Positions 1-64,000 of a DNA stretch of 64,000 bases are shown here, one piece after another. How positions within the stretch are numbered: position 1 is the stretch's first letter; the number at the start of each line of letters is the position of its first letter. Both the position numbers and the translations under genes were made by a program. Under the pieces are notes generated by a model, which saw only the letters and a list, made by a program, of their open reading frames with translations, had not been told where the DNA came from and did no database searches. Where the stretch lies: assembly GCA_963665115.1 (NCBI GenBank), contig OY762007.1, positions 3,424,001 to 3,488,000 of the forward strand, in the 5' to 3' direction. The DNA comes from an uncultured Rivularia sp. Its GTDB lineage: Bacteria; Cyanobacteriota; Cyanobacteriia; Cyanobacteriales; Nostocaceae.

Positions 1-562
1 CGAATTTCCTGCTTTATTTACCGAAGCAGATTTGCAAATAATTCGTAAATCAATTTCGGCTACAATTTGTCTTCTTGACACTAATGATAATTCAATTTAT
101 CAACCAGATTTATACAACTCAGAACAAAAAATAACCTTACCAGCACGTATAATTGCACTAGCAGATATTGGTGGATTGGGGATAGATGGAATTCCAGCTT
201 ATTTTCAAGAAGGTAGTTTGATATTGTTGGAAGAAAATCTTGACATTGTACCTTTGGTTGAAGAATTTGTTGCTGATAAAGAAAATAAGAGTAATAACAA
301 AGAAGTATATGAAAACCTTAGACAGCGACTTTTAAAAAGGGCTAAATTTCAGATCAGCTTTGCCAAAGGGCGCTATGCCAGGTTAAATAAAGAACTTGAA
401 GGTTTGCCTATAGAAGTGGTTTCAGCATTAAAACAAAAAGTCTTTAAATACCTCAACGAGGAAACAATTCAAGAAATAGAAGCTTTAACACCAATCGCTG
501 CTAGTACAAGTCTGGAAAAATTGATTGAGTTTTTTGAGCTATACAAGTATATTCATAACTAG
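1..562 (+). CDS. Hypothetical protein, 5'-partial (possibly the C-terminal part of an HD-type phosphohydrolase)
   Basis: Frame is open from the window start (EFPALFTEADLQIIR...). The ALADIG motif resembles the distal HD-domain motif. Confidence 0.5.
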   Translation, partial: EFPALFTEADLQIIRKSISATICLLDTNDNSIYQPDLYNSEQKITLPARIIALADIGGLGIDGIPAYFQEGSLILLEENLDIVPLVEEFVADKENKSNNKEVYENLRQRLLKRAKFQISFAKGRYARLNKELEGLPIEVVSALKQKVFKYLNEETIQEIEALTPIAASTSLEKLIEFFELYKYIHN

Positions 563-595
563 CGTTCATTGGTCAAATATATTACCAGTTTGTAT

Positions 596-950
596 ATGAA
601 ATGGCTTCAGCAACTCGGACAAAATATTCTGGGATTTTTCCAGACTTTATATGAAACAAAACTTTTTGAGTTGGATGATGGTGAACCTTTTACTTTAGGT
701 TTATTCATCCAACTAATTTTTTATAGAAACGAGTCGAGGCTCGATTCAAGATTGATAGAGGTATAAAAGAAGCGATAAGCTGATGTGCAGCTAAATTGTA
801 TAAAACAAAATTTGGTAATTATTGTAGTGCGGGCATCTTGCCCGCTAGTACTATACAAATTAAGTGCGTAACAACTTATCCTCAGTAATTGCTTACTTAA
901 TTGCTGGAATTGGATTTGTAATTGTTCTTATAAGTGCTGGAATTTTTAAT
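596..950 (+). pseudogene. Degraded N-terminal fragment of an MscS-family mechanosensitive channel, interrupted by a MITE
   Basis: Reads MKWLQQLG...FTLGLFIQLIFY, then in another frame FKIDRGIKEAI|insertion|SSVIAYLIAGIGFVIVLISAGI, which resembles cyanobacterial MscS transmembrane segments. No continuation follows. Confidence 0.6.
778..876. mobile_element. 99-bp MITE flanked by TA, with imperfect 25-bp terminal inverted repeats
   Basis: TA|AGCTGATGTGCAGCTAAATTGTATA...TATACAAATTAAGTGCGTAACAACT|TA. Removing it and one TA restores EAI-SSV. A second copy lies at 24240-24337. Confidence 0.8.
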
Positions 951-1152
951 TTTTTGTCCTATCTAGCCCAACCTGCGATTTTTATTAAAATGTAATATCC
1001 CTTACAAATAGCACCACAAAAACAAAAAAATATTCTAAATTGTATTCCAGTATCATTTTGAGCTAGTTTTTTTTTGCTATAAATATATTCAATAACAAAT
1101 AGTCATACATTGATTAGACTTATTTCCTGTCAATTCATTGACTTCTCCTTAA

Positions 1153-1400
1153 CTTATTATCTCGATTGTGTCTGCTGGATTCCCAAGCCCCGCGCAAGAT
1201 TATTTAGATGGCAAACTTGATTTAAACACCTATTTGATCGAGCATCCAGCAGCATTTTTTTTATAAGGATGAGCAGAGATGCTATGGTTAATGCTGGTAT
1301 TTTTGATCGTGATTTATTAATTGTCGATCGCAGTATTGAACCTGAGAATAATTCTATTATTATCGCCGTATTGAGTATAGAGTTAAGGGTTGACTCCAGT
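1153..1400 (+). pseudogene. umuD: umuD remnant
   Basis: VSAGFPSPAQDYLDGKLDLNTYLIEHPAA, then a frameshift, then RMSRDAMVNAGIFDRDLLIVDRSIEPENNSIIIAVL. No intact start. Confidence 0.85.
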
Positions 1401-1458
1401 TAGTGAAAAACAATTGTCTTTGTTTTAAAAAAGCGAATCAGATAAAACGCTCCCAATA

Positions 1459-1599
1459 ACTGATGCAATTAAGAATAAAGACGGGCGCGAAACCATACAG
1501 TTTGCATCATCGGAAATACGTAAAAGATGGCAAATGAAAACCGATTATAAATCGCCGAAATATACTATTAATTAGGATGAATTACCTAAAGTAGGATAA
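1459..1599 (+). pseudogene. umuC: umuC C-terminal (DUF4113-type) remnant
   Basis: TDAIKNKDGRETIQFASSEIRKRWQMKTDYKSPKYTTN*DELPKVG matches the UmuC tail (WQMK..SP.YTT.W.ELP) with Trp replaced by TAG. Confidence 0.8.
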
Positions 1600-1755
1600 T
1601 TTTATTTTGGATTTAAGTCTATTATTGCAATATCGATATCGTAATACTTAGGGAGCAAGATACTCCCACTGCTTGTGATATTAAACAAATGTTAATTAGT
1701 ATTAGAAAAAACAACAATTCTGGTATAATTTTTCAAAATTTACATACACAGAAAA

Positions 1756-2523
1756 ATGCCACTAACTAAACGATGTTTGGCTGAGTTTATAGGTACTTTT
1801 TGGCTGGTATTCGGTGGATGCGGTAGTGCAGTTTTAGCTGCTGGATTCATCGCTGACGCTGCAAAAATTGGTGAAGCAGTTGCATTCCCACTCGGAATTG
1901 GATTGGTAGGGGTTTCATTGGCATTTGGTTTAACAGTAATGACAATGGCTTACGCTATTGGACATATCTCAGGATGTCATTTGAATCCAGCTGTATCTAT
2001 CGGTTTAGCAGTCGCAAAACGTTTTCCTTCAAAAGAATTGCCCATGTATATTGGCGCTCAAGTATTTGGTGCAGTAGCCGGTGCTGGAGTGTTAGTATTA
2101 ATAGCTACGGGTAATCCTGAATTTAATTTAGTTACTAGCGGTTTTGCAGCTAATGGTTTTGGCGAACATTCTCCAGGAAAATATACCTTATTATCTTGTT
2201 TTGTTGCTGAATTCGTTTGTACCTTCATGTTTTTGATGATTATTTTAGGTGCAACAGACAATCGCGCTCCAGCAGCTTTAGCACCAATGGCAATTGGTTT
2301 GGGGTTAACCTTAATTCACTTGATCAGCATTCCCGTTACTAATACATCTGTTAATCCCGCTCGCAGTTTAGCACCAGCTTTGTTCGTCGGTGATTGGGCT
2401 ATTGCTCAACTGTGGTTATTCTGGGTTGCGCCAATTTTAGGAGCAGTCGCGGCTGGATTTGTTTACTCAAATGTTTTTGATGTTCCGAAAGTTGAAATAG
2501 AGAGAGATTTCTCTGAAATTTGA
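1756..2523 (+). CDS. aqpZ: Aquaporin Z
   Basis: Two NPA motifs (HLNPAVS, SVNPARS) and [18 protein letters not shown]. Confidence 0.97.
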
Positions 2524-2803
2524 GATTAATTATTGAAGTTTGATAATAAGTGTTCTTGAGTATTTCGGCTAGAGAATCAGTTTTTTTAATTACAATTTTT
2601 TTGTCGTGCGTTTGCGTAGCGTGTCCGTTAGTACAAGCATCTTGCGTGCTATTTTAATTTAATTACCTATTTAATTACCTATTTCATAACCGCAGAGAGC
2701 GCCGAGAGCGCGGAGGTAAGAAAGCTATAGAGAGATACAAATAAATAACACAGTACCAAAACTAACCGTTAGTATAAATAAAATCCTTTATATATCCCCT
2801 TTC

Positions 2804-5800
2804 ATGAAAATGCTTGATACTCTTATTGGTGCGATCGCCGACTTTGCCAAAGATGAATTAAAGCGCAATGAAAGGGTTATTAAACTACTCAAACAATTTA
2901 ATCTAGATCCAGATCATCCTCCGGCGGAGTTTTCTGGTGTTTATAATTATGCTTTGGTTGAGTATGGGGTGGGGAAATCACTGGCAATTTTACAATTTTT
3001 TCGAGAAGACGAAATCCAAAAGGCGTTTCGTAAGGCTTATGATGCTGATAATCCGAATATTGTTATAGAAGAAGTTGAAAAAATTCTCCAACCCGATGAA
3101 TGGAATATTTTAGAAGAAGGAATTCGGGAAGAACAAATTGATGTATTGCACGAATTAGCGGAATTTAGCGCCGTTTTTCTCAAAGTTGTAGAATTAAGCC
3201 GTACTCCTGCTGAAGTTCAGAGAGACAGAAATATTGCGAGTTTGCAACAGGAATTGTCAACAATTAAGCAGCACTTGCATCAACTAGGAACCCTCAAAGA
3301 AATTAGCACCGAATTAGCAAAATTAACTAAACGACATTTGGAGAAACCTCACCCCGCCTTCGGCACCCCTCTCCTTACTAAGGAGAGGGGAAGGGGTGAG
3401 GTTAAACAACCAAAATGCAAAGCCGAAAATCTAGCCACACAGTTACAAGGTTGGTTTAAAACCCTCGGTTATCAATTTGAAAAATATCGAGTTTGGAAAG
3501 CAGATTATTTTGAATTAATTATCAAAATCCAAGGTAGAAGACGCTTCGATCGGATTTTGGTAAGGGGAATTGATGGAGAAGCAGAAATTAGCGATTTGAT
3601 AGCTTTGCGTCAATCTGCGACATCTCAAAAAACCGATGAAGGCTGGTTAATAGCTGCACGTCGGGTTTCTCGTGCTGCAAGGGATGAGGTAAATAAAGAT
3701 GAAAATGAAAATTTATTTTGCTATACCCTTGACGAACTTATTGATGAAACTGCCGATTTTACTAACTATATCAACTGGTTAGAAGCCGAGGTAAAACAAC
3801 GTAAAATCGATGAAATGTACGTTCCCTTAGCTTGTACCAAAGAAGAATTTGACCCCATCACGAAACATAAAATGGGGATTAGTCGCTACGACGAACAAGA
3901 TGGATGGATAGATGGTTACGTCGATACGTGGATAGATGACCCTGCAAAGGAGCATCTTTCTATATTAGGGGAATTTGGTACGGGAAAAACATGGTTTGCT
4001 TTGAATTATGCTTGGAATGCACTTTTGAAGTATAAGGAAGCTAAACGAAAAGGTTTAACACGTCCACGTTTACCGTTGGTTATCTTGTTGCGAGATTACG
4101 CCAAAGCTTTGGATGTGGAAAACGTCATGGCTGGTTTTTTCTATTCCCAACACGAAATCAGCTTAAATAGTTCCGTCTTTGAACAACTCAACCGCATGGG
4201 GAAACTGTTATTAATCTTTGACGGTTTTGATGAGATGGCAGCCAAAGTTGATAAACAACAGATGGTAAACAACTTTTGGGAATTAGCCAAAGTAGTAGTT
4301 CCCGGAGCAAAAGTTATACTTACCTGTCGTACCGAACATTTTCCCGAAGCCAAGCAGGGACGCAGTTTATTAAACGCAGAGTTACGTGCATCAGTTGCTA
4401 ATTTAACCGCCGAATCTCCGCAATTTGAAGTATTGGAATTAGAGAAATTCAGCGACGCACAAATAAGACAGGTATTTTCTCATGTTGCCAATAGCGACAC
4501 CGTAGACAAGATAATGCACAATCCCCAACTTCTAGATTTAGCACGTCGTCCGGTGATGAGCGACTTAATTTTAGAAGCATTACCAGATATCGAAGCTGGG
4601 AAACCAGTGGATATGTCGCGGGTTTACTTGTATGCAGTGCGACGAAAAATGGAAAGGGATATCAAATCGGAAAGAACATTTACATCTTTGGCAGATAAAA
4701 TGTATTTCCTGTGTGAAATCGCTTGGGAAATGCTTTCAAATGACCAAATGAGTTTGAATTATCGGTTGTTTCCCGATAGGATTCGGCGGTTATTTGGTTC
4801 GGCAGTTGAGGAACAAAAAGATTTAGATCATTGGCATTATGACATGATGGGGCAAACCATGTTGGTGCGGAATGCCGACGGTGATTACACTCCAGCCCAT
4901 CGTTCGTTGTTAGAGTTTTTTGTAGCTTATAAGTTTGCTGGGGAGTTGGGGGTTTTGGCTGATGATTTTGTGGAAGTTGTCAGAAACAGAGTTGGTGAGA
5001 AGGAAAATACTATAGCATTAGAGTTTTCTTGGGGAGAGTATTTTCAAAGTTATAGAGCTGCTGCTCTAGATTATCGATTAAAAAACCGCAGAGACGCAGA
5101 GGAAGGAAGTATAGAGGAGTTAAAGTGTTTTAAATGTGAATCTTTGGAGAAATCAAGAGAGACAGTTGGGAAAGCACCTTTGACGAAAGCGGTTTTAGAT
5201 TTATTGGTGGGGATGGTTGATGAGGGAAGTGTTGGGGAGAAGTTGTTAGAAGTTATTGAAGAGACGAAGGGGAAGAGGGAAGCTGAGGTTGGTTATGTTG
5301 GGGGGAATGCTGCGACTTTGTTGGTGAAGGTGGATAAAACGGGTTTGGAAGAAAAGGATTTATCTGGTGCGGTGGTTAAAGGTGGGGATTTTGCAGATGC
5401 TAGTCTACGTTGTGTTAATTTTAGCCAGACAAAATTAATTGATTCTACTTTTATCAAACCTTTCAGCTTAGTTTTATCTCTAGTATTTAGCCCAGATGAT
5501 AAATTATTGGTGACTGGTGGTGCTGATGGAGAAATTCGTTTTTGGGAAGTAGATTCAGGTAAACAGATTTCTAGTTTTAGAGCGCATAATAGTTGGATTA
5601 GTTGGATTGCTTTTAGTCCTAATGGAAAAATAATTGCTAGTAGTAGCCGTTCCAATGTTATCAAACTATGGAATTTTAACACTGGAGAACGCTTAAGTAC
5701 TTTAAGAGGACATACTGACAAAGCACGGCAAATATCTTTTAATCACAATGGTACTATTCTTGCCAGTAGTAGCGATGACCAAACAATAAAACTTTGGGAT

Positions 5801-7324
5801 GTTATTACAGGGAAATCTATAAATACTTTGGAAGGACATACTAGTCCAATATGGAGAGTCAAAATTGCTCCTGACGATAAAATTTTAGTCAGCGGTAGTT
5901 CCGATTCTTCCTTAAAAATCTGGGATATTTCCACCGGAACTTGTCTAAAAACCTTAGAGGAGCATAAGGATAGTATTCTTTCCATTGCATTTAGCCATCA
6001 CAGCAAAAGCTTTGCAAGTGGAAGTAAAGATAAAACAATAAAACTCTGGAATCCAAATACAGGTAAATGTATCAAAAATTTAATCAGTCATACAGACACA
6101 ATACGTTCTTTAGCTTTTAGTCAAGATGATAAAACTATTTTTAGTGGCAGTACTGACAATACTATTAAAATTTGGTCTGTTGATGATGGGGAATGTTTAC
6201 AAACAATAAAAGGGCATAATTCCAGAGTTAGAAAAATTGCTCTCAATTCTCGGGATACAGTAATTGCTAGTTGCAGCGATGACCAAACAATCAAACTTTG
6301 GGATACCAATACTGGAGAATGCTTAAAAACTTTACAGGGATGCAGCCATTGGGTAGTATCTGTAACGGTTAGTCCCGATGGTAAAACTATTATCAGTGGT
6401 AATAATAATCAAACAATAAAATATTGGGATATCAATACCGGATATTGCTTCAAAACTTTAAAAGGACATGATAGATGGGTTACTGAAGTAACTATGAGTC
6501 CTAACGGTAAAATGGTAGCTAGTAGTAGTGGCGATCGCACTATAAAAATTTGGGATTTTCATACCGGAAATCATCTGAAAACTTTAGAGGGACATCATAG
6601 TCCAGTATCAGATGTAGTTTTTAGTCCTGATGGTTTAACTCTTGCTAGTACCAGTCACGATAAAACTGTCAAATTATGGGAACTTAAAACGGGGAAGTGT
6701 TTGCAAACTTTTCAAGTACACACTTATTGGGTAAACTCAGTTGTATTTAGTTCTGAAAACAGAATTATAGTTAGTGGAAGTAGCGACTGGACTATAAAAT
6801 TCTGGGATATCAATTCTGGAAAATGCATCAGGACTTTAACAGAACATAATGCTGCCATATTCTCATTAGTGATGTCTCCCGACGGAATAACCCTAGCAAG
6901 TGGTAGTCAAGACGGAACAATCAAATTATGGAATATTCATACTGGTCAATGTTTAAAAACTTTGCAGGTAAAAGATACTCATTGTGGAATAAAATCAGTC
7001 AAATTTAGTCACGACGGTTCCTTAATTGCAGCTGGAAATCTCGAACAAAAAATCAAAATATGGGATTTTCACACAGGTGAATGCATCAAAACTTTAAAAG
7101 GTCATACAAATAGAGTTGTATCAGTTGCTTTTACCCCAGATGATAAATTATTAGTTAGTGGTAGCTACGACGAAACCATAAAAATCTGGAACATCGAAAC
7201 GGGTGAATGCATAAAAACCCTTAGCAACAAACCCTACGCAAACATGAACATCACCAACGCTACAGGATTAACCCCAGAACAAAAATCCTCACTCAAAGCA
7301 TTAGGAGCGGTAGAAGAATTATAA
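2804..7324 (+). CDS. NLR-like STAND protein: N-terminal helical region, restriction-endonuclease (Mrr-like) fold, NACHT NTPase, short pentapeptide stretch, about 14 WD40 repeats
   Basis: Walker A GEFGTGKT, Walker B LLIFDGFDEM, VILTCR, repeated GH...S.S.D.TIKLW units. The WFKTLGYQFE...EGWLIAARRVSRAARDE segment resembles Mrr-type REase domains. Confidence 0.88.
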   Translation: MKMLDTLIGAIADFAKDELKRNERVIKLLKQFNLDPDHPPAEFSGVYNYALVEYGVGKSLAILQFFREDEIQKAFRKAYDADNPNIVIEEVEKILQPDEWNILEEGIREEQIDVLHELAEFSAVFLKVVELSRTPAEVQRDRNIASLQQELSTIKQHLHQLGTLKEISTELAKLTKRHLEKPHPAFGTPLLTKERGRGEVKQPKCKAENLATQLQGWFKTLGYQFEKYRVWKADYFELIIKIQGRRRFDRILVRGIDGEAEISDLIALRQSATSQKTDEGWLIAARRVSRAARDEVNKDENENLFCYTLDELIDETADFTNYINWLEAEVKQRKIDEMYVPLACTKEEFDPITKHKMGISRYDEQDGWIDGYVDTWIDDPAKEHLSILGEFGTGKTWFALNYAWNALLKYKEAKRKGLTRPRLPLVILLRDYAKALDVENVMAGFFYSQHEISLNSSVFEQLNRMGKLLLIFDGFDEMAAKVDKQQMVNNFWELAKVVVPGAKVILTCRTEHFPEAKQGRSLLNAELRASVANLTAESPQFEVLELEKFSDAQIRQVFSHVANSDTVDKIMHNPQLLDLARRPVMSDLILEALPDIEAGKPVDMSRVYLYAVRRKMERDIKSERTFTSLADKMYFLCEIAWEMLSNDQMSLNYRLFPDRIRRLFGSAVEEQKDLDHWHYDMMGQTMLVRNADGDYTPAHRSLLEFFVAYKFAGELGVLADDFVEVVRNRVGEKENTIALEFSWGEYFQSYRAAALDYRLKNRRDAEEGSIEELKCFKCESLEKSRETVGKAPLTKAVLDLLVGMVDEGSVGEKLLEVIEETKGKREAEVGYVGGNAATLLVKVDKTGLEEKDLSGAVVKGGDFADASLRCVNFSQTKLIDSTFIKPFSLVLSLVFSPDDKLLVTGGADGEIRFWEVDSGKQISSFRAHNSWISWIAFSPNGKIIASSSRSNVIKLWNFNTGERLSTLRGHTDKARQISFNHNGTILASSSDDQTIKLWDVITGKSINTLEGHTSPIWRVKIAPDDKILVSGSSDSSLKIWDISTGTCLKTLEEHKDSILSIAFSHHSKSFASGSKDKTIKLWNPNTGKCIKNLISHTDTIRSLAFSQDDKTIFSGSTDNTIKIWSVDDGECLQTIKGHNSRVRKIALNSRDTVIASCSDDQTIKLWDTNTGECLKTLQGCSHWVVSVTVSPDGKTIISGNNNQTIKYWDINTGYCFKTLKGHDRWVTEVTMSPNGKMVASSSGDRTIKIWDFHTGNHLKTLEGHHSPVSDVVFSPDGLTLASTSHDKTVKLWELKTGKCLQTFQVHTYWVNSVVFSSENRIIVSGSSDWTIKFWDINSGKCIRTLTEHNAAIFSLVMSPDGITLASGSQDGTIKLWNIHTGQCLKTLQVKDTHCGIKSVKFSHDGSLIAAGNLEQKIKIWDFHTGECIKTLKGHTNRVVSVAFTPDDKLLVSGSYDETIKIWNIETGECIKTLSNKPYANMNITNATGLTPEQKSSLKALGAVEEL
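3344..3403. repeat. 60-bp palindromic dispersed repeat inserted in frame in the NACHT gene
   Basis: AACCTCACCCC...CCCCTCTCCTT ACT AAGGAGAGGGG...GGGGTGAGGTT, encoding KPHPAFGTPLLTKERGRGEV. Same family as 38147-38453. Confidence 0.8.
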
Positions 7325-7384
7325 GTGAGGAGTTAGGAGTTATGAGTTAAAAACCTTTGACCTTTGACCTTTAACCTTATTATC

Positions 7385-7618
7385 ATGAACAACTTAAACA
7401 TAAATGAACCAATTAATACCCAATTAGTAGAATCTTTAATACAACTTATTCACTCACTTTCTCCAGCAGAACAAGCTTTACTACAAACAAAATTACTTAG
7501 CGATATTCCGTATCCTTCAAATAATGAACTCACACATCTTATCGAAAGTGGTGGTGCATTAGATTTTCTTAACGATGAACCAGATATCTACACAAATGCA
7601 GATGGAGAAGCAGTTTAA
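7385..7618 (+). CDS. Putative antitoxin
   Basis: Small acidic ORF whose stop overlaps the toxin start (TAATG); C-terminal DFLNDEPDIY. Confidence 0.7.
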   Translation: MNNLNINEPINTQLVESLIQLIHSLSPAEQALLQTKLLSDIPYPSNNELTHLIESGGALDFLNDEPDIYTNADGEAV

Positions 7619-7965
7619 TGACTTTAAGCAAAGGTGATATTGTTCTGGTTCAATTTCCATTTACTGATTTGAGTCAAACTAAATTACGTCCTGCTTTAAT
7701 TTTATACTCCAACTCTGCAACTAATGATATTACTCTATGCTTTATTTCATCTCAAAATGTTAATCATTTGACTTCAGAAGAGTTTGCAATTAAAGATTCA
7801 GATGCAGAATTTTCTGATACTAGTTTACGAGTTTCATCAAAAGTTAGAGTAACTCGAATCGCAACTCTGAATAAATCATTAATTGTTAGACGTTTAGGAA
7901 AATTAGGAACTCAGTATATAGAAATGTTGAATACAATTCTGAAACAAGTTTTTCAATTGCCTTGA
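7618..7965 (+). CDS. PemK/MazF-family toxin
   Basis: KGDIVLVQFPFTDLSQTKLRPALIL signature. Confidence 0.9.
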   Translation: MTLSKGDIVLVQFPFTDLSQTKLRPALILYSNSATNDITLCFISSQNVNHLTSEEFAIKDSDAEFSDTSLRVSSKVRVTRIATLNKSLIVRRLGKLGTQYIEMLNTILKQVFQLP

Positions 7966-8008
7966 AGCCAAATCGTTTAAAATGAAATTATCTCAACTAT
8001 TTGATATC

Positions 8009-8503
8009 TTAATAAGTTAATAGCCCACGCAGGTTGGCTTTGTTTCTGTAGCCCCACACATAAGAGTCTGAGGGCGATTGCTTCTCCACTTCCAACCCCT
8101 CATCCCTCCAACCAGACATATCACCTTCCAAGTGTAAAACTTCCGTAAAACCAGCTTTTTTCAAACTCTCTTCAGCAATATTTGCTCTTACTCCTCGTTC
8201 GCAATAAACAATTATTTTATCCTTTTTACCCAAATTACGAACTTCATCAATCCGGAATGGTAATTCTCGATATTCTATATTAATTGCTCCTGGAATATGA
8301 CCTTGTAAATATTCCTCAGAAGTACGCACATCTAAAATTACAGGTGCTTTCTCTGCTTGAATCAGTTCAATTAATTCGGTTGAACTAATTTGCGTATTTG
8401 CAGCAATTGTACTTTGACAAGCAGTAATATTTATACAAATAATAAGTACTATAAACAACAATACAAAACGTTTATAAATAGTTTGTAATAATTTCATTAT
8501 CAA
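8009..8503 (-). CDS. Rhodanese-like sulfurtransferase, probable lipoprotein
   Basis: ILDVRTSEEYLQGHIPGAINI, active loop CERGVR, lipobox-like ITAC. Confidence 0.9.
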   Translation of the reverse strand: MIMKLLQTIYKRFVLLFIVLIICINITACQSTIAANTQISSTELIELIQAEKAPVILDVRTSEEYLQGHIPGAINIEYRELPFRIDEVRNLGKKDKIIVYCERGVRANIAEESLKKAGFTEVLHLEGDMSGWRDEGLEVEKQSPSDSYVWGYRNKANLRGLLTY

Positions 8504-8656
8504 TTACCTAAAAAAATGAACCAAGCAAGAAAACTGTTTTAAACAAACATAGTTTTAATTACTGTGTTGTTGATAACTTCGCTTATCTGATGTTAAGTGC
8601 TATTGTTTTCAAAATTAATTTTAACTGCTAATTAGCATTGGGATATATATATAATT

Positions 8657-9340
8657 ATGTTATTTCGTCAACTTATTGACTCCGAATCAAGTACCTATAC
8701 TTATTTAATCGGCGATCGCCATACTAAACAAGCAGTAATTGTAGACTCGGTGTTAGAACAATTTGAACGAGATACAAATTTATTAAACGAATTTGGATTA
8801 AATCTACGTTATTGTTTGGATACTCACATTCATGCCGACCACATTACCGCTACGGGAAAACTCCGTCAAGCTACAGGTTGTCTGAGCATTTTACCGAAAA
8901 ATTCTAAGGTGAAATGCGCTGATAGTTTTATACAGCACGGACAAGTATTACAAATTGGTGCAGTCACCATTGAAGCAATTTCAACTCCCGGACATACTAA
9001 CAGCCATATGGCTTATCTGATCAACAATACTCACTTATTAACTGGGGACGCTTTATTTATTCGCGGTTGCGGAAGAACCGATTTTCAAGACGGGGATGCA
9101 GGAACTTTATACGACTGCATTACCAAAAGATTGTTTACCCTACCTGACGAAACCTTAGTTTATCCCGCTCACGATTACAAAGGATGCACTGTTTCCACAA
9201 TTGCGGAAGAAAAACAGTTTAATCCCCGATTCGCAGGAAAAACCCGCGATGATTTTATTAAATTCATGGAAAATCTCAATCTTCCCTTTCCCCAAAAAAT
9301 GAAACAAGTAGTACCAGCAAATCGGAATTGCGGAATGTAA
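8657..9340 (+). CDS. Persulfide dioxygenase (ETHE1/PDO-like MBL-fold protein)
   Basis: THIHADHIT, TPGHT, LLTGDALFIRGCGRTDFQ, YPAHDY. Confidence 0.9.
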   Translation: MLFRQLIDSESSTYTYLIGDRHTKQAVIVDSVLEQFERDTNLLNEFGLNLRYCLDTHIHADHITATGKLRQATGCLSILPKNSKVKCADSFIQHGQVLQIGAVTIEAISTPGHTNSHMAYLINNTHLLTGDALFIRGCGRTDFQDGDAGTLYDCITKRLFTLPDETLVYPAHDYKGCTVSTIAEEKQFNPRFAGKTRDDFIKFMENLNLPFPQKMKQVVPANRNCGM

Positions 9341-9654
9341 TTACAGTGAACAGTTATCAGTTAGCACTTAAGGGACTTCCAAATAAAAAAATATTTAATT
9401 TAGTAGTGCGTTAGATAAATTAAATTATTTTTTAAAATTCTTAATTCCCCCTCTCCTCCTCTTCCCCCTCTCCCCCTCTTCCCCCTCTCCCCCTCTCTCC
9501 TTGTCTCCCCCTCTCCCCCATCCCCCGACACATTGTCATACATTAAGAAATATAAAAATACTGTCACGCTTACGGGGATTTACTGCTTACCTAGTGGGTG
9601 GCAAAGCTGACACGTCAAAAGTGAAAGCAGGCAAGAAGGGCTATTTTTATATTT

Positions 9655-11097
9655 ATGGAAATTTTATCTAATACACTAGCGCTGTCGCGAATGCAGTTTG
9701 CGTTGACGGCGATTTTTCATATGTTATGGCCTGTTTTAACTACGGGCTTGGGAATTTACTTAGTTGTTGTGGAAGGTTTGTGGTTAAAGACACGCAATAA
9801 AGATTACTATTTTCACGCTCGTTTTTGGTCGAAGCTTTACGTTCTCAATTTTGGGATTGGTGTAGCTAGCGGAATTCCGATGGAGTTTCAGTTTGGCACT
9901 AATTGGGGGCCGCTTTCGGAAGCTATTGGTAATTTTTTTGGCAGCGTTATCGGTTTTGAAGCTTCGTGGGCTTTTATGTTGGAAGCCGCTTTTTTAGGAA
10001 TTATGGTGTTTGGTTGGGAACGAGTTAACCCAAAAATTCACTATATGGCGACGATTTTGGTTGCTTTCGGCGCTAATCTTTCAACTTTGTTCATTCTGTC
10101 GGCAAATTCTTGGTTGCAAACTCCCGCTGGTGGAAGTTTTATTAATGGTGAGTTTGTAGTTAGCGATTATTTCAAAGCTGTATTTAATCCTTTTATGGCT
10201 GTGAGTGTTTCTCATATGTTCCTTGGGACTTTAGAAACTTCGCTGTTTGTAATTGGTGGAATCAGTGCTTGGTATATTTTCAACAAGCGGAATCCAGCCT
10301 TCTTTTCAATTGCCTTGAAGATTGCGATCGCGGTTGCAATTATTGTCGCACCTCTACAAATTTGGGTGGGGCATTTAAGCGGCGAGCAGGTTTATCATTA
10401 TCAACCTTCTAAGTTAGCGGCGATGGAAGCGCAATGGGAAACCACACCAGCGGGGGAAAGCGCTGATTGGAGTTTGTTAGCAATACCCGATGAAAAAGCG
10501 GAAAAAAATAGTTGGGAAATTACCGTTCCTAATGCTTTAGGATTTATCTTGGAATTCAAGCAGAAACTTTCGGAACCCGTGCAGGGTTTGAAGACATGGA
10601 AGCCGGAAGATAGACCGCACATGGTAGGGTTAATTTACTATGCTTTCCGTACCATGATTGGGATTGGTTTCTTCTTTGCGGGATTGATGTCATTAAGTGT
10701 AATTCAGTGGTTGCGCGGAAAGCTATCGGCAGAAAATATAACTGGGCAAAGTTGGTTGATGGTTGGTTGGATTTTCGCCGCACCGTTGGGTTATATCGCG
10801 GTAGAATCTGGATGGATAGTACGTTGCGTCGGCAGACAACCTTGGACTGTATACAACGAAATTCGTACAGTTGATGCAGTCTCAAATATTCCACCTGGAA
10901 ACGTTCTCACAACTCTTTTGTGCTTCGCAACCGTTTACAGCGTTTTATTTATAGCTGCCTTATATTTCGGTAGTCGCATCATCCGTAGAGGTCCCAACTT
11001 TAATTTACCAGTACCGGGAGTAGAAGAAAAACCCGCAGTGGGAACCACACCAGCGCAATTTATCCCCGACGAGCGCCCTGCGGAAGCACAGCAGTGA
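9655..11097 (+). CDS. cydA: Cytochrome bd quinol oxidase subunit I
   Basis: LSRMQFALTAIFH, EFQFGTNW, QPSKLAAME, GRQPW. Confidence 0.96.
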   Translation: MEILSNTLALSRMQFALTAIFHMLWPVLTTGLGIYLVVVEGLWLKTRNKDYYFHARFWSKLYVLNFGIGVASGIPMEFQFGTNWGPLSEAIGNFFGSVIGFEASWAFMLEAAFLGIMVFGWERVNPKIHYMATILVAFGANLSTLFILSANSWLQTPAGGSFINGEFVVSDYFKAVFNPFMAVSVSHMFLGTLETSLFVIGGISAWYIFNKRNPAFFSIALKIAIAVAIIVAPLQIWVGHLSGEQVYHYQPSKLAAMEAQWETTPAGESADWSLLAIPDEKAEKNSWEITVPNALGFILEFKQKLSEPVQGLKTWKPEDRPHMVGLIYYAFRTMIGIGFFFAGLMSLSVIQWLRGKLSAENITGQSWLMVGWIFAAPLGYIAVESGWIVRCVGRQPWTVYNEIRTVDAVSNIPPGNVLTTLLCFATVYSVLFIAALYFGSRIIRRGPNFNLPVPGVEEKPAVGTTPAQFIPDERPAEAQQ

Positions 11098-11217
11098 GCA
11101 GTGAAAAGTTATGAGTAGTGAGTAGTGAGTAGTGAGTAGTGAGTTAAAGACATTTGATTTTCTCCTTGTCTCCCTATCTCCTTGTCTCCCCATTTTCCCC
11201 CTCTCCCCTTAATTATC

Positions 11218-12228
11218 ATGGAAACTTTAGATTATCTCCTACCGCAGATATGGTTTGGCATATTAGCATTATTTCTGTTTCTTTATGTAATGCTTGACGG
11301 CTTTGATTTGGGAGTTGGTATTTTATCGCTGACTTCTTCAACAGAGGAGCGTCGCGGTATTTTAATGACTAGCTTAAGTAATATTTGGGATGCGAATGAA
11401 ACCTGGCTGGTTTTGATGTCAGGTAGTTTATTTGGTGCGTTCCCCTTAGCTTACGCCACAATTCTTAGCGCTCTTTATATCCCAATTTTCATTATGATTT
11501 TTGGGTTTATCTTTCGCGCTGTAGCTTTTGAATTCCGCGAAGAAGCAAGACGCAAATTCTTTTGGAATCTCTGTTTTGCAACGGGAAGTTTTATGGCAGC
11601 ATTAGGGCAAGGGTTTGCTTTAGGAGCAGTACTTTCAGGAATCAAAGTTGATGACAAAGGACATTTTATTGGTACGACTTGGGACTGGTTAAATGTCCCA
11701 TCGGTATTAGTAGCTTTAACTTTAATTCAAGGTTACGTCTTAATTGGTTCTACTTACTTAGTTTGGAAAACCGAAGGAGAATTGCAAGAAACTCACCGTA
11801 AAACAGCTAAAATAGCCGCTTTGACAACCTTAATTGGAGCAATTTTAATTACAGGTGTTACCCCTTTTATTTACGAAACTGCTCGACTTCGTTTACTTTC
11901 CAAACCCTTAGTTTATATTTTTGCCTTAATACCTTTAATAGGAATTTTCCTCATTTGGCAATTAATCAGAAGCTTGAATCAAAAAGCGGATAGAATGCCT
12001 TTTATTATCACAATACTGCTTTTTCTACTTACATTTATAGGACTAGCTTTAATCGTCTTCCCTTACATTATCCCTAGTAAGATTACCATTTATCAAGCCG
12101 CCGCCGATCCGAGTTCACTAGTAATTATGATTATATTTATCGGTGCTTTAATCCCCGTTATGTTGTTCTACAATCTTTATTCATATGTAGTTTTCCGGGG
12201 TAAAGTTACCGGGGGATATCATGGATAA
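11218..12228 (+). CDS. cydB: Cytochrome bd quinol oxidase subunit II
   Basis: LDGFDLGVGIL, WDANETWLV; follows cydA. ATG at 11218 preferred. Confidence 0.95.
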   Translation: METLDYLLPQIWFGILALFLFLYVMLDGFDLGVGILSLTSSTEERRGILMTSLSNIWDANETWLVLMSGSLFGAFPLAYATILSALYIPIFIMIFGFIFRAVAFEFREEARRKFFWNLCFATGSFMAALGQGFALGAVLSGIKVDDKGHFIGTTWDWLNVPSVLVALTLIQGYVLIGSTYLVWKTEGELQETHRKTAKIAALTTLIGAILITGVTPFIYETARLRLLSKPLVYIFALIPLIGIFLIWQLIRSLNQKADRMPFIITILLFLLTFIGLALIVFPYIIPSKITIYQAAADPSSLVIMIIFIGALIPVMLFYNLYSYVVFRGKVTGGYHG

Positions 12229-12334
12229 TTTCAACTTTTTATTGTAGGGTATGTTTTCGCGACAGCGCAACGCACCATTAAAGTAGTGCGAGCATCTTGC
12301 TCGCTAATAATATAAATAATATAAATTTCCTTTC

Positions 12335-12483
12335 TAAGTAGGTAGGCTAGAATAAACAAAACTATGTAACAGAATGTAAAACTCTTGAAGTGCTTGTGAT
12401 GATCCACACCTTCGGTGAATGCTTCGTTTCACTCCGTTCCACTCGCAATGACATAGTTATAAATTTTCCCACCCACCTACTTA
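12335..12483. mobile_element. MITE-like element with TAAGTAGGT terminal inverted repeats
   Basis: TAAGTAGGTAGG...CCCACCTACTTA, with further internal complementarity (AACTATGT/ACATAGTT). Confidence 0.6.
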
Positions 12484-12610
12484 ACTCCCAACTTTTATAA
12501 AGGAGAGGGGGAAGAGGGTGAAGAGGGGGAGATAAGGGGACAAGGAGAAAAATTTATAAATAAATAATTTGTAGTGGGAGCATCTTGCTCCCTAATTGTT
12601 TCCAATCATC

Positions 12611-12725
12611 AATGCCCAATGCCCCATCCCCAATGCCCAATGCCCCATCCCCAATGCCCAATGCCCAATGCCCAATGCCCAATGCCCCATCCCCAATGCC
12701 CAATGCCCAATGCCCTATGCCCCAT
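12611..12725. repeat. STRR heptamer tract (CCCAATG/CCCCATC)n
   Basis: Direct reading of tandem 7-mers. Confidence 0.9.
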
Positions 12726-12727
12726 CG

Positions 12728-13384
12728 TCAACCCCTAACCCCTAACTGCTCACTCTTAACTTGCCGCAACTTCCCAATCCAATCACTAATCCCATCCTTA
12801 TTGAGACGATAAGCTAAAGGATGAGCAATTAACATTGCGGTACTTTCATATAAAGTGGCAATTTCAACCAAACCATTTTCTTTTAAAGTTTTCCCTGTGG
12901 AAACTATATCAACAATCGCTTCCGACATTCCAGTGATTGGCCCCAACTCTACAGAACCAGATAGCGGTATGATTTCTACAGGAAAATCTAAACTTTGAAA
13001 ATAATCGCGAGCGCAATTTACGTATTTAGATGCAACTCTGCAATCAGCTGGTAAATCTAAAGGTGATTTATAGGCGCTCGAAGCTTTCACGGCTACAGAC
13101 ATCCGACAATAACCAAACCCTAAATCAACTAAGCGGGCAATTTGCGGCTTTTTCTCTTGCAGCACATCTTCACCAACAATACCCAACTGAGCCTGCCCGT
13201 ATTCCACATAAACGGGTACATCCTGCGCTCTTACCTTTAGCCCCCTAGCTTTTCCGCTAGCATCCAATATTTGCAACTGACGATTTTCTTCTGCTAAAAA
13301 AGCACTAAAATCCAAACCTACAGATTTTAGTAAGCGGATACTCTCTTTTAAAAGTCCACCTTTTGGTAGTGCAACGGTTAGCAT
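12728..13384 (-). CDS. hisG: ATP phosphoribosyltransferase, short (HisZ-dependent) form
   Basis: [36 protein letters not shown]; 218 aa. Confidence 0.96.
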
Positions 13385-13732
13385 GATTTTGGATTTTAGA
13401 TTTTAGATTTTGGATTGGAAAGTTAAGAGTGAGGAGTTAAGAGTGAGGAGTTAAGAGTTAGGAATTAAAATCTCTCCTTTTCGCCTTTTCTCCCCCTCTC
13501 CCCATCTCTATTTAACCTACCATTTATTTAGTATCAGATATATTTATTAATCCAAAATTTGTCTTGGAAAGTTTTGGGAAGAGAAGTTGCGTGCGGAGGT
13601 TCCCGCAGTACGAGCAAACTAAGCCGCACCTTACGGTGGGGAAGAAAATCTACACCGCAAACTTTCCGCAAAACAAACGTATCCGTTGTTAAAAACGTCT
13701 GTTGTTAAAATCCAAAATCCAAAATCAGAAAG

Positions 13733-14422
13733 ATGCGAATATTGATAGTTGACGACGAAACCGAACTCACCAACCCTTTGACTCGCTTATTAACTCGCGA
13801 AGGTTACAGCGTTGATGCAGCTTTTGATGGTACAACTGGCAGCGAACTTGTTAAAAAAGGTAATTACGATTTATTTATTTTAGACTGGATGCTTCCGGGA
13901 AAAACTGGTTTAGAAATTTGTCAGCAATTACGACAGCAAGGCATTACAACTCCTGTATTATTTCTAACTGCAAAAGATACTCTAGATGACCGAGTACAAG
14001 GTTTAGATGCAGGTGCTGATGATTACTTAGTAAAGCCTTTTGAATTGCGGGAATTACTAGCAAGAGTTAGGGCTTTATTGCGGCGTGCTGGTGTGGAAGA
14101 ATATGCCCATACAAATAAAAGAACTGTTGTAGAAGATTTAGAATTAGATTCTCAAAATCAAATCGCTTATCGTCAAGGAAGAATAATTGAATTATCAGAA
14201 AAAGAAAGCCAGTTGTTGAAATATCTAATGGAAAATCCTGGTACACTTCTAACTCATAAACAAATCATGGAAAATTTATGGGAAGAAGACGAACAACCCA
14301 GCAGTAATGTTATTGCTGCGCTAGTTCGTCTTCTAAGAAGAAAGATTGAAATGAAGGATGAAACGCAATTAATTCACAGCGTTTATGGAAAAGGTTATCG
14401 GTTTGGAGTTGGTGAAATGTGA
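13733..14422 (+). CDS. rppA: OmpR-family response regulator (RppA-like)
   Basis: Receiver LDWMLPG/GADDYLVKPF plus winged helix VYGKGYRF. Family is certain, gene name less so. Confidence 0.75.
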   Translation: MRILIVDDETELTNPLTRLLTREGYSVDAAFDGTTGSELVKKGNYDLFILDWMLPGKTGLEICQQLRQQGITTPVLFLTAKDTLDDRVQGLDAGADDYLVKPFELRELLARVRALLRRAGVEEYAHTNKRTVVEDLELDSQNQIAYRQGRIIELSEKESQLLKYLMENPGTLLTHKQIMENLWEEDEQPSSNVIAALVRLLRRKIEMKDETQLIHSVYGKGYRFGVGEM

Positions 14423-14425
14423 TTT

Positions 14426-15949
14426 TTAATTAACTTTCACAACCTCTTTAATAGAATCATTTTCTACAGATAAAGAATTATTCCCGCGTAACTGCTGCCG
14501 AATTTTTTGATAAGCAGATGGTTTTATTCTTTCCATCATTCCTTGGAGTGGTTTTGCACCTTCCCCAAAAATATTGAAACCCATATCTTCAATCAAATCT
14601 TCCAAATAATGAAAGCTAAAACGATTTACACAAGTACCGGGAGCAATCGCCGGTGCTAAAGTAGCTTTATCCCAACTCAAATGTTCTTCTATTTCGGCGT
14701 GCATTTGGGATGATGTAGGTAAATCTAAATTTCCTTTCGCATATTCTGCTAACCACCAAGCTCCAACTTCAGATGTAAGCTGACAAAAGAAACTAGAGCT
14801 ATATCCAACAAAACCCATATTTGGAACACCAGGATTAATTAAATTACGGTAAAGATGAAAACAGCCTTGCTCATCTTTAACTAAACGACGATATTTCTCT
14901 GATAAAAAAGGTATCTCTTGACGAAATCCGGTACCAAAAACTACTACATTAGCCTGCAATTTCTCTCCTGAATCAAGCTCTATACCATCAGAAACATATC
15001 TAGCAATACTCGCTTGTTTCGCTTTAATTTTCCCAGATTTTACCGATTCATAAAAATTATCTACGGCTAGATTTACATTACAACTAAGATTTACATTCAT
15101 TAAATCTGTAGGTAACATTTTGCAAGCATCAAGATTAAACTGCTTGCGTAAAATTAATTCATTTAGCCGCCAAAAACCCCATACCAAAGGTTTACCTACA
15201 GTATGAAGTATTTTCTCAACTCCTTTCCGTTTACGATAAGGCAGCCAAAGTTCTGAAAAACGTGTCATCAAAATATCTTCAAAATGGATTTTATTAAAGA
15301 AAAATTTGGGAATCTTCCAGAAAGCACGACGGAATAATAAAGTTGAATCTTTAGCGTTGTTTGCAGCAAATGTCGCAATGTCGCAAGCTGATTTACCAAA
15401 ACCCACAACTACTACTTGCTTATCTTTAATTAAAGCAGCATCATTACATTCACTTGAATGCAGCACTTTCCCTCCTGCTGCAATAAACTCTTCCTTACCA
15501 GGAAATGCGGGAATTTTCGGATTATAAAGTAAGCCGTTGCAAACTAAAACAAAATCAAATTCATGCTTTTCTTGTTTGCCGTCTTTTTTAAGACTAACTA
15601 CCCAAACTGCTTTTTCCCCTGTCTTCCTGGAAATATCGGTAACTTCTGTTTGAAAACTAATTCTTTCGCTAACTCCAAAATTATCTGCATAAGACTGCAA
15701 ATATCTGCGTACTTGCTCGCCGTTTGGCCATTCTGGATAATCTTCCGGCATTGGGTAATCAGTAAAGCAGTATGTATGGCGGCTATTTTGAGTTTTCACA
15801 TCTGGATAAGCTCTCGACTTTTCCCACACACCACCAAGGCTCGGTTTTTTCTCAAATACCGTAACCTCGAAACCATCTTCTAAGAAAGTCTTAGCCGCGA
15901 CTAAACCGCTGATACCAGCCCCAATTACGCAAACTTTTTTTATATTCAT
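14426..15949 (-). CDS. Flavin-containing monooxygenase
   Basis: GAGISG, GGVW, FMO motif F.G..LHSS, GFGKSACD, FGTGF. Confidence 0.92.
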   Translation of the reverse strand: MNIKKVCVIGAGISGLVAAKTFLEDGFEVTVFEKKPSLGGVWEKSRAYPDVKTQNSRHTYCFTDYPMPEDYPEWPNGEQVRRYLQSYADNFGVSERISFQTEVTDISRKTGEKAVWVVSLKKDGKQEKHEFDFVLVCNGLLYNPKIPAFPGKEEFIAAGGKVLHSSECNDAALIKDKQVVVVGFGKSACDIATFAANNAKDSTLLFRRAFWKIPKFFFNKIHFEDILMTRFSELWLPYRKRKGVEKILHTVGKPLVWGFWRLNELILRKQFNLDACKMLPTDLMNVNLSCNVNLAVDNFYESVKSGKIKAKQASIARYVSDGIELDSGEKLQANVVVFGTGFRQEIPFLSEKYRRLVKDEQGCFHLYRNLINPGVPNMGFVGYSSSFFCQLTSEVGAWWLAEYAKGNLDLPTSSQMHAEIEEHLSWDKATLAPAIAPGTCVNRFSFHYLEDLIEDMGFNIFGEGAKPLQGMMERIKPSAYQKIRQQLRGNNSLSVENDSIKEVVKVN

Positions 15950-16188
15950 ATTTTTGATCTACGCAAAATTAGTATCTGTCTCACAAAAGTGAACTATGCG
16001 ACAGAGATAGTATTTTTACGTATATTACACTATACTTCATTATCCCTTGATATTTATCTAAGTGTATTTAATGAAGTTTTAGTGAACTATTTTTTGTTGA
16101 TTGTGTTTGGAGATAAGGCGATCGCACTTCTTGAAATAGCATTCAAAGCTGCTAGCAAGACACACAGAGACACGATAACCTTGCGTTT

Positions 16189-17205
16189 CTACAAAACCCG
16201 ATTAATCTCCTTCTGCATTTCTTCTCTCAACTGTTGGGCTTTTTGATAAAATTCTCTGCGATTATTACAATCATCAACCTCAACCAAAGGCTGAATAAAA
16301 TAATTTAATTTACTTCTCCCAGCCCAAACTCCCATACTGGGAAAAAGAGCAAACCAAGGAATTAATGGTGAAGCTGGTAAAAAAGGTAAACCAAATAATC
16401 TTTGCAGCCAGCTAATGTTTAAAGTATAAGGATGCAGCTTTTCGCTACCAATACAAATAACGGGTAAAATCGGAACTTGATATTTTTGACTTAACTGCAC
16501 AAAACTAATATCAAATTTTTGTAGCTGATAGCGTTTAAACCAACCTTTTCCAGGTCCCCTTAAACCTTCGGGAGCATATAATAAAGTCTTTTTTTGTTTA
16601 ACTGCGGTTTCAAAATCATCAGACTTTGCTTTGACACCACCTAAAACTTGCGACCATCCCGATGGTAGCCACCAATTTATCCAAGGATGTTCAAATAAGT
16701 CAACTCCAGCTAAAGGATATACTACCCATTCTTGCTGTTTGCTCAGTAAATATCCCAAAGTCAAAATGTCCCAAGGAAAACTCATTCCCGCATGATTCAT
16801 CGCTACAATCATTTGTCCATGCTGCGGCAAGTTTTCGATTTGTATCAAGGTACCACGATAATAATATTCAATAATTGGCTGTAAAATTTCTTCCCGAAAA
16901 GCAATTTGATAATTCGGATTAAATTCAGTTACTTGCTCGCGTGGAAAACGACAACCTAAGCGTAACCAACGAATTAACAACGCTAAATAAAATCCCAAGG
17001 GAATTAAGAATAAAATATATTCCAACCAGTTCCAACCATCTGGATCGTTATGATAATGTTGCCAGTGACGGTTAAATAAAATTAGCCAACCCGGAGGATA
17101 CCACAGGCAAAACCAATCAAACCAGCCAAACTTAAATCCCTCAACTAATTTTTCTTCGAGTTTAGAGTTTAAAAGGTTTTGTGAATGTTGCTGAATCACA
17201 GGCAA
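16189..17205 (-). CDS. PlsC-superfamily acyltransferase
   Basis: NHAGMSFPWD and YAPEG motifs. Confidence 0.8.
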   Translation of the reverse strand: MPVIQQHSQNLLNSKLEEKLVEGFKFGWFDWFCLWYPPGWLILFNRHWQHYHNDPDGWNWLEYILFLIPLGFYLALLIRWLRLGCRFPREQVTEFNPNYQIAFREEILQPIIEYYYRGTLIQIENLPQHGQMIVAMNHAGMSFPWDILTLGYLLSKQQEWVVYPLAGVDLFEHPWINWWLPSGWSQVLGGVKAKSDDFETAVKQKKTLLYAPEGLRGPGKGWFKRYQLQKFDISFVQLSQKYQVPILPVICIGSEKLHPYTLNISWLQRLFGLPFLPASPLIPWFALFPSMGVWAGRSKLNYFIQPLVEVDDCNNRREFYQKAQQLREEMQKEINRVL

Positions 17206-17355
17206 TGGTATATTTCTACAACTGGATTAATAAAATCCTAGCTGAATTGTATGGTAATTAACATCATGCTGCGGAGGTAAAATACGCGAATTCATACCAG
17301 AATTCCGCAACGTTCAATTTTTGGTAGATTAAAGGTGTAGAATTCTGTCTCAATT

Positions 17356-18246
17356 ATGTCGGATAAGCCTTTAGTTGTGACCGAAGAAGATGAAATAAAC
17401 CAACTTTTTCCGCGTGAGCCAATTCTCACGAGTCAAAATTCTGGGTGGGATGATATATTCTTCACGTATATGTGTCAGCCTGCATACGAAACCCCCGAAG
17501 TTTGTACTCCCCTCGCACACAGCATTACTATTTTTACTCATGGCAACTACGTTATTCACGCAGATAGATCGTTAGATGGGCATTTTCATCGCGACTCAGT
17601 AGTTGGTGGAGACATGGTAATTGCTCCTGTAAATATCGGTCAAAAAGTTGCTTGGGATAAAGAAGGAGATTTTATTGTCTTAGGTATTGAAACGAAAACT
17701 TTTGCCCGTGCTATTGACGAATCGAGACAATCAGAGCAAGTTCAATTAATACCACATTTCTCTACACCAGATCCGTTAGTTTTACAAATTGGACTTGCAA
17801 TCAAAAATGCTTTACAAAATAATCCATCGGGAAGCCGTTTGTATGCCGAGACAATGGTAAATGCTTTAAGCGTACATTTATTACAATATTATTCGGCGCG
17901 AAAACCGAAAATCAAAGAGTATACAAATGGTTTATCAAAACGTCAGTTAAATCGAGTTATTGAATATATCAGAAATAATTTAGATCGAGATTTAGGTTTA
18001 AATGAATTGGCAAATTTATTACATATGAGTTCGCATTATTTCTGTCATTTGTTTAAGCAGTCAATGAAAATGCCACCCCATCAATATGTAATTCAAACTC
18101 GCGTCAATCGTGCCAAGGAATTATTACTTACAAGAAAGTATAGTATTGCTCAAGTTGCTTTTATGGTTGGTTTTTCCAATCAAAGCCATTTAAATCGGCA
18201 TTTTAAAAAATTAATTGGTGTAACTCCGGGGAAAATCGGTAAATAA
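17356..18246 (+). CDS. AraC-family transcriptional regulator
   Basis: C-terminal double HTH (FCHLFKQS, VGFSNQSHLNRHFKK). Confidence 0.93.
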   Translation: MSDKPLVVTEEDEINQLFPREPILTSQNSGWDDIFFTYMCQPAYETPEVCTPLAHSITIFTHGNYVIHADRSLDGHFHRDSVVGGDMVIAPVNIGQKVAWDKEGDFIVLGIETKTFARAIDESRQSEQVQLIPHFSTPDPLVLQIGLAIKNALQNNPSGSRLYAETMVNALSVHLLQYYSARKPKIKEYTNGLSKRQLNRVIEYIRNNLDRDLGLNELANLLHMSSHYFCHLFKQSMKMPPHQYVIQTRVNRAKELLLTRKYSIAQVAFMVGFSNQSHLNRHFKKLIGVTPGKIGK

Positions 18247-18351
18247 TAAATAAAAGGTTTGTAGTAAGGACTTCAGTCCTTTAATTAAGAGCTAAAGCCA
18301 CTTACCACTAACCTTTGATTAGTATTTGATTAGTATTAGTTGACATATTAT

Positions 18352-18460
18352 CTGGCGATTAAAAATCGCTACTACACAAACGAAGTCCACCTCCGTGGAC
18401 TTTATAAAACAACCCGCGCAGGCGGGTTTTGCCTGTGTAGCCGCGATTTTTAATCGCCAG
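18352..18460. repeat. REP-like cruciform palindromic element
   Basis: CTGGCGATTAAAAATCGC ... GCGATTTTTAATCGCCAG enclosing GTCCAC/GTGGAC and ACCCGC/GCGGGT hairpins. Confidence 0.75.
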
Positions 18461-18719
18461 GTGAGAATCAAATTTAACTTTTAGCATCAATGTATAATCT
18501 ACCTATTTTCTCACATCCAAATTAGGATTGCTAAATAAATTGGTAGTAACGCCGTCTTCGCCTCTGAATTCCGAAATATGATGCGAAGACGACGCTACTA
18601 AGAACCTATGAAAAATACCCCAAAAACCTACAAAAAATCGGACGAATCTACAAGACAAAGAGAAGGGCGATCGCCATATTAGGAAGTAAAAGCAATTAAA
18701 TGTTAGATGGTATTTCCTA

Positions 18720-19904
18720 ATGAGCAGAATCGAAACCAAAACCGAACCGATGACGATTAATTTCGGTCCCCAACATCCTTCGATGCATGGATGTTTCCGA
18801 ATTATTGTCACTCTCGATGGCGAAGACGTGATTGATTGCGAACCCGTTTTAGGATATCTGCACCGGGGAATGGAAAAAATCGCCGAAAATCGCACCAATA
18901 TCATGTACGTTCCTTACGTCAGCCGTTGGGATTACTACGGTGGAATGTTTAATGAAGCAGTTACGGTTAATGCTGTGGAGAAATTAGCTGACGTGCAGAT
19001 TCCTAAAAGAGCCAGCTATATCCGAGTCATAATGCTGGAATTAGCGCGAATAGTCAATCATTTACTGTGGTTGGGACCTTATATCATGGATATGGGCGCA
19101 CAAACTCCGTTTTTCTACACGCTTCGAGATAGAGAATTGATTCTTGATTTATTTGAAGCTGCTACGGGATACCGGATGGTGAACAACAACTATTTTCGTA
19201 TTGGTGGTGTTGCTGTCGATTTACCTTATGGTTGGGTAATTAAGTGTAAGGAATTTTGCGATTATTTCTTACCAAAGATAGATGAATACGAAAGACTAAT
19301 TACTAACAATCCGATCTTTCGCCGTAGAGTCGAAGGAATAGGAGTTCTCAGTCGCGAAGAAGCAATTAATTGGGGTATTTCTGGCCCGATGTTGCGGGCT
19401 TCTGGAGTAAAGTGGGATTTACGTAAGGTTGATCGTTACGAATGCTATGACGATTTTGACTGGGAAATAAAGTGGGATAAAAGTGGCGATTGTTTGGCTC
19501 GTTATGTGGTTAGAGTTGGAGAAATGCGCGAGTCTGTAAGTATTATTAAACAAGCCATTGCAGGTTTACCCGGTGGTGCTTACGAAAACTTGGAAGCCAA
19601 ACGCATGGCAGAAGGTAAAAAGTCAGAATGGAACGATTTTGATTACCAATATATTGCTAAAAAAGTTGCACCTACATTCAAGATTCCCAAAGGCGAACAT
19701 TACGTCAGAGTCGAATCTGGTAGAGGAGAATTAGGAATTTATTTAGTTGGTGACGACAATATGTTTCCTTGGCGTTGGAAAATTCGTCCCGCAGATTTCA
19801 ATAATTTACAAGTTTTACCAGAATTAATTAAAGGTGTAAAAGTCGCGGATATTTTCGTAATTTTGGGAAGTATTGATGTGGTGATGGGTTCTGTAGATCG
19901 GTGA
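18720..19904 (+). CDS. ndhH: NAD(P)H-quinone oxidoreductase subunit H
   Basis: [26 protein letters not shown]-terminal [12 protein letters not shown]; 394 aa. Confidence 0.95.
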
Positions 19905-20042
19905 TTGGGGATTGGGAATGGGGCATTGGGCATTGAATAACTGTTCACTGCTCACTGATTATTGCTTCTATATCGAAAGGATTATAAGGTCGAATTGCTT
20001 TCATCGTAGTTTAGGCTTGGGTTTGTAGGATTGTAGATAACT

Positions 20043-20072
20043 GCGATACCTTCGGTGAGCTTCGCTTAACGC
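20043..20072. mobile_element. SDR5-like small hairpin insertion splitting a HIP1 site
   Basis: GCGAT[ACCTTCGGTGAGCTTCGCTTAA]CGC; shares TAAGCGAAGCT (reverse strand) with the insert at 60253. Confidence 0.65.
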
Positions 20073-20211
20073 CATTATCTCAAAATCTTTTCACTACTAA
20101 TAGGAATAATTGTACTACTTGAGCAGTTCTACCCAAAGTATTACCGACAACCTAACCTCAGAGCGACAAATATTAGAATTATTCTTGATATTGTTATAAA
20201 TGTAAGGAACA

Positions 20212-20422
20212 GAGCAACGCACTGGATGGGGGTTATGCCGCAGTGACCCATTATCGAATACCGAAGAAGAACGATTTGTCAGGTATTCGGACGGTGTGAA
20301 TAATTTAATAACCTTGGACGTTATAGAGTTTTTATCGTTTCCTCTGTTTCGTCGCCATCGAGGGGAGGCGCAACCCTCCGTCAGAGCGGTCTTAGATGGC
20401 GAACGTCCAACATGGTTTGCTC
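20212..20422 (+). ncRNA. Candidate structured ncRNA, copy 1 (family unidentified)
   Basis: Ends pair (GAGCAA/TTGCTC), with several internal stems. 12 differences from copy 2, and those in stems mostly keep pairing through G-U. Confidence 0.6.
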
Positions 20423-20510
20423 GTATTTCCAAATGCAATTATATCATTTGATCGACTTGCAACTCTTAATTGAGTTATGCTCCGGATTTAGATAATCCGA
20501 GGTTGGTTAA

Positions 20511-20721
20511 GGGCAACGCACTGGATGGGGGTTATGCCGCAGTGACCCATTATCAAATACCGTAGAAGAACGATTTGTCAGGTATTCGGACAGTGTAAAT
20601 AATTTAATTACCTTGGACGTTATGGAGTTTTTATCGTTTCCTCTGTTTCGTTGCCATCGAGGGGAGGCGCAACCCTCCGTCAGAGCGGTCTTAGATGGCG
20701 AACGTCCGATATAGGTTGCTC
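20511..20721 (+). ncRNA. Candidate structured ncRNA, copy 2
   Basis: Direct repeat of 20212-20422 at a period of 299 bp; ends GGGCAAC/GTTGCTC. Confidence 0.6.
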
Positions 20722-20802
20722 AAAAATTCACATAAATAATTACCACTTTTGCTGTTAACGTGCTTTGGATGATTTTATTATCCAAGGCGATTTTATTTTT
20801 TA

Positions 20803-20990
20803 TAGGGAGTTGGGAGTTGGGAGTAGGGAGTAGGAAGTAGGGAGTTGGAAGTTGGGAGTAGGGAGTAGGGAGTTGGAAGTAGGGAGTAAGAAGTAGGAAG
20901 TTGGAAGTAGGGAGTAGGGAGTAGGAAGTAGGAAGTTGGGAGTTGGAAGTTGGGAGTTGGAAGTTGGGAGTTGGAAGTTGGGAGTTGGGA
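20803..20990. repeat. STRR heptamer tract (GGGAGTW/GGAAGTW)n
   Basis: Tandem 7-mers. Confidence 0.9.
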
Positions 20991-21038
20991 ATAAAGAAGT
21001 ATTGTATTATAGATGTAATACGTATATTTTTATAATAA

Positions 21039-21654
21039 ATGCAGCGACAAATCTTAGCAGCTTACGACAGCGAAGGCATTTTTGTGTATCAAGCTTTTAA
21101 GCCTTGTATAGCCGAAGAAGCCTTACTTAAAGGAACTTTTCGTAAAGGTTTCAATTTGGAAAGAATGACATGGATAAAACCTTCATTTGGCTGGATGCTT
21201 TATCGTTCTGGTTATGCTACAAAACACAGACAAGAATCTATTTTGAAAATCAAGCTTACTCATGAAGGGTTTCAGCAAATTCTTAAACAAGCAATACCAA
21301 CATCATTTGATCGAGATATTTTTGAATCGGAAAGAGAATGGAAAAGAAGTTTGGATAATTCCGAGGTTCGCTATCAATGGGACCCCCGACAGAGATTTAT
21401 CGTTACGACGTTTAGAGCATCGTGCTTTGCAATTGGGTATTCGCGGTAGTGTGGTGCATAATTACGTAAATACCTGGATTTTAGAAATAGAAGAAGTAAC
21501 CGAATTAGCTCACCATATTCGAGATGCAGTAAATAATAAATTACAGAAAATACCAGATGTTCCGCAAGAAAAAGTTTATCAGGTAAATTCGGAGATTTGC
21601 CAAACTTTGGGAATAACTAATATTATTTCTGTTGACTCCCTTCCCGCTCTATAA
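21039..21654 (+). CDS. DUF4291-family protein; apparent +1 frameshift near 21385 is probably a sequencing error
   Basis: VYQAF...RMTWIKPSFGWMLYRSG...VRYQWDP|DRDL...RALQLGIRG; one extra C in GACCCCCGAC. Confidence 0.85.
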
Positions 21655-21966
21655 TTGCGTATCTCTCTTTTATTCTTCTGCGGTTTTTCTAATAGGTAAT
21701 TTTCTATAGGGAAGAAAGTAATTAGATTAACTGGATTAATTATATATACAGAAGAATTCAACATTTATCGAAATATAGCTAGCAATAATACGAGTGTTCT
21801 TTAAACAATTTTGATGAAAAAGTTTATTTGAATGCGGATGAATACTGAGGTAAAAAATTTAACTAAGCTTGTGGCAAATATTCTATTTATTTTAAACAGT
21901 CTTTTTATTCCTTTCAATGAAGAAAAATCTAGTTGTTAAAGCTTATACGAAGTATCAAATTATTCC

Positions 21967-21998
21967 TTGCACCAATAAAAAAGATGGATTATCACTGA
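21967..21998 (+). promoter_or_regulatory. Putative promoter conserved between the two PEP-CTERM genes
   Basis: TTGCAC-N17-TATCACTGA, also present at 23172-23203. Confidence 0.45.
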
Positions 21999-22050
21999 GT
22001 GGTTGAGAAATATTTTATACGTATTTCGTTTAAAAGAAGGAAATAGTTAG

Positions 22051-22630
22051 ATGAAAATATTGAATAAGTTAGCGATATTTACTGCTAGTGTTGCAGTAAG
22101 TATTAGCATGGTGCAAACAGAAGCAAAAGCCGCAAGCTTTAACCGAATTATCAATTTGGATGCGAAACAAGATACTACTAGTAATCCAATATCATTGGAT
22201 TTATCGGCAGGGGTTTATTCTGTTGATTACATCGGGATGAACGATGGTGGTATTTATGATGCTTGGAATGCTTGGGGAGACGGCGTTACTGAATTCTGTA
22301 ATCGGAATGGAGAAGGCTGTATAAAAGGGTGGATTAATAGCTATCGGATCTCTTTCGATGGTTTCACAAATATGTTTTCTGGCTCTAGTGTTTATGCAAC
22401 TGCTTCACAAGCAATGCAAAATGCTGTTGATACTTCTTTCACCCTTGCATCAGACACGAAAGTTAACTTTTTCATCGGGGGACAGCTATTACAAAGATAA
22501 TGTCGGGGGTGTATCTCTGAAACTATCCTCATCCTCGCAATCAATCCCCGAGCCTACTACTTACTTAGGTTTATTGGCTGTAGGTGGTATTGGAATATCT
22601 ACCCTCAAGCGTAAGAAGCAACCGATTTAA
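22051..22630 (+). CDS. PEP-CTERM secreted protein; apparent +1 frameshift near 22478
   Basis: Signal peptide ending EAKAA; C-terminal IPEPTTYLGLLAVGGIGISTLKRKK; paralog of 23255-23809. Confidence 0.85.
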
Positions 22631-23171
22631 TCTTTTCAAGATTTAACAGTTTATTTATAAATATCGCTGGTGCATCTACCATTTTTTATTCCTGCTGGTG
22701 CGGCAAGGTTATTTAAAGAAAAAACCTTACTAGACGCGGAGAGCGCAGAGGATAGAAGGGGAAGAGGGGCGAGTCGTTATTAAATTACGATTTTTAACGC
22801 GCTCTTTCCTAAAAGGGGGTAAAAGCAGTTTTTAATGGTGTTTTTACTGAATTAGATTTACTTTATTTCTGATGTCGATCGTAAATTAGAATATCTACAA
22901 AAATATTTCTCCGAAAATACTAATAATATTTCAACTTTTTAATCCTAATTTCACAAACAATCAGTACAAATACTAAAGAAAATCATTTAGCCTTTTATTA
23001 AATCCTCACAATAATTAAAAATATTGGAAATAGAGTTATCTTATTTCGGAATTCGCATTTTTAAATTTGTATTCTATTAACTTATACCATCTAGATATTG
23101 ATATTTTTTGCCTTGATTTAGCTTGATATATTCCAATAATGGTGAACTTTCAGCAAAAAGAAAATAAACTA

Positions 23172-23203
23172 TTGCACCTTGATAAAAAATGAATTATCAC
23201 TGA
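23172..23203 (+). promoter_or_regulatory. Putative promoter, second copy
   Basis: TTGCAC-N17-TATCACTGA at nearly the same distance from the ATG as at 21967. Confidence 0.45.
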
Positions 23204-23254
23204 TATAGAGAGGAAAAAAACTACTCTAAATATAATAGAAAAGGGAATAAAAAA

Positions 23255-23809
23255 ATGAAATTAGTTAATAAATTGGCAATGGTTGCTGCTGGTATCGCTG
23301 TTAGTTTTGGTGTTTTCCAAACAGAAGCAAAAGCCGCTACTTTTAATCAGATTGTTGATATAGATTCCACACAGAATTCTGCTAGCAATCCAATTTCCTT
23401 GATGTTATCAGCGGGAACCTATTCAGTTGACTACATTGGACAGAATGATGGTGGAGCTTATGATGGTTGGAATGCTTGGGGTGGAAGGGTTGATAGTAGA
23501 GTGGGTTGGATGAATAGATATGTTGTATCTTCCACAGATTTTAGCCAAGAATATACATCAGGAAGTCGCTACGGTACTGCTTTAACAGCGTTGCAAAATG
23601 CTTTAGATAGCACTTTCACGCTTACATCTGACACTTTAGTTAACTTCTCAGTTAGAGACAGTAACTATGCAGACAATGTTGGAGGTGTATCTTTAAGAGT
23701 AGCTTCAGTAGCTTCGCAAGCAGTTCCCGAACCCGCTTCGATGTTAGGTTTATTAGCTGTAGGTAGTATTGGTGTTTCCAGTCTAAAGCGTAAGAAAAAA
23801 GCAGTTTAA
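23255..23809 (+). CDS. PEP-CTERM secreted protein
   Basis: Signal peptide; VPEPASMLGLLAVGSIGVSSLKRKKK. Confidence 0.92.
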   Translation: MKLVNKLAMVAAGIAVSFGVFQTEAKAATFNQIVDIDSTQNSASNPISLMLSAGTYSVDYIGQNDGGAYDGWNAWGGRVDSRVGWMNRYVVSSTDFSQEYTSGSRYGTALTALQNALDSTFTLTSDTLVNFSVRDSNYADNVGGVSLRVASVASQAVPEPASMLGLLAVGSIGVSSLKRKKKAV

Positions 23810-23832
23810 ATCATTAATTTAACAAGCTAACA

Positions 23833-23891
23833 GGGTTCGTAGTCGGCGCTAAAGCGCTCGAATTTAGGACTAAAGTCCTGACTACGAACCC
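23833..23891. repeat. REP-like palindrome (GGTTCGTAG...CTACGAACC), possible bidirectional terminator
   Basis: Outer inverted repeat with two inner hairpins, between convergent genes. Relatives near 18256 and 39623. Confidence 0.65.
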
Positions 23892-23922
23892 TTCAAATCT
23901 ACAACTATTTAATCAAAACCTC

Positions 23923-24239
23923 TTATAAATTCTTTAAAGTAATTGCAGTTCCAACATTACTTTCTACTGCATGACAAATTTGTTTTTTACATATCCATAT
24001 TAGTACAGCTAATACTATTAAAGAAACTCCTACCAATCCGTAAGTTGCTGTCATCCCAAAGTTTTGTTTAACTGGTTGAGAAAGGATTGGAGGAAGAAAC
24101 TGACCTAAAAACATAAATGTGGTTAAACCTCCCAAAGTCATTCCTGGTAAAGCGTCCGGAACTTCATTTGCAGTCCAAACGTTTAAGTTGGGTGTCATTA
24201 AACCTAACCCAATTCCTGTTGGAATCAGCACCAATAGTA
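23923..24239 (-). pseudogene. C-terminal fragment of an MFS transporter, truncated at a MITE
   Basis: GIGLGLMTPNLNVW...GGLTTFMFLGQFL resembles the last MFS helices; the 5' part is replaced by the MITE. Confidence 0.7.
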
Positions 24240-24337
24240 AGCTGATGTGCAGCTAAGTTGCATTTAAAAAAAATTTGAATTATTGTAGTGCGGGCATCTT
24301 GCCCGCTAATACTATACAAATTAAGTGCGTAACGTTT
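24240..24337. mobile_element. Second copy of the ~99-bp TA-flanked MITE
   Basis: Highly similar to 778-876. Confidence 0.8.
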
Positions 24338-24347
24338 TAATAAAAAA

Positions 24348-25437
24348 TTAACTGGTAACTTCTTCTAAGAAAGGATAATCCGTATATCCCTGCTCGCTGC
24401 TACCGTAAAACGTTTTTGGATCGGGTTCATTCAACGGTGCGTTTAGCTTGAAGCGCTCTGGTAAATCTGGGTTTGCTATAAACAACCTTCCGAAGGAAAC
24501 AAGATCGGCATTACCATTATTTAGAGCAGCATTTGCTGTTTCCTGGGTATAGTTTCCATTGGTAATTAGCGTTCCTTGGTAGATAGGGCGAAACAAAGGA
24601 GTTACGGGATTAAGTACATCTCGATTCTTTAAATCAATTTCATTTGGTTCCATTAGATGCACGTAAGCTAAACCCTTTGAATTAAGTGCTTCAAGGACGT
24701 AACTAAAAGTCGCTTTGGGATTCGAGTCAAACATACCATAAAAGGTATTACTCGGTGAAAGCTTAATCCCAACTTGCTCTGCACCCCAAACGCTGCAAAC
24801 CGCTTCTACAACTTCTAGTAGAAATCGAGCGCGATTTTCAATTGAGCCACCATACTCGTCACTTCTTTGATTTGAACCGTCTTGCAAAAATTGGTCAATT
24901 AGATAGCCAAATGCACCATGCAGTTCAACACCATCGAATCCAGCCGCTTTAGCATTTTCAGCACCAGAGCGAAACTGCTCTATGATTTCAGCAATTTCTT
25001 GTTTTTCTAAAGCTCGGGGTGTTTCTATTACTACTTTACCTGCCGGAGTGTGAAGTTCACCTTTTGGCGCGATCGCACTAGGCGCAATAGGCTGCTTTCC
25101 ATCCAACAAAGATGAGTGTGAAATCCTGCCACAGTGCCACAATTGAAGAAAAACTTTTCCCCCTACATTATGAACTGCATCTGTTACTTGCTGCCATCCT
25201 TTAATTTGTTCTTGAGAGTAAATACCTGGACAGTTCATGTATCCGTTACTCATAGGAGAAACCATCGTGCATTCGGTAACGATTAAACCGGAGGATGCTC
25301 GTTGAACATAATAGGTTGCCATCAAGGATTGAGGAATGCTGTCAATTGCTCGTAATCGAGTCATGGGTGCCATCACCATTCGATTGGGAAGGTTTAAGGA
25401 AACCCATCTCAATAGGTGAGAAAAGATTGATGTTCAT
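24348..25437 (-). CDS. Old Yellow Enzyme / alkene reductase (NemA-like); true start 25437, apparent +1 frameshift near 25402
   Basis: MNINLFSPIEMG|SLNLPNRMVMAPMTR, GFDGVELHGAFGYLIDQF, TFY...GYTDYP. Confidence 0.9.
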
Positions 25438-25569
25438 AAATAGATTCTTTTTGATTCGTCGCTAACAGCATTAATAATTAAAGACTTTTTTCGAGTCACG
25501 GCTTTCCTTAATTAAACAAATTCTCCGCCAAATTATATTACCAATTCCCAATGCCCAATGCCCAATCCC

Positions 25570-28500
25570 CTAAAATCTCGCTTCATACTGTACTCGAAAT
25601 TCACCCGCTTCGTAATCGTAAACAAATCTTGCTGAAGAGTTTTCGTTAATATCTTTCAAACCCGTTACCGAAGGAAATACCTGCAATCTAGTTAACCCAA
25701 TTGATTTACCCAAAGAATTTACAGGTTTTTGAGCTTGATATAAAAATTCTTGAGTAAGTTCGGTTTCTAAAGGTGCAACTAAATAGTCCAATACTAAAGA
25801 TTCAAGCAATTCCGTTTCGTTTCCACTGGTAAGTTGCTGTTCGAGTTTTTGTAGCGCTGCAAAAGTACGGTTTCCTAGCAACGATAAAATTTCGCTGTTG
25901 CTACGAGTAGGGGTACTTGTTAATGCTACTGCGGGGTTGTCGAGTAAGTCTTTGGTTTGTATACTTACTTTACTATTTACGTTGATGCAGTTAGCAACAG
26001 TTCTTAATTTGTTCGCTGAATCAGTAGTTGGAGTTCCTAATTGGGACAATCGGACGTTTCTTTGATATGTTATGCAAGCATCCCCATCAGATGCATCTCT
26101 ACCTAAAGAAGCAAGTAATTCGTTTGCTTCACCTTCAACTAAAATTCTCACATCAATTTGTTCGGGGTTTACTGCTGCAACGATATCATCTCGTATTTCG
26201 TTATCATTTGCTTGCAAACGGTCAAAATTTGGTGCATCAACTACTGTAGTTTGTAACTCTACATCAAGCTGGGGATTTAGTAAACTGCGACTTGGTAAAA
26301 ACGTCACTACTTGTTTGCGATCGCGCGTAATGAAAAATGAGTTTTCGAGTAGAAATAAGCTTCCTCGTTTGAGTTCAATTTCTCCATTTCCGCGTAGATT
26401 ATTCAAACCACCGTTAACTGTAATATCTCCCGCCATGCGGAAGTTAACTCGCGGTAGACTTCGGCTAAATTTAAATCCTCTACCTAAAGTTACTTTGAAG
26501 TTGTTAAATGTGGGGTTTATGGGTGAATTATTTGGCTGTTGGGGTTGGTTTAATTGTTTAGATTGAGTTGCAACTTCTTGAGTTGATGCATTTTTTACTC
26601 TTGCTTCTAATTCTTCCTTCTTTTCTTCTTCCTCGCGTTTGGGAATCTCAACTTTTCCCCTTTGTAAAAGAATATCTCCACTAATTACAGGATTTAATAC
26701 AGTGCGGGAAACTGCGATATTAGAAGCGATTTGTCCGTTGTATAATCCTTTTAATTTTATTTTTTTAGGTTCTATTTCTTCAAAAATAATATCTTCCGAA
26801 TCTTCATTTCTAGAACCTAAAATAACTCTTAAAGGTTTATTTCCGTTGGGTTGAAATATAGGTAAATTGCCAGCAATTTTAAACGGAGCTTCAGCTAAAG
26901 TACCAGATATTCCTTCTACTTGAATAGTTTCTTGCTGTAAATTAGCATTACCGACAGCAGTTAATTTAATTTTGCTTTCTAACTGCTTGGTTTTAATTGT
27001 GGCATTTTGAATATTAATTGCAGTTGTAGCTACTAATTCATTCAAGGCTCCTCGAATTGTAGGAGCGTTGGGATCTAATTCACCGTTAATCGCGATCGCA
27101 ACTTCTCCATTTCCTTCAATCCATTGCAGTTGATTTTGCGTGAAAGCATCTAAAAGCTGAAAAGCTTCGTTATCAATTTTCGCTTGTACTGCTACAGTAT
27201 TAGTTCTATTTGGCTGGAGGGGATAAGCCACCGTTGCGTCAACTTTGACAACGGAATTAGGAGTTGTAACGAGTTTGCCAACAGAATCAACATAGTTGAA
27301 ATTTCCAGCTAATTCTCCCAAAGGTTTTTGATTGATGGTACCGTTTACCAAAGAAAATGCACCTTGAGGAATATCTGGTTTGAATCCGCTTCCACCGAGA
27401 TTTGCTTGTAAATTGAAGGCACCACCGATATCAACTGGTAAATCAACAAACCTTTCTGCTAATTTAACAGGAATATTTGCAACTTTTACCGTTCCTAAAG
27501 ATTTGAATCCATCTAATTCTAAAGTTCCATCAACAGCAATTTCCCCACCTTCGACATTAACTTTTGCTGGATCTAATTGAATTATGCCGTTGTTATAATT
27601 TCCACTAGCAACAACTTTACTAATATCTATAGCTTGATTTTCTTTGACAACTACACCTAGATTCCGATTATACGTTACATATTCTTCTTGAGGTCGCCAT
27701 TCCCATTTTTCACCTAATAGCTGAAAATTAACTTGGGGATTTGTAAGTTTTCCAGCAACGACAACTTCTGCATCGTATTCCCCTTTAATATCGAATTGTA
27801 TGTTAGTATTATCTTCTTGTTGTAAAGCAGCTTGCTGTTGAATTTTATTAATAACTTCTGCAAATAAGCGTAATTGCGCGAGGATGGGAGCTTCTGGTTT
27901 TCCTACGGGTTGAGTTGGTACGTCAGCAACACTGCCGTATTCTGGATTTAATATGCTGCTAACTCCACCCTGCAAATCTTCTAAATTAAATACGTTTACA
28001 GCAGCGAAAATATCTTGTACTCTGCCATCATTCGCTACTAATTTACCGTTGATATCTTGAGATTTTAAATTATAATTACCTTGCAAAGCATATTCAGTTT
28101 TACCGATTTGCAAAGTTGCAGCATCTATACGAGCAATTTCTCCATCATAAGAGAAATCAGCAGCAAATTCTTTGGCTTTGACAGCACCGATGGCTGGATT
28201 TTCTACGTTAATATTTCCAGCAGTTGCTAAGTTGAAAAGATTTACATCCAGATTTCCGGTTGCTTTACCATCTACGGTAGTACCAATAGTTTCTTCGACA
28301 ACGGGTACCAGATTTAATAAGGATAAAGAAGCGTTTTTCAAATCAATATCTAAAACATCACCTTGTCTTCTACCACTAAGAAGAATCGGATTTTGAGTAT
28401 TTACTCCTTGTCTTAGATCGAAAAAGCTGGGAAGATAAGGAGATAAGCAATCTTGTCTGGTACAAGGTTGTAAACTTGCGGCGATTCGATCTGTTTTACC

Positions 28501-31500
28501 CTGCAAATCTATTTCGATGCTGTTTCCTAAGTTTACGTCAACGGGACCTTGTAATAAAGGTTGAAAAGCAATTTTATCTAAAGCAAGATTTCTTAATGCT
28601 AAATTTCCTGCTAATCTAACGTTACCGGGAGCAAAAGGTGCTGAAATCAAGTTTCTGCCGATAAGTCTACCGGAAAAATCGGCTCTACCTTTAATTTTTG
28701 GGATGCCTTCTTCATCTAACTCTCGCGCTATAGATTTTAAAGGAATTTTAGATAAATTGGAATTTGCTTCAACGTTTAAATCTGTAGCAACATTCCAAGA
28801 GGATATACCATCGTCACCAGGTACAACAACAATTTGTCCTTTCGCGTTTAATTCTTGTTGCAGGGTGGTAACATAAGCTTGGTTAGCTTGAATTAAAATC
28901 GGATTTCCTTCTAAGGCAGGTTTAACTTCTCCGCTTAAGTTTAATTTAGCCGATAGTTGGGAAAGTTCGGGACAGCTAATATCGAAACTGCGACACAATA
29001 AAGGAGTGTTGACGTTATTTGCATTGATATTGCTCGCGATTCTACCATTATTTAAGTTGGCGATCGCTCTTACACTACCTTTGGCAACTGCAAGATTTGC
29101 ATTAACATCGGCATTGAGATTATCAAAGTTATTTGCTAAAAGACGATCTATCTTACCAGTGACATTTACTCTACTATTATTTACCGTCACGGGTAAAGGT
29201 GAATCAGGTAGAAGTTGATTTAACGAAATTCGATTTGCATTTACAACAGCTTGTAAATTATTCGTTGCTAAATTACCGTTGGCATTGAAATTAATATCCC
29301 CTCTACTGCCAGGTACAATTAATCTTCCATTAGCAGTAGCTTGGAAACTATTTAATTTATTTAGTTTTTCGATAGATTCAAATTCCAATAGCTGATTTAC
29401 TCTACCGGAAACGTTAACTCTGGTATTCGCTACCGTAACGGGTATTGGTAATTCCGGTAAAAACGGATTTGCGGCAATACTATTAGCGTTGACATTTGCT
29501 TGTAATATACCTCGATTCAAATTGCCGTCAACTAAAACCCTACCGTTATTAACAGCTAAATTTAAATTAGCGTTACCGTTTACCCTAGATAAGTCAAAAT
29601 TATTGATAATATCTAAATTCCCAGCTAATCTGACATTACCGCGTCGTAAGGTAACTGGCTGATTTAATTTATTTAACCGAAATTGCTTTTTCTGCTCTGC
29701 CGATAATAAACTAGTGACGGGAAAAGAATTTGCATTTGCAACTAAATTCCAATTCTTCGTAGCAAAATTCCCATTACCATTAAAATTAACCCTTCCCCTT
29801 CCCTTAACTTCCGGTAAAATCAAATTTCCGTTAACAGAAGCTCGGAAACTATTTAAACTATCAATTGATTGATAATTAATTAAATCATTCAATCTACCCG
29901 AAACATTAGCTGTGGTATTCGCAACCGTCACAACCAAAGGTAATTCCGGCACAATTTTATTTAAACCAATTCCCCTAACATTGGCATTCGCCGTCAAAAT
30001 ACCTCGATTTAAATTACCGTTGACGGCAACATTCCCCTGATTAACATTTAAATTGACATCCGCATTACCGCGAATACTTCCAGGATTGAAATTATTTAAA
30101 CTTCCCGCCAAATTTATATCAGCACGTCGTAAAAATATTCTACTTTGCTTAATCCTTTCCCCAACATTTTCAACTTTCGCTAAAAACGGATTTAAAGTCA
30201 AAGTATTCGCATTAACAGCAGCATTCCAATTATTCGTAGCTAAATTGGCTCTACCATCAATATTTACCCTACCTTCAGCAGTTTGTATCGTATTATTTGA
30301 AGTAACTCGATTACCAGCTAACCTAACATTACCACCACCAGAAACCCTGCCAACAATATTAGCTTCAGCTTGCGGTAACTTCCAAGATAAAACACCGTTC
30401 GGATTTGCTAACGTTCCTTCAACTTCACCTTCTGCCAATAATCTTCCAAATCTTACCATATCATCGGTAACGCCATAGGGAGCTACAACTGCTCCCGGAT
30501 TGGCAACTATTGCATCAAAAACTAAAGCTACTTTCGATTTACTAAAATCCTTAACTTCCGGTAAAGACTTCGGGAAAGAAACCTTACCCTTAGCGAGAAT
30601 ATCGCCACCAGTTGCAGGAGTAGCGCGAAATTCTTGTAAGAAAACTTGTTTAAAATTGCCCCCGAAAACAGCATTTACTTTACTGAATGCCGTCTTATCA
30701 ACAACTATCCCTCTGTTACTAAAAACATTCCCCAGTAAAATTGGATTTTCCGCATCTCCCTTAAGTAATAACTGAGCCTGTAAATTACCATCTATATTTA
30801 CCGGAGATTTTAAAGAAGTTGTTTTCAGCAGACTTCCAATACCGAAAGAATTCGTATTAACCTTTAAATCAAAACCTTCATCTAAATCAGCAACCCCAGA
30901 AACATCAGCAATCAAATTACCATAACTAGCTTTGGTTTCCCCAAAACTTACCTTTTGCCCATCAAAATTTAAATTAGCAGTAGCATTGACGGGAACTTTC
31001 AATTGTGGAGATTTTACCTGTAATTTCTGTAAATTACCAGTACCCTTAACTTGAGTTTCAGCGAATTTCGATAAACCCGGTAAATCAATTTCCAAATCGG
31101 CATTTAACAAACCGCTAGGAATAGTTACCGGAAGATTATCTTTGACATAATTACTCAAATCCGGTAAGGAAAGATTATCAATCCTGGCATTAATCTTGCT
31201 TTTATAATCAGTTAGCTGAGTAACGCCATCAATATCAACCTTCCCCTTAACAACTGGCGCATTAATACCATATTGCAACTGCCAAGACTTATTTTGACTG
31301 TAATTTAGATAGCCGTTAATATCCTCAACAGCAAAAGGATCTTTCAAAGCTTGGGGAAGCACAGCAACCTTTGCTCTGCGTAAATTTATTTTCGCATCAA
31401 TATCAAACGGAAGCTCCCCTTCATCGCTCGTATCTAAATTAAGCCTTACCCATTCCCCTTGCTTATCTTCTTCTACATAAACATCCGGCTCAATCAAATT

Positions 31501-31872
31501 TATGCTTAAAGGAAGCGTTTGAGTAAACAGCAGCGGAATTGGATTAAACCCGATAACTACAGCTTTAGCTTTAACATAATTTGGGTCATTTTCTGTCGCT
31601 GGAATTGAAGAGTCTTCCAATCTTACACCAGTTAACGACCAACTTTTTACCGAACCAACCTTTACAGGGCGATTAATAAACTCAGTTAATTGCTCATCCA
31701 ATAAACCCGGTAACTTGCGACGAATAAAATAGTCTAAGCCAAAAAAACCAGCAACACCCAAACCTAGAAGAGAAACACCGGCAATTTTGATGGCATTACG
31801 CAGCCAAACACGTTTTCGCGGTTGACTTGGTGGATTTGGGGTTGAATCTTGTGGGGTATTTGGCGGTGTCAT
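25570..31872 (-). CDS. tamB: TamB/AsmA-family translocation and assembly module protein
   Basis: N-terminal TM anchor, long beta-rich Asn/Gly repeats, C-terminal DUF490-like region (NPQLDV, LTSTPTRSNSEILSLLG). Confidence 0.85.
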   Translation of the reverse strand: MTPPNTPQDSTPNPPSQPRKRVWLRNAIKIAGVSLLGLGVAGFFGLDYFIRRKLPGLLDEQLTEFINRPVKVGSVKSWSLTGVRLEDSSIPATENDPNYVKAKAVVIGFNPIPLLFTQTLPLSINLIEPDVYVEEDKQGEWVRLNLDTSDEGELPFDIDAKINLRRAKVAVLPQALKDPFAVEDINGYLNYSQNKSWQLQYGINAPVVKGKVDIDGVTQLTDYKSKINARIDNLSLPDLSNYVKDNLPVTIPSGLLNADLEIDLPGLSKFAETQVKGTGNLQKLQVKSPQLKVPVNATANLNFDGQKVSFGETKASYGNLIADVSGVADLDEGFDLKVNTNSFGIGSLLKTTSLKSPVNIDGNLQAQLLLKGDAENPILLGNVFSNRGIVVDKTAFSKVNAVFGGNFKQVFLQEFRATPATGGDILAKGKVSFPKSLPEVKDFSKSKVALVFDAIVANPGAVVAPYGVTDDMVRFGRLLAEGEVEGTLANPNGVLSWKLPQAEANIVGRVSGGGNVRLAGNRVTSNNTIQTAEGRVNIDGRANLATNNWNAAVNANTLTLNPFLAKVENVGERIKQSRIFLRRADINLAGSLNNFNPGSIRGNADVNLNVNQGNVAVNGNLNRGILTANANVRGIGLNKIVPELPLVVTVANTTANVSGRLNDLINYQSIDSLNSFRASVNGNLILPEVKGRGRVNFNGNGNFATKNWNLVANANSFPVTSLLSAEQKKQFRLNKLNQPVTLRRGNVRLAGNLDIINNFDLSRVNGNANLNLAVNNGRVLVDGNLNRGILQANVNANSIAANPFLPELPIPVTVANTRVNVSGRVNQLLEFESIEKLNKLNSFQATANGRLIVPGSRGDINFNANGNLATNNLQAVVNANRISLNQLLPDSPLPVTVNNSRVNVTGKIDRLLANNFDNLNADVNANLAVAKGSVRAIANLNNGRIASNINANNVNTPLLCRSFDISCPELSQLSAKLNLSGEVKPALEGNPILIQANQAYVTTLQQELNAKGQIVVVPGDDGISSWNVATDLNVEANSNLSKIPLKSIARELDEEGIPKIKGRADFSGRLIGRNLISAPFAPGNVRLAGNLALRNLALDKIAFQPLLQGPVDVNLGNSIEIDLQGKTDRIAASLQPCTRQDCLSPYLPSFFDLRQGVNTQNPILLSGRRQGDVLDIDLKNASLSLLNLVPVVEETIGTTVDGKATGNLDVNLFNLATAGNINVENPAIGAVKAKEFAADFSYDGEIARIDAATLQIGKTEYALQGNYNLKSQDINGKLVANDGRVQDIFAAVNVFNLEDLQGGVSSILNPEYGSVADVPTQPVGKPEAPILAQLRLFAEVINKIQQQAALQQEDNTNIQFDIKGEYDAEVVVAGKLTNPQVNFQLLGEKWEWRPQEEYVTYNRNLGVVVKENQAIDISKVVASGNYNNGIIQLDPAKVNVEGGEIAVDGTLELDGFKSLGTVKVANIPVKLAERFVDLPVDIGGAFNLQANLGGSGFKPDIPQGAFSLVNGTINQKPLGELAGNFNYVDSVGKLVTTPNSVVKVDATVAYPLQPNRTNTVAVQAKIDNEAFQLLDAFTQNQLQWIEGNGEVAIAINGELDPNAPTIRGALNELVATTAINIQNATIKTKQLESKIKLTAVGNANLQQETIQVEGISGTLAEAPFKIAGNLPIFQPNGNKPLRVILGSRNEDSEDIIFEEIEPKKIKLKGLYNGQIASNIAVSRTVLNPVISGDILLQRGKVEIPKREEEEKKEELEARVKNASTQEVATQSKQLNQPQQPNNSPINPTFNNFKVTLGRGFKFSRSLPRVNFRMAGDITVNGGLNNLRGNGEIELKRGSLFLLENSFFITRDRKQVVTFLPSRSLLNPQLDVELQTTVVDAPNFDRLQANDNEIRDDIVAAVNPEQIDVRILVEGEANELLASLGRDASDGDACITYQRNVRLSQLGTPTTDSANKLRTVANCINVNSKVSIQTKDLLDNPAVALTSTPTRSNSEILSLLGNRTFAALQKLEQQLTSGNETELLESLVLDYLVAPLETELTQEFLYQAQKPVNSLGKSIGLTRLQVFPSVTGLKDINENSSARFVYDYEAGEFRVQYEARF

Positions 31873-32532
31873 AAATGATTTAATCTAGGTAGAGTACGAT
31901 ATGATTCGACCTATATCTCTACCTTTGATAGATAAAGATATTGTGGGTATTATGATACGCCTTTGAAAAGTTTATACAAGGTAAATTGTTTACTTATTTT
32001 ATTTTTTTCCTATAGGAATAAGAGTTAATACTTTTTGGGGACAAAAATCTTGGTATTTTATGACAGTTTGTAATCTGGAATAATTATATAAGGGGTAGAC
32101 GGTAATTATAGCTGCATAGTTATTTTATTTCTTCCTCTGCGAGATTGAAATTTATATTATCAACAGAGATATCTGTTATTTTCGATTGTAGGGTGCGTTG
32201 TGGCGCGATAAAGAATTTGGAATGTGACGAAATATTTTTGTTTCGCGTCTAACGTACCACTTTGATGTTGAGCGGTACGCGAAATTTAGTTCGTGGTTGA
32301 TAATTCGTAGGTTGGCTTAGAAGCACAAATAGGTATCTTTCTCAACTAATGATTTAGATTTGCGGCGTAACCCAAGATTATCATCTTCGATAAAGGGCTT
32401 TCTTTTCAATTGCGATAAAGTTAAAACTTAATATATATTCCCGTATTCATACAGAAGATAAAAGGGGAAAAAACGGAAGAAAATGGAGATAATGGAAGAT
32501 TATCAAACATTAATTCAAAAAATAACTTAAAA

Positions 32533-35029
32533 ATGGCTATTTACGTCAACCTCAATGCTTCAGGAAGCGGCGACGGTAGTTCATGGGATAATGCATTTAC
32601 CAACTTACAGTTGGCATTAGCCAGTGCCACAACAGCAGATGAAATTTGGGTAGCCCAAGGTGTTTACAAACCTGGAGAAAATCGTACAGACAGTTTTCAA
32701 CTAAAAGATGGGGTTACTATTTACGGTGGCTTTGGGGGAGAGGAAACAGCTTTAGAACAAAGAGATATCAAGAATAATCTTACCTACCTCAGCGGTGATA
32801 TTGGAACAGAACGTAATAATAGCGATAACAGTTACACCGTAGTTAAATTAAACAGCGGTACCGCAACTCTTGACGGCTTCATCATTCAAGATGGTAATAA
32901 TACTCAAAGTGATGATGATTTGGATGACGGTGGTGGTGTTTACAACAATGGTGATTTAACTTTAAGAAATGTTGTAGTTCGTTATAACCAAGCTGCTGAT
33001 GATGGTGGGGGTATTCGCAACAACGGTACTATAACTATTATTGATAGCGAGATAACTTACAATACCTCTATCGGTACAAGTAGTACTAGTGGTGGTGGCG
33101 GGTTAATTAACACTGGCGATTCTGCAACTATCATTAACACTACCTTTACCAATAATTCAGCTAAAAACGGTGGTGCAATTCGCAATGATACTAATCTTAC
33201 TTTAACTAACAGTACTCTAAGTGGTAATACTGCATATGAAAGTGGTGGTGGGTTAGTTAATACGATTAATCCATTGATTTTGGCATTATCCTCGGATGAC
33301 AATGTAACGGGTACAGCCCAAGTCACAATTACCAACAGCATCATTACAAAAAATACAGCCCTAGATTCAAGTCAAAGTGGTTCGGCTGTAGGAAGCGGTA
33401 TTGCTAACTTTGCGATCGCGAATATTTCTGACAGCATTATTGCAGGTAATGGAAATGCAGATGATTTGGCAGATAATTTTACCGCTTTTGGCAAAACCGT
33501 AATTGGTAATAATACTAGCGGTGGAAATAACTCGATCGGTAACGGTGATGGTGTAAGCGGTTTTACTGATGGAAGTAACGGCGATAAAGTTGGTGCAAAA
33601 TACAATCGTATCAACCTTACTCTCAATGAAACTTTTGATAACGATTCGCAGTTTAAGAAGAGTACAAAATTTTTCTCTGACGGCAGCGATGATTACTTCG
33701 GTATTTCCGGTGGAGATGGTGGAAGCGATTATGGTAAGGGAAATCCACCTCCCAATATAAAAGCATATACCGGATTTACCAATAGCTTCTTAACAGGTCA
33801 AGACTTGGATGGAGAAGGAGCATCACTACCAATAACGCTCAACTGGTCAAATTTAGATATCAAATGGTTAACTAATTTGCAGTTTAGCGGCGACTTTGCC
33901 CAATTCTTCGATTCACCCGGCGATATTGATGCTCCTGATTCTATTAAACTTTATTACAGCATCGATGATGGTCAAGAACAAAATCTACTTTGGTTCTCTG
34001 GAACTGACTTTAATAACAACTCATCTAATGGTGTATTCTCTCAAGATACAAACTTTGATGGAGTGGGAGACGGAACAGAATTAGGTGATGCGGTACAGAA
34101 TTTTTCCACAGCGATAGCTGGTACCGGTTCCAGACTCGATCTCAAGTTAGAGATTAGTCTTAATGCTGGTAATGAAGACTTTGCAATTGACAATTTTTTA
34201 ATTACTGGCATAACAGCTCCTATTGAAGGAGATGAAGCTAAAGACAACTTAATAGGAACCTCTAGTCACGACCAAATTAACGGTTTTGCAGGGAAACGAT
34301 TACCTCAAAGGGGAACAAGGAGATGACATACTTGATGGAGGAGAAGGTAAAGATAGACTTTATGGTGAAGATGGTGAAGATATTTTAAGTGGTGGAACCG
34401 GAAACGACTATTTAAACGGCGGAAACGATAAAGATTCACTCGATGGAGGAGAAGGTAAAGATAGACTTTACGGTGGTGATGCTGACGATACTTTATTTGG
34501 TGGTGCAGGGAATGACTACCTTAATGGCGGAGAGGGTGAAGATTCACTTGATGGAGGGGAAGGAAAAGACAGACTTTACGGTGGTGACTTAAACGATACT
34601 TTAATTGGTGGTAGCGGTAACGACCTTATTTATGGTGGTAATGGTAATGATAATATTGTAGGTCTTGATATTACTACTTTCGGTATCGGTGAAGTTGATA
34701 GACTTAGAGGAAATGCTGGTGAAGATACCTTTGTTTTAGGAGACGAAAACCGTACTTTTTATAACGATGGCAAAAATACAAACGCAGGTAGATCCGACTA
34801 TGCCATTATTGAAGATTTTAACCAGGATGAAGATTTGATTCAACTTTCTTTCGGCGAACAAAACGATTACTATCTTGGTGCTAGTGGTAAAAGCACTAAT
34901 ATTTACATTGATAACGATGGTATCAGCGGATTGAGTCGCAATGATGAATTGATCGGAATAATTAGGGGAGTTTCTCTAAATGAAGGGATGATTGATAATA
35001 TCAAAGGATTTAGTTTTGCTGGATTTTAA
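32533..35029 (+). CDS. Secreted Ca-binding protein with N-terminal beta-helix and C-terminal RTX repeats; apparent +1 frameshift near 34292
   Basis: YVNLNASGSGDGSSWDNAF, GGG.xN repeats, GGxGxDxL nonapeptides. Confidence 0.85.
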
Positions 35030-35118
35030 AAAGTAAAGTTAATTTAGCAATTTTTAATCGGACTTAGATAGCTAAAACAAAAGGAAACATCCCAATTTTA
35101 CAAAAAGCCCGCAGGCTT

Positions 35119-35229
35119 CTAGTACCGCTGCGCGGAAGTAAAAAGTCAAAAGTAAGAAGTAAAAAGTATTATATGATAAGGCTTTCAAACTTTTTAAATG
35201 GGTGCTTTATTTACGCCGTACTGTACTAG
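35119..35229. mobile_element. MITE-like element (CTAGTAC...GTACTAG), apparently nested inside another inverted-repeat element
   Basis: Terminal inverted repeats; outer ACATCCCAAT (~35087) and ATTGAGATGCTCCC (~35262). Confidence 0.5.
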
Positions 35230-35679
35230 GGTGTTGGGGTAAATAAAATATATGTTCCGGCATTGAGATGCTCCCAAACAAAATATAGTGTTGCAGATAT
35301 TCAGTTCCCCTTAACCCTTATAAAAAATGAGGGTTTTTTTATAGGTTAAATTACATTTATTTACACCCATTTTCTACAAGTAGATGTAATTAAGCAACTC
35401 TTGCTCTTTCTTTTAAGTTATTTAAATAAATAGCTTACTTTTTCGGAATATATACGCATAAATATTAATTAGAGTATAAAGAACAGAATATTTACTGATG
35501 CTATACGTAGGATAAATTGATTATATTCTTTTGAAGCTACTACCATTTTTCGATCTATCTATTAATACAGATATAAATTAATTAGAATATTAACTACTTA
35601 ATTTTGTGCAGCTATTAAAAAACATTAATAATTAGTTGACTTAAATAGAAGCTAATCTTATAAGCGATCGAGTTATACA

Positions 35680-38148
35680 ATGCCGGTAAAAATTAAAGGG
35701 TACATCATCATTCCATCTTTTTCAATATGGTTAGCTTTAAGTAATCAGATAGCATTCGCTAATAAAATAAATCCTTTATTAAAAGAAAATAATGAATTTT
35801 CCAGCGAATTCAACAGCCATAAAGAAAAGGATATTTTAGTTAAAAAAAATGCATTTCGTGAAAAATTAAAAGTAAAATTTAAAAATTATGTATCGGATAA
35901 TCGTGATTCACTAAAGCAAGAAAAAAAATCATCCGATCGGTTATTCGATGTTTCTCCAACAAATACTCGTAAGGGAAAGTTGATTGCAGATGCAATTAAA
36001 GATTTAAATACAGCCACAAAACTAAATTATCAAAGCTCTAAAATATCCGATAAAAATTCATTGAGAGCTTTACCTTTAATTGAGAGATTAGCCGAGCAGC
36101 CAGAAGTAAAGCCATCAAAATTATCTGACTCCAACTCAAATTATATTCTTCCACCAACAGTAGCTGCTCCAGAAAAAATTCACCCTTTTACAACAACTTT
36201 ACCTTTAAATGGTATACCCATCAGCCATTTAACCGAATGGGAATTGTATACCGGAGCCATTTTTGGAGATAATACAAATACAAGTATTTCTGCGGGTGGG
36301 ATTGTTAAACTTGATGGACAAGTAACAGAAAGTTTGACTAAAGATAATATTTATACAGTCGATCAAAAAGGCAGCTATTTACAGCTACAAAGAATAAGAG
36401 AAACTAGGAAAGTCGAGTTAACAAGGAACGAACCGCATACAATGATTGGTATGCAAATGCAAATGACTTTTACTGCTTCCTGCTTAACTGGTGAAGATAT
36501 TGAAAATAAAAAATGCTCTTACACACCCGGTTTAATTACCGATAGAGACAGTATCGATCCCGACTTCTTTGTACCAACTCGTATAGTCCAAACGGCTAAT
36601 ATGAACGAAGTTGTTACTCCCGAATCATTGGCTATTATGCAGCTTCCAGGTTTTCAAACTGGAGCCAACGGACAACAAGTTGGACTAGATTTATATTTTC
36701 CTAATGCAGGAGCATTTCCCGGTAATACTCAAGGAAATCAAGTTTTCTATGAAAGAAAAGAAAAAATTAATAATACTCAAATAGGGTTATATTCTAAAGT
36801 CAGACAAATTGTCAAAGCTAATCACGAAAAATCTGTGATTGGACGTACAATTCGTGGCTTTGGATTGATAACAGATAGCGATAATCTACTATTAAATTCT
36901 GCCGTACAGTTAGGGAATTTTGTTTTACCCGATGTTAAACCTCGCTTGGAAGAAAGTATTAAAAAAGTTAATACGAATATCAATAAAAACTTATTTTTAG
37001 CAGCTAACAACGTTAGAATTCCAACCAGTAGTTATACCTTCTATCATGCTGGAATCGGTTCCGCTGATAGTCTTAAGCCCGGTATTAAAAAAAGAAGTCA
37101 AATTCCCAGAGCAAAGTTTAATAGCGTTTGGGTTGGCATTTCTCCAGTTATCGATCGCAGAATTGACAGAATAAATCGATATAAACCTACCGGGAAGCAA
37201 AGAATAATCGCTGATGGAGGTGGAGAAGGAGGAGTTGATTCAAATGTAGATTTGCTTTCTGTTGTTAACGGTGAAAATTTTGCTGCCAACGAAATAGAAG
37301 ATTTTTACGGTCAAATTTATCTAACTAATTTTGCTCAAGACGTTAATTTTGTCACCGGGAATCGATTTGTAGAGGATATCAAATATTATCCCCATATTAG
37401 CTTTACAGGAAATATTTTAGGTTCTTTAGATAGCTTTAAATATTACACGGGCGTTATAACAGGTAAAACAATTAAAGCTTATGCTGGTAGTGACTATACT
37501 CGTAACTTCGGTAATTTAAATATTTCTACAGGGGCTATTGGCTATATTAATCCCGATAGAGATTATTACTCTCAACTATACGGTAGTCTTTCTCAAAGAA
37601 TTGGCTCTAGTAGAAGAACTAACTTAGTTTTATCAAGTCGTTTTAACTACGCATTAGACAGAGAAAATCGTATAGGAAAAATTGAAAGTGAAGCACCTGC
37701 AAGTTTTGTCACGGTTAGAGCAAGAGCTAATTTTGGTAACGTTTCTTTGGGTGTAGTCAACTATTTTGACGATATTTTACCAGATTCTGTAGATAAAACA
37801 TTACTGGCAGATTTAGCAATTAAATTTAGTAACAACTTTCAGCTAACAGGTTTTTATACACCGATAAATGAAGCTTCTAGTCAGTCTCGCTATGGAGCCA
37901 CAGCAAAACTAAGATTGGGTGGTAAGTATAATAGTCCAACAATGTCTCTTTCTTGGACGAATAATTATTATGACTTAGGTAAAGATAGTGAAGGAATTAA
38001 ACTTCGTTTTACTGATAATGTATTTAAGGTATTATTCAGATTTGGAAGTCCAGGAAACCCATTTAAGAGAGTAGATAATAAGCGGATTTTGCGACGAAAT
38101 AGGAAAAAGCTTATAGATGGATTATTGAGGGAAAAGAAAAGAATTTAA
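35680..38148 (+). CDS. Large exported hypothetical protein with beta-strand-rich C-terminal half
   Basis: 822 aa; signal-like N-terminus (IAFA); alternating aromatic/hydrophobic strands near the C-terminus. Confidence 0.75.
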   Translation: MPVKIKGYIIIPSFSIWLALSNQIAFANKINPLLKENNEFSSEFNSHKEKDILVKKNAFREKLKVKFKNYVSDNRDSLKQEKKSSDRLFDVSPTNTRKGKLIADAIKDLNTATKLNYQSSKISDKNSLRALPLIERLAEQPEVKPSKLSDSNSNYILPPTVAAPEKIHPFTTTLPLNGIPISHLTEWELYTGAIFGDNTNTSISAGGIVKLDGQVTESLTKDNIYTVDQKGSYLQLQRIRETRKVELTRNEPHTMIGMQMQMTFTASCLTGEDIENKKCSYTPGLITDRDSIDPDFFVPTRIVQTANMNEVVTPESLAIMQLPGFQTGANGQQVGLDLYFPNAGAFPGNTQGNQVFYERKEKINNTQIGLYSKVRQIVKANHEKSVIGRTIRGFGLITDSDNLLLNSAVQLGNFVLPDVKPRLEESIKKVNTNINKNLFLAANNVRIPTSSYTFYHAGIGSADSLKPGIKKRSQIPRAKFNSVWVGISPVIDRRIDRINRYKPTGKQRIIADGGGEGGVDSNVDLLSVVNGENFAANEIEDFYGQIYLTNFAQDVNFVTGNRFVEDIKYYPHISFTGNILGSLDSFKYYTGVITGKTIKAYAGSDYTRNFGNLNISTGAIGYINPDRDYYSQLYGSLSQRIGSSRRTNLVLSSRFNYALDRENRIGKIESEAPASFVTVRARANFGNVSLGVVNYFDDILPDSVDKTLLADLAIKFSNNFQLTGFYTPINEASSQSRYGATAKLRLGGKYNSPTMSLSWTNNYYDLGKDSEGIKLRFTDNVFKVLFRFGSPGNPFKRVDNKRILRRNRKKLIDGLLREKKRI

Positions 38149-38453
38149 CCTCACCCCCTTCCCCTCTCCTTATCAAGGAGAGGGGTGTTTTTTAGCCTCG
38201 TGACTCATTCCCTTTTCTTTATCAAGGAGAGGAGTGTTTTTTTACCTCGTGACTCATTCCCTTCTCTTTATCAAGGAGAGGAGTGTTTTTTTACCTCGTG
38301 ACTCATTCCCTTCTCCTTAACAAGGAGAGGAGTGTTTTTTTACCTCGTGACTCATTCCCTTCTCCTTAACAAGGAGAGGAGTGTTTTTTACCTCGTGACT
38401 CATTCCCTTCTCCTTAACAAGGAGAGGGGTGTCCGTTAGGACGGGGTGAGGTT
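38147..38453. repeat. Six tandem 48-49-bp hairpin units inside a palindromic dispersed repeat
   Basis: (CCTCGTGACTCATTCCCTTCTCCTTAACAAGGAGAGGAGTGTTTTTTTA)n bounded by AACCTCACCCC...GGGGTGAGGTT. Confidence 0.9.
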
Positions 38454-38572
38454 TTAATATTGTGAAATAAACAAACAGAGACGCAACTAAAAGCTACGTC
38501 TCTGATAACATTTGAATTTTAACTTGTTAGAAAAATTTTACAAAACCAAACGCTATTTTTGTTATCAATTTG

Positions 38573-38987
38573 TTATGGGGCAGGAGCATCAGGAATTGTA
38601 GCAATAACGTCACCATTTCCAGTACCCAACTGAATGGTTGCAGCACCAGTCAATTCGTTAGCTTGTGCAGTTTCCAAGTGCAGCATCAACTTCACCAGCC
38701 ATACTTGCCGCAGCCGGATCTCCCATACCAGTGATATCGATTTTGCCAGCAGAGCCTAAAGCGAAGGCAGAATTAAAATTCTCATCAATATTATTAAAAG
38801 CTGCGGCTGATGCATCGTTTTTACCTACAGAAGCAGCTACAGCAACTCCATTAACGTTACCATCATCAATTGTGAAAGCAGCAGCACCAGCAGCGCCACC
38901 TTCACCAGCAAAAGCTCCAGAAGATAGACTCAATACGCTCGCAGTAGCAGCAAATAAAGAAATAGATAGTTTTTGGCTGAATTTCAT
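38573..38987 (-). CDS. Small secreted Ala/Gly-rich protein; apparent +1 frameshift near 38672
   Basis: Signal peptide ending GAFA; GEGGAAGAAAFTI...VAVAASVGK; corrected frame continues LGTAQANELTGAATIQLGTG...PAP*. Confidence 0.75.
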
Positions 38988-39560
38988 GATGCAATCCCTT
39001 TTTTTAAGTACTTTTTGTCAAATTAAAGAAGCACAATGTCTTCGTCGTGGTTGATATTCTCTCGATTTCAACGCACTTATAAATATAACCTATTGCATAT
39101 TCGGCTACAGAGATAACAGAGTATTTACTTAATTGAATACAAAGTTTTTTATGGGAATAAATGATGTTTTTAGATAAATTAGGTAATAATTTTTCAACGT
39201 GACTCTACACTCAAGTTAATAGAGTCAAACGTTTTTTAGATATTTAACTGAAGTGAAAGACAAAAATCCGAAGTTCCTAGCAAAATCGCTCGCTGGCTAT
39301 AAGCAGGAACCTATTTTTACAAAGCCCGCCTGCGTGGCTTAGAAAATTAATTCACAATCAATATAGGTATAATTTTTTACTTTACCTGCAATTTTGTAAG
39401 CTGCGGGCTTTAGAGTTTCTTTGCCGTTAGTAATCCGAAACGTTAATCAGTTTATTAATTCAAACAACAATATACAAACTTTCGTATCTTAATATCTCTA
39501 CTAACATTCAATTAAAACCAGATTTTTCGGTATTATAAAGATAATCCTAACTTCTTAACA

Positions 39561-39595
39561 AAATCGCCCGCACTATTTTCGAGTACGGGCGATTT
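39561..39595 (-). terminator. Probable intrinsic terminator downstream of lepA
   Basis: AAATCGCCCG...CGGGCGATTT stem followed by TTTTGTT on the minus strand. Confidence 0.6.
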
Positions 39596-39681
39596 CCCTT
39601 TATATGTTTGTTTTTGTGACAAGGTTCGTAGTTGCGCTTTAGCGCCAAACCTATGTAGCGCTTTAGCGTAATTACAAACGA

Positions 39682-41497
39682 TTACGCATTTTGATCCAGC
39701 TTCAATACGGCCATAAATGCTTCCTGGGGAACATCAACCGTACCCACAGATTTCATCCGCTTTTTACCTTTGGCTTGCTTTTGCAAAAGTTTCTTCTTCC
39801 GACTAATATCACCACCGTAACATTTGGCTAATACATCCTTCCGCAATGCTGGAATATGTTCTGAGGCAATTACCTTACTGCCAATAGAGGCTTGAATTGG
39901 TACTTTAAATTGGTGACGGGGAATTAATTCCTTCAATTTTTCAGCCATCCCTCGCCCAACGTTATAAGCTTTATCGCGGTGGACAATCATTGCCAAGGAG
40001 TCAACCGGATCTCCATTAATCAACAAGTCCAATTTCACCAAATGATTTTCACGATAACCAATTAGCTGATATTCCATACTCGCATAACCACGCGATCGCG
40101 ATTTCATTTGATCGAAAAAGTCGGTGACAACTTCGGCTAAAGGTAATTCGTAGGTTAATGTAGTTCGTCCTTGGGTTAAGTATTTCATGTCTTTAAATAC
40201 ACCCCGACGATTTTGAGATAACTCCATCAAGGTTCCCACGTACTCTTCAGGAGTAATCATTTCTACCTTTACGTAAGGCTCCTCAATTTTCTCTCGCTCG
40301 TTAGGAGAAGGTAAATTAGCGGGATTATCAACGAAAACCACTTCACCCTTATTAGTAGTTACTCTGTAAATTACTGAAGGAGCAGTAATAATTAAATCCA
40401 GATTATACTCGCGTTCCAAACGTTCCTGGACAATTTCCATGTGCAGCAAACCCAAGAAGCCGCAACGGAAACCAAAACCCATCGCGCTGGAAGTTTCCGG
40501 TTCAAATTGCAAAGCTGCATCATTAAGCTTAAGTTTATCTAAAGCTTCTCGTAAATCCTTGAATTGGTCGGAATCGATCGGAAACATCCCGCAAAATACC
40601 ATCGGGTTAGCTTCGGCATAACCGGGTAAAGCTTGTGTTGCTTTCGCTTTACTTAAAGTAATCGTATCCCCTACCCGCGCATCTTCCACAGCTTTAATCG
40701 CCGCTGCAAAATAACCTACTTCCCCAGCGTGAAGTTCGTCTAATTGCACCTGATTGGGAGAAAGAACCCCTAACTCATCAATTTCATATTCCTTACCAGA
40801 AGCCATCAGATAGACTTTATCGCCTTTCTTGACTTTGCCATCCATCACCCGGAAATAAACAATTACTCCCCGGTAGCTATCATAATAACTATCAAAAATT
40901 AACGCCCGTAAAGGTTCATCAATGCTATTCTGGGGCTGCGGTACTCGTTCGACAATTGTTTCTAAAATCTCGGGAATACCGATTCCCTCCTTAGCAGAAG
41001 CAAGAATCGCACCGCTGCAATCCAAACCAATAACTTCTTCAATTTCCCCAGCAACCCGTTCCGGTTCGGCACCCGGTAAATCAATTTTATTTAAAACCGG
41101 GATGATTTCTAAATCATTCTCGATTGCCAAATAAACATTAGCTAAAGTCTGGGCTTCCACACCTTGAGAAGCATCTACCACCAATAACGCCCCTTCACAA
41201 GCTACCAAGCTGCGAGACACCTCATAAGAGAAATCAACATGGCCGGGAGTATCAATAAGATTCAGTACATATTCCTGACCATCTTTAGCCTTGTAATTCA
41301 TCCGGGGCCGCTTGCAGCTTAATAGTAATGCCGCGCTCCCGTTCCAAGTCCATATTATCGAGAAACTGCTCCTTCATCTGTCGATTTTCCACCGTACCAG
41401 TGGCTTGCAGAAGACGGTCAGCCAAAGTTGATTTACCGTGGTCAATGTGAGCGATAATGCAAAAATTACGAATGCGAGAAGCGGGAACGTCAGTCAT
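39682..41497 (-). CDS. lepA: Elongation factor 4 (LepA); apparent +1 frameshift near 41305
   Basis: [41 protein letters not shown]; one extra base in the GGGG run. Confidence 0.97.
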
Positions 41498-41611
41498 ATA
41501 CTTATTAATAAAGCTGTATTCTGCAATCTTGATCTTAATAAAAAAAGCCTTTTACCTAACGTATTGTAATGCTTTCTTCGCAAACACGCTGCTCAAACTT
41601 GTAACAGGACA

Positions 41612-42090
41612 GTAGGGAGTAGAAAGTAGGGAGTAGAGAGTTAGGAGTAGAAAGTAGGGAGTAGAGAGTAGGGAGTAGAGAGTAGAGAGTAGGGAGTAGA
41701 AAGCAGGGAGTAGAGAGTAGGGAGTAGAGAGTAGGGAGTTAGGAGTAGACAGTAGGGAGTAGAAAGTAGGGAGTAGAAAGTAGGGAGTAGAAAGTAGAGA
41801 GTAGGGAGTAGAAAGTAGGGAGTAGAGAGTAGGGAGTAGGGAGTAGAGAGTAGGGAGTAGAAAGTAGGGAGTAGAAAGTAGGGAGTAGAAAGTAGGGAGT
41901 AGAAAGTAGGGAGTAGGGAGTAGAAAGTAGGGAGTAGAGAGTAGGGAGTAGGGAGTAGAGAGTAGGGAGTAGAAAGTAGGGAGTAGGGAGTAGGGAGTAG
42001 AAAGTAGGGAGTAGAAAGTAGGGAGTAGAAAGTAGGGAGTAGAAAGTAGGGAGTAGAGAGTTAGGATTTCGGAGTTAGGAGTTAGGAGTA
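41612..42090. repeat. Long STRR tract (AGTAGGG/AGTAGAA/AGTAGAG)n, ~480 bp
   Basis: Tandem 7-mers with 14-mer higher-order periodicity. Confidence 0.95.
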
Positions 42091-42367
42091 GTTAAATTAG
42101 TTTTAATTAATAATATTGCCGACTGGGCTGCAAAGAGCATTAATTCACTACTTTTTACTCATTACTCATTACTCACTACTCACTACTCACTACTCTCCTC
42201 AAAAGGTACTGGTATTGTTATCCTGGGGGCGTAAAATAAACATGGATGAATGTAGGGCAGCAAGCAACCCGCTTAGTTGGGTAAATAACAAACACTTTGT
42301 TCAACTGTAGGTAAAGCTCCCTGACTTAGCTAGCCTTGGGATAAATAACGCGCAGAGAATATTAGCT

Positions 42368-42604
42368 ATGAACATGAAAGAAAGACCGGATCTCGCGGAA
42401 AACATATTATCCGAGAAGGTAGAAGTTGCTATCCGCTTGGATTCTGAATTATTAGAGAAAATTAGTCACCTGAGTAATGATCCTTCTAAAGTAATTGAAG
42501 TGGCACTGCGTCAGTGGTTGCGCGGCGATATTCCCAGAGATGATGAACTGACGCGCACTCCCCATAGAATAAAGGTTCCACCTCGGGGTGAGTGGAACGA
42601 TTAA
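42368..42604 (+). CDS. Small ribbon-helix-helix (CcdA-like) cyanobacterial protein
   Basis: VEVAIRLDSELLEKI...SKVIEVALRQWL pattern; no toxin partner adjacent. Confidence 0.65.
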   Translation: MNMKERPDLAENILSEKVEVAIRLDSELLEKISHLSNDPSKVIEVALRQWLRGDIPRDDELTRTPHRIKVPPRGEWND

Positions 42605-42748
42605 AAATTTATATTTTTTGCTCGCAATTCCAGTAATACAATAAAAATCCCAAACAAGTATGCTAAAGCTGTAAAAATTTATGCCACACTTTAAGCAGCT
42701 ATTAGCACAACTTAGTTTGGGCTATCATTTTTTTATTTAACTCCAGTC

Positions 42749-44494
42749 ATGAGTATTGCTGCTAATTCCGATCCACCGCATTTATTGTCCGACCATAAGG
42801 AATCTGTTACTAAGTACACTGACGCATTAGCTTGTTTGGGAACTGAGTTAGTGTACGTTCAAGATGCTAGGGGGCGTTTCCTCAATTTTTGTTGGCAGCA
42901 AGGCGAACGTTTGGGATTGAATTCAGAAGATATTCTTGACGATAAAGCGAATCAAGAAAGCTTTACTCCTATTGATAGAACTGCTTACTTGCAACGCTTA
43001 GAGCAAGTGCTAGCAACTTTGCTTCCCCAAAAGTGCCAGTGTTGGTTTAGTCTTCCACAAGCGGCTGTAGAGTTAGAATTGCTGATAACTCCAGTAATGC
43101 CAGCTTTAGGCAGTGCAGCAACTTCAGTATTGGTAATGGGGAGATTATTGCAAGTTGGAGCGAGTATAAATCAAATACAAATAACGCCCAAATCGAGGAA
43201 TTTAGATGATGATATACGTTCGCAGCAATACCAAAAGCTGATTAACAATATCACCAGAAATATCCGGCGTTCTCTGGATTTAAATATTATTTGGCAGCAA
43301 ACTGTTGATAGTTTAGGCACAACACTACAGCCCAATTTTTGTATAATTTGCCCTTACTACGGTGAATCTAAAATACGTGTGATTGCCGAGTCATGCCAGC
43401 CAACCGCGAAATCGATGTTGGGGACGGAAATAGATATAGCTTCTGAAATGGGGTTTACTCAAGCTTTGAGTACTCTCAAGCCCGTTATAGTAGACCAAAC
43501 GAATAGTTCCTTATTTAACACGCAGAAACTTCTAATAGTTGCAACTTCTCACCAAGAGCAGCCTAATAGCTTAATTGCTTTGAGTTTAAATGCTGAATGC
43601 TCCTACTTGTCAACAAAAGAACTTCAATTAACCAAAGAAGCAGCAGATCAAATTGGTACGGCGATCGCCCACGCTACTTTATATAAAGAATTAGAATCAG
43701 CGCGTCAGCAAGCAGAAGAAGCTTCCCGTCTCAAAAGCGAATTTCTTGCCAACGTTTCTCATGAAATTCGCACGCCATTAAACGGCATGATTGGTTTTTT
43801 AAAGCTAATTTTAGACGGAATGGCAGATGATGAAGAGGAAAAAGCCCTTTTTCTTGAAGAAGCTCATAAATCATCCATACATCTACTTGAAGTTATTAAC
43901 GATATCTTAGACTTTGCCAAAATAGAAGCAGGCAAAATGGAGTTAGAACTTACTCCAGTAAAACTAGATGAGTTATTCAGCGATGTAGAAAACTTCATGC
44001 GTCTGCAAGCAGAACATAAGAATCTCAGCTTTGGGATGCAATTACCCGGAACGAATGACGAAATTCTCGTTTATAGCGATTACCTCCGTCTCAAACAGGT
44101 AATGATAAATTTAGTAGGTAACGCGATCAAATTCACTCATGAAGGGCATATAACCGTTACCGCTGATGTAGTCCGTAAAAAAGTAACGTTTAAGGAACAA
44201 GAATTTCCCGGCATGGTGAAAGTGCGGGTAGTAGACACGGGCATAGGTGTTTCTTTAGACCAGCAAGACAAATTATTTCAATTATTTTCTCAAGTAGATG
44301 GTTCCCGTACTCGTCAATACGGTGGTACCGGCTTGGGATTAACCATATCTCAGAAATTAGTAGAAGCAATGGGTGGCGAAGTGCATTTTTACAGCTTAGG
44401 TGAAGGGCTTGGTTCTACAGTTACCTTTACAGTACCCCTTTACCAGCAGCCCGTTTTGGTTTCCAGTGAGGAGGGAGTAGGGAGTAGGGAGTAG
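42749..44494 (+). CDS. GAF-domain sensor histidine kinase
   Basis: FLANVSHEIRTPLNG, NLVGNAIKFT, DTGIG, GGTGLGL. Confidence 0.93.
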   Translation: MSIAANSDPPHLLSDHKESVTKYTDALACLGTELVYVQDARGRFLNFCWQQGERLGLNSEDILDDKANQESFTPIDRTAYLQRLEQVLATLLPQKCQCWFSLPQAAVELELLITPVMPALGSAATSVLVMGRLLQVGASINQIQITPKSRNLDDDIRSQQYQKLINNITRNIRRSLDLNIIWQQTVDSLGTTLQPNFCIICPYYGESKIRVIAESCQPTAKSMLGTEIDIASEMGFTQALSTLKPVIVDQTNSSLFNTQKLLIVATSHQEQPNSLIALSLNAECSYLSTKELQLTKEAADQIGTAIAHATLYKELESARQQAEEASRLKSEFLANVSHEIRTPLNGMIGFLKLILDGMADDEEEKALFLEEAHKSSIHLLEVINDILDFAKIEAGKMELELTPVKLDELFSDVENFMRLQAEHKNLSFGMQLPGTNDEILVYSDYLRLKQVMINLVGNAIKFTHEGHITVTADVVRKKVTFKEQEFPGMVKVRVVDTGIGVSLDQQDKLFQLFSQVDGSRTRQYGGTGLGLTISQKLVEAMGGEVHFYSLGEGLGSTVTFTVPLYQQPVLVSSEEGVGSRE

Positions 44495-44758
44495 GGAGTA
44501 GGGAGTAGGGAGTTGGGAGTTGGGAGTTAGGAGTAGGGAGTTGGGAGTAGGGAGTAGGGAGTAGGGAGTAGTGAGTTGGGAGTTAGGAGTAGGGAGTTGG
44601 GAGTTGGGAGTTGGGAGTAGGGAGTAGTGAGTTGGGAGTTGGGAGTTGGGAGTTGGGAGTAGGGAGTTGGGAGTTGGGAGTTAGGAGTAGGGAGTTGGGA
44701 GTAGGGAGTAGGGAGTAGGGAGTAGGGAGTAGGGAGTAGGGAGTAGGGAGTAGGGAGT
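44473..44758. repeat. STRR tract (GGGAGTA/GGGAGTT)n overlapping the kinase stop codon
   Basis: About 40 tandem 7-mers. Confidence 0.95.
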
Positions 44759-44912
44759 TACTAATCTAAGTTAGAAATTCATTACCAATTACCTATTACC
44801 CATTACCAATTACCTATTCCCAATGCCCGATGCCCGATGCCCAATTGGTCTAGTATGTAGTTAACAAGCTTTGAAAATAAACTTTGTCGCTTAACTGAGG
44901 TCAATAAGGATT

Positions 44913-45143
44913 ATGGAATTAACAAACCAAAATGTAGAAACAGTTCTTGATGAGTTGCGCCCATACTTAATGTCTGATGGTGGCAATGTGGAACTTGTAG
45001 AACTTGATGGCCCTATTGTTAAATTACGTTTACAAGGTGCTTGCGGTTCTTGTCCTAGTTCTGCTATGACTCTGAGAATGGGTATTGAACGCCGTCTCAG
45101 AGAAATGATTCCTGAAATTGCAGAAGTGGAGCAAGTAGTGTAG
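44913..45143 (+). CDS. nfuA: NifU-C/Nfu Fe-S carrier
   Basis: [14 protein letters not shown]...GACGSCPSS; 76 aa. Confidence 0.93.
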
Positions 45144-45241
45144 AAATTAAAGTTGGGAATTAGGATACAAATCCTAATTTCTTGGAAGACGTAGCATTGC
45201 TACGTCTCTACAATTCCTCGCTTTTACCTCCTCACTCATTT

Positions 45242-47479
45242 ATGTCTCACCCCCTGCACGTAGCTTTTATCTGGCATCAACATCAACCTTTATATAAGTC
45301 TCCTGAAGGAGGTTCGTCTTCATACCTTGGTGCTGGAAGATACCGTTTACCTTGGGTACGCTTGCACGGTACTAAAGATTATTTAGATTTGATATTAATG
45401 TTGGAACGGTATCCGAAACTGCATCAAACTGTTAATTTGGTTCCGTCTTTGATATTGCAGCTTGAAGATTATATTGCCGGTACTGCTTTCGATCCTTATT
45501 TAGAAGTTAGTTTAACCCCTACAGAACAACTAACGAGCGGACAGTTAGAATTTATTCTCGAACATTTTTTTGACGCTAATTACGATACTTTGATTCAACC
45601 CCATCCTCGCTACAGGGAGCTTTACCAAGTTCGTCAGGAGAAGGGAGAAGCTTGGTGTTTGGCAAATTGGGATTTACAAGATTACAGCGATTTATTAGCT
45701 TGGCACAATTTGGCGTGGATCGATCCTTTATTTTGGGATGATGGGGAAATTGCGACTTGGTTAAACCAAGGAAGAAATTTTAGTTTGAGCGATCGCCAAC
45801 GTATTTACTCCAAGCAGCGAGAAATTTTGGCTAAAATTATCCCGAAACACCGTCAGATGCAGGAAGCTGGGCAGCTGGAGGTGACGACTACGCCTTATAC
45901 GCACCCAATTTTACCTTTACTTGCGGATACTGATGCGGGTAGAGTCGCTGTACCCAATATGACTTTGCCGCGATATCGTTTTTCGTGGCCTGAAGATATT
46001 CCCCGCCATCTAAGTAAGGGATGGGAGTTTTATAAAGATAGATTTAAACGAGAGCCTCGCGGATTGTGGCCTTCGGAGCAGTCAGTAAGTCCGGCTGTTT
46101 TACCGTATATGGTAGAACAGGGTTTTCAGTGGATATGCTCGGATGAAGCTGTTTTGGGATGGAGTTTACAACAGTTTTTCCACCGCGATGAAACGGGAAA
46201 TATTCAACAACCAGAATTACTTTACCGCCCTTACCGCTTACAAACTTCTGCTGGGGATTTATCAATTGTTTTTCGAGATCATGCACTATCCGATTTAATT
46301 GGTTTTACCTACAGTGGAATGTCTGCTCAAGATGCATCGCAAGATTTAATCGGACGATTGCTCCAAATCGCCCAAATGCAGCAAAATAGCGACAGCGAGC
46401 AGCCTTGGTTAGTTACTATTGCTTTGGATGGTGAAAACTGTTGGGAATTTTACGAACAAGATGGTAAACCCTTCTTAGAAGCTTTGTACGACGGCTTTAG
46501 TAAGGAACCGCAGCTAAAATTGGTTACAGTTTCTGAATATTTACAAGAATTTCCTGCTCAAGCCACAATGAAAGCAGAGCAACTGCATAGCGGTTCTTGG
46601 GTAGACGGTAGTTTTACTACATGGATAGGCGACCCGGTAAAAAATAGAGCTTGGGACTACTTAGCTCAAGCCAGACAGACATTAGCAAATCATCCAGAAG
46701 CAACAGAAGAAAACAATCCCGCAGCATGGGAAGCTTTATATGCTGCTGAAGGTTCCGACTGGTTTTGGTGGTTTGGGGAAGGGCATTCATCAAATCAAGA
46801 TGCTATTTTTGACCAACTATTTCGGCTGCATTTGCGAGGAATTTACCGAGCATTAAACGAACCCATACCCACCTATTTAAATCAACCTTTAGAAATCCAT
46901 GAAGCAAGAACAAACCATCGAGCTAGCGGATTTATTCACCCAGAAATCAACGGTAGTGGCGACGAACAAGGTTGGGAAAAAGCCGGACGTTTAGAAATTG
47001 GTGGTGCCCGAGGAACCATGCACAGCAGCAGCCCCATTCAACGGTTGTGGTATGGTTTAGACCAATCCAATTTTTACTTACGCATGGATTTCAAAACTGG
47101 AATACAGCCGACTAAAGATTTACCACCCCAATTAAATCTACTGTGGTTTTATCCAAATCAAATCATGCACAACAGTTCTTTACCAATAGTAGATACGCCC
47201 GATATTGCCCCACTAAATTATCTATTTCACCATCATTTACAAATAAATTTCTCAACACGCTCAATTAAATTTCAGCAAGCAGGTGAGTATTCCCAATGGT
47301 ATACTCGCGAAACCCACGCTCAAGCAGCTTTAAATGCTTGTTTAGAAATAGCAGTACCGTGGAACGATTTACAGCAACCCCCAGAATCTCCCATAAGACT
47401 TGTTTTACTACTTTCCGATCAAGGGCATTTTCGCAGTTATTTACCAGAAAACGGTTTGATAGCGATCGAATTAAATTGA
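45242..47479 (+). CDS. Glycoside hydrolase family 57 (amylopullulanase-like)
   Basis: WHQHQP, GLWPSEQ, ALDGENCWE, AEGSDWFWW. ATG at 45242 preferred. Confidence 0.93.
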   Translation: MSHPLHVAFIWHQHQPLYKSPEGGSSSYLGAGRYRLPWVRLHGTKDYLDLILMLERYPKLHQTVNLVPSLILQLEDYIAGTAFDPYLEVSLTPTEQLTSGQLEFILEHFFDANYDTLIQPHPRYRELYQVRQEKGEAWCLANWDLQDYSDLLAWHNLAWIDPLFWDDGEIATWLNQGRNFSLSDRQRIYSKQREILAKIIPKHRQMQEAGQLEVTTTPYTHPILPLLADTDAGRVAVPNMTLPRYRFSWPEDIPRHLSKGWEFYKDRFKREPRGLWPSEQSVSPAVLPYMVEQGFQWICSDEAVLGWSLQQFFHRDETGNIQQPELLYRPYRLQTSAGDLSIVFRDHALSDLIGFTYSGMSAQDASQDLIGRLLQIAQMQQNSDSEQPWLVTIALDGENCWEFYEQDGKPFLEALYDGFSKEPQLKLVTVSEYLQEFPAQATMKAEQLHSGSWVDGSFTTWIGDPVKNRAWDYLAQARQTLANHPEATEENNPAAWEALYAAEGSDWFWWFGEGHSSNQDAIFDQLFRLHLRGIYRALNEPIPTYLNQPLEIHEARTNHRASGFIHPEINGSGDEQGWEKAGRLEIGGARGTMHSSSPIQRLWYGLDQSNFYLRMDFKTGIQPTKDLPPQLNLLWFYPNQIMHNSSLPIVDTPDIAPLNYLFHHHLQINFSTRSIKFQQAGEYSQWYTRETHAQAALNACLEIAVPWNDLQQPPESPIRLVLLLSDQGHFRSYLPENGLIAIELN

Positions 47480-47674
47480 ATAGGGAAAACGGTTAATAGT
47501 TAAAGAAAGCAGAAAAAAATTATTCAACCTTCGATCGGTTTTGTTTACGCCTTAGTTATCGGTGATGTTAATCGCAATTTCACAGTGAAAGACTCGAAAA
47601 GTCTATAAGTCCCGCTATTTATAAATTAGTCTTTTTTGTCAAAGGGTAACTTCAGTTTATAACTACAATCAATA

Positions 47675-47709
47675 CTGGTGTGCCGTTTCTCAGCACACCA
47701 GCTTTTTTT
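47675..47709 (+). terminator. Intrinsic terminator
   Basis: CTGGTGTGC...GCACACCAG followed by CTTTTTTT. Confidence 0.75.
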
Positions 47710-48400
47710 ACGTGTTACGTATTATTTACTTTATGTCTGTGTTTCATATGATTTAAAGACACAGATTTTTTTTTGCGACCGAAGCATTTAGAGTAAAGCT
47801 CATAAAATCGCATTGTTCCTTAAATTTTTCCGACTATCTACTTAATTGTATTCGGCTTTTACTTAATACTCACAAAACACTTAGTCATATTCAACAGTTG
47901 TCAGATTTAGCTAAAATATGCCACTGTAGAAATTACATAGGATTTAAAGTAATAAATTGTACTTGAAATTATGTTGCCCGTTTATAAAATAAATGTATAA
48001 TTTATGTAATTAAATAATACTTTTTCTAAGAAATATTACTCAAGTTATAGGTCATATCAAAGTAAAAACTCACAGTTTTTGCTTTTTTATACTAAAAAGT
48101 GAATGAGTAACACTTGAATATACTAAGCAACTTACGAGTATAGAAATAAAGATATGCAACTCTGTATGCGGACTTCGATCGTATCGCCAACCTACCTTAA
48201 ATTATAGTATTTTAGTACTATATTAGAAAGTACAGAAACTAAAGAAATAATTTTGTCAAAAGAATCGGTTATACCAAGCGCTAGCAATCTTTAAGTTAAA
48301 ACCATTCGTTTTAAATATGGTATTTCTCAAAATTAACTACAGGGCTTCAAATCACGTTTTTCTAGTAGCTATTAAATCTATTGTCATCTTGTACAAAGTG

Positions 48401-49292
48401 ATGAATCACTTGTCTCATAAAATATTGAATTTTCATTCAGATTTGTTAAAGAATACTCAACTAGGTCGATTATGTGGTTCTAAAATTTTATTTGACAAAC
48501 GTTATGCAATTTTACGAATTTTAGGTAAAGGAGCTTTTGGAGTCATATTTTTAGCTAGGAATGTAACTTTACCAGGACATCCTTTATGCGTTATTAAGCA
48601 GCTTTATCCTCAAGTAAGTAGTCTTAGAGGTTTGCAAAAAGCTAAACAACGTTTTGAAAAAGAAGCTAAAACTTTAGGGTCAGTTGGGAAATCATTGTCA
48701 AATTCCCATGCTTTTAGATTACTTTGAAATAAAAGAAGATTTTTTTCTAGTTCAAGAATATATTCGTGGTTGTACTTTAACTCGGGAAGTTAGACGCAGC
48801 GGTTCTTTTAATGAAGCTGCGGTTAAACAGTTCTTGAACGAAATACTGCCGGTATTAAATTATATTCATGCAAATCATCTAATTCACCGTGATATAAAAC
48901 CACAGAACTTACTCCGTTGCAATGATGATGGACGTTTGGTATTAATTGATTTTGGCGCAGTTAAAGAAGAATTGGCATTAACTGACGAGCTTACCGATGA
49001 AAATGCTACTACTATGTTCGTTGGAACTATGGGATTTGCACCGCCAGAACAGGTTTTTCTACGTCCGGTTTACAGTAGCGATATTTATGCATTAGGTGTA
49101 ACTTGTCTTTATTTACTAAGTGGCAAAGCACCTTTAGAATTTGATTATGATACGAATACCGGTGAAATATGTTGGCAAAAAGACTTAACCGTTAGCGAAC
49201 ACTTTGCCGAAATTTTGAATAAAATGCTCAGAACTAATTTAAACGAACGTTTCGTGTCTGTTTCTGAGTTGATGTTTTCTCTTAGTACCTAA
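48401..49292 (+). CDS. Ser/Thr protein kinase, tandem paralog 1; apparent +1 frameshift near 48677
   Basis: GKGAFG, CVIKQL, HRDIKPQN, DFG, APPE. N-terminus aligns with 49438. Confidence 0.88.
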
Positions 49293-49437
49293 TCCTATAA
49301 TAGTTTTTTTGTATACATTATATTAAGGAAAAATTAGGTTTGTGCAAAGATACGGTAATTATACTGGCGATAAATACTGATAATAGTTACATTGAGAAAA
49401 TGGCGAATTAGCAATATAAATAATATTGTTTATTATA

Positions 49438-50532
49438 ATGAATCGTTTTTCTCGAAAAATATCTCATTTTAATTCAGACCTTTTGATGAATACAAAGTTA
49501 GGACAATTATGTGGTTCTAAAAGTTTATTTCGCGAACGTTATGCAATATTACGCATTTTAGGCAGGGGAGGTTTTGGAGTTACTTTTTTAGCTAGAAATG
49601 TAACTCTACCCGGACATCCTTTATGCGTTATTAAGCAGCTTTGTCCTAAAGTTAGTAGCCCTAGAAGTTGGCAAAGGGCTAAGGAACGTTTTGAAAAGGA
49701 AGCTAAAACTTTAGGGCAATTAGGGAATCATTCTCAAATTCCGATGATTTTAGATTATTTTGAAGTGGGAGGAGAATTTTTTCTGGTTCAAGAATATGTC
49801 CGTGGCTGTACTTTAACTCGTGAAGTTAGACGCAACGGTGCTTTAAGTGAAGATGCTGTCAAAAAGTTTTTACGCGAAATACTTCCGGTGTTGCAGTATG
49901 TTCACAAAAATCATGTAATTCATCGAGATATCAAACCGCATAATTTACTTCGATGCGATGACGATGAACGTTTGGTATTAATTGATTTTGGTGCGGTGAG
50001 AGAAGAGTTGGCAAAAGCTAGCGAACTTGCAGATAAGACTGCTACTACTAATTTTGTTGGAACTATGGGGTTTGCTCCTCCGGAACAATTTTCTCTACGT
50101 CCAGTTTACAGTAGCGATATTTACGCATTAGGGATAACTAGTCTTTACTTACTTAGTGGCAAAGCACCTTTAGAATTTGATTACGATGCTAAGACGGGTG
50201 AAATATGCTGGCAAAAACAGTTAACAGTTAGCGAAAACTTTGCCTCTATCTTGAATAAAATGCTTAAAGTTAATGTAAAGGAGCGTTTTACATCGGCTTC
50301 GGAAGTCATGTTTGCTTTGGGTGTAGAATCCCACTTACCTCATTTAACTAACTGCTTGACTACTCAACCTTTAGGAGGTGTAAAGAAGTCGGTAACAAAT
50401 AGTTTTGAAGAAAATTACCATAGTTATGTTCCTCCATTTGCACGAACTGCAATCGCGATTCGCGAATGGAAAGCTAAATTAGAAGCAAAAAAAACAAGAC
50501 GCAAATATAAACGTTATTCATCACTGGCATAA
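49438..50532 (+). CDS. Ser/Thr protein kinase, tandem paralog 2
   Basis: GRGGFG, HRDIKPHN, DFG, APPE. Confidence 0.95.
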   Translation: MNRFSRKISHFNSDLLMNTKLGQLCGSKSLFRERYAILRILGRGGFGVTFLARNVTLPGHPLCVIKQLCPKVSSPRSWQRAKERFEKEAKTLGQLGNHSQIPMILDYFEVGGEFFLVQEYVRGCTLTREVRRNGALSEDAVKKFLREILPVLQYVHKNHVIHRDIKPHNLLRCDDDERLVLIDFGAVREELAKASELADKTATTNFVGTMGFAPPEQFSLRPVYSSDIYALGITSLYLLSGKAPLEFDYDAKTGEICWQKQLTVSENFASILNKMLKVNVKERFTSASEVMFALGVESHLPHLTNCLTTQPLGGVKKSVTNSFEENYHSYVPPFARTAIAIREWKAKLEAKKTRRKYKRYSSLA

Positions 50533-50803
50533 TAATAGGTCTAAAATGTAAAAAAATATCCATATCTAAGTTAAGTAGATTATTTTTTGTACAGTAAAAT
50601 AGATTATTAGTTTCAGGATAGGCAGTTTTTATTAATACATTGATATCGGTAAAGGTAATTACATTGCAAGAAAAATGATTTAATTAATTGAATTTAAATA
50701 TTTTTCTACAAAGATTTTTGTATAATAATGAAATAATTTTCTATTAGAAAGGAAAATTAGGGGCTTTTGTTAGCAAAAACTATCACGCAGTTGCCCGAAT
50801 TAA

Positions 50804-52895
50804 ATGATGATCTGCTGCCTAAATCCCGATTGCCTAAATCCCCTTAACGATAAATCCTCGAAATTTTGCGCTAGCTGCGGGGCACCTTTACTACCATTAT
50901 TACGAAATCGATTTCGAGTTATCCGGGTGCTTTCACAAGAAGGTGGATTTGGAAAAACTTATTTAGCCCAAGATTCAGATAAACTAAATGAACCTTGTGT
51001 TATCAAGCAATTAGCACCTAGAATTGAAGGAAGCTGGGCGCTAAAGAAAGCAGTAGAGTTGTTTGAGAAAGAAGCACAACGACTACAGCAGTTAGGAGAA
51101 AATTCCCAAATTCCTAAGCTTTTAGCTTACTTTGAACAAGACAATTGTTTATATCTGGTACAGCAATTTATTGACGGGAAAAATTTGCTCGAAGAATTAG
51201 AAGCGCGACGCGAAGGCGATATTTGGCTGCGTTGTTATAGCGAAAAAGAAATTAGAGATTTGCTGCTTAATTTATTACCAGTTCTTCATTTTGTCCACGA
51301 GCATGGAGTTGTTCATCGGGATATTAAACCCCAAAATATTATTCGCCGCATTTCTCCTCAAAATTTGGTGGACGATTTAGTCTTAATAGATTTTGGTTCT
51401 TCAAAAGAATTGAAGCCAACACTCAAGTTGAAAGTCGGAACTTCTATTGGCTCGCATGGTTATTCAGCAATAGAACAAATTAGAGACGGATTAGCTTATC
51501 CTGCTAGCGATTTATTTAGTGTTGGAGCTACCTGTTTTCATTTAATGACGGGTATGTCCCCCTTTCAACTATGGACGGAACATGGTTATGGCTGGATGAA
51601 TAATTGGGAAAAGTATTTAAATTATCCAATTAGCGATGAACTTGCTCATGCGATCGATAGGTTGTTAAAAAAAGATATAGAAACAGCGGTACAAATCTGC
51701 TGTAGAAGTAATTGCAGATTTGAAAAAGCCGCAAAAATACCCTATAGTTTTACCTGGGTTGGTAGAGGTTTGCCAACAATTAGTACCACCAACCGAAATA
51801 TTTCCCAAAAATAGATACACGAAGTTTAAGAAAATATTGTTAGCAGGTGCAGCAGTCTTAATGTTTGTGGCTGGAGAATTCTGGTATTGGAAAACTCGCG
51901 AAACCCAAATCCGCAACGATACTAATACTCAACCAAGCATTCAACCAGCAGTTAAACGTGAGAGTCTTTCAGATCGATCCGACTCCAATCAAAAACAGTT
52001 TGCTTTAATCAAAACCTTTAACCTTGTTTATGATTCAGTTTCATCCCTGGCAATTAGCCCAGATAGCAAAACAATTTTGACAAACAGTCTTTTCGGAGTC
52101 AAGCTATGGAGCTTAATAACCAAACAGGAAATATCTGTATTTGATGCTCATAATGCAAAAGTGAATGTAGTTACCATAGATCCAGACGGTACAAAATTTG
52201 TCACTGGTAGCGAAGATAAAACTATCAAAATATGGAATCTGGCAACAGGGCAAGAAATTCGCACGCTACAAAAACATACTTTGGGGATTCATGCTTTAGC
52301 TATAAGCCCCGATGGTAAGCTACTCGCTTCCGGAGGCGATGACAGCAGCATTAAACTGTGGAATATTAATACTGGTGAAGAATTAGTTAGTTTTGATAAT
52401 CACAATCAAAAAATTAGTTCTCTTGCCTTCGATTCCGTTGGTAAGATGCTTGCTAGTGGTAGCTTTGACGGTACGATAAAAATTTGGGATACAAAGGCTC
52501 AAAAACTTTTACGTACTCTACCGAAAAACCATAGTAAAGTTTATTTCACTAACTTTATTGAAAAATCTGGAAGTATAAGTAATAATTCGGTAATTGCTAG
52601 TTACAATAGCGATATACGTATGTGGAATCCAATTACTGGAGACAAAATACGTACTTTTAAAGGACATTCTCAACCCATAACATCTACTGCTATAAGCTCT
52701 CAAAGAAATCTTCTTGCTTCAGGTAGTAGCGATAAAACTATTAAGTTATGGGATTTGAATACTGGGGAACTTTTAATTACTTTAAAGGGACATTCTGGTA
52801 AAGTCGAGTCTCTTGCTTTTAATCAGGATGGAAATATTCTAGTAAGTTCCGCTGACGATAGAACTATTAAAGTTTGGCAAATATCTATTTTTTAA
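50804..52895 (+). CDS. Ser/Thr kinase with N-terminal Cys4 motif, TM helix and WD40 repeats; apparent +1 frameshift near 51682
   Basis: CLNPDC...CASCG, HRDIKPQN, DFG; corrected DIEQRYKSAVEV joins the TM+WD40 ORF. Confidence 0.88.
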
Positions 52896-53095
52896 TTGTT
52901 AAGAGAATAAAAATTACGTATAAAGTCAATATAAAATACTTATAAAGAATATGCATAACTCTTGGAAATTTATCCGAGATACTATTGAATTGATAGTTGA
53001 ATATATTTCGATCGAATAATAAATTTTAAGTATATTTTTTTTAAATTCGTGGAGTTGAGTTAAAAGCTAAGCTTCATCAAGTATTTATTTTGTTT

Positions 53096-54152
53096 ATGAA
53101 TATGACCAATTACATATTGAAAATTTTAACCACTTCCTCAGTGATGGTTTTGGCCTTCATAAAAGTTTGGGGTTGGGAAACTTATCCTGCTACTAGTGGT
53201 ATATCTTCTCGCTTAGATCGGCCAGTATCAACGCCTTGGAAAACTGCTTCCTTGGGATTCACATTCACGGGACATTCCGATTCCGTTTGGGCGATCGCCA
53301 TTAGCCCGCATCAAGTTGAAGCAGGTGAAGGAAGGATTATAGCTTCTGTTAGCGGAGATAAAACTATTAAATTATGGGATTTGGAAACAAAACAGCCAAT
53401 CCGCACCTTAGAAGGGCATTCTGACTCGGTTAATACCGTTGTTTTTAGTCCGGATGGGAAAATACTGGCTTCTGCTGGTGCTGATAAGGTTATTCGCTTG
53501 TGGGATGTTGCAACAGGTAAGCAAATCCGGGTTATGAGAGGACATTCAGCCTCTGTCGGTTCAATTGCTTTTAGTCCAGATGGAAACTTTATCGTCAGTA
53601 GTAGTTGGGATCAAACCGTTAGTTTATGGAATGCAAATACGGGAATCAAAATTCGCACTATAAGGGGAGATTGTGACGTAGTAAATGTTGTAGTAGTTAG
53701 CCCCGATGGTAAGACTTTCGCAACGGGAAATCATTTTGAAGGGACGATTGACTTGTGGAATTTAGCCACAGGAACGAAAATCAAGTCTTTGACAGGTCAT
53801 TTAGATGCGATAAGTTCTTTAGCGTTTAGTCCAGATGGTAAAACTTTAGCAAGCGGTAGTTGGGATAAAACTATCAAGTTGTGGAATCTAGATACTGGGG
53901 CTAAATTGCGCGTTTTAAGCGGACATTCTCATAGAATTTGGTCGGTTGCGTTTAGTCCCAGATGGTGAAACCCTCGCAAGCGGAAGTTGGGATAAGACTA
54001 TTAAGTTATGGAATCCACAAACGGGAAAAAGAATTAGTACTCTCAGAGGACATTCTCAAAGAGTTTGGTCAGTCGCTTTTAGCCCAGACGGTAAAACCCT
54101 TGCAAGCAGCAGTTTTGATAAAACTATTAAAATTTGGCAAACTTTGCAATGA
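53096..54152 (+). CDS. WD40-repeat protein; apparent +1 frameshift near 53958
   Basis: Seven GH...FSPDG..LAS.S.DKTIKLW repeats. Confidence 0.9.
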
Positions 54153-54272
54153 GAATGGGGAAATGGGGAGATGGGGAGAGATTTTTTAGAGTAGCGATTA
54201 GGTGATTTGTATTTACCTACTACTTACTACTTACTACTCACTCCTAATTATTTCCAATGCCCAATTCCCAAT

Positions 54273-57200
54273 TCAAGTACAAAGTACTGATTTACATGGT
54301 AATTCAATTACAAACTCGGCACCTTCACCCAGTATCGAATTGCAATATAATTTACCACAGTGTTTTTCAATGATTTTGTAACTAATTGACAATCCCAACC
54401 CCGTACCTTTGCCAACTGGCTTAGTAGTAAAAAATGGGTCAAATAGTTTATCTAAAATTTCTGGTGGGATTCCATTTCCGTCATCTTTTATAGATATTTT
54501 TACCCAATCGTTTTCTAAAGTTTGAGTTGTAATAACGATTGTCTTGGTGTTATCTTCTTCAGAAGAAGGTTTTATTGATTGAAGTTCATCAATAGCATTT
54601 GCTAACAAATTCATAAAAACTTGATTAAGTTGTCCTGCATAGCATTGAACTAAAGGTAGCTCGCCATATTCTTTGACAATATTGATAGTAATTTTAGAAC
54701 TATCAGTTTTAAGCCGATGCTTTAAAATCATTAGCGTACCTTCAATACCATCATGGATATCTACAGGTTTCATTTCCGCTTCATCTAAACGCGAGAAGCT
54801 GCGTAATGATAAAACAATTGATTGAATGCGTTGAGTTCCGATAGATAAAGAAGAGCAGAGTTTTGGTAAATCTTCTGCAATATATTCTATATCAGCTTCC
54901 TCAAGTAAAGTTTGAATTTCATTAGAGGGTTCGGGATATTGTTCTTGATAGCAGCTTAATACTTGTAAAATATTGTTTGTGTATTCCTGAAGATGAGATA
55001 AATTAGCGTGAATAAAGTTTACAGGATTATTAATTTCGTGGGCAATTCCTGCCACTAACTGCCCCAAACTAGACATTTTTTCCGTTTGGATAAGTTGAGT
55101 TTGAGTCTCTTTTAAATTAGTTAGGGTTAGTTTCAACTCTTCGGTTTGAGATTTTACTTTATTGAGTAAATCGGATTGCTGTAGAGCCACATTCATTTGT
55201 TCTGATATTTGTTTAAGGAACTGCACTTCAAAATCCTGCCATTCACGAGGAGCATCATTTTGATATGTTGCGAGTAAACCCCATAGTTTGTCTTGCTGAT
55301 AGATAGCAATAATTACATAAGCTCTTGTTTGGTAGAATTCTAATACTTTGGTATAGCAATCAGGAAAACCAGCATTATAAATATCATTACAGACGCGAAA
55401 AACTTCCCCTTTTGCGAATGAACCACCTTGGCTTTCCATTAAATAAGTATCTTGAGAAGATAGTAAGGATAAACTTTTGATACTACATTGGTTGACATTT
55501 TCCTGTACCTTATTGTCTTCCCACTGTATTTCCATCAATCGATCGTAATTTTGAGCTACTGATTCCGCGATAAACTCACCGCTCCAATCTGGGTTGAAAC
55601 GATAAATAACAGCTCTATCTGATTGCAATAGCTCTCGTATTGCTTGTGTTGTAGTGGAAAATATAATATTCATATCAAGCGAGGAACGAATCTTGGCTAC
55701 GATATTTGAAATAGCCTTTTGCGTTTCAAATCCTCGTTGAAGTTCGGCATTAGAAGTTTTTAACTCTTTTGTCTGCTGACGAGTATAAGCAAGTAAGGTT
55801 GAGTGCTGTAAAGCTACTCCTAATTGGGCTGCTATTTGACTCGTAAATTCAACCTCAGAAGGTTTCCAATCTCGCGATTGCTCATGCTGATATAGGGCTA
55901 AAAGTCCCCAAAGGTTTTTGCCTAAAAATATTGGTACTACAATAAAAGCTTTAATGTTAAACTGCTCGTAAATATCTAAATGACATTGAGAAAACCCTTG
56001 TTGATAAACGTCATTTACTACTGAAAATTCACCTTTACGATATCTACCGCCTTGAGTTTCTTGCAGATAAGTATCATCCCAAACGACATCAATTCCTAAG
56101 CTCCCAACATCAAGCCATTTCGGAGTAATACATTCAAAGTCAGCAACAAATTCTCCACCCCAATCCGAATTAAATTTATAAACTGAAACTCTATCAACAT
56201 CAACTATCTGGCTTAATTCGTTAGTGGTAATTCGGAAAATTTCTTCTATTTCAAGAGATTCGCGTATCTTAGCAACAATACCTGCAAGCGCTTGTTGCCT
56301 GGAAATAAAGTTTTCTAATTCCAGATTAGAAAACTGTAACTGTTGGGTTTTTTGTTGAAGCTGTTCGGTACGCTCTTCTACCTGCTGTTCTAAGTTGGCA
56401 TTTAAGACTTGCACTTGCTGATAAAGCCTATATTGTTTAATAGCAGTAGAAAACCTTTCGCTAAGTGCTTGAGCATACTTTAATTCTTCTTCTATCCAAG
56501 GTTGAGCTAGTCCCGTTTTCTCCTGTTTCCATACTTCAAAGGACTGTCGTGTCATCAGTTGACGAGTATCGGGATTGTGCCATCCCGACCATTGAATTTC
56601 CGTATCTACTTCATCTCGGAAGATAGTTAAGCAACCAACGATATGGGTTCCATAATGTAAGGGAATAATAAGCAGACTGCGAACCGAAGTAGATTGAAAA
56701 AATGGAGCTAAAGTACGGAATAAAGGTTCGCGATAAAGGTCATCAATTACCCACAAATTGGGATGTTTCTCAACTTCTTCTTTATAATTTCCCAGATTGT
56801 ACACCGAACGCATCCACTGTACCGACCAAGGTTTATAACCAGTACTATCGGAACCAGATTCAATCACCGAGTGCAAGAAATTCTTCCAAAGGTAATTTTC
56901 TTCAACGACTCGATTTTTTTCTTCACTTATAAAATCTGGCTGCTTTCCGTAGGTATATATTTCCCTGGGCTGATAATCGTCTGCAAGCAAATAAAGCCTG
57001 CCACCAGAACCATCAAGAGTAGTAACTGCTTCTTCAAGGGCTGCCTGGGATTTTACTGTAGGGCTTGTATGAAGAAGCTCGGTAACGCGGTTGATATTTG
57101 CTTCATGTTTTGCTTGCGATCGCACTTGGTTAAGCAGAATTGATTGAGCTATAGCAACACCAACTTGGTCTACCACTGCTTGAACAAACTGTAATTCTTC

Positions 57201-57797
57201 ATCGGTAACGTTACGCGACTCGCTATGATGACAAGCCAGCAATCCCCAAAGTTGAGCAGAAGATTTTGTCGAAGGTTTTTCTTCTTCAGGAGAAATTTCT
57301 TTGATAACTATTGGTACTACAACAGAAGACTTTACTCCCATTGCAGTTAAATATTCCGCATGACAGGGGTCTAAAGGACGATAGCGAATATCGTTTTCTT
57401 CTTGAGCTTCACCCGTTTCTGGATGGTCTAAGGGGCTAATTCCGATTTGAGCGTTAGTAACATCTACTACCGAACGCTGACGTGCCCGTAAAAATAATTC
57501 GCGAGCATAAGGAGGAATATCATCAGCAGGAAAATGCAAATTTAGTAAAGAAGGTAATCGATTATTATGAATTGATTCGGCAATTACCACCCCACTATTA
57601 TTAGGATTGAATTTATACACTTTTACACGGTCAGTTCCCAAGTAATCCCGGACTTCCGCCACCATCGTATTTAAAATCTCTTTTAATTCTAAAGACTGAC
57701 GAATACGATTAGCAATACGATGTAATAAACCTTCCTGAGTAGCAACTAACTGCTGCTCCTGCAACTCCTGCAACTTATTCATCACTTTACCTAGCAA
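54273..57797 (-). CDS. AphC-like photoreceptor histidine kinase: knotless phytochrome GAF, PHY-like GAF, two cyanobacteriochrome GAFs, kinase
   Basis: DDIPPYAR and [22 protein letters not shown]...[14 protein letters not shown]...[26 protein letters not shown]. Confidence 0.88.
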
Positions 57798-57932
57798 AAA
57801 TTTTCACTCTTATTAATATTGTTCCCGCTTTTAGTATAGGAATATCATTGCAATTGGAAGGATGAGGGGGAAGAAAAGAGTTAAGAGTTAGGAATTAGGA
57901 GTTAAAAGTTAGATTTTAGATATTAATACTCA

Positions 57933-58019
57933 TTGACACTCCCTGGCGTAAACGCACGGGGATTCTTTAATCTACGAGCCAACTTGCTTTGACTGGATTG
58001 CTACAACCAATGTAGAGGG
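57933..58019 (-). mobile_element. Orphan right end of an IS200/IS605 (tnpB) element
   Basis: Minus strand reads STLVVAIQSKQVGS*IKESPCVYARECQ, like a TnpB tail, with subterminal hairpin TCCCCGTGCG TTTA CGCCAGGGA and terminal GTGTCAA. Confidence 0.75.
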
Positions 58020-58089
58020 TAATTAGGAGTTGAGAATTCAATATAAATGAATCACATCCTCCTAATAAAAACTGTTTACTATTCACCGT

Positions 58090-58491
58090 TTACTGTCTTT
58101 GACGTTCAATAGCGCGTCTGGAAGATTTAGGATTAGTCAAAGTTTTCCATGCAGTTTTTACACCAACAAAAATGCTGCGCGTACCCACTTGTACGTTCTG
58201 TGCTTGCTTTTTGGCGCTATTAAGACTTTGGTCTACTTGTTTTACTACTCCAGAAGCACTTTCCACACCCTCACTAACATCATCAGTTAAATCGGTAATT
58301 TCTAAACCAGTCAAGCGGACGGCTTCTAAGGTCGGTGGTAGCTCCCGCGAAAGTGTATCAAACAACTTTTCTGCGCTACGAGCAGCTCTTGCGACTTCCT
58401 GCAAAGCTGGAATAGCCGCTACCAACAAAGCAGTTAAACTAACAGCGACCAGCAAAATAGATAATCCTAGCCAAAATAGAGGTTCACTCAC
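58090..58491 (-). CDS. DUF948-family membrane protein
   Basis: N-terminal TM, ARAARSAEKLFDTLSRELPPTL; paired with YtxH. Confidence 0.8.
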   Translation of the reverse strand: MSEPLFWLGLSILLVAVSLTALLVAAIPALQEVARAARSAEKLFDTLSRELPPTLEAVRLTGLEITDLTDDVSEGVESASGVVKQVDQSLNSAKKQAQNVQVGTRSIFVGVKTAWKTLTNPKSSRRAIERQRQ

Positions 58492-58658
58492 ACTAAATTT
58501 TCCGAGGACAGGTTTAATATCAAATAATTAACCACCTATTAGAGGTAGCTTTAGGATTTTAGATTAACGATTAACTGTTAGGGTTCCAAGCAGCAAAACA
58601 TTATTTATTGAAACCAGAATCTAAAATCTGAAATTAAAATTAGCTTAAGTTAATTAAA

Positions 58659-59006
58659 CTAATTATTTAGATGCTGGGGTAGAGAATTAGAGTCATCTTG
58701 AGTTTTTTGGCGCTTCAATAGTTGATTCTCCCGCATGGAAGCATCTACTCCAGCGTATAGAGCTTCTCGCAGTCTATCTAAAGTATCATCCCAAGAACGT
58801 AACGCATTTTCAGAAATACGATCTGCTTGAATTTGAGCGCTTGTTGACAAATCCTCTGCTAAATCTGGTAAGGCATCAGCAGACTTTTTCAACAATTTAC
58901 GTGTTTCGCGTCCCGTGCGCGGAGCCATAAGCAACCCGGTGAAGGCACCAATAGTAGCTCCTAACATCAAACCACCAATAAAATTTCCACTACGATTATT
59001 AGGCAT
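58659..59006 (-). CDS. YtxH-family protein
   Basis: FIGGLMLGATIGAFTGLLMAPRTGRETR. Confidence 0.88.
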   Translation of the reverse strand: MPNNRSGNFIGGLMLGATIGAFTGLLMAPRTGRETRKLLKKSADALPDLAEDLSTSAQIQADRISENALRSWDDTLDRLREALYAGVDASMRENQLLKRQKTQDDSNSLPQHLNN

Positions 59007-59292
59007 TTTATATATATCTCTCCTTAAACCCATTTTAGGTGGCTTTGAGCGGCTTGCAAGATTCTCAAAGATTTTACCGTTCTTCTACTTGATGACAATA
59101 TATCAGCCACATAGGTTGCATTGACTTAATGAAGGTTATTTATTTGACATATTCTGTAAAATACGTGCTAGGGGGAGGGGGAGGGGGAGAGTAGTGAGTA
59201 GTGAGTAGTGAGTAGTGAGTAGTGAGTGAAGAGTAATGAATTAATGCTCTTTACAGCCCGGTTAGCAATATTATGAATTAAAAGTAATTTAA

Positions 59293-59650
59293 CTACTCCC
59301 TACTTTCTACTCACTACTCCCTACTTTCCACTCCCTACTCCCTACTTCCTACTCCCTACTTTCTACTCCCTACTCCCTACTTCCTACTCCCTACTTCCTA
59401 CTCACTACTCCCTACTTTCTACTCCCTACTTTCCACTCCCTACTTCCTACTTCCTACTCCCTACTCACTACTCCCTACTTCCTACTCCCTACTTTCTACT
59501 CCCTACTTTCTACTCCCTACTTCCTACTTCCTACTCCCTACTCCCTACTTCCTACTCCCTACTCCCTACTTCCTACTCACTACTCCCTACTTTCTACTCC
59601 CTACTTCCTACTCCCTACTTCCTACTCCCTACCCACTCTTAACTCCTAAC
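59293..59650. repeat. STRR tract (CTACTCC/CTACTTT)n
   Basis: Tandem 7-mers, complementary to the 41612 tract type. Confidence 0.93.
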
Positions 59651-59964
59651 TCCTTCAACCTAGTTCTAATTCCCGGACGAGTCCATAGTATTTGTCTACC
59701 GAAAACTACAAGTGCTAAAATTTGCTTTATTTGCCGTAGTTTTACCTGTAAGCTTTGATTTCTTTGGCGCAGATTATTTAAATTCTGCATACCTAGATAA
59801 ATCGCTTCTGGTCTTCGATGCAGCAAGGCATAAGAATTGCGATCGCAGTTTTTGAAAAACTTGGTAAGTCTAACTAATCGCCGTCTTAATTGCCACACTA
59901 GCCAAGTGCAATAGAAAAGTATCAGCGAGATAACAATATTAATAGCGACAACAATAGTTACCAT
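59629..59964 (-). CDS. Hypothetical membrane-anchored protein
   Basis: N-terminal TM then basic coiled region; C-terminus runs into the STRR. Confidence 0.7.
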   Translation of the reverse strand: MVTIVVAINIVISLILFYCTWLVWQLRRRLVRLTKFFKNCDRNSYALLHRRPEAIYLGMQNLNNLRQRNQSLQVKLRQIKQILALVVFGRQILWTRPGIRTRLKELGVKSG

Positions 59965-60036
59965 TGATTGCGAAAAATAGGATTAGTTCATCAGTTACTG
60001 TAATTTTTACTTATTAAGTATATACAGTGCTAAAGT

Positions 60037-60050
60037 AGTACTAAAATACT
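60037..60050. promoter_or_regulatory. Possible cyanobacterial LexA box upstream of the DNA ligase gene
   Basis: AGTAC-TAAA-ATACT, one mismatch to AGTAC-N4-GTACT, about 10 bp before the ATG. Confidence 0.4.
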
Positions 60051-60059
60051 AATAAAATT

Positions 60060-61007
60060 ATGAAGTTAGATAATATATCTGAATTGCCATCTTATTTGCA
60101 ATCGGGATGCATTCAAACTATGCAGGCTGTTGATGCTCCAATGGAACGCTCTTGCTACATTAATTCACCTGACTATTGGGGGCAAGCAAAGCGGGATGGT
60201 AGCAGGTTAATAGTAATTGCAACACCAGATAAAGTTTACTATCAATCGCGATAAGCGAAGCTTGATGCCTTCGGCATTACGCAAAAAATTAAACGTCAGC
60301 CTTGTGAGGAAATAAATCAAGCTTTAACTAAAGCTGCTATTAAGTTGGGTACGTTTATTTTAGATGGTGAATTATATTATCGCTCGGTAACGGGAAGCGA
60401 GCATCGTACTGCCGCACAGGCTGCGACTATTAATGCAAAGCAGGGAACTTCGATTTCAGCTACACCAATGTACGCAATTTTCAAATCTTTATGGTTTTCT
60501 GGGAAGGATTTAACAATTGTAACGGAAGCAGAAAGAATTTCCGTAGGGGAGAAAATTGCTGAATGTTTGAGAACAGATTTTTTTGAAGTTTTACCTACTG
60601 CTAGAAGTAAAGAAGAAAAAGCAGAATTGGCATTAAAACAAGAATCGGAAGGAAGAGAAGGAGAAATTTGGATACTAAAAAACTGTGTTTATGCGGGTGG
60701 AAAGAATAAGCATAACCAGGCAATGTTACGGACAAAATATTGTTTGGAATTAGACTTGGTAGTTACCGATTTAACTTTAGTAAAAGGTACTGGAAGACCG
60801 TTTAGTGCAGCGATTGTAGCTCAAGAAGTTGAAGATAAATTAGTATCAGTTGGTTCGATAGGAACTGGATTTTCTCTTAAAGATATGCGAGAAATTATTC
60901 GTCGTCATACAGCTAAACCGAGAAGCGTCAAAATAACAGTTAGATGTTTAGGAATAACAGAAAATGGTAATTTATGGCATGGACGATTTATTAAATTGTG
61001 CGAATAA
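60060..61007 (+). pseudogene. ATP-dependent DNA ligase interrupted by a stop-carrying 27-bp insertion
   Basis: Motif I AKRDG, then ILDGEL, REGEIW, RTKY, OB-fold VGSIGTGF and HGRF. Both ORF halves are in the same frame. Confidence 0.8.
60253..60279. mobile_element. SDR5-like 27-bp insertion in a HIP1 site
   Basis: GCGAT[AAGCGAAGCTTGATGCCTTCGGCATTA]CGC. Confidence 0.75.
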
Positions 61008-61092
61008 TAATGTAGAGACGTAGCAGTGCTACGTCTCTAACAACGTGAAATCACAACTTCATATTTATATTCAGCAGATCCAAAAATATACT

Positions 61093-61503
61093 TCAACTAC
61101 CCTGCATTTGGTTGAACTTAGTTCTAATTGTTTCTACTCGTTTGCGATTAACACCTAGATCGCTTTGTCCTAAACGAGAAGCAGAACGCACGTGGATAGT
61201 ACTGCTACTGCTATCTATATAAAATTCCACATCATCTACAAATCCCATCAAAGCGCTTTTGAATTCAGCGTATAAATAATCTGAAGATTCGTTAATTATC
61301 GTAGTTCTATCTTCCGATTCAATCACCTTCTTAAGATCGGCTAAAGCTTTTTCTGTTGCAGAAGTATACTTAAGCGGTTGAATGAAGTGGGTTTCATCTG
61401 AAGTTGGACTTTGAGAGGAAACGCAGTTAGGGGAATTGGGACAATCTGTCAATTTACCGCTGTTAACACCCAAGTTATCCGGTTTTGTTCCTGAAAATAT
61501 CAT
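61093..61503 (-). CDS. DUF1499-family protein
   Basis: CPNSPNCVSSQ, GFVDDVEF, VRSASRLGQSDLGVNRKR. Confidence 0.9.
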   Translation of the reverse strand: MIFSGTKPDNLGVNSGKLTDCPNSPNCVSSQSPTSDETHFIQPLKYTSATEKALADLKKVIESEDRTTIINESSDYLYAEFKSALMGFVDDVEFYIDSSSSTIHVRSASRLGQSDLGVNRKRVETIRTKFNQMQGS

Positions 61504-61576
61504 TGATTATTTTTTATCTAAAAGTAAAGTGGACTACTTTTTACTTTATAGGTTAAAAGGTTTTATAACTAGCGCT

Positions 61577-61670
61577 CCCCACTCCCTACTCTCTACTCCC
61601 CACTCTCTACTCCCTACTCCCTACTCCCCACTCCCCACTCCCCACTCCCTACTCCCAACTCCCTACTCCT
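61577..61670. repeat. STRR tract (CTCCCYA)n
   Basis: Tandem 7-mers. Confidence 0.85.
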
Positions 61671-61676
61671 TGCATT

Positions 61677-62789
61677 TCAAGCAGCTAATGCAGGATAATC
61701 AATGTAGCCCTTTGCTTCGTGAGTATAGAAAGTGTTTGGATCTGCTTCGTTTAAAGCAGCATCTGTACGATAGCGTTCTGGTAAATCGGGATTGGCGATG
61801 AAAGGAACACCGTATGACACTAAATCGGCTTCTTTGTTATCGATGGCTGCGGCACCTTTTACAGCATCATAACCACCGTTGACCATGAATATACCTTTAA
61901 ATGCTTTACGCATATAAGAGCCAACTCGCTCTCCTTGTGCTGCTAGCATATGTCCTGGAAGGGCTTCAAGAATATGTAAATAAGCTAAGTTAAATTGATT
62001 TAATGCTTCAGATGCTTGAGAAAACGTTGCAATTGGATCGCTGTCTCGCATATCGTTGAAGGGATTGGTTGGTGAAAGTCTTACCCCTACACGATCGGAA
62101 CTCCATTGGTTTACTACTGCTTCGGTAATTTCCATCAAAAAACGCAGCCGGTTTTCAATGCTTCCACCGTAAGCATCCGTGCGCTGATTGGAACCATCTC
62201 TGATAAATTGGTCAATTAAATAACCGTTGGCTGCGTGAATCTCCACACCATCAAATCCCGCTGCTTGCGCCCGTTTTGTGGCGTTTACATAATCTTGCAC
62301 TACTCCCGGAATTTCTGATAATTCCAAAGCACGAGGAGTTACATAAGGTTTTTTACCTTCTCTAGTGTATGCATCTCCTTCCGCTTTGATTGCCGATGCA
62401 GATACGGGTAGTTGCCCGTTAGGCTGAAAATATGGGTGGGAAGCTCTGCCAGTATGCCATAGTTGCAGGTAGATTAATCCACCTTCTTTATGAACTGCTT
62501 GAGTGATTTGCTCCCAACCTTTAACCTGTTCTTCAGTATGAATTCCCGGACTTTCACTCCATCCGGCACCTTGCTCGGAAATCTGTGTAGCTTCAGAAAT
62601 AATTAATCCTGCACTGGCTCTTTGGGTGTAATATTCCTGCATCAGTTCGTTGGGAATCCGTTCTTTACCCGCACGCCCGCGAGTCAAAGGTGCCATTACC
62701 AAACGATTTCGTAATTTCACCGCACCTACTTGCAAAGGTTCAAATAGTGAAGAGACTTTAGGGTTTACTACAGAAGTAGTGAATGACAT
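61677..62789 (-). CDS. Old Yellow Enzyme / alkene reductase, second paralog
   Basis: NRLVMAPLTR, GFDGVEIHAANGYLIDQF, KGYIDYP. ATG at 62789 preferred. Confidence 0.93.
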   Translation of the reverse strand: MSFTTSVVNPKVSSLFEPLQVGAVKLRNRLVMAPLTRGRAGKERIPNELMQEYYTQRASAGLIISEATQISEQGAGWSESPGIHTEEQVKGWEQITQAVHKEGGLIYLQLWHTGRASHPYFQPNGQLPVSASAIKAEGDAYTREGKKPYVTPRALELSEIPGVVQDYVNATKRAQAAGFDGVEIHAANGYLIDQFIRDGSNQRTDAYGGSIENRLRFLMEITEAVVNQWSSDRVGVRLSPTNPFNDMRDSDPIATFSQASEALNQFNLAYLHILEALPGHMLAAQGERVGSYMRKAFKGIFMVNGGYDAVKGAAAIDNKEADLVSYGVPFIANPDLPERYRTDAALNEADPNTFYTHEAKGYIDYPALAA

Positions 62790-62882
62790 TGCTACCCTCC
62801 TTATTTTGTATTTCCAAAAACTCGAACAATTGAAATATACATGAATATACAAGAAAGTGCAACAGGTGATACCAATTATTTG

Positions 62883-62982
62883 AGGGAGTGGGGAGTGGGG
62901 AGTGGGGAGTAGTAAGTAATGAGTAGGGAGTAGTAAGTAGTGAGTAGGGAGTAGGGAGTAGTGAGTAGGGAGTAGGGAGTAG
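62883..62982. repeat. STRR tract (GGGAGTR/GTGAGTA)n
   Basis: Tandem 7-mers. Confidence 0.85.
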
Positions 62983-63186
62983 TATCTTTTTGAATAAGTA
63001 TAAATACTTTTTTAATTAGTAACTTTATATCTTTTTTATGGAATCGCTAAAAATTTCAGCAATTCTTCTTAGGTATAAACGTGAAATTGGCATGAAGAGA
63101 TGATGAAGTAAAATTTTGTCAGAGAAAAATGGTTAATAATGAAATAAATAAGAATATTTCCTGTGTCTGGAGTATAAATCGAGGTG

Positions 63187-64000
63187 ATGTCTCTTCGTAT
63201 TTTAAAAGAGCGCTACAAAATTGAACGGCTACTTGCGAAAAAAGCGGGAAGAAGGACTCTTTTAGCAAGAGATTTGCAAACGAATGAATTAGTAGTAGTT
63301 AAGCTGCTGACTTTCAACAGTGAAGTTAAATGGGAAGAATTAAAGCTGTTTGAAAGAGAAGCTAAAACTCTACGTAATCTTTGTTATTCTGCGATTCCAA
63401 GTTATATTGATTTCTTTGAAATTACGCTACCAAATAAAAAAGCTTTGGCTTTTGTACAAAGTTATATAGAAGCGGATTCTTTAGAGCAGCAAATAGAAAA
63501 AAGAGGGGTTTTTAGCAAAGCAGAAGTTAAGTATTTAGCTAAATCTGTTTTGCAAATTTTAGTTTATTTGCACGGACAAAATCCATCGGTAATTCATCGC
63601 GATATTAAGCCGAGTAATCTTCTTATTACTAATCGTTCGGGGAATCGTATTGGTGATGTTTACTTGGTTGATTTTGGCTCCGTACAAACTTTGGCTAGTA
63701 GTGATGGTAGTTGTACGGTTGTTGGCACTTACGGTTATATGGCTCCAGAGCAATTTGGATCGCGTGCTGTTGCTGCTTCCGATTTGTATGGTTTAGGTGC
63801 AACTTTAATTTATCTTTTAACTAAGAAGCCACCTGCTGATTTGCCACAGAAACAGGGGAAAATTCAGTTTGAAGTAGCTGATTGTTCGCAAGATTTTTGT
63901 AAATGGCTCGAACAAATGATTGAACCATTGCAAGAAAAGCGTTTTAAGTCGGCAGATGAAGCTTTAAAAAATCTGGATAACTTTTCGTCTGTAACTTTAT
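63187..64000 (+). CDS. Ser/Thr protein kinase, 3'-partial (absent from the ORF track because it runs off the window)
   Basis: Translated by hand: MSLRILKERYKIERLLAKKAGRRTLLA...VVVKLL...IHRDIKPSN...LVDFGSVQ...GTYGYMAPEQ; GAGG precedes the start. Confidence 0.92.
   Translation, partial: MSLRILKERYKIERLLAKKAGRRTLLARDLQTNELVVVKLLTFNSEVKWEELKLFEREAKTLRNLCYSAIPSYIDFFEITLPNKKALAFVQSYIEADSLEQQIEKRGVFSKAEVKYLAKSVLQILVYLHGQNPSVIHRDIKPSNLLITNRSGNRIGDVYLVDFGSVQTLASSDGSCTVVGTYGYMAPEQFGSRAVAASDLYGLGATLIYLLTKKPPADLPQKQGKIQFEVADCSQDFCKWLEQMIEPLQEKRFKSADEALKNLDNFSSVTL

Follow-up and report, generated by a model that had tools for sequence, protein, structure and literature searches.

The tandem repeat carried by this stretch of Rivularia DNA (64,000 nt in all, hereafter the window) arose by duplication of a gene for a conserved non-coding RNA. 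That RNA is CyVA-1 in its full length, an orphan motif whose catalogued 78 nt amount to less than half of the molecule. The 3′ domain of each unit and the pairings that cross between its two halves lie outside the Rfam model, though the 5′ domain is catalogued. Comparison of the sequences predicts that crossed loop-loop pairing locks the two halves together, giving a compact pseudo-dimer. Much greater certainty attaches to this fold than to what the RNA does.

Identity and extent of the repeated RNA

Both copies lie on the plus strand between ndhH (18720-19904) and a DUF4291 gene. Copy 1 occupies 20212-20422, with a conserved core at 20219-20407, and copy 2 occupies 20511-20721, with its domain 1 at 20518-20596 and its domain 2 at 20616-20706; a spacer of 88 nt (20423-20510) separates them. 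Re-alignment of the copies gave 211 nt for each, 12 substitutions and no indels, and their identity ends at the borders that had been predicted. As had also been claimed, the units are richer in GC (49% and 48%) than the flanks (38%, 34% and 27%). BLASTN found only these two copies in the 8.69-Mb genome, the next match having an E value of 0.11. Since a second Rivularia metagenome-assembled genome (MAG) has the same tandem, with a nearly identical spacer and the same neighbours, the duplication is not an assembly artefact. The original prediction, made from the letters of the window, had read the pair as a duplicated plus-strand structured RNA of two domains, and in this the copies, the fold and the covariation bear it out.

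It had further proposed that the RNA was unrecognised, and this is not the case. An Rfam search places the 5′ domain in CyVA-1: 20219-20297 and 20518-20596 match RF02965 at 75.7 and 70.1 bits (cut-off 41.4) and cover all 77 positions of the model. Because these matches exceed the gathering score, the novelty falls on the prediction's own terms, which named an Rfam hit as what would remove it. CyVA-1 is entered in Rfam under the type 'Gene; sRNA'. The discovery paper gives it an average length of 78 nt (Weinberg et al. 2017, PMC5737381, in part), and a metatranscriptome of halite cyanobacteria is reported to contain its transcript at low abundance (10.1101/761684, in part). No function for CyVA-1 was found in the literature searched, where the supplement of the discovery paper may hold more on tandem copies and gene neighbours.

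The 3′ domains match the same model weakly (32.1 bits, E 1e-4, in copy 1; 26.4 bits in copy 2), and each unit is therefore composed of two related domains. At the window locus and 69 others from RF02965-positive genomes, domain 2 is present after 73 of the 74 CyVA-1 domain 1 matches examined, following a linker that ranges from 6 to 76 nt across the 73 units. With a second domain following so regularly, and pairing with domain 1, the boundary given in the catalogue is drawn too short. The unit is about 200 nt long rather than one domain of about 78 nt, and the Rfam model, whose structure line has no pseudoknot, covers less than half of the RNA. What is shared with CyVA-1 as catalogued is the three-way junction and the occurrence in cyanobacteria and Acidobacteria, whereas the length of about 200 nt, the second domain, an extra hairpin and the two crossed helices set the present unit apart. 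R1, a model of both domains that contains no pseudoknot pairs, scores copy 1 at 181.9 bits; copy 1 is itself part of the R1 alignment. The Rfam fragment is unable to form either long-range helix, so experiments on it would use a broken RNA. Two junctions and two pseudoknots maintained in two phyla correspond to what the discoverers, in part of their paper, took as the criterion for a biochemically sophisticated RNA (PMC5737381).

Nested helices and crossed loop-loop pairing

In the alignment of 73 units, the top corrected mutual-information pairs resolve into seven nested and two crossed helices. Over 54 pairs, 93.7% of 3931 cells are paired and 51 pairs have double changes, against 36-46% paired in controls slid by 1-3 columns. 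Domain 1 of copy 1 (20219-20297, plus strand, as are all the features that follow) is the CyVA-1 three-way junction with two large-loop hairpins, and its helices P1 (20219-24/20292-97), P2 (20227-30/20247-50) and P3 (20254-62/20282-90) all covary. A variable linker (20298-20316), which in part lengthens the stem closing domain 2, leads to the diverged CyVA-1-like junction of that domain (20317-20407), where covariation likewise supports P1′ (20317-20/20404-07), P2′ (20323-28/20342-47) and P3′ (20352-59/20395-402). The loop of domain 2 also holds the hairpin P4′ (GGAGG/CCTCC with loop CGCAAC, 20364-20379), which has no counterpart in domain 1 and is 98.1% paired with double changes in 5/5 pairs.

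The alignment allowed the predicted stems to be corrected. The GGGTTAT/GTGACCC hairpin had been given in the wrong register, covariation supporting TGGG (20227-30) with CCCA (20247-50), and the hairpin given as GAGGG/CCCTC should read as P4′ above. The CCG/CGG hairpin proposed for the 3′ domain is not supported, because 20386-90 pairs instead with the 5′-domain loop at 20237-41. The end helix GAGCAA/TTGCTC is strong in these two copies but is not a family trait, since it reaches -6 kcal/mol or better in 13 of the 73 units and in 15% of mismatched controls. When the differences between the copies are placed on covariation-supported pairs, the five predicted switches between Watson-Crick and G-U pairing (20213, 20293, 20325, 20353 and 20409) are real and favour the plus strand, and so is the one broken pair (20256). 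The folding energy of copy 1 is -71.0 kcal/mol on the plus strand and -59.4 on the minus strand; the fold has a z score of -2.58, with 1/200 shuffles equally stable.

The two crossed helices, which the original prediction missed while describing the two-domain layout correctly, were found by covariation and join the hairpin loops of one domain to those of the other. The first pairs the L1 segment of domain 1 (GCCGC, 20237-20241) with the L2′ segment of domain 2 (GCGGT, 20386-20390). The second pairs L2 of domain 1 (AACGAT, 20270-20275) with L1′ of domain 2 (ATCGTT, 20334-20339), which comes after a near-invariant GTTTTT tract. Across the 73 units the L1/L2′ helix is 97.2% paired with double changes in 5/5 pairs, and the L2/L1′ helix is 97.5% paired; together they reach 97.4%, compared with 82.1% for loop pairing within domains. 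Kissing of L1 with L2 in the same junction was considered and rejected, being 82% paired with four double-change pairs and, on that measure, no better than shuffles. Conservation in the family is concentrated around the kissing helices and not in the junctions.

As shuffles ignore kinship, the changes were also mapped on a tree, which was built without the kissing columns. Partners changed on the same branch seven times for columns 25-246, six times for 26-245, nine times for 68-188 and three times for the fourth-best pair, and the best crossed pairs each rank first of 188 columns for shared branches. The edge pair 24-247 showed no co-change on the tree, and 8/10 pairs of the within-domain alternatives shared no branch. 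A held-out set was then available from a search with a domain 2 pattern, which constrained the domain 2 side only and gave at least 120 matches. Flanks were present for 80 of these, 75 of them confirmed by R1; of 84 rows, 14 were dropped as duplicates, units of the first set or, in one case, a fragment, which left 70 units. In these, L1/L2′ is paired in 341/350 cells (97%) and L2/L1′ in 417/420 (99%), while the within-domain alternatives reach 82% and 86%. AGGA in L2 might pair with UCCU in L1′, but this was rejected since G58 varies while C195 does not, and the top 70 column pairs contain no further long-range pairing except the extended closing stem of domain 2.

Within the window, the kissing segments of copy 2 (20536-40, 20569-74, 20633-38 and 20685-89) are identical to those of copy 1, and none of the six pair-altering differences falls within the four loop segments. 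Beyond these unchanged kissing codes, the local tandem adds little.

On sequence evidence, the covariation is compatible with pairing within one molecule or between identical molecules. If the crossed pairs formed between molecules, identical RNAs could build rings, cages or filaments; such an assembly, made of RNA only, would itself be the function, as a store or scaffold. We regard this as quite unlikely. It would be in keeping with the linker of 6-76 nt and with the shared codes of the two window copies, which could pair mutually. Precedents are also described in parts of two sources: the prohead RNA (pRNA) of phi29 multimerises through loop-loop pairs (PMC2241910), and among natural RNAs shorter than 200 nt both cages and strand-exchanged dimers occur (bioRxiv 10.64898/2026.07.01.735769). 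Against it, the units are self-sufficient, and the link to a protein described below is left unexplained. Furthermore, one other genome (G040) has two tandem units with different, self-consistent kissing codes, as expected for folding within one molecule. Assembly of this kind is in any case compatible with, and not exclusive of, the membrane-docked particle that we consider the best explanation.

The likeness to phi29 pRNA lies in the three-way junction and in two loops whose pairing partners are loops on the adjacent unit (PMC2241910, in part). The pRNA, however, acts as separate molecules on a phage motor, whereas here two diverged units lie in one chain encoded by a cellular genome, with mutually exclusive loop codes and no Rfam match to pRNA; no packaging genes occurred among the 174 neighbour ORFs scanned. 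ROOL and GOLLD (PMC12286853) and manA and EGFOA (bioRxiv 10.64898/2026.07.01.735769), as far as parts of these sources describe them, are likewise orphan, covariation-defined RNAs with kissing loops, but none has a sequence or model match to the window RNA.

Transcription, distribution and genomic setting

The RNA unit is independent of the downstream gene. The nearest downstream ORF of at least 90 aa is on the opposite strand in 35/66 loci, and the families vary. The antisense ORF at 20115-20438, for which a coding check had been suggested, is not conserved: a stop-free minus frame is found in 4/73 units, and in copy 2 stop codons on either side close the frame. A cis-acting riboswitch or leader for pncB or other downstream genes is accordingly very improbable. 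Such a switch would fit the presence of pncB downstream on the same strand in 9/70 loci, and tandem pseudo-symmetric domains recall tandem aptamers. There is, however, no consistent class of same-strand downstream gene, strong hairpins follow the RNA in 50/73 units (compared with 26/73 upstream), and a small ORF on the opposite strand often lies between the RNA and pncB. A conserved ORF of about 50 aa is convergent to the RNA in 11/70 loci (L058:2806-3045 and ten others) and occurs also in L076 near 5650-5800.

Signals flanking the window pair were less distinct. A possible promoter (CGACAA, 19 nt, TG-extended TATTGT; 20164-20194, plus strand) was picked out by eye, from similar spacing in a few homologues. 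A consensus scan returned no plus-strand promoter upstream of copy 1, and TAnnnT shows no positional peak upstream of the 73 units. After copy 2, a terminator-like hairpin with a T tract (20761-20799, plus strand) is weak when taken alone because one was found where 0.9 is expected by chance. Contigs from four of the 11 RNA-labelled runs on offer, which carry no information on strand, ends or level, hint weakly at transcription. Three runs from three studies each gave a contig confined to the unit, at 20216-20404 (no difference), 20238-20408 and 20245-20405; in the fourth, from a related strain, contigs bridge the spacer and extend upstream to 20082. We infer that transcription yields a separate RNA of about 200 nt, with possibly one transcript through both copies at this locus.

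Other features of the locus were recorded. A heptamer tandem repeat of the GGGAGTA/GGAAGTT type (20803-20991) lies between the terminator-like hairpin and the DUF4291 gene; such repeats are ordinary in filamentous cyanobacteria. The DUF4291 gene itself (21039-21654) is split over two frames at a run of five C, which is six C in the sister Rivularia MAG, and this suggests homopolymer errors in these assemblies. The sister locus has an extra acetyltransferase-like ORF in the interval from ndhH to the RNA (L144:726-1178). At three other loci (L178, L202 and L206) the RNA faces, in convergent orientation, the 3′ end of a gene that resembles the one at window 25570-31872.

RF02965 matches occur in 62/151 genomes sampled from the order. 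With R1 the RNA is detected in 64/151 genomes of the order and in 16/151 of the phylum, with 1-3 copies each. Among the matches listed, carriers include Microcoleus, Coleofasciculus, Nostoc, Chamaesiphon, Rivularia, a Gloeobacterales MAG and Acidobacteriota. Most of the sampled planktonic and model lineages are without the RNA, which may explain its being overlooked. Independent tandem duplications recur, at L033 (in G040, the genome with two codes), L053 (G025), L020 (G143) and L201. In two genomes (L084 and L094 of G265; L018 of G125) the duplication takes in, besides the RNA, a 140-aa ORF that has a leader-like N-terminus, and the gene downstream of that ORF is, we assume, a peptidase-containing ABC transporter-like gene.

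Patchy distribution, a changing locus, local duplications and the Rfam type of CyVA-1 might suggest a base-pairing regulatory sRNA or a selfish repeat (MITE), a retron or a Y RNA. This group is already largely refuted, and we give it hardly any credence. The exposed loops that an sRNA would use are already taken up by pairing inside the RNA, and they change in concert. An RNA with 1-3 copies per genome, and two in 8.69 Mb here, was rejected as a MITE or REP element. As the original prediction had it, the unit is unlike such repeats: its flanks share no direct repeat, it has no target-site duplication, and what might pass for a terminal inverted repeat is the 6-bp end complementarity, which is not conserved across the 73 units. 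The likeness to a retron that had been raised led nowhere, the nearest of seven reverse transcriptase (RT) matches being about 1.5 Mb away. A retron msr-msd was rejected as well, there being no conserved a1/a2 closing repeats and an end helix no different from mismatched controls in the 73 units. The companion suggestion of a Y RNA fared no better, since TROVE is present in 13/62 RNA-positive genomes where 13.1 are expected, and the TROVE gene of the window genome is 381 kb from the RNA. A bacterial Y RNA was rejected on account of the lack of a family-wide 5′/3′ end helix and of an Rfam match. Tabulation of neighbours, as the prediction had proposed, placed ndhH and DUF4291 as local neighbours only, and none of the 174 flanking ORFs encodes an RT or TROVE protein.

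A six-helix membrane protein as candidate partner

A protein of about 230 aa is encoded directly upstream of the RNA, on the same strand, in 26/70 loci. Among the matches listed in a second set, which is Microcoleus-heavy and partly shares genomes with the first, this gene is directly upstream in 31/75 loci. The adjacency extends to another order (L091) and to the Gloeobacterales MAG (L159), where the neighbouring protein is without the C-terminal helix, or tail, found elsewhere. The protein has no sequence match in Pfam, NCBIfam or the PDB. Its predicted model (pLDDT 88) contains a beta hairpin, six long helices and the C-terminal helix. Foldseek returned no match at E 0.001, and the best VIA-align Z values, 12.6 for a designed six-helix barrel and 11.5 for TMEM45A, fall short of what is asked of helical bundles. 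Such a six-helix barrel is generic, and as none of its matches can be trusted the protein says nothing about activity. Atlas matches were to unnamed cyanobacterial clusters only, with DUF7010 at 0.77 a lead at most, and a profile search of 1.8 billion representatives gave 110 matches and no clear distant family.

Across the 151 genomes of the order, 45 have both the RNA and the protein, 17 the RNA only, 18 the protein only and 71 neither. This co-occurrence is weakened by the fact that adjacent genes can be lost jointly by deletion and that related genomes are not independent. The tail is more telling, being intact in 42/45 RNA-positive genomes and in 0/18 RNA-negative genomes (19 copies). The count refers to at least one intact copy per genome, in 44 of the 45 co-occurring sample genomes together with G184, and so describes best copies and not every paralogue. 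On a quick core tree built without the tail, tail state changes six times, of which at least four are forced. Tail loss in the RNA-negative genomes may nevertheless represent as few as three events, and the protein copies of these genomes are more diverged overall (core conservation 0.80). Positions relaxed in them cluster at residues 15-45, 95-100 and 199-226, and from charge we infer that the N-terminal segment, the TM2-3 loop and the C-terminal helix face the cytoplasm. RNA-negative genomes have no RNA near the membrane gene; one of them (G090), whose membrane protein is without the tail, retains a decayed RNA copy elsewhere (L123:1455-1648, 54.7 bits).

The exceptions among RNA-positive genomes are G087, with a stop before the tail, G066, and the window genome itself, in which the tail lies in the next frame. 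The window genome's membrane gene is 188 kb from the RNA (G000:C1:3255920-3256622, minus strand; L076:5921-6623). Its frame shifts after the last helix, just before the tail, which is fully encoded in the next frame; in the sister assembly the tail is in frame and a shift occurs elsewhere, at a T run. Both shifts look like homopolymer assembly errors, gene decay being the alternative. In the window genome this gene heads a cluster with pncB (L076:730-6623), a locus from which the RNA is gone, and the other genes of the cluster are presumably nadD, a Nudix regulator (NrtR-like) and nadE.

The membrane protein would be an accessory partner and not an obligate one. By this query, 17/62 RNA-positive genomes are without it, including all six of one family (f17), as are 4/4 RNA-carrying Acidobacteria among the matches listed, which are MAGs and may be incomplete. 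In two genomes (G077 and G050) the RNA is still at the old locus and the membrane gene has gone.

These data allow us to propose a mechanism, which we hold tentatively although it is the likeliest of those considered. Full-length CyVA-1, doubly kissed and separately transcribed, would be the RNA part of a membrane-docked particle seated on the C-terminal helix of the six-helix protein. The RNA would be transcribed apart from its neighbours, and its chain would fold within one molecule, pairing in cis, to give a doubly kissed structure with two-fold pseudo-symmetry. Support for the kissing helices may come from the near-invariant GUUUU tracts and AGA flanks, which may also provide the surface on which the RNA is recognised. 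The N-terminal segment, TM2-3 loop and C-terminal helix of the protein could then bind that surface on the cytoplasmic side, so that the RNA would dock on the cytoplasmic tail of its partner where the partner exists. The tail of this candidate partner, 30 residues long and kept only where the RNA is present, offers a direct experimental lead on CyVA-1 function.

The proposed particle would work in the manner of OLE RNA with OapA, though unrelated to it. OapA binds OLE RNA and takes it to the membrane, and oapA is the commonest neighbour of OLE, as described in part of PMC12265935. The likeness, drawn by analogy, is that of a structured RNA with an adjacent membrane-protein gene (26/70 loci, the window locus not among them). 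The RNAs differ in size (about 200 against about 600 nt), and there is no Rfam match to OLE. In contrast to oapA, which lies downstream and encodes four helices, the gene here lies upstream and belongs to another family with six predicted helices, its product being a candidate binder.

A SnoaL/NTF2 protein with a hydrophobic N-terminus, which we propose from its sequence to be exported, lies beside the RNA in nine loci among the matches listed (L152:1676-2128, L154, L157, L167, L175, L180, L195, L196 and L217). Its close homologues (E below 1e-30) come from 11 genomes, 11/11 of which are RNA-positive, compared with 27/42 for weaker relatives. The window genome has only a 33% relative, and the close form occurs in 11/62 RNA-positive genomes. 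One could extend the membrane-docked reading to a new class of membrane RNP, unrelated to OLE, in which the RNA on the tail would gate or report small-molecule traffic, with the exported NTF2-like protein outside, NAD salvage the likely setting and a single kissing module, carried by phages, that interferes; as a whole this is possible but rather unlikely.

The same observations bear on another reading, namely that CyVA-1 is a trans-acting, ligand-binding RNA in which a kissing helix and U tract form a pocket for an ion or a small molecule, two per molecule, and the membrane and NTF2-like proteins belong to the same pathway without being partners. U tracts can form triples in ligand pockets, and the centring of conservation on the kissing helices rather than the junctions would suit a pocket there. 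The RNA persists where the membrane protein is missing, it recurs ahead of pncB (9/70), and the protein gene of the window genome heads pncB-nadD-nrtR-nadE-like genes; the SnoaL/NTF2 neighbours and their 11 closest homologues, all in RNA-positive genomes, point the same way. We nonetheless consider this reading unlikely: there is no expression platform, the survival of the tail only with the RNA is not explained by it, and the close NTF2 form is found in just 11 of the 62 RNA-positive genomes.

That cyanobacteria and Acidobacteria can keep the RNA while lacking the membrane protein would also be expected if the RNA bound or decoyed a widespread soluble protein, with phages carrying a cut-down copy and the membrane gene an old neighbour. 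A scan of viral sequences with the domain 2 pattern gave three matches, none confirmed by R1, and scans with two rearranged patterns gave 16 and 38. Rfam scanning of 40 of these loci (3 + 16 + 21 of the 38) yielded one weak match, a viral contig (L288, about 370-470, minus strand) on which an L2 hairpin is directly followed by an L1′ hairpin just before a start codon, in a gene leader. Such a decoy seems distinctly improbable to us, given that no candidate protein was found, that only 1/16 matches of that viral scan looked real and that the tail correlation is left unexplained. TROVE does not track the RNA, and nor does a lipoprotein encoded upstream in two loci, which was rejected as a partner because it is present in 126/151 genomes.

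Two subtypes can be told apart in the 73-unit alignment: 19 units have a long linker and G at column 181, and 54 make up the rest. As judged by eye, 17/19 long-linker units lie beside the membrane gene, compared with 9/54 of the others. By sequence type, the units from Acidobacteria belong with the long-linker group, and both subtypes are kept in several genomes, one unit of each.
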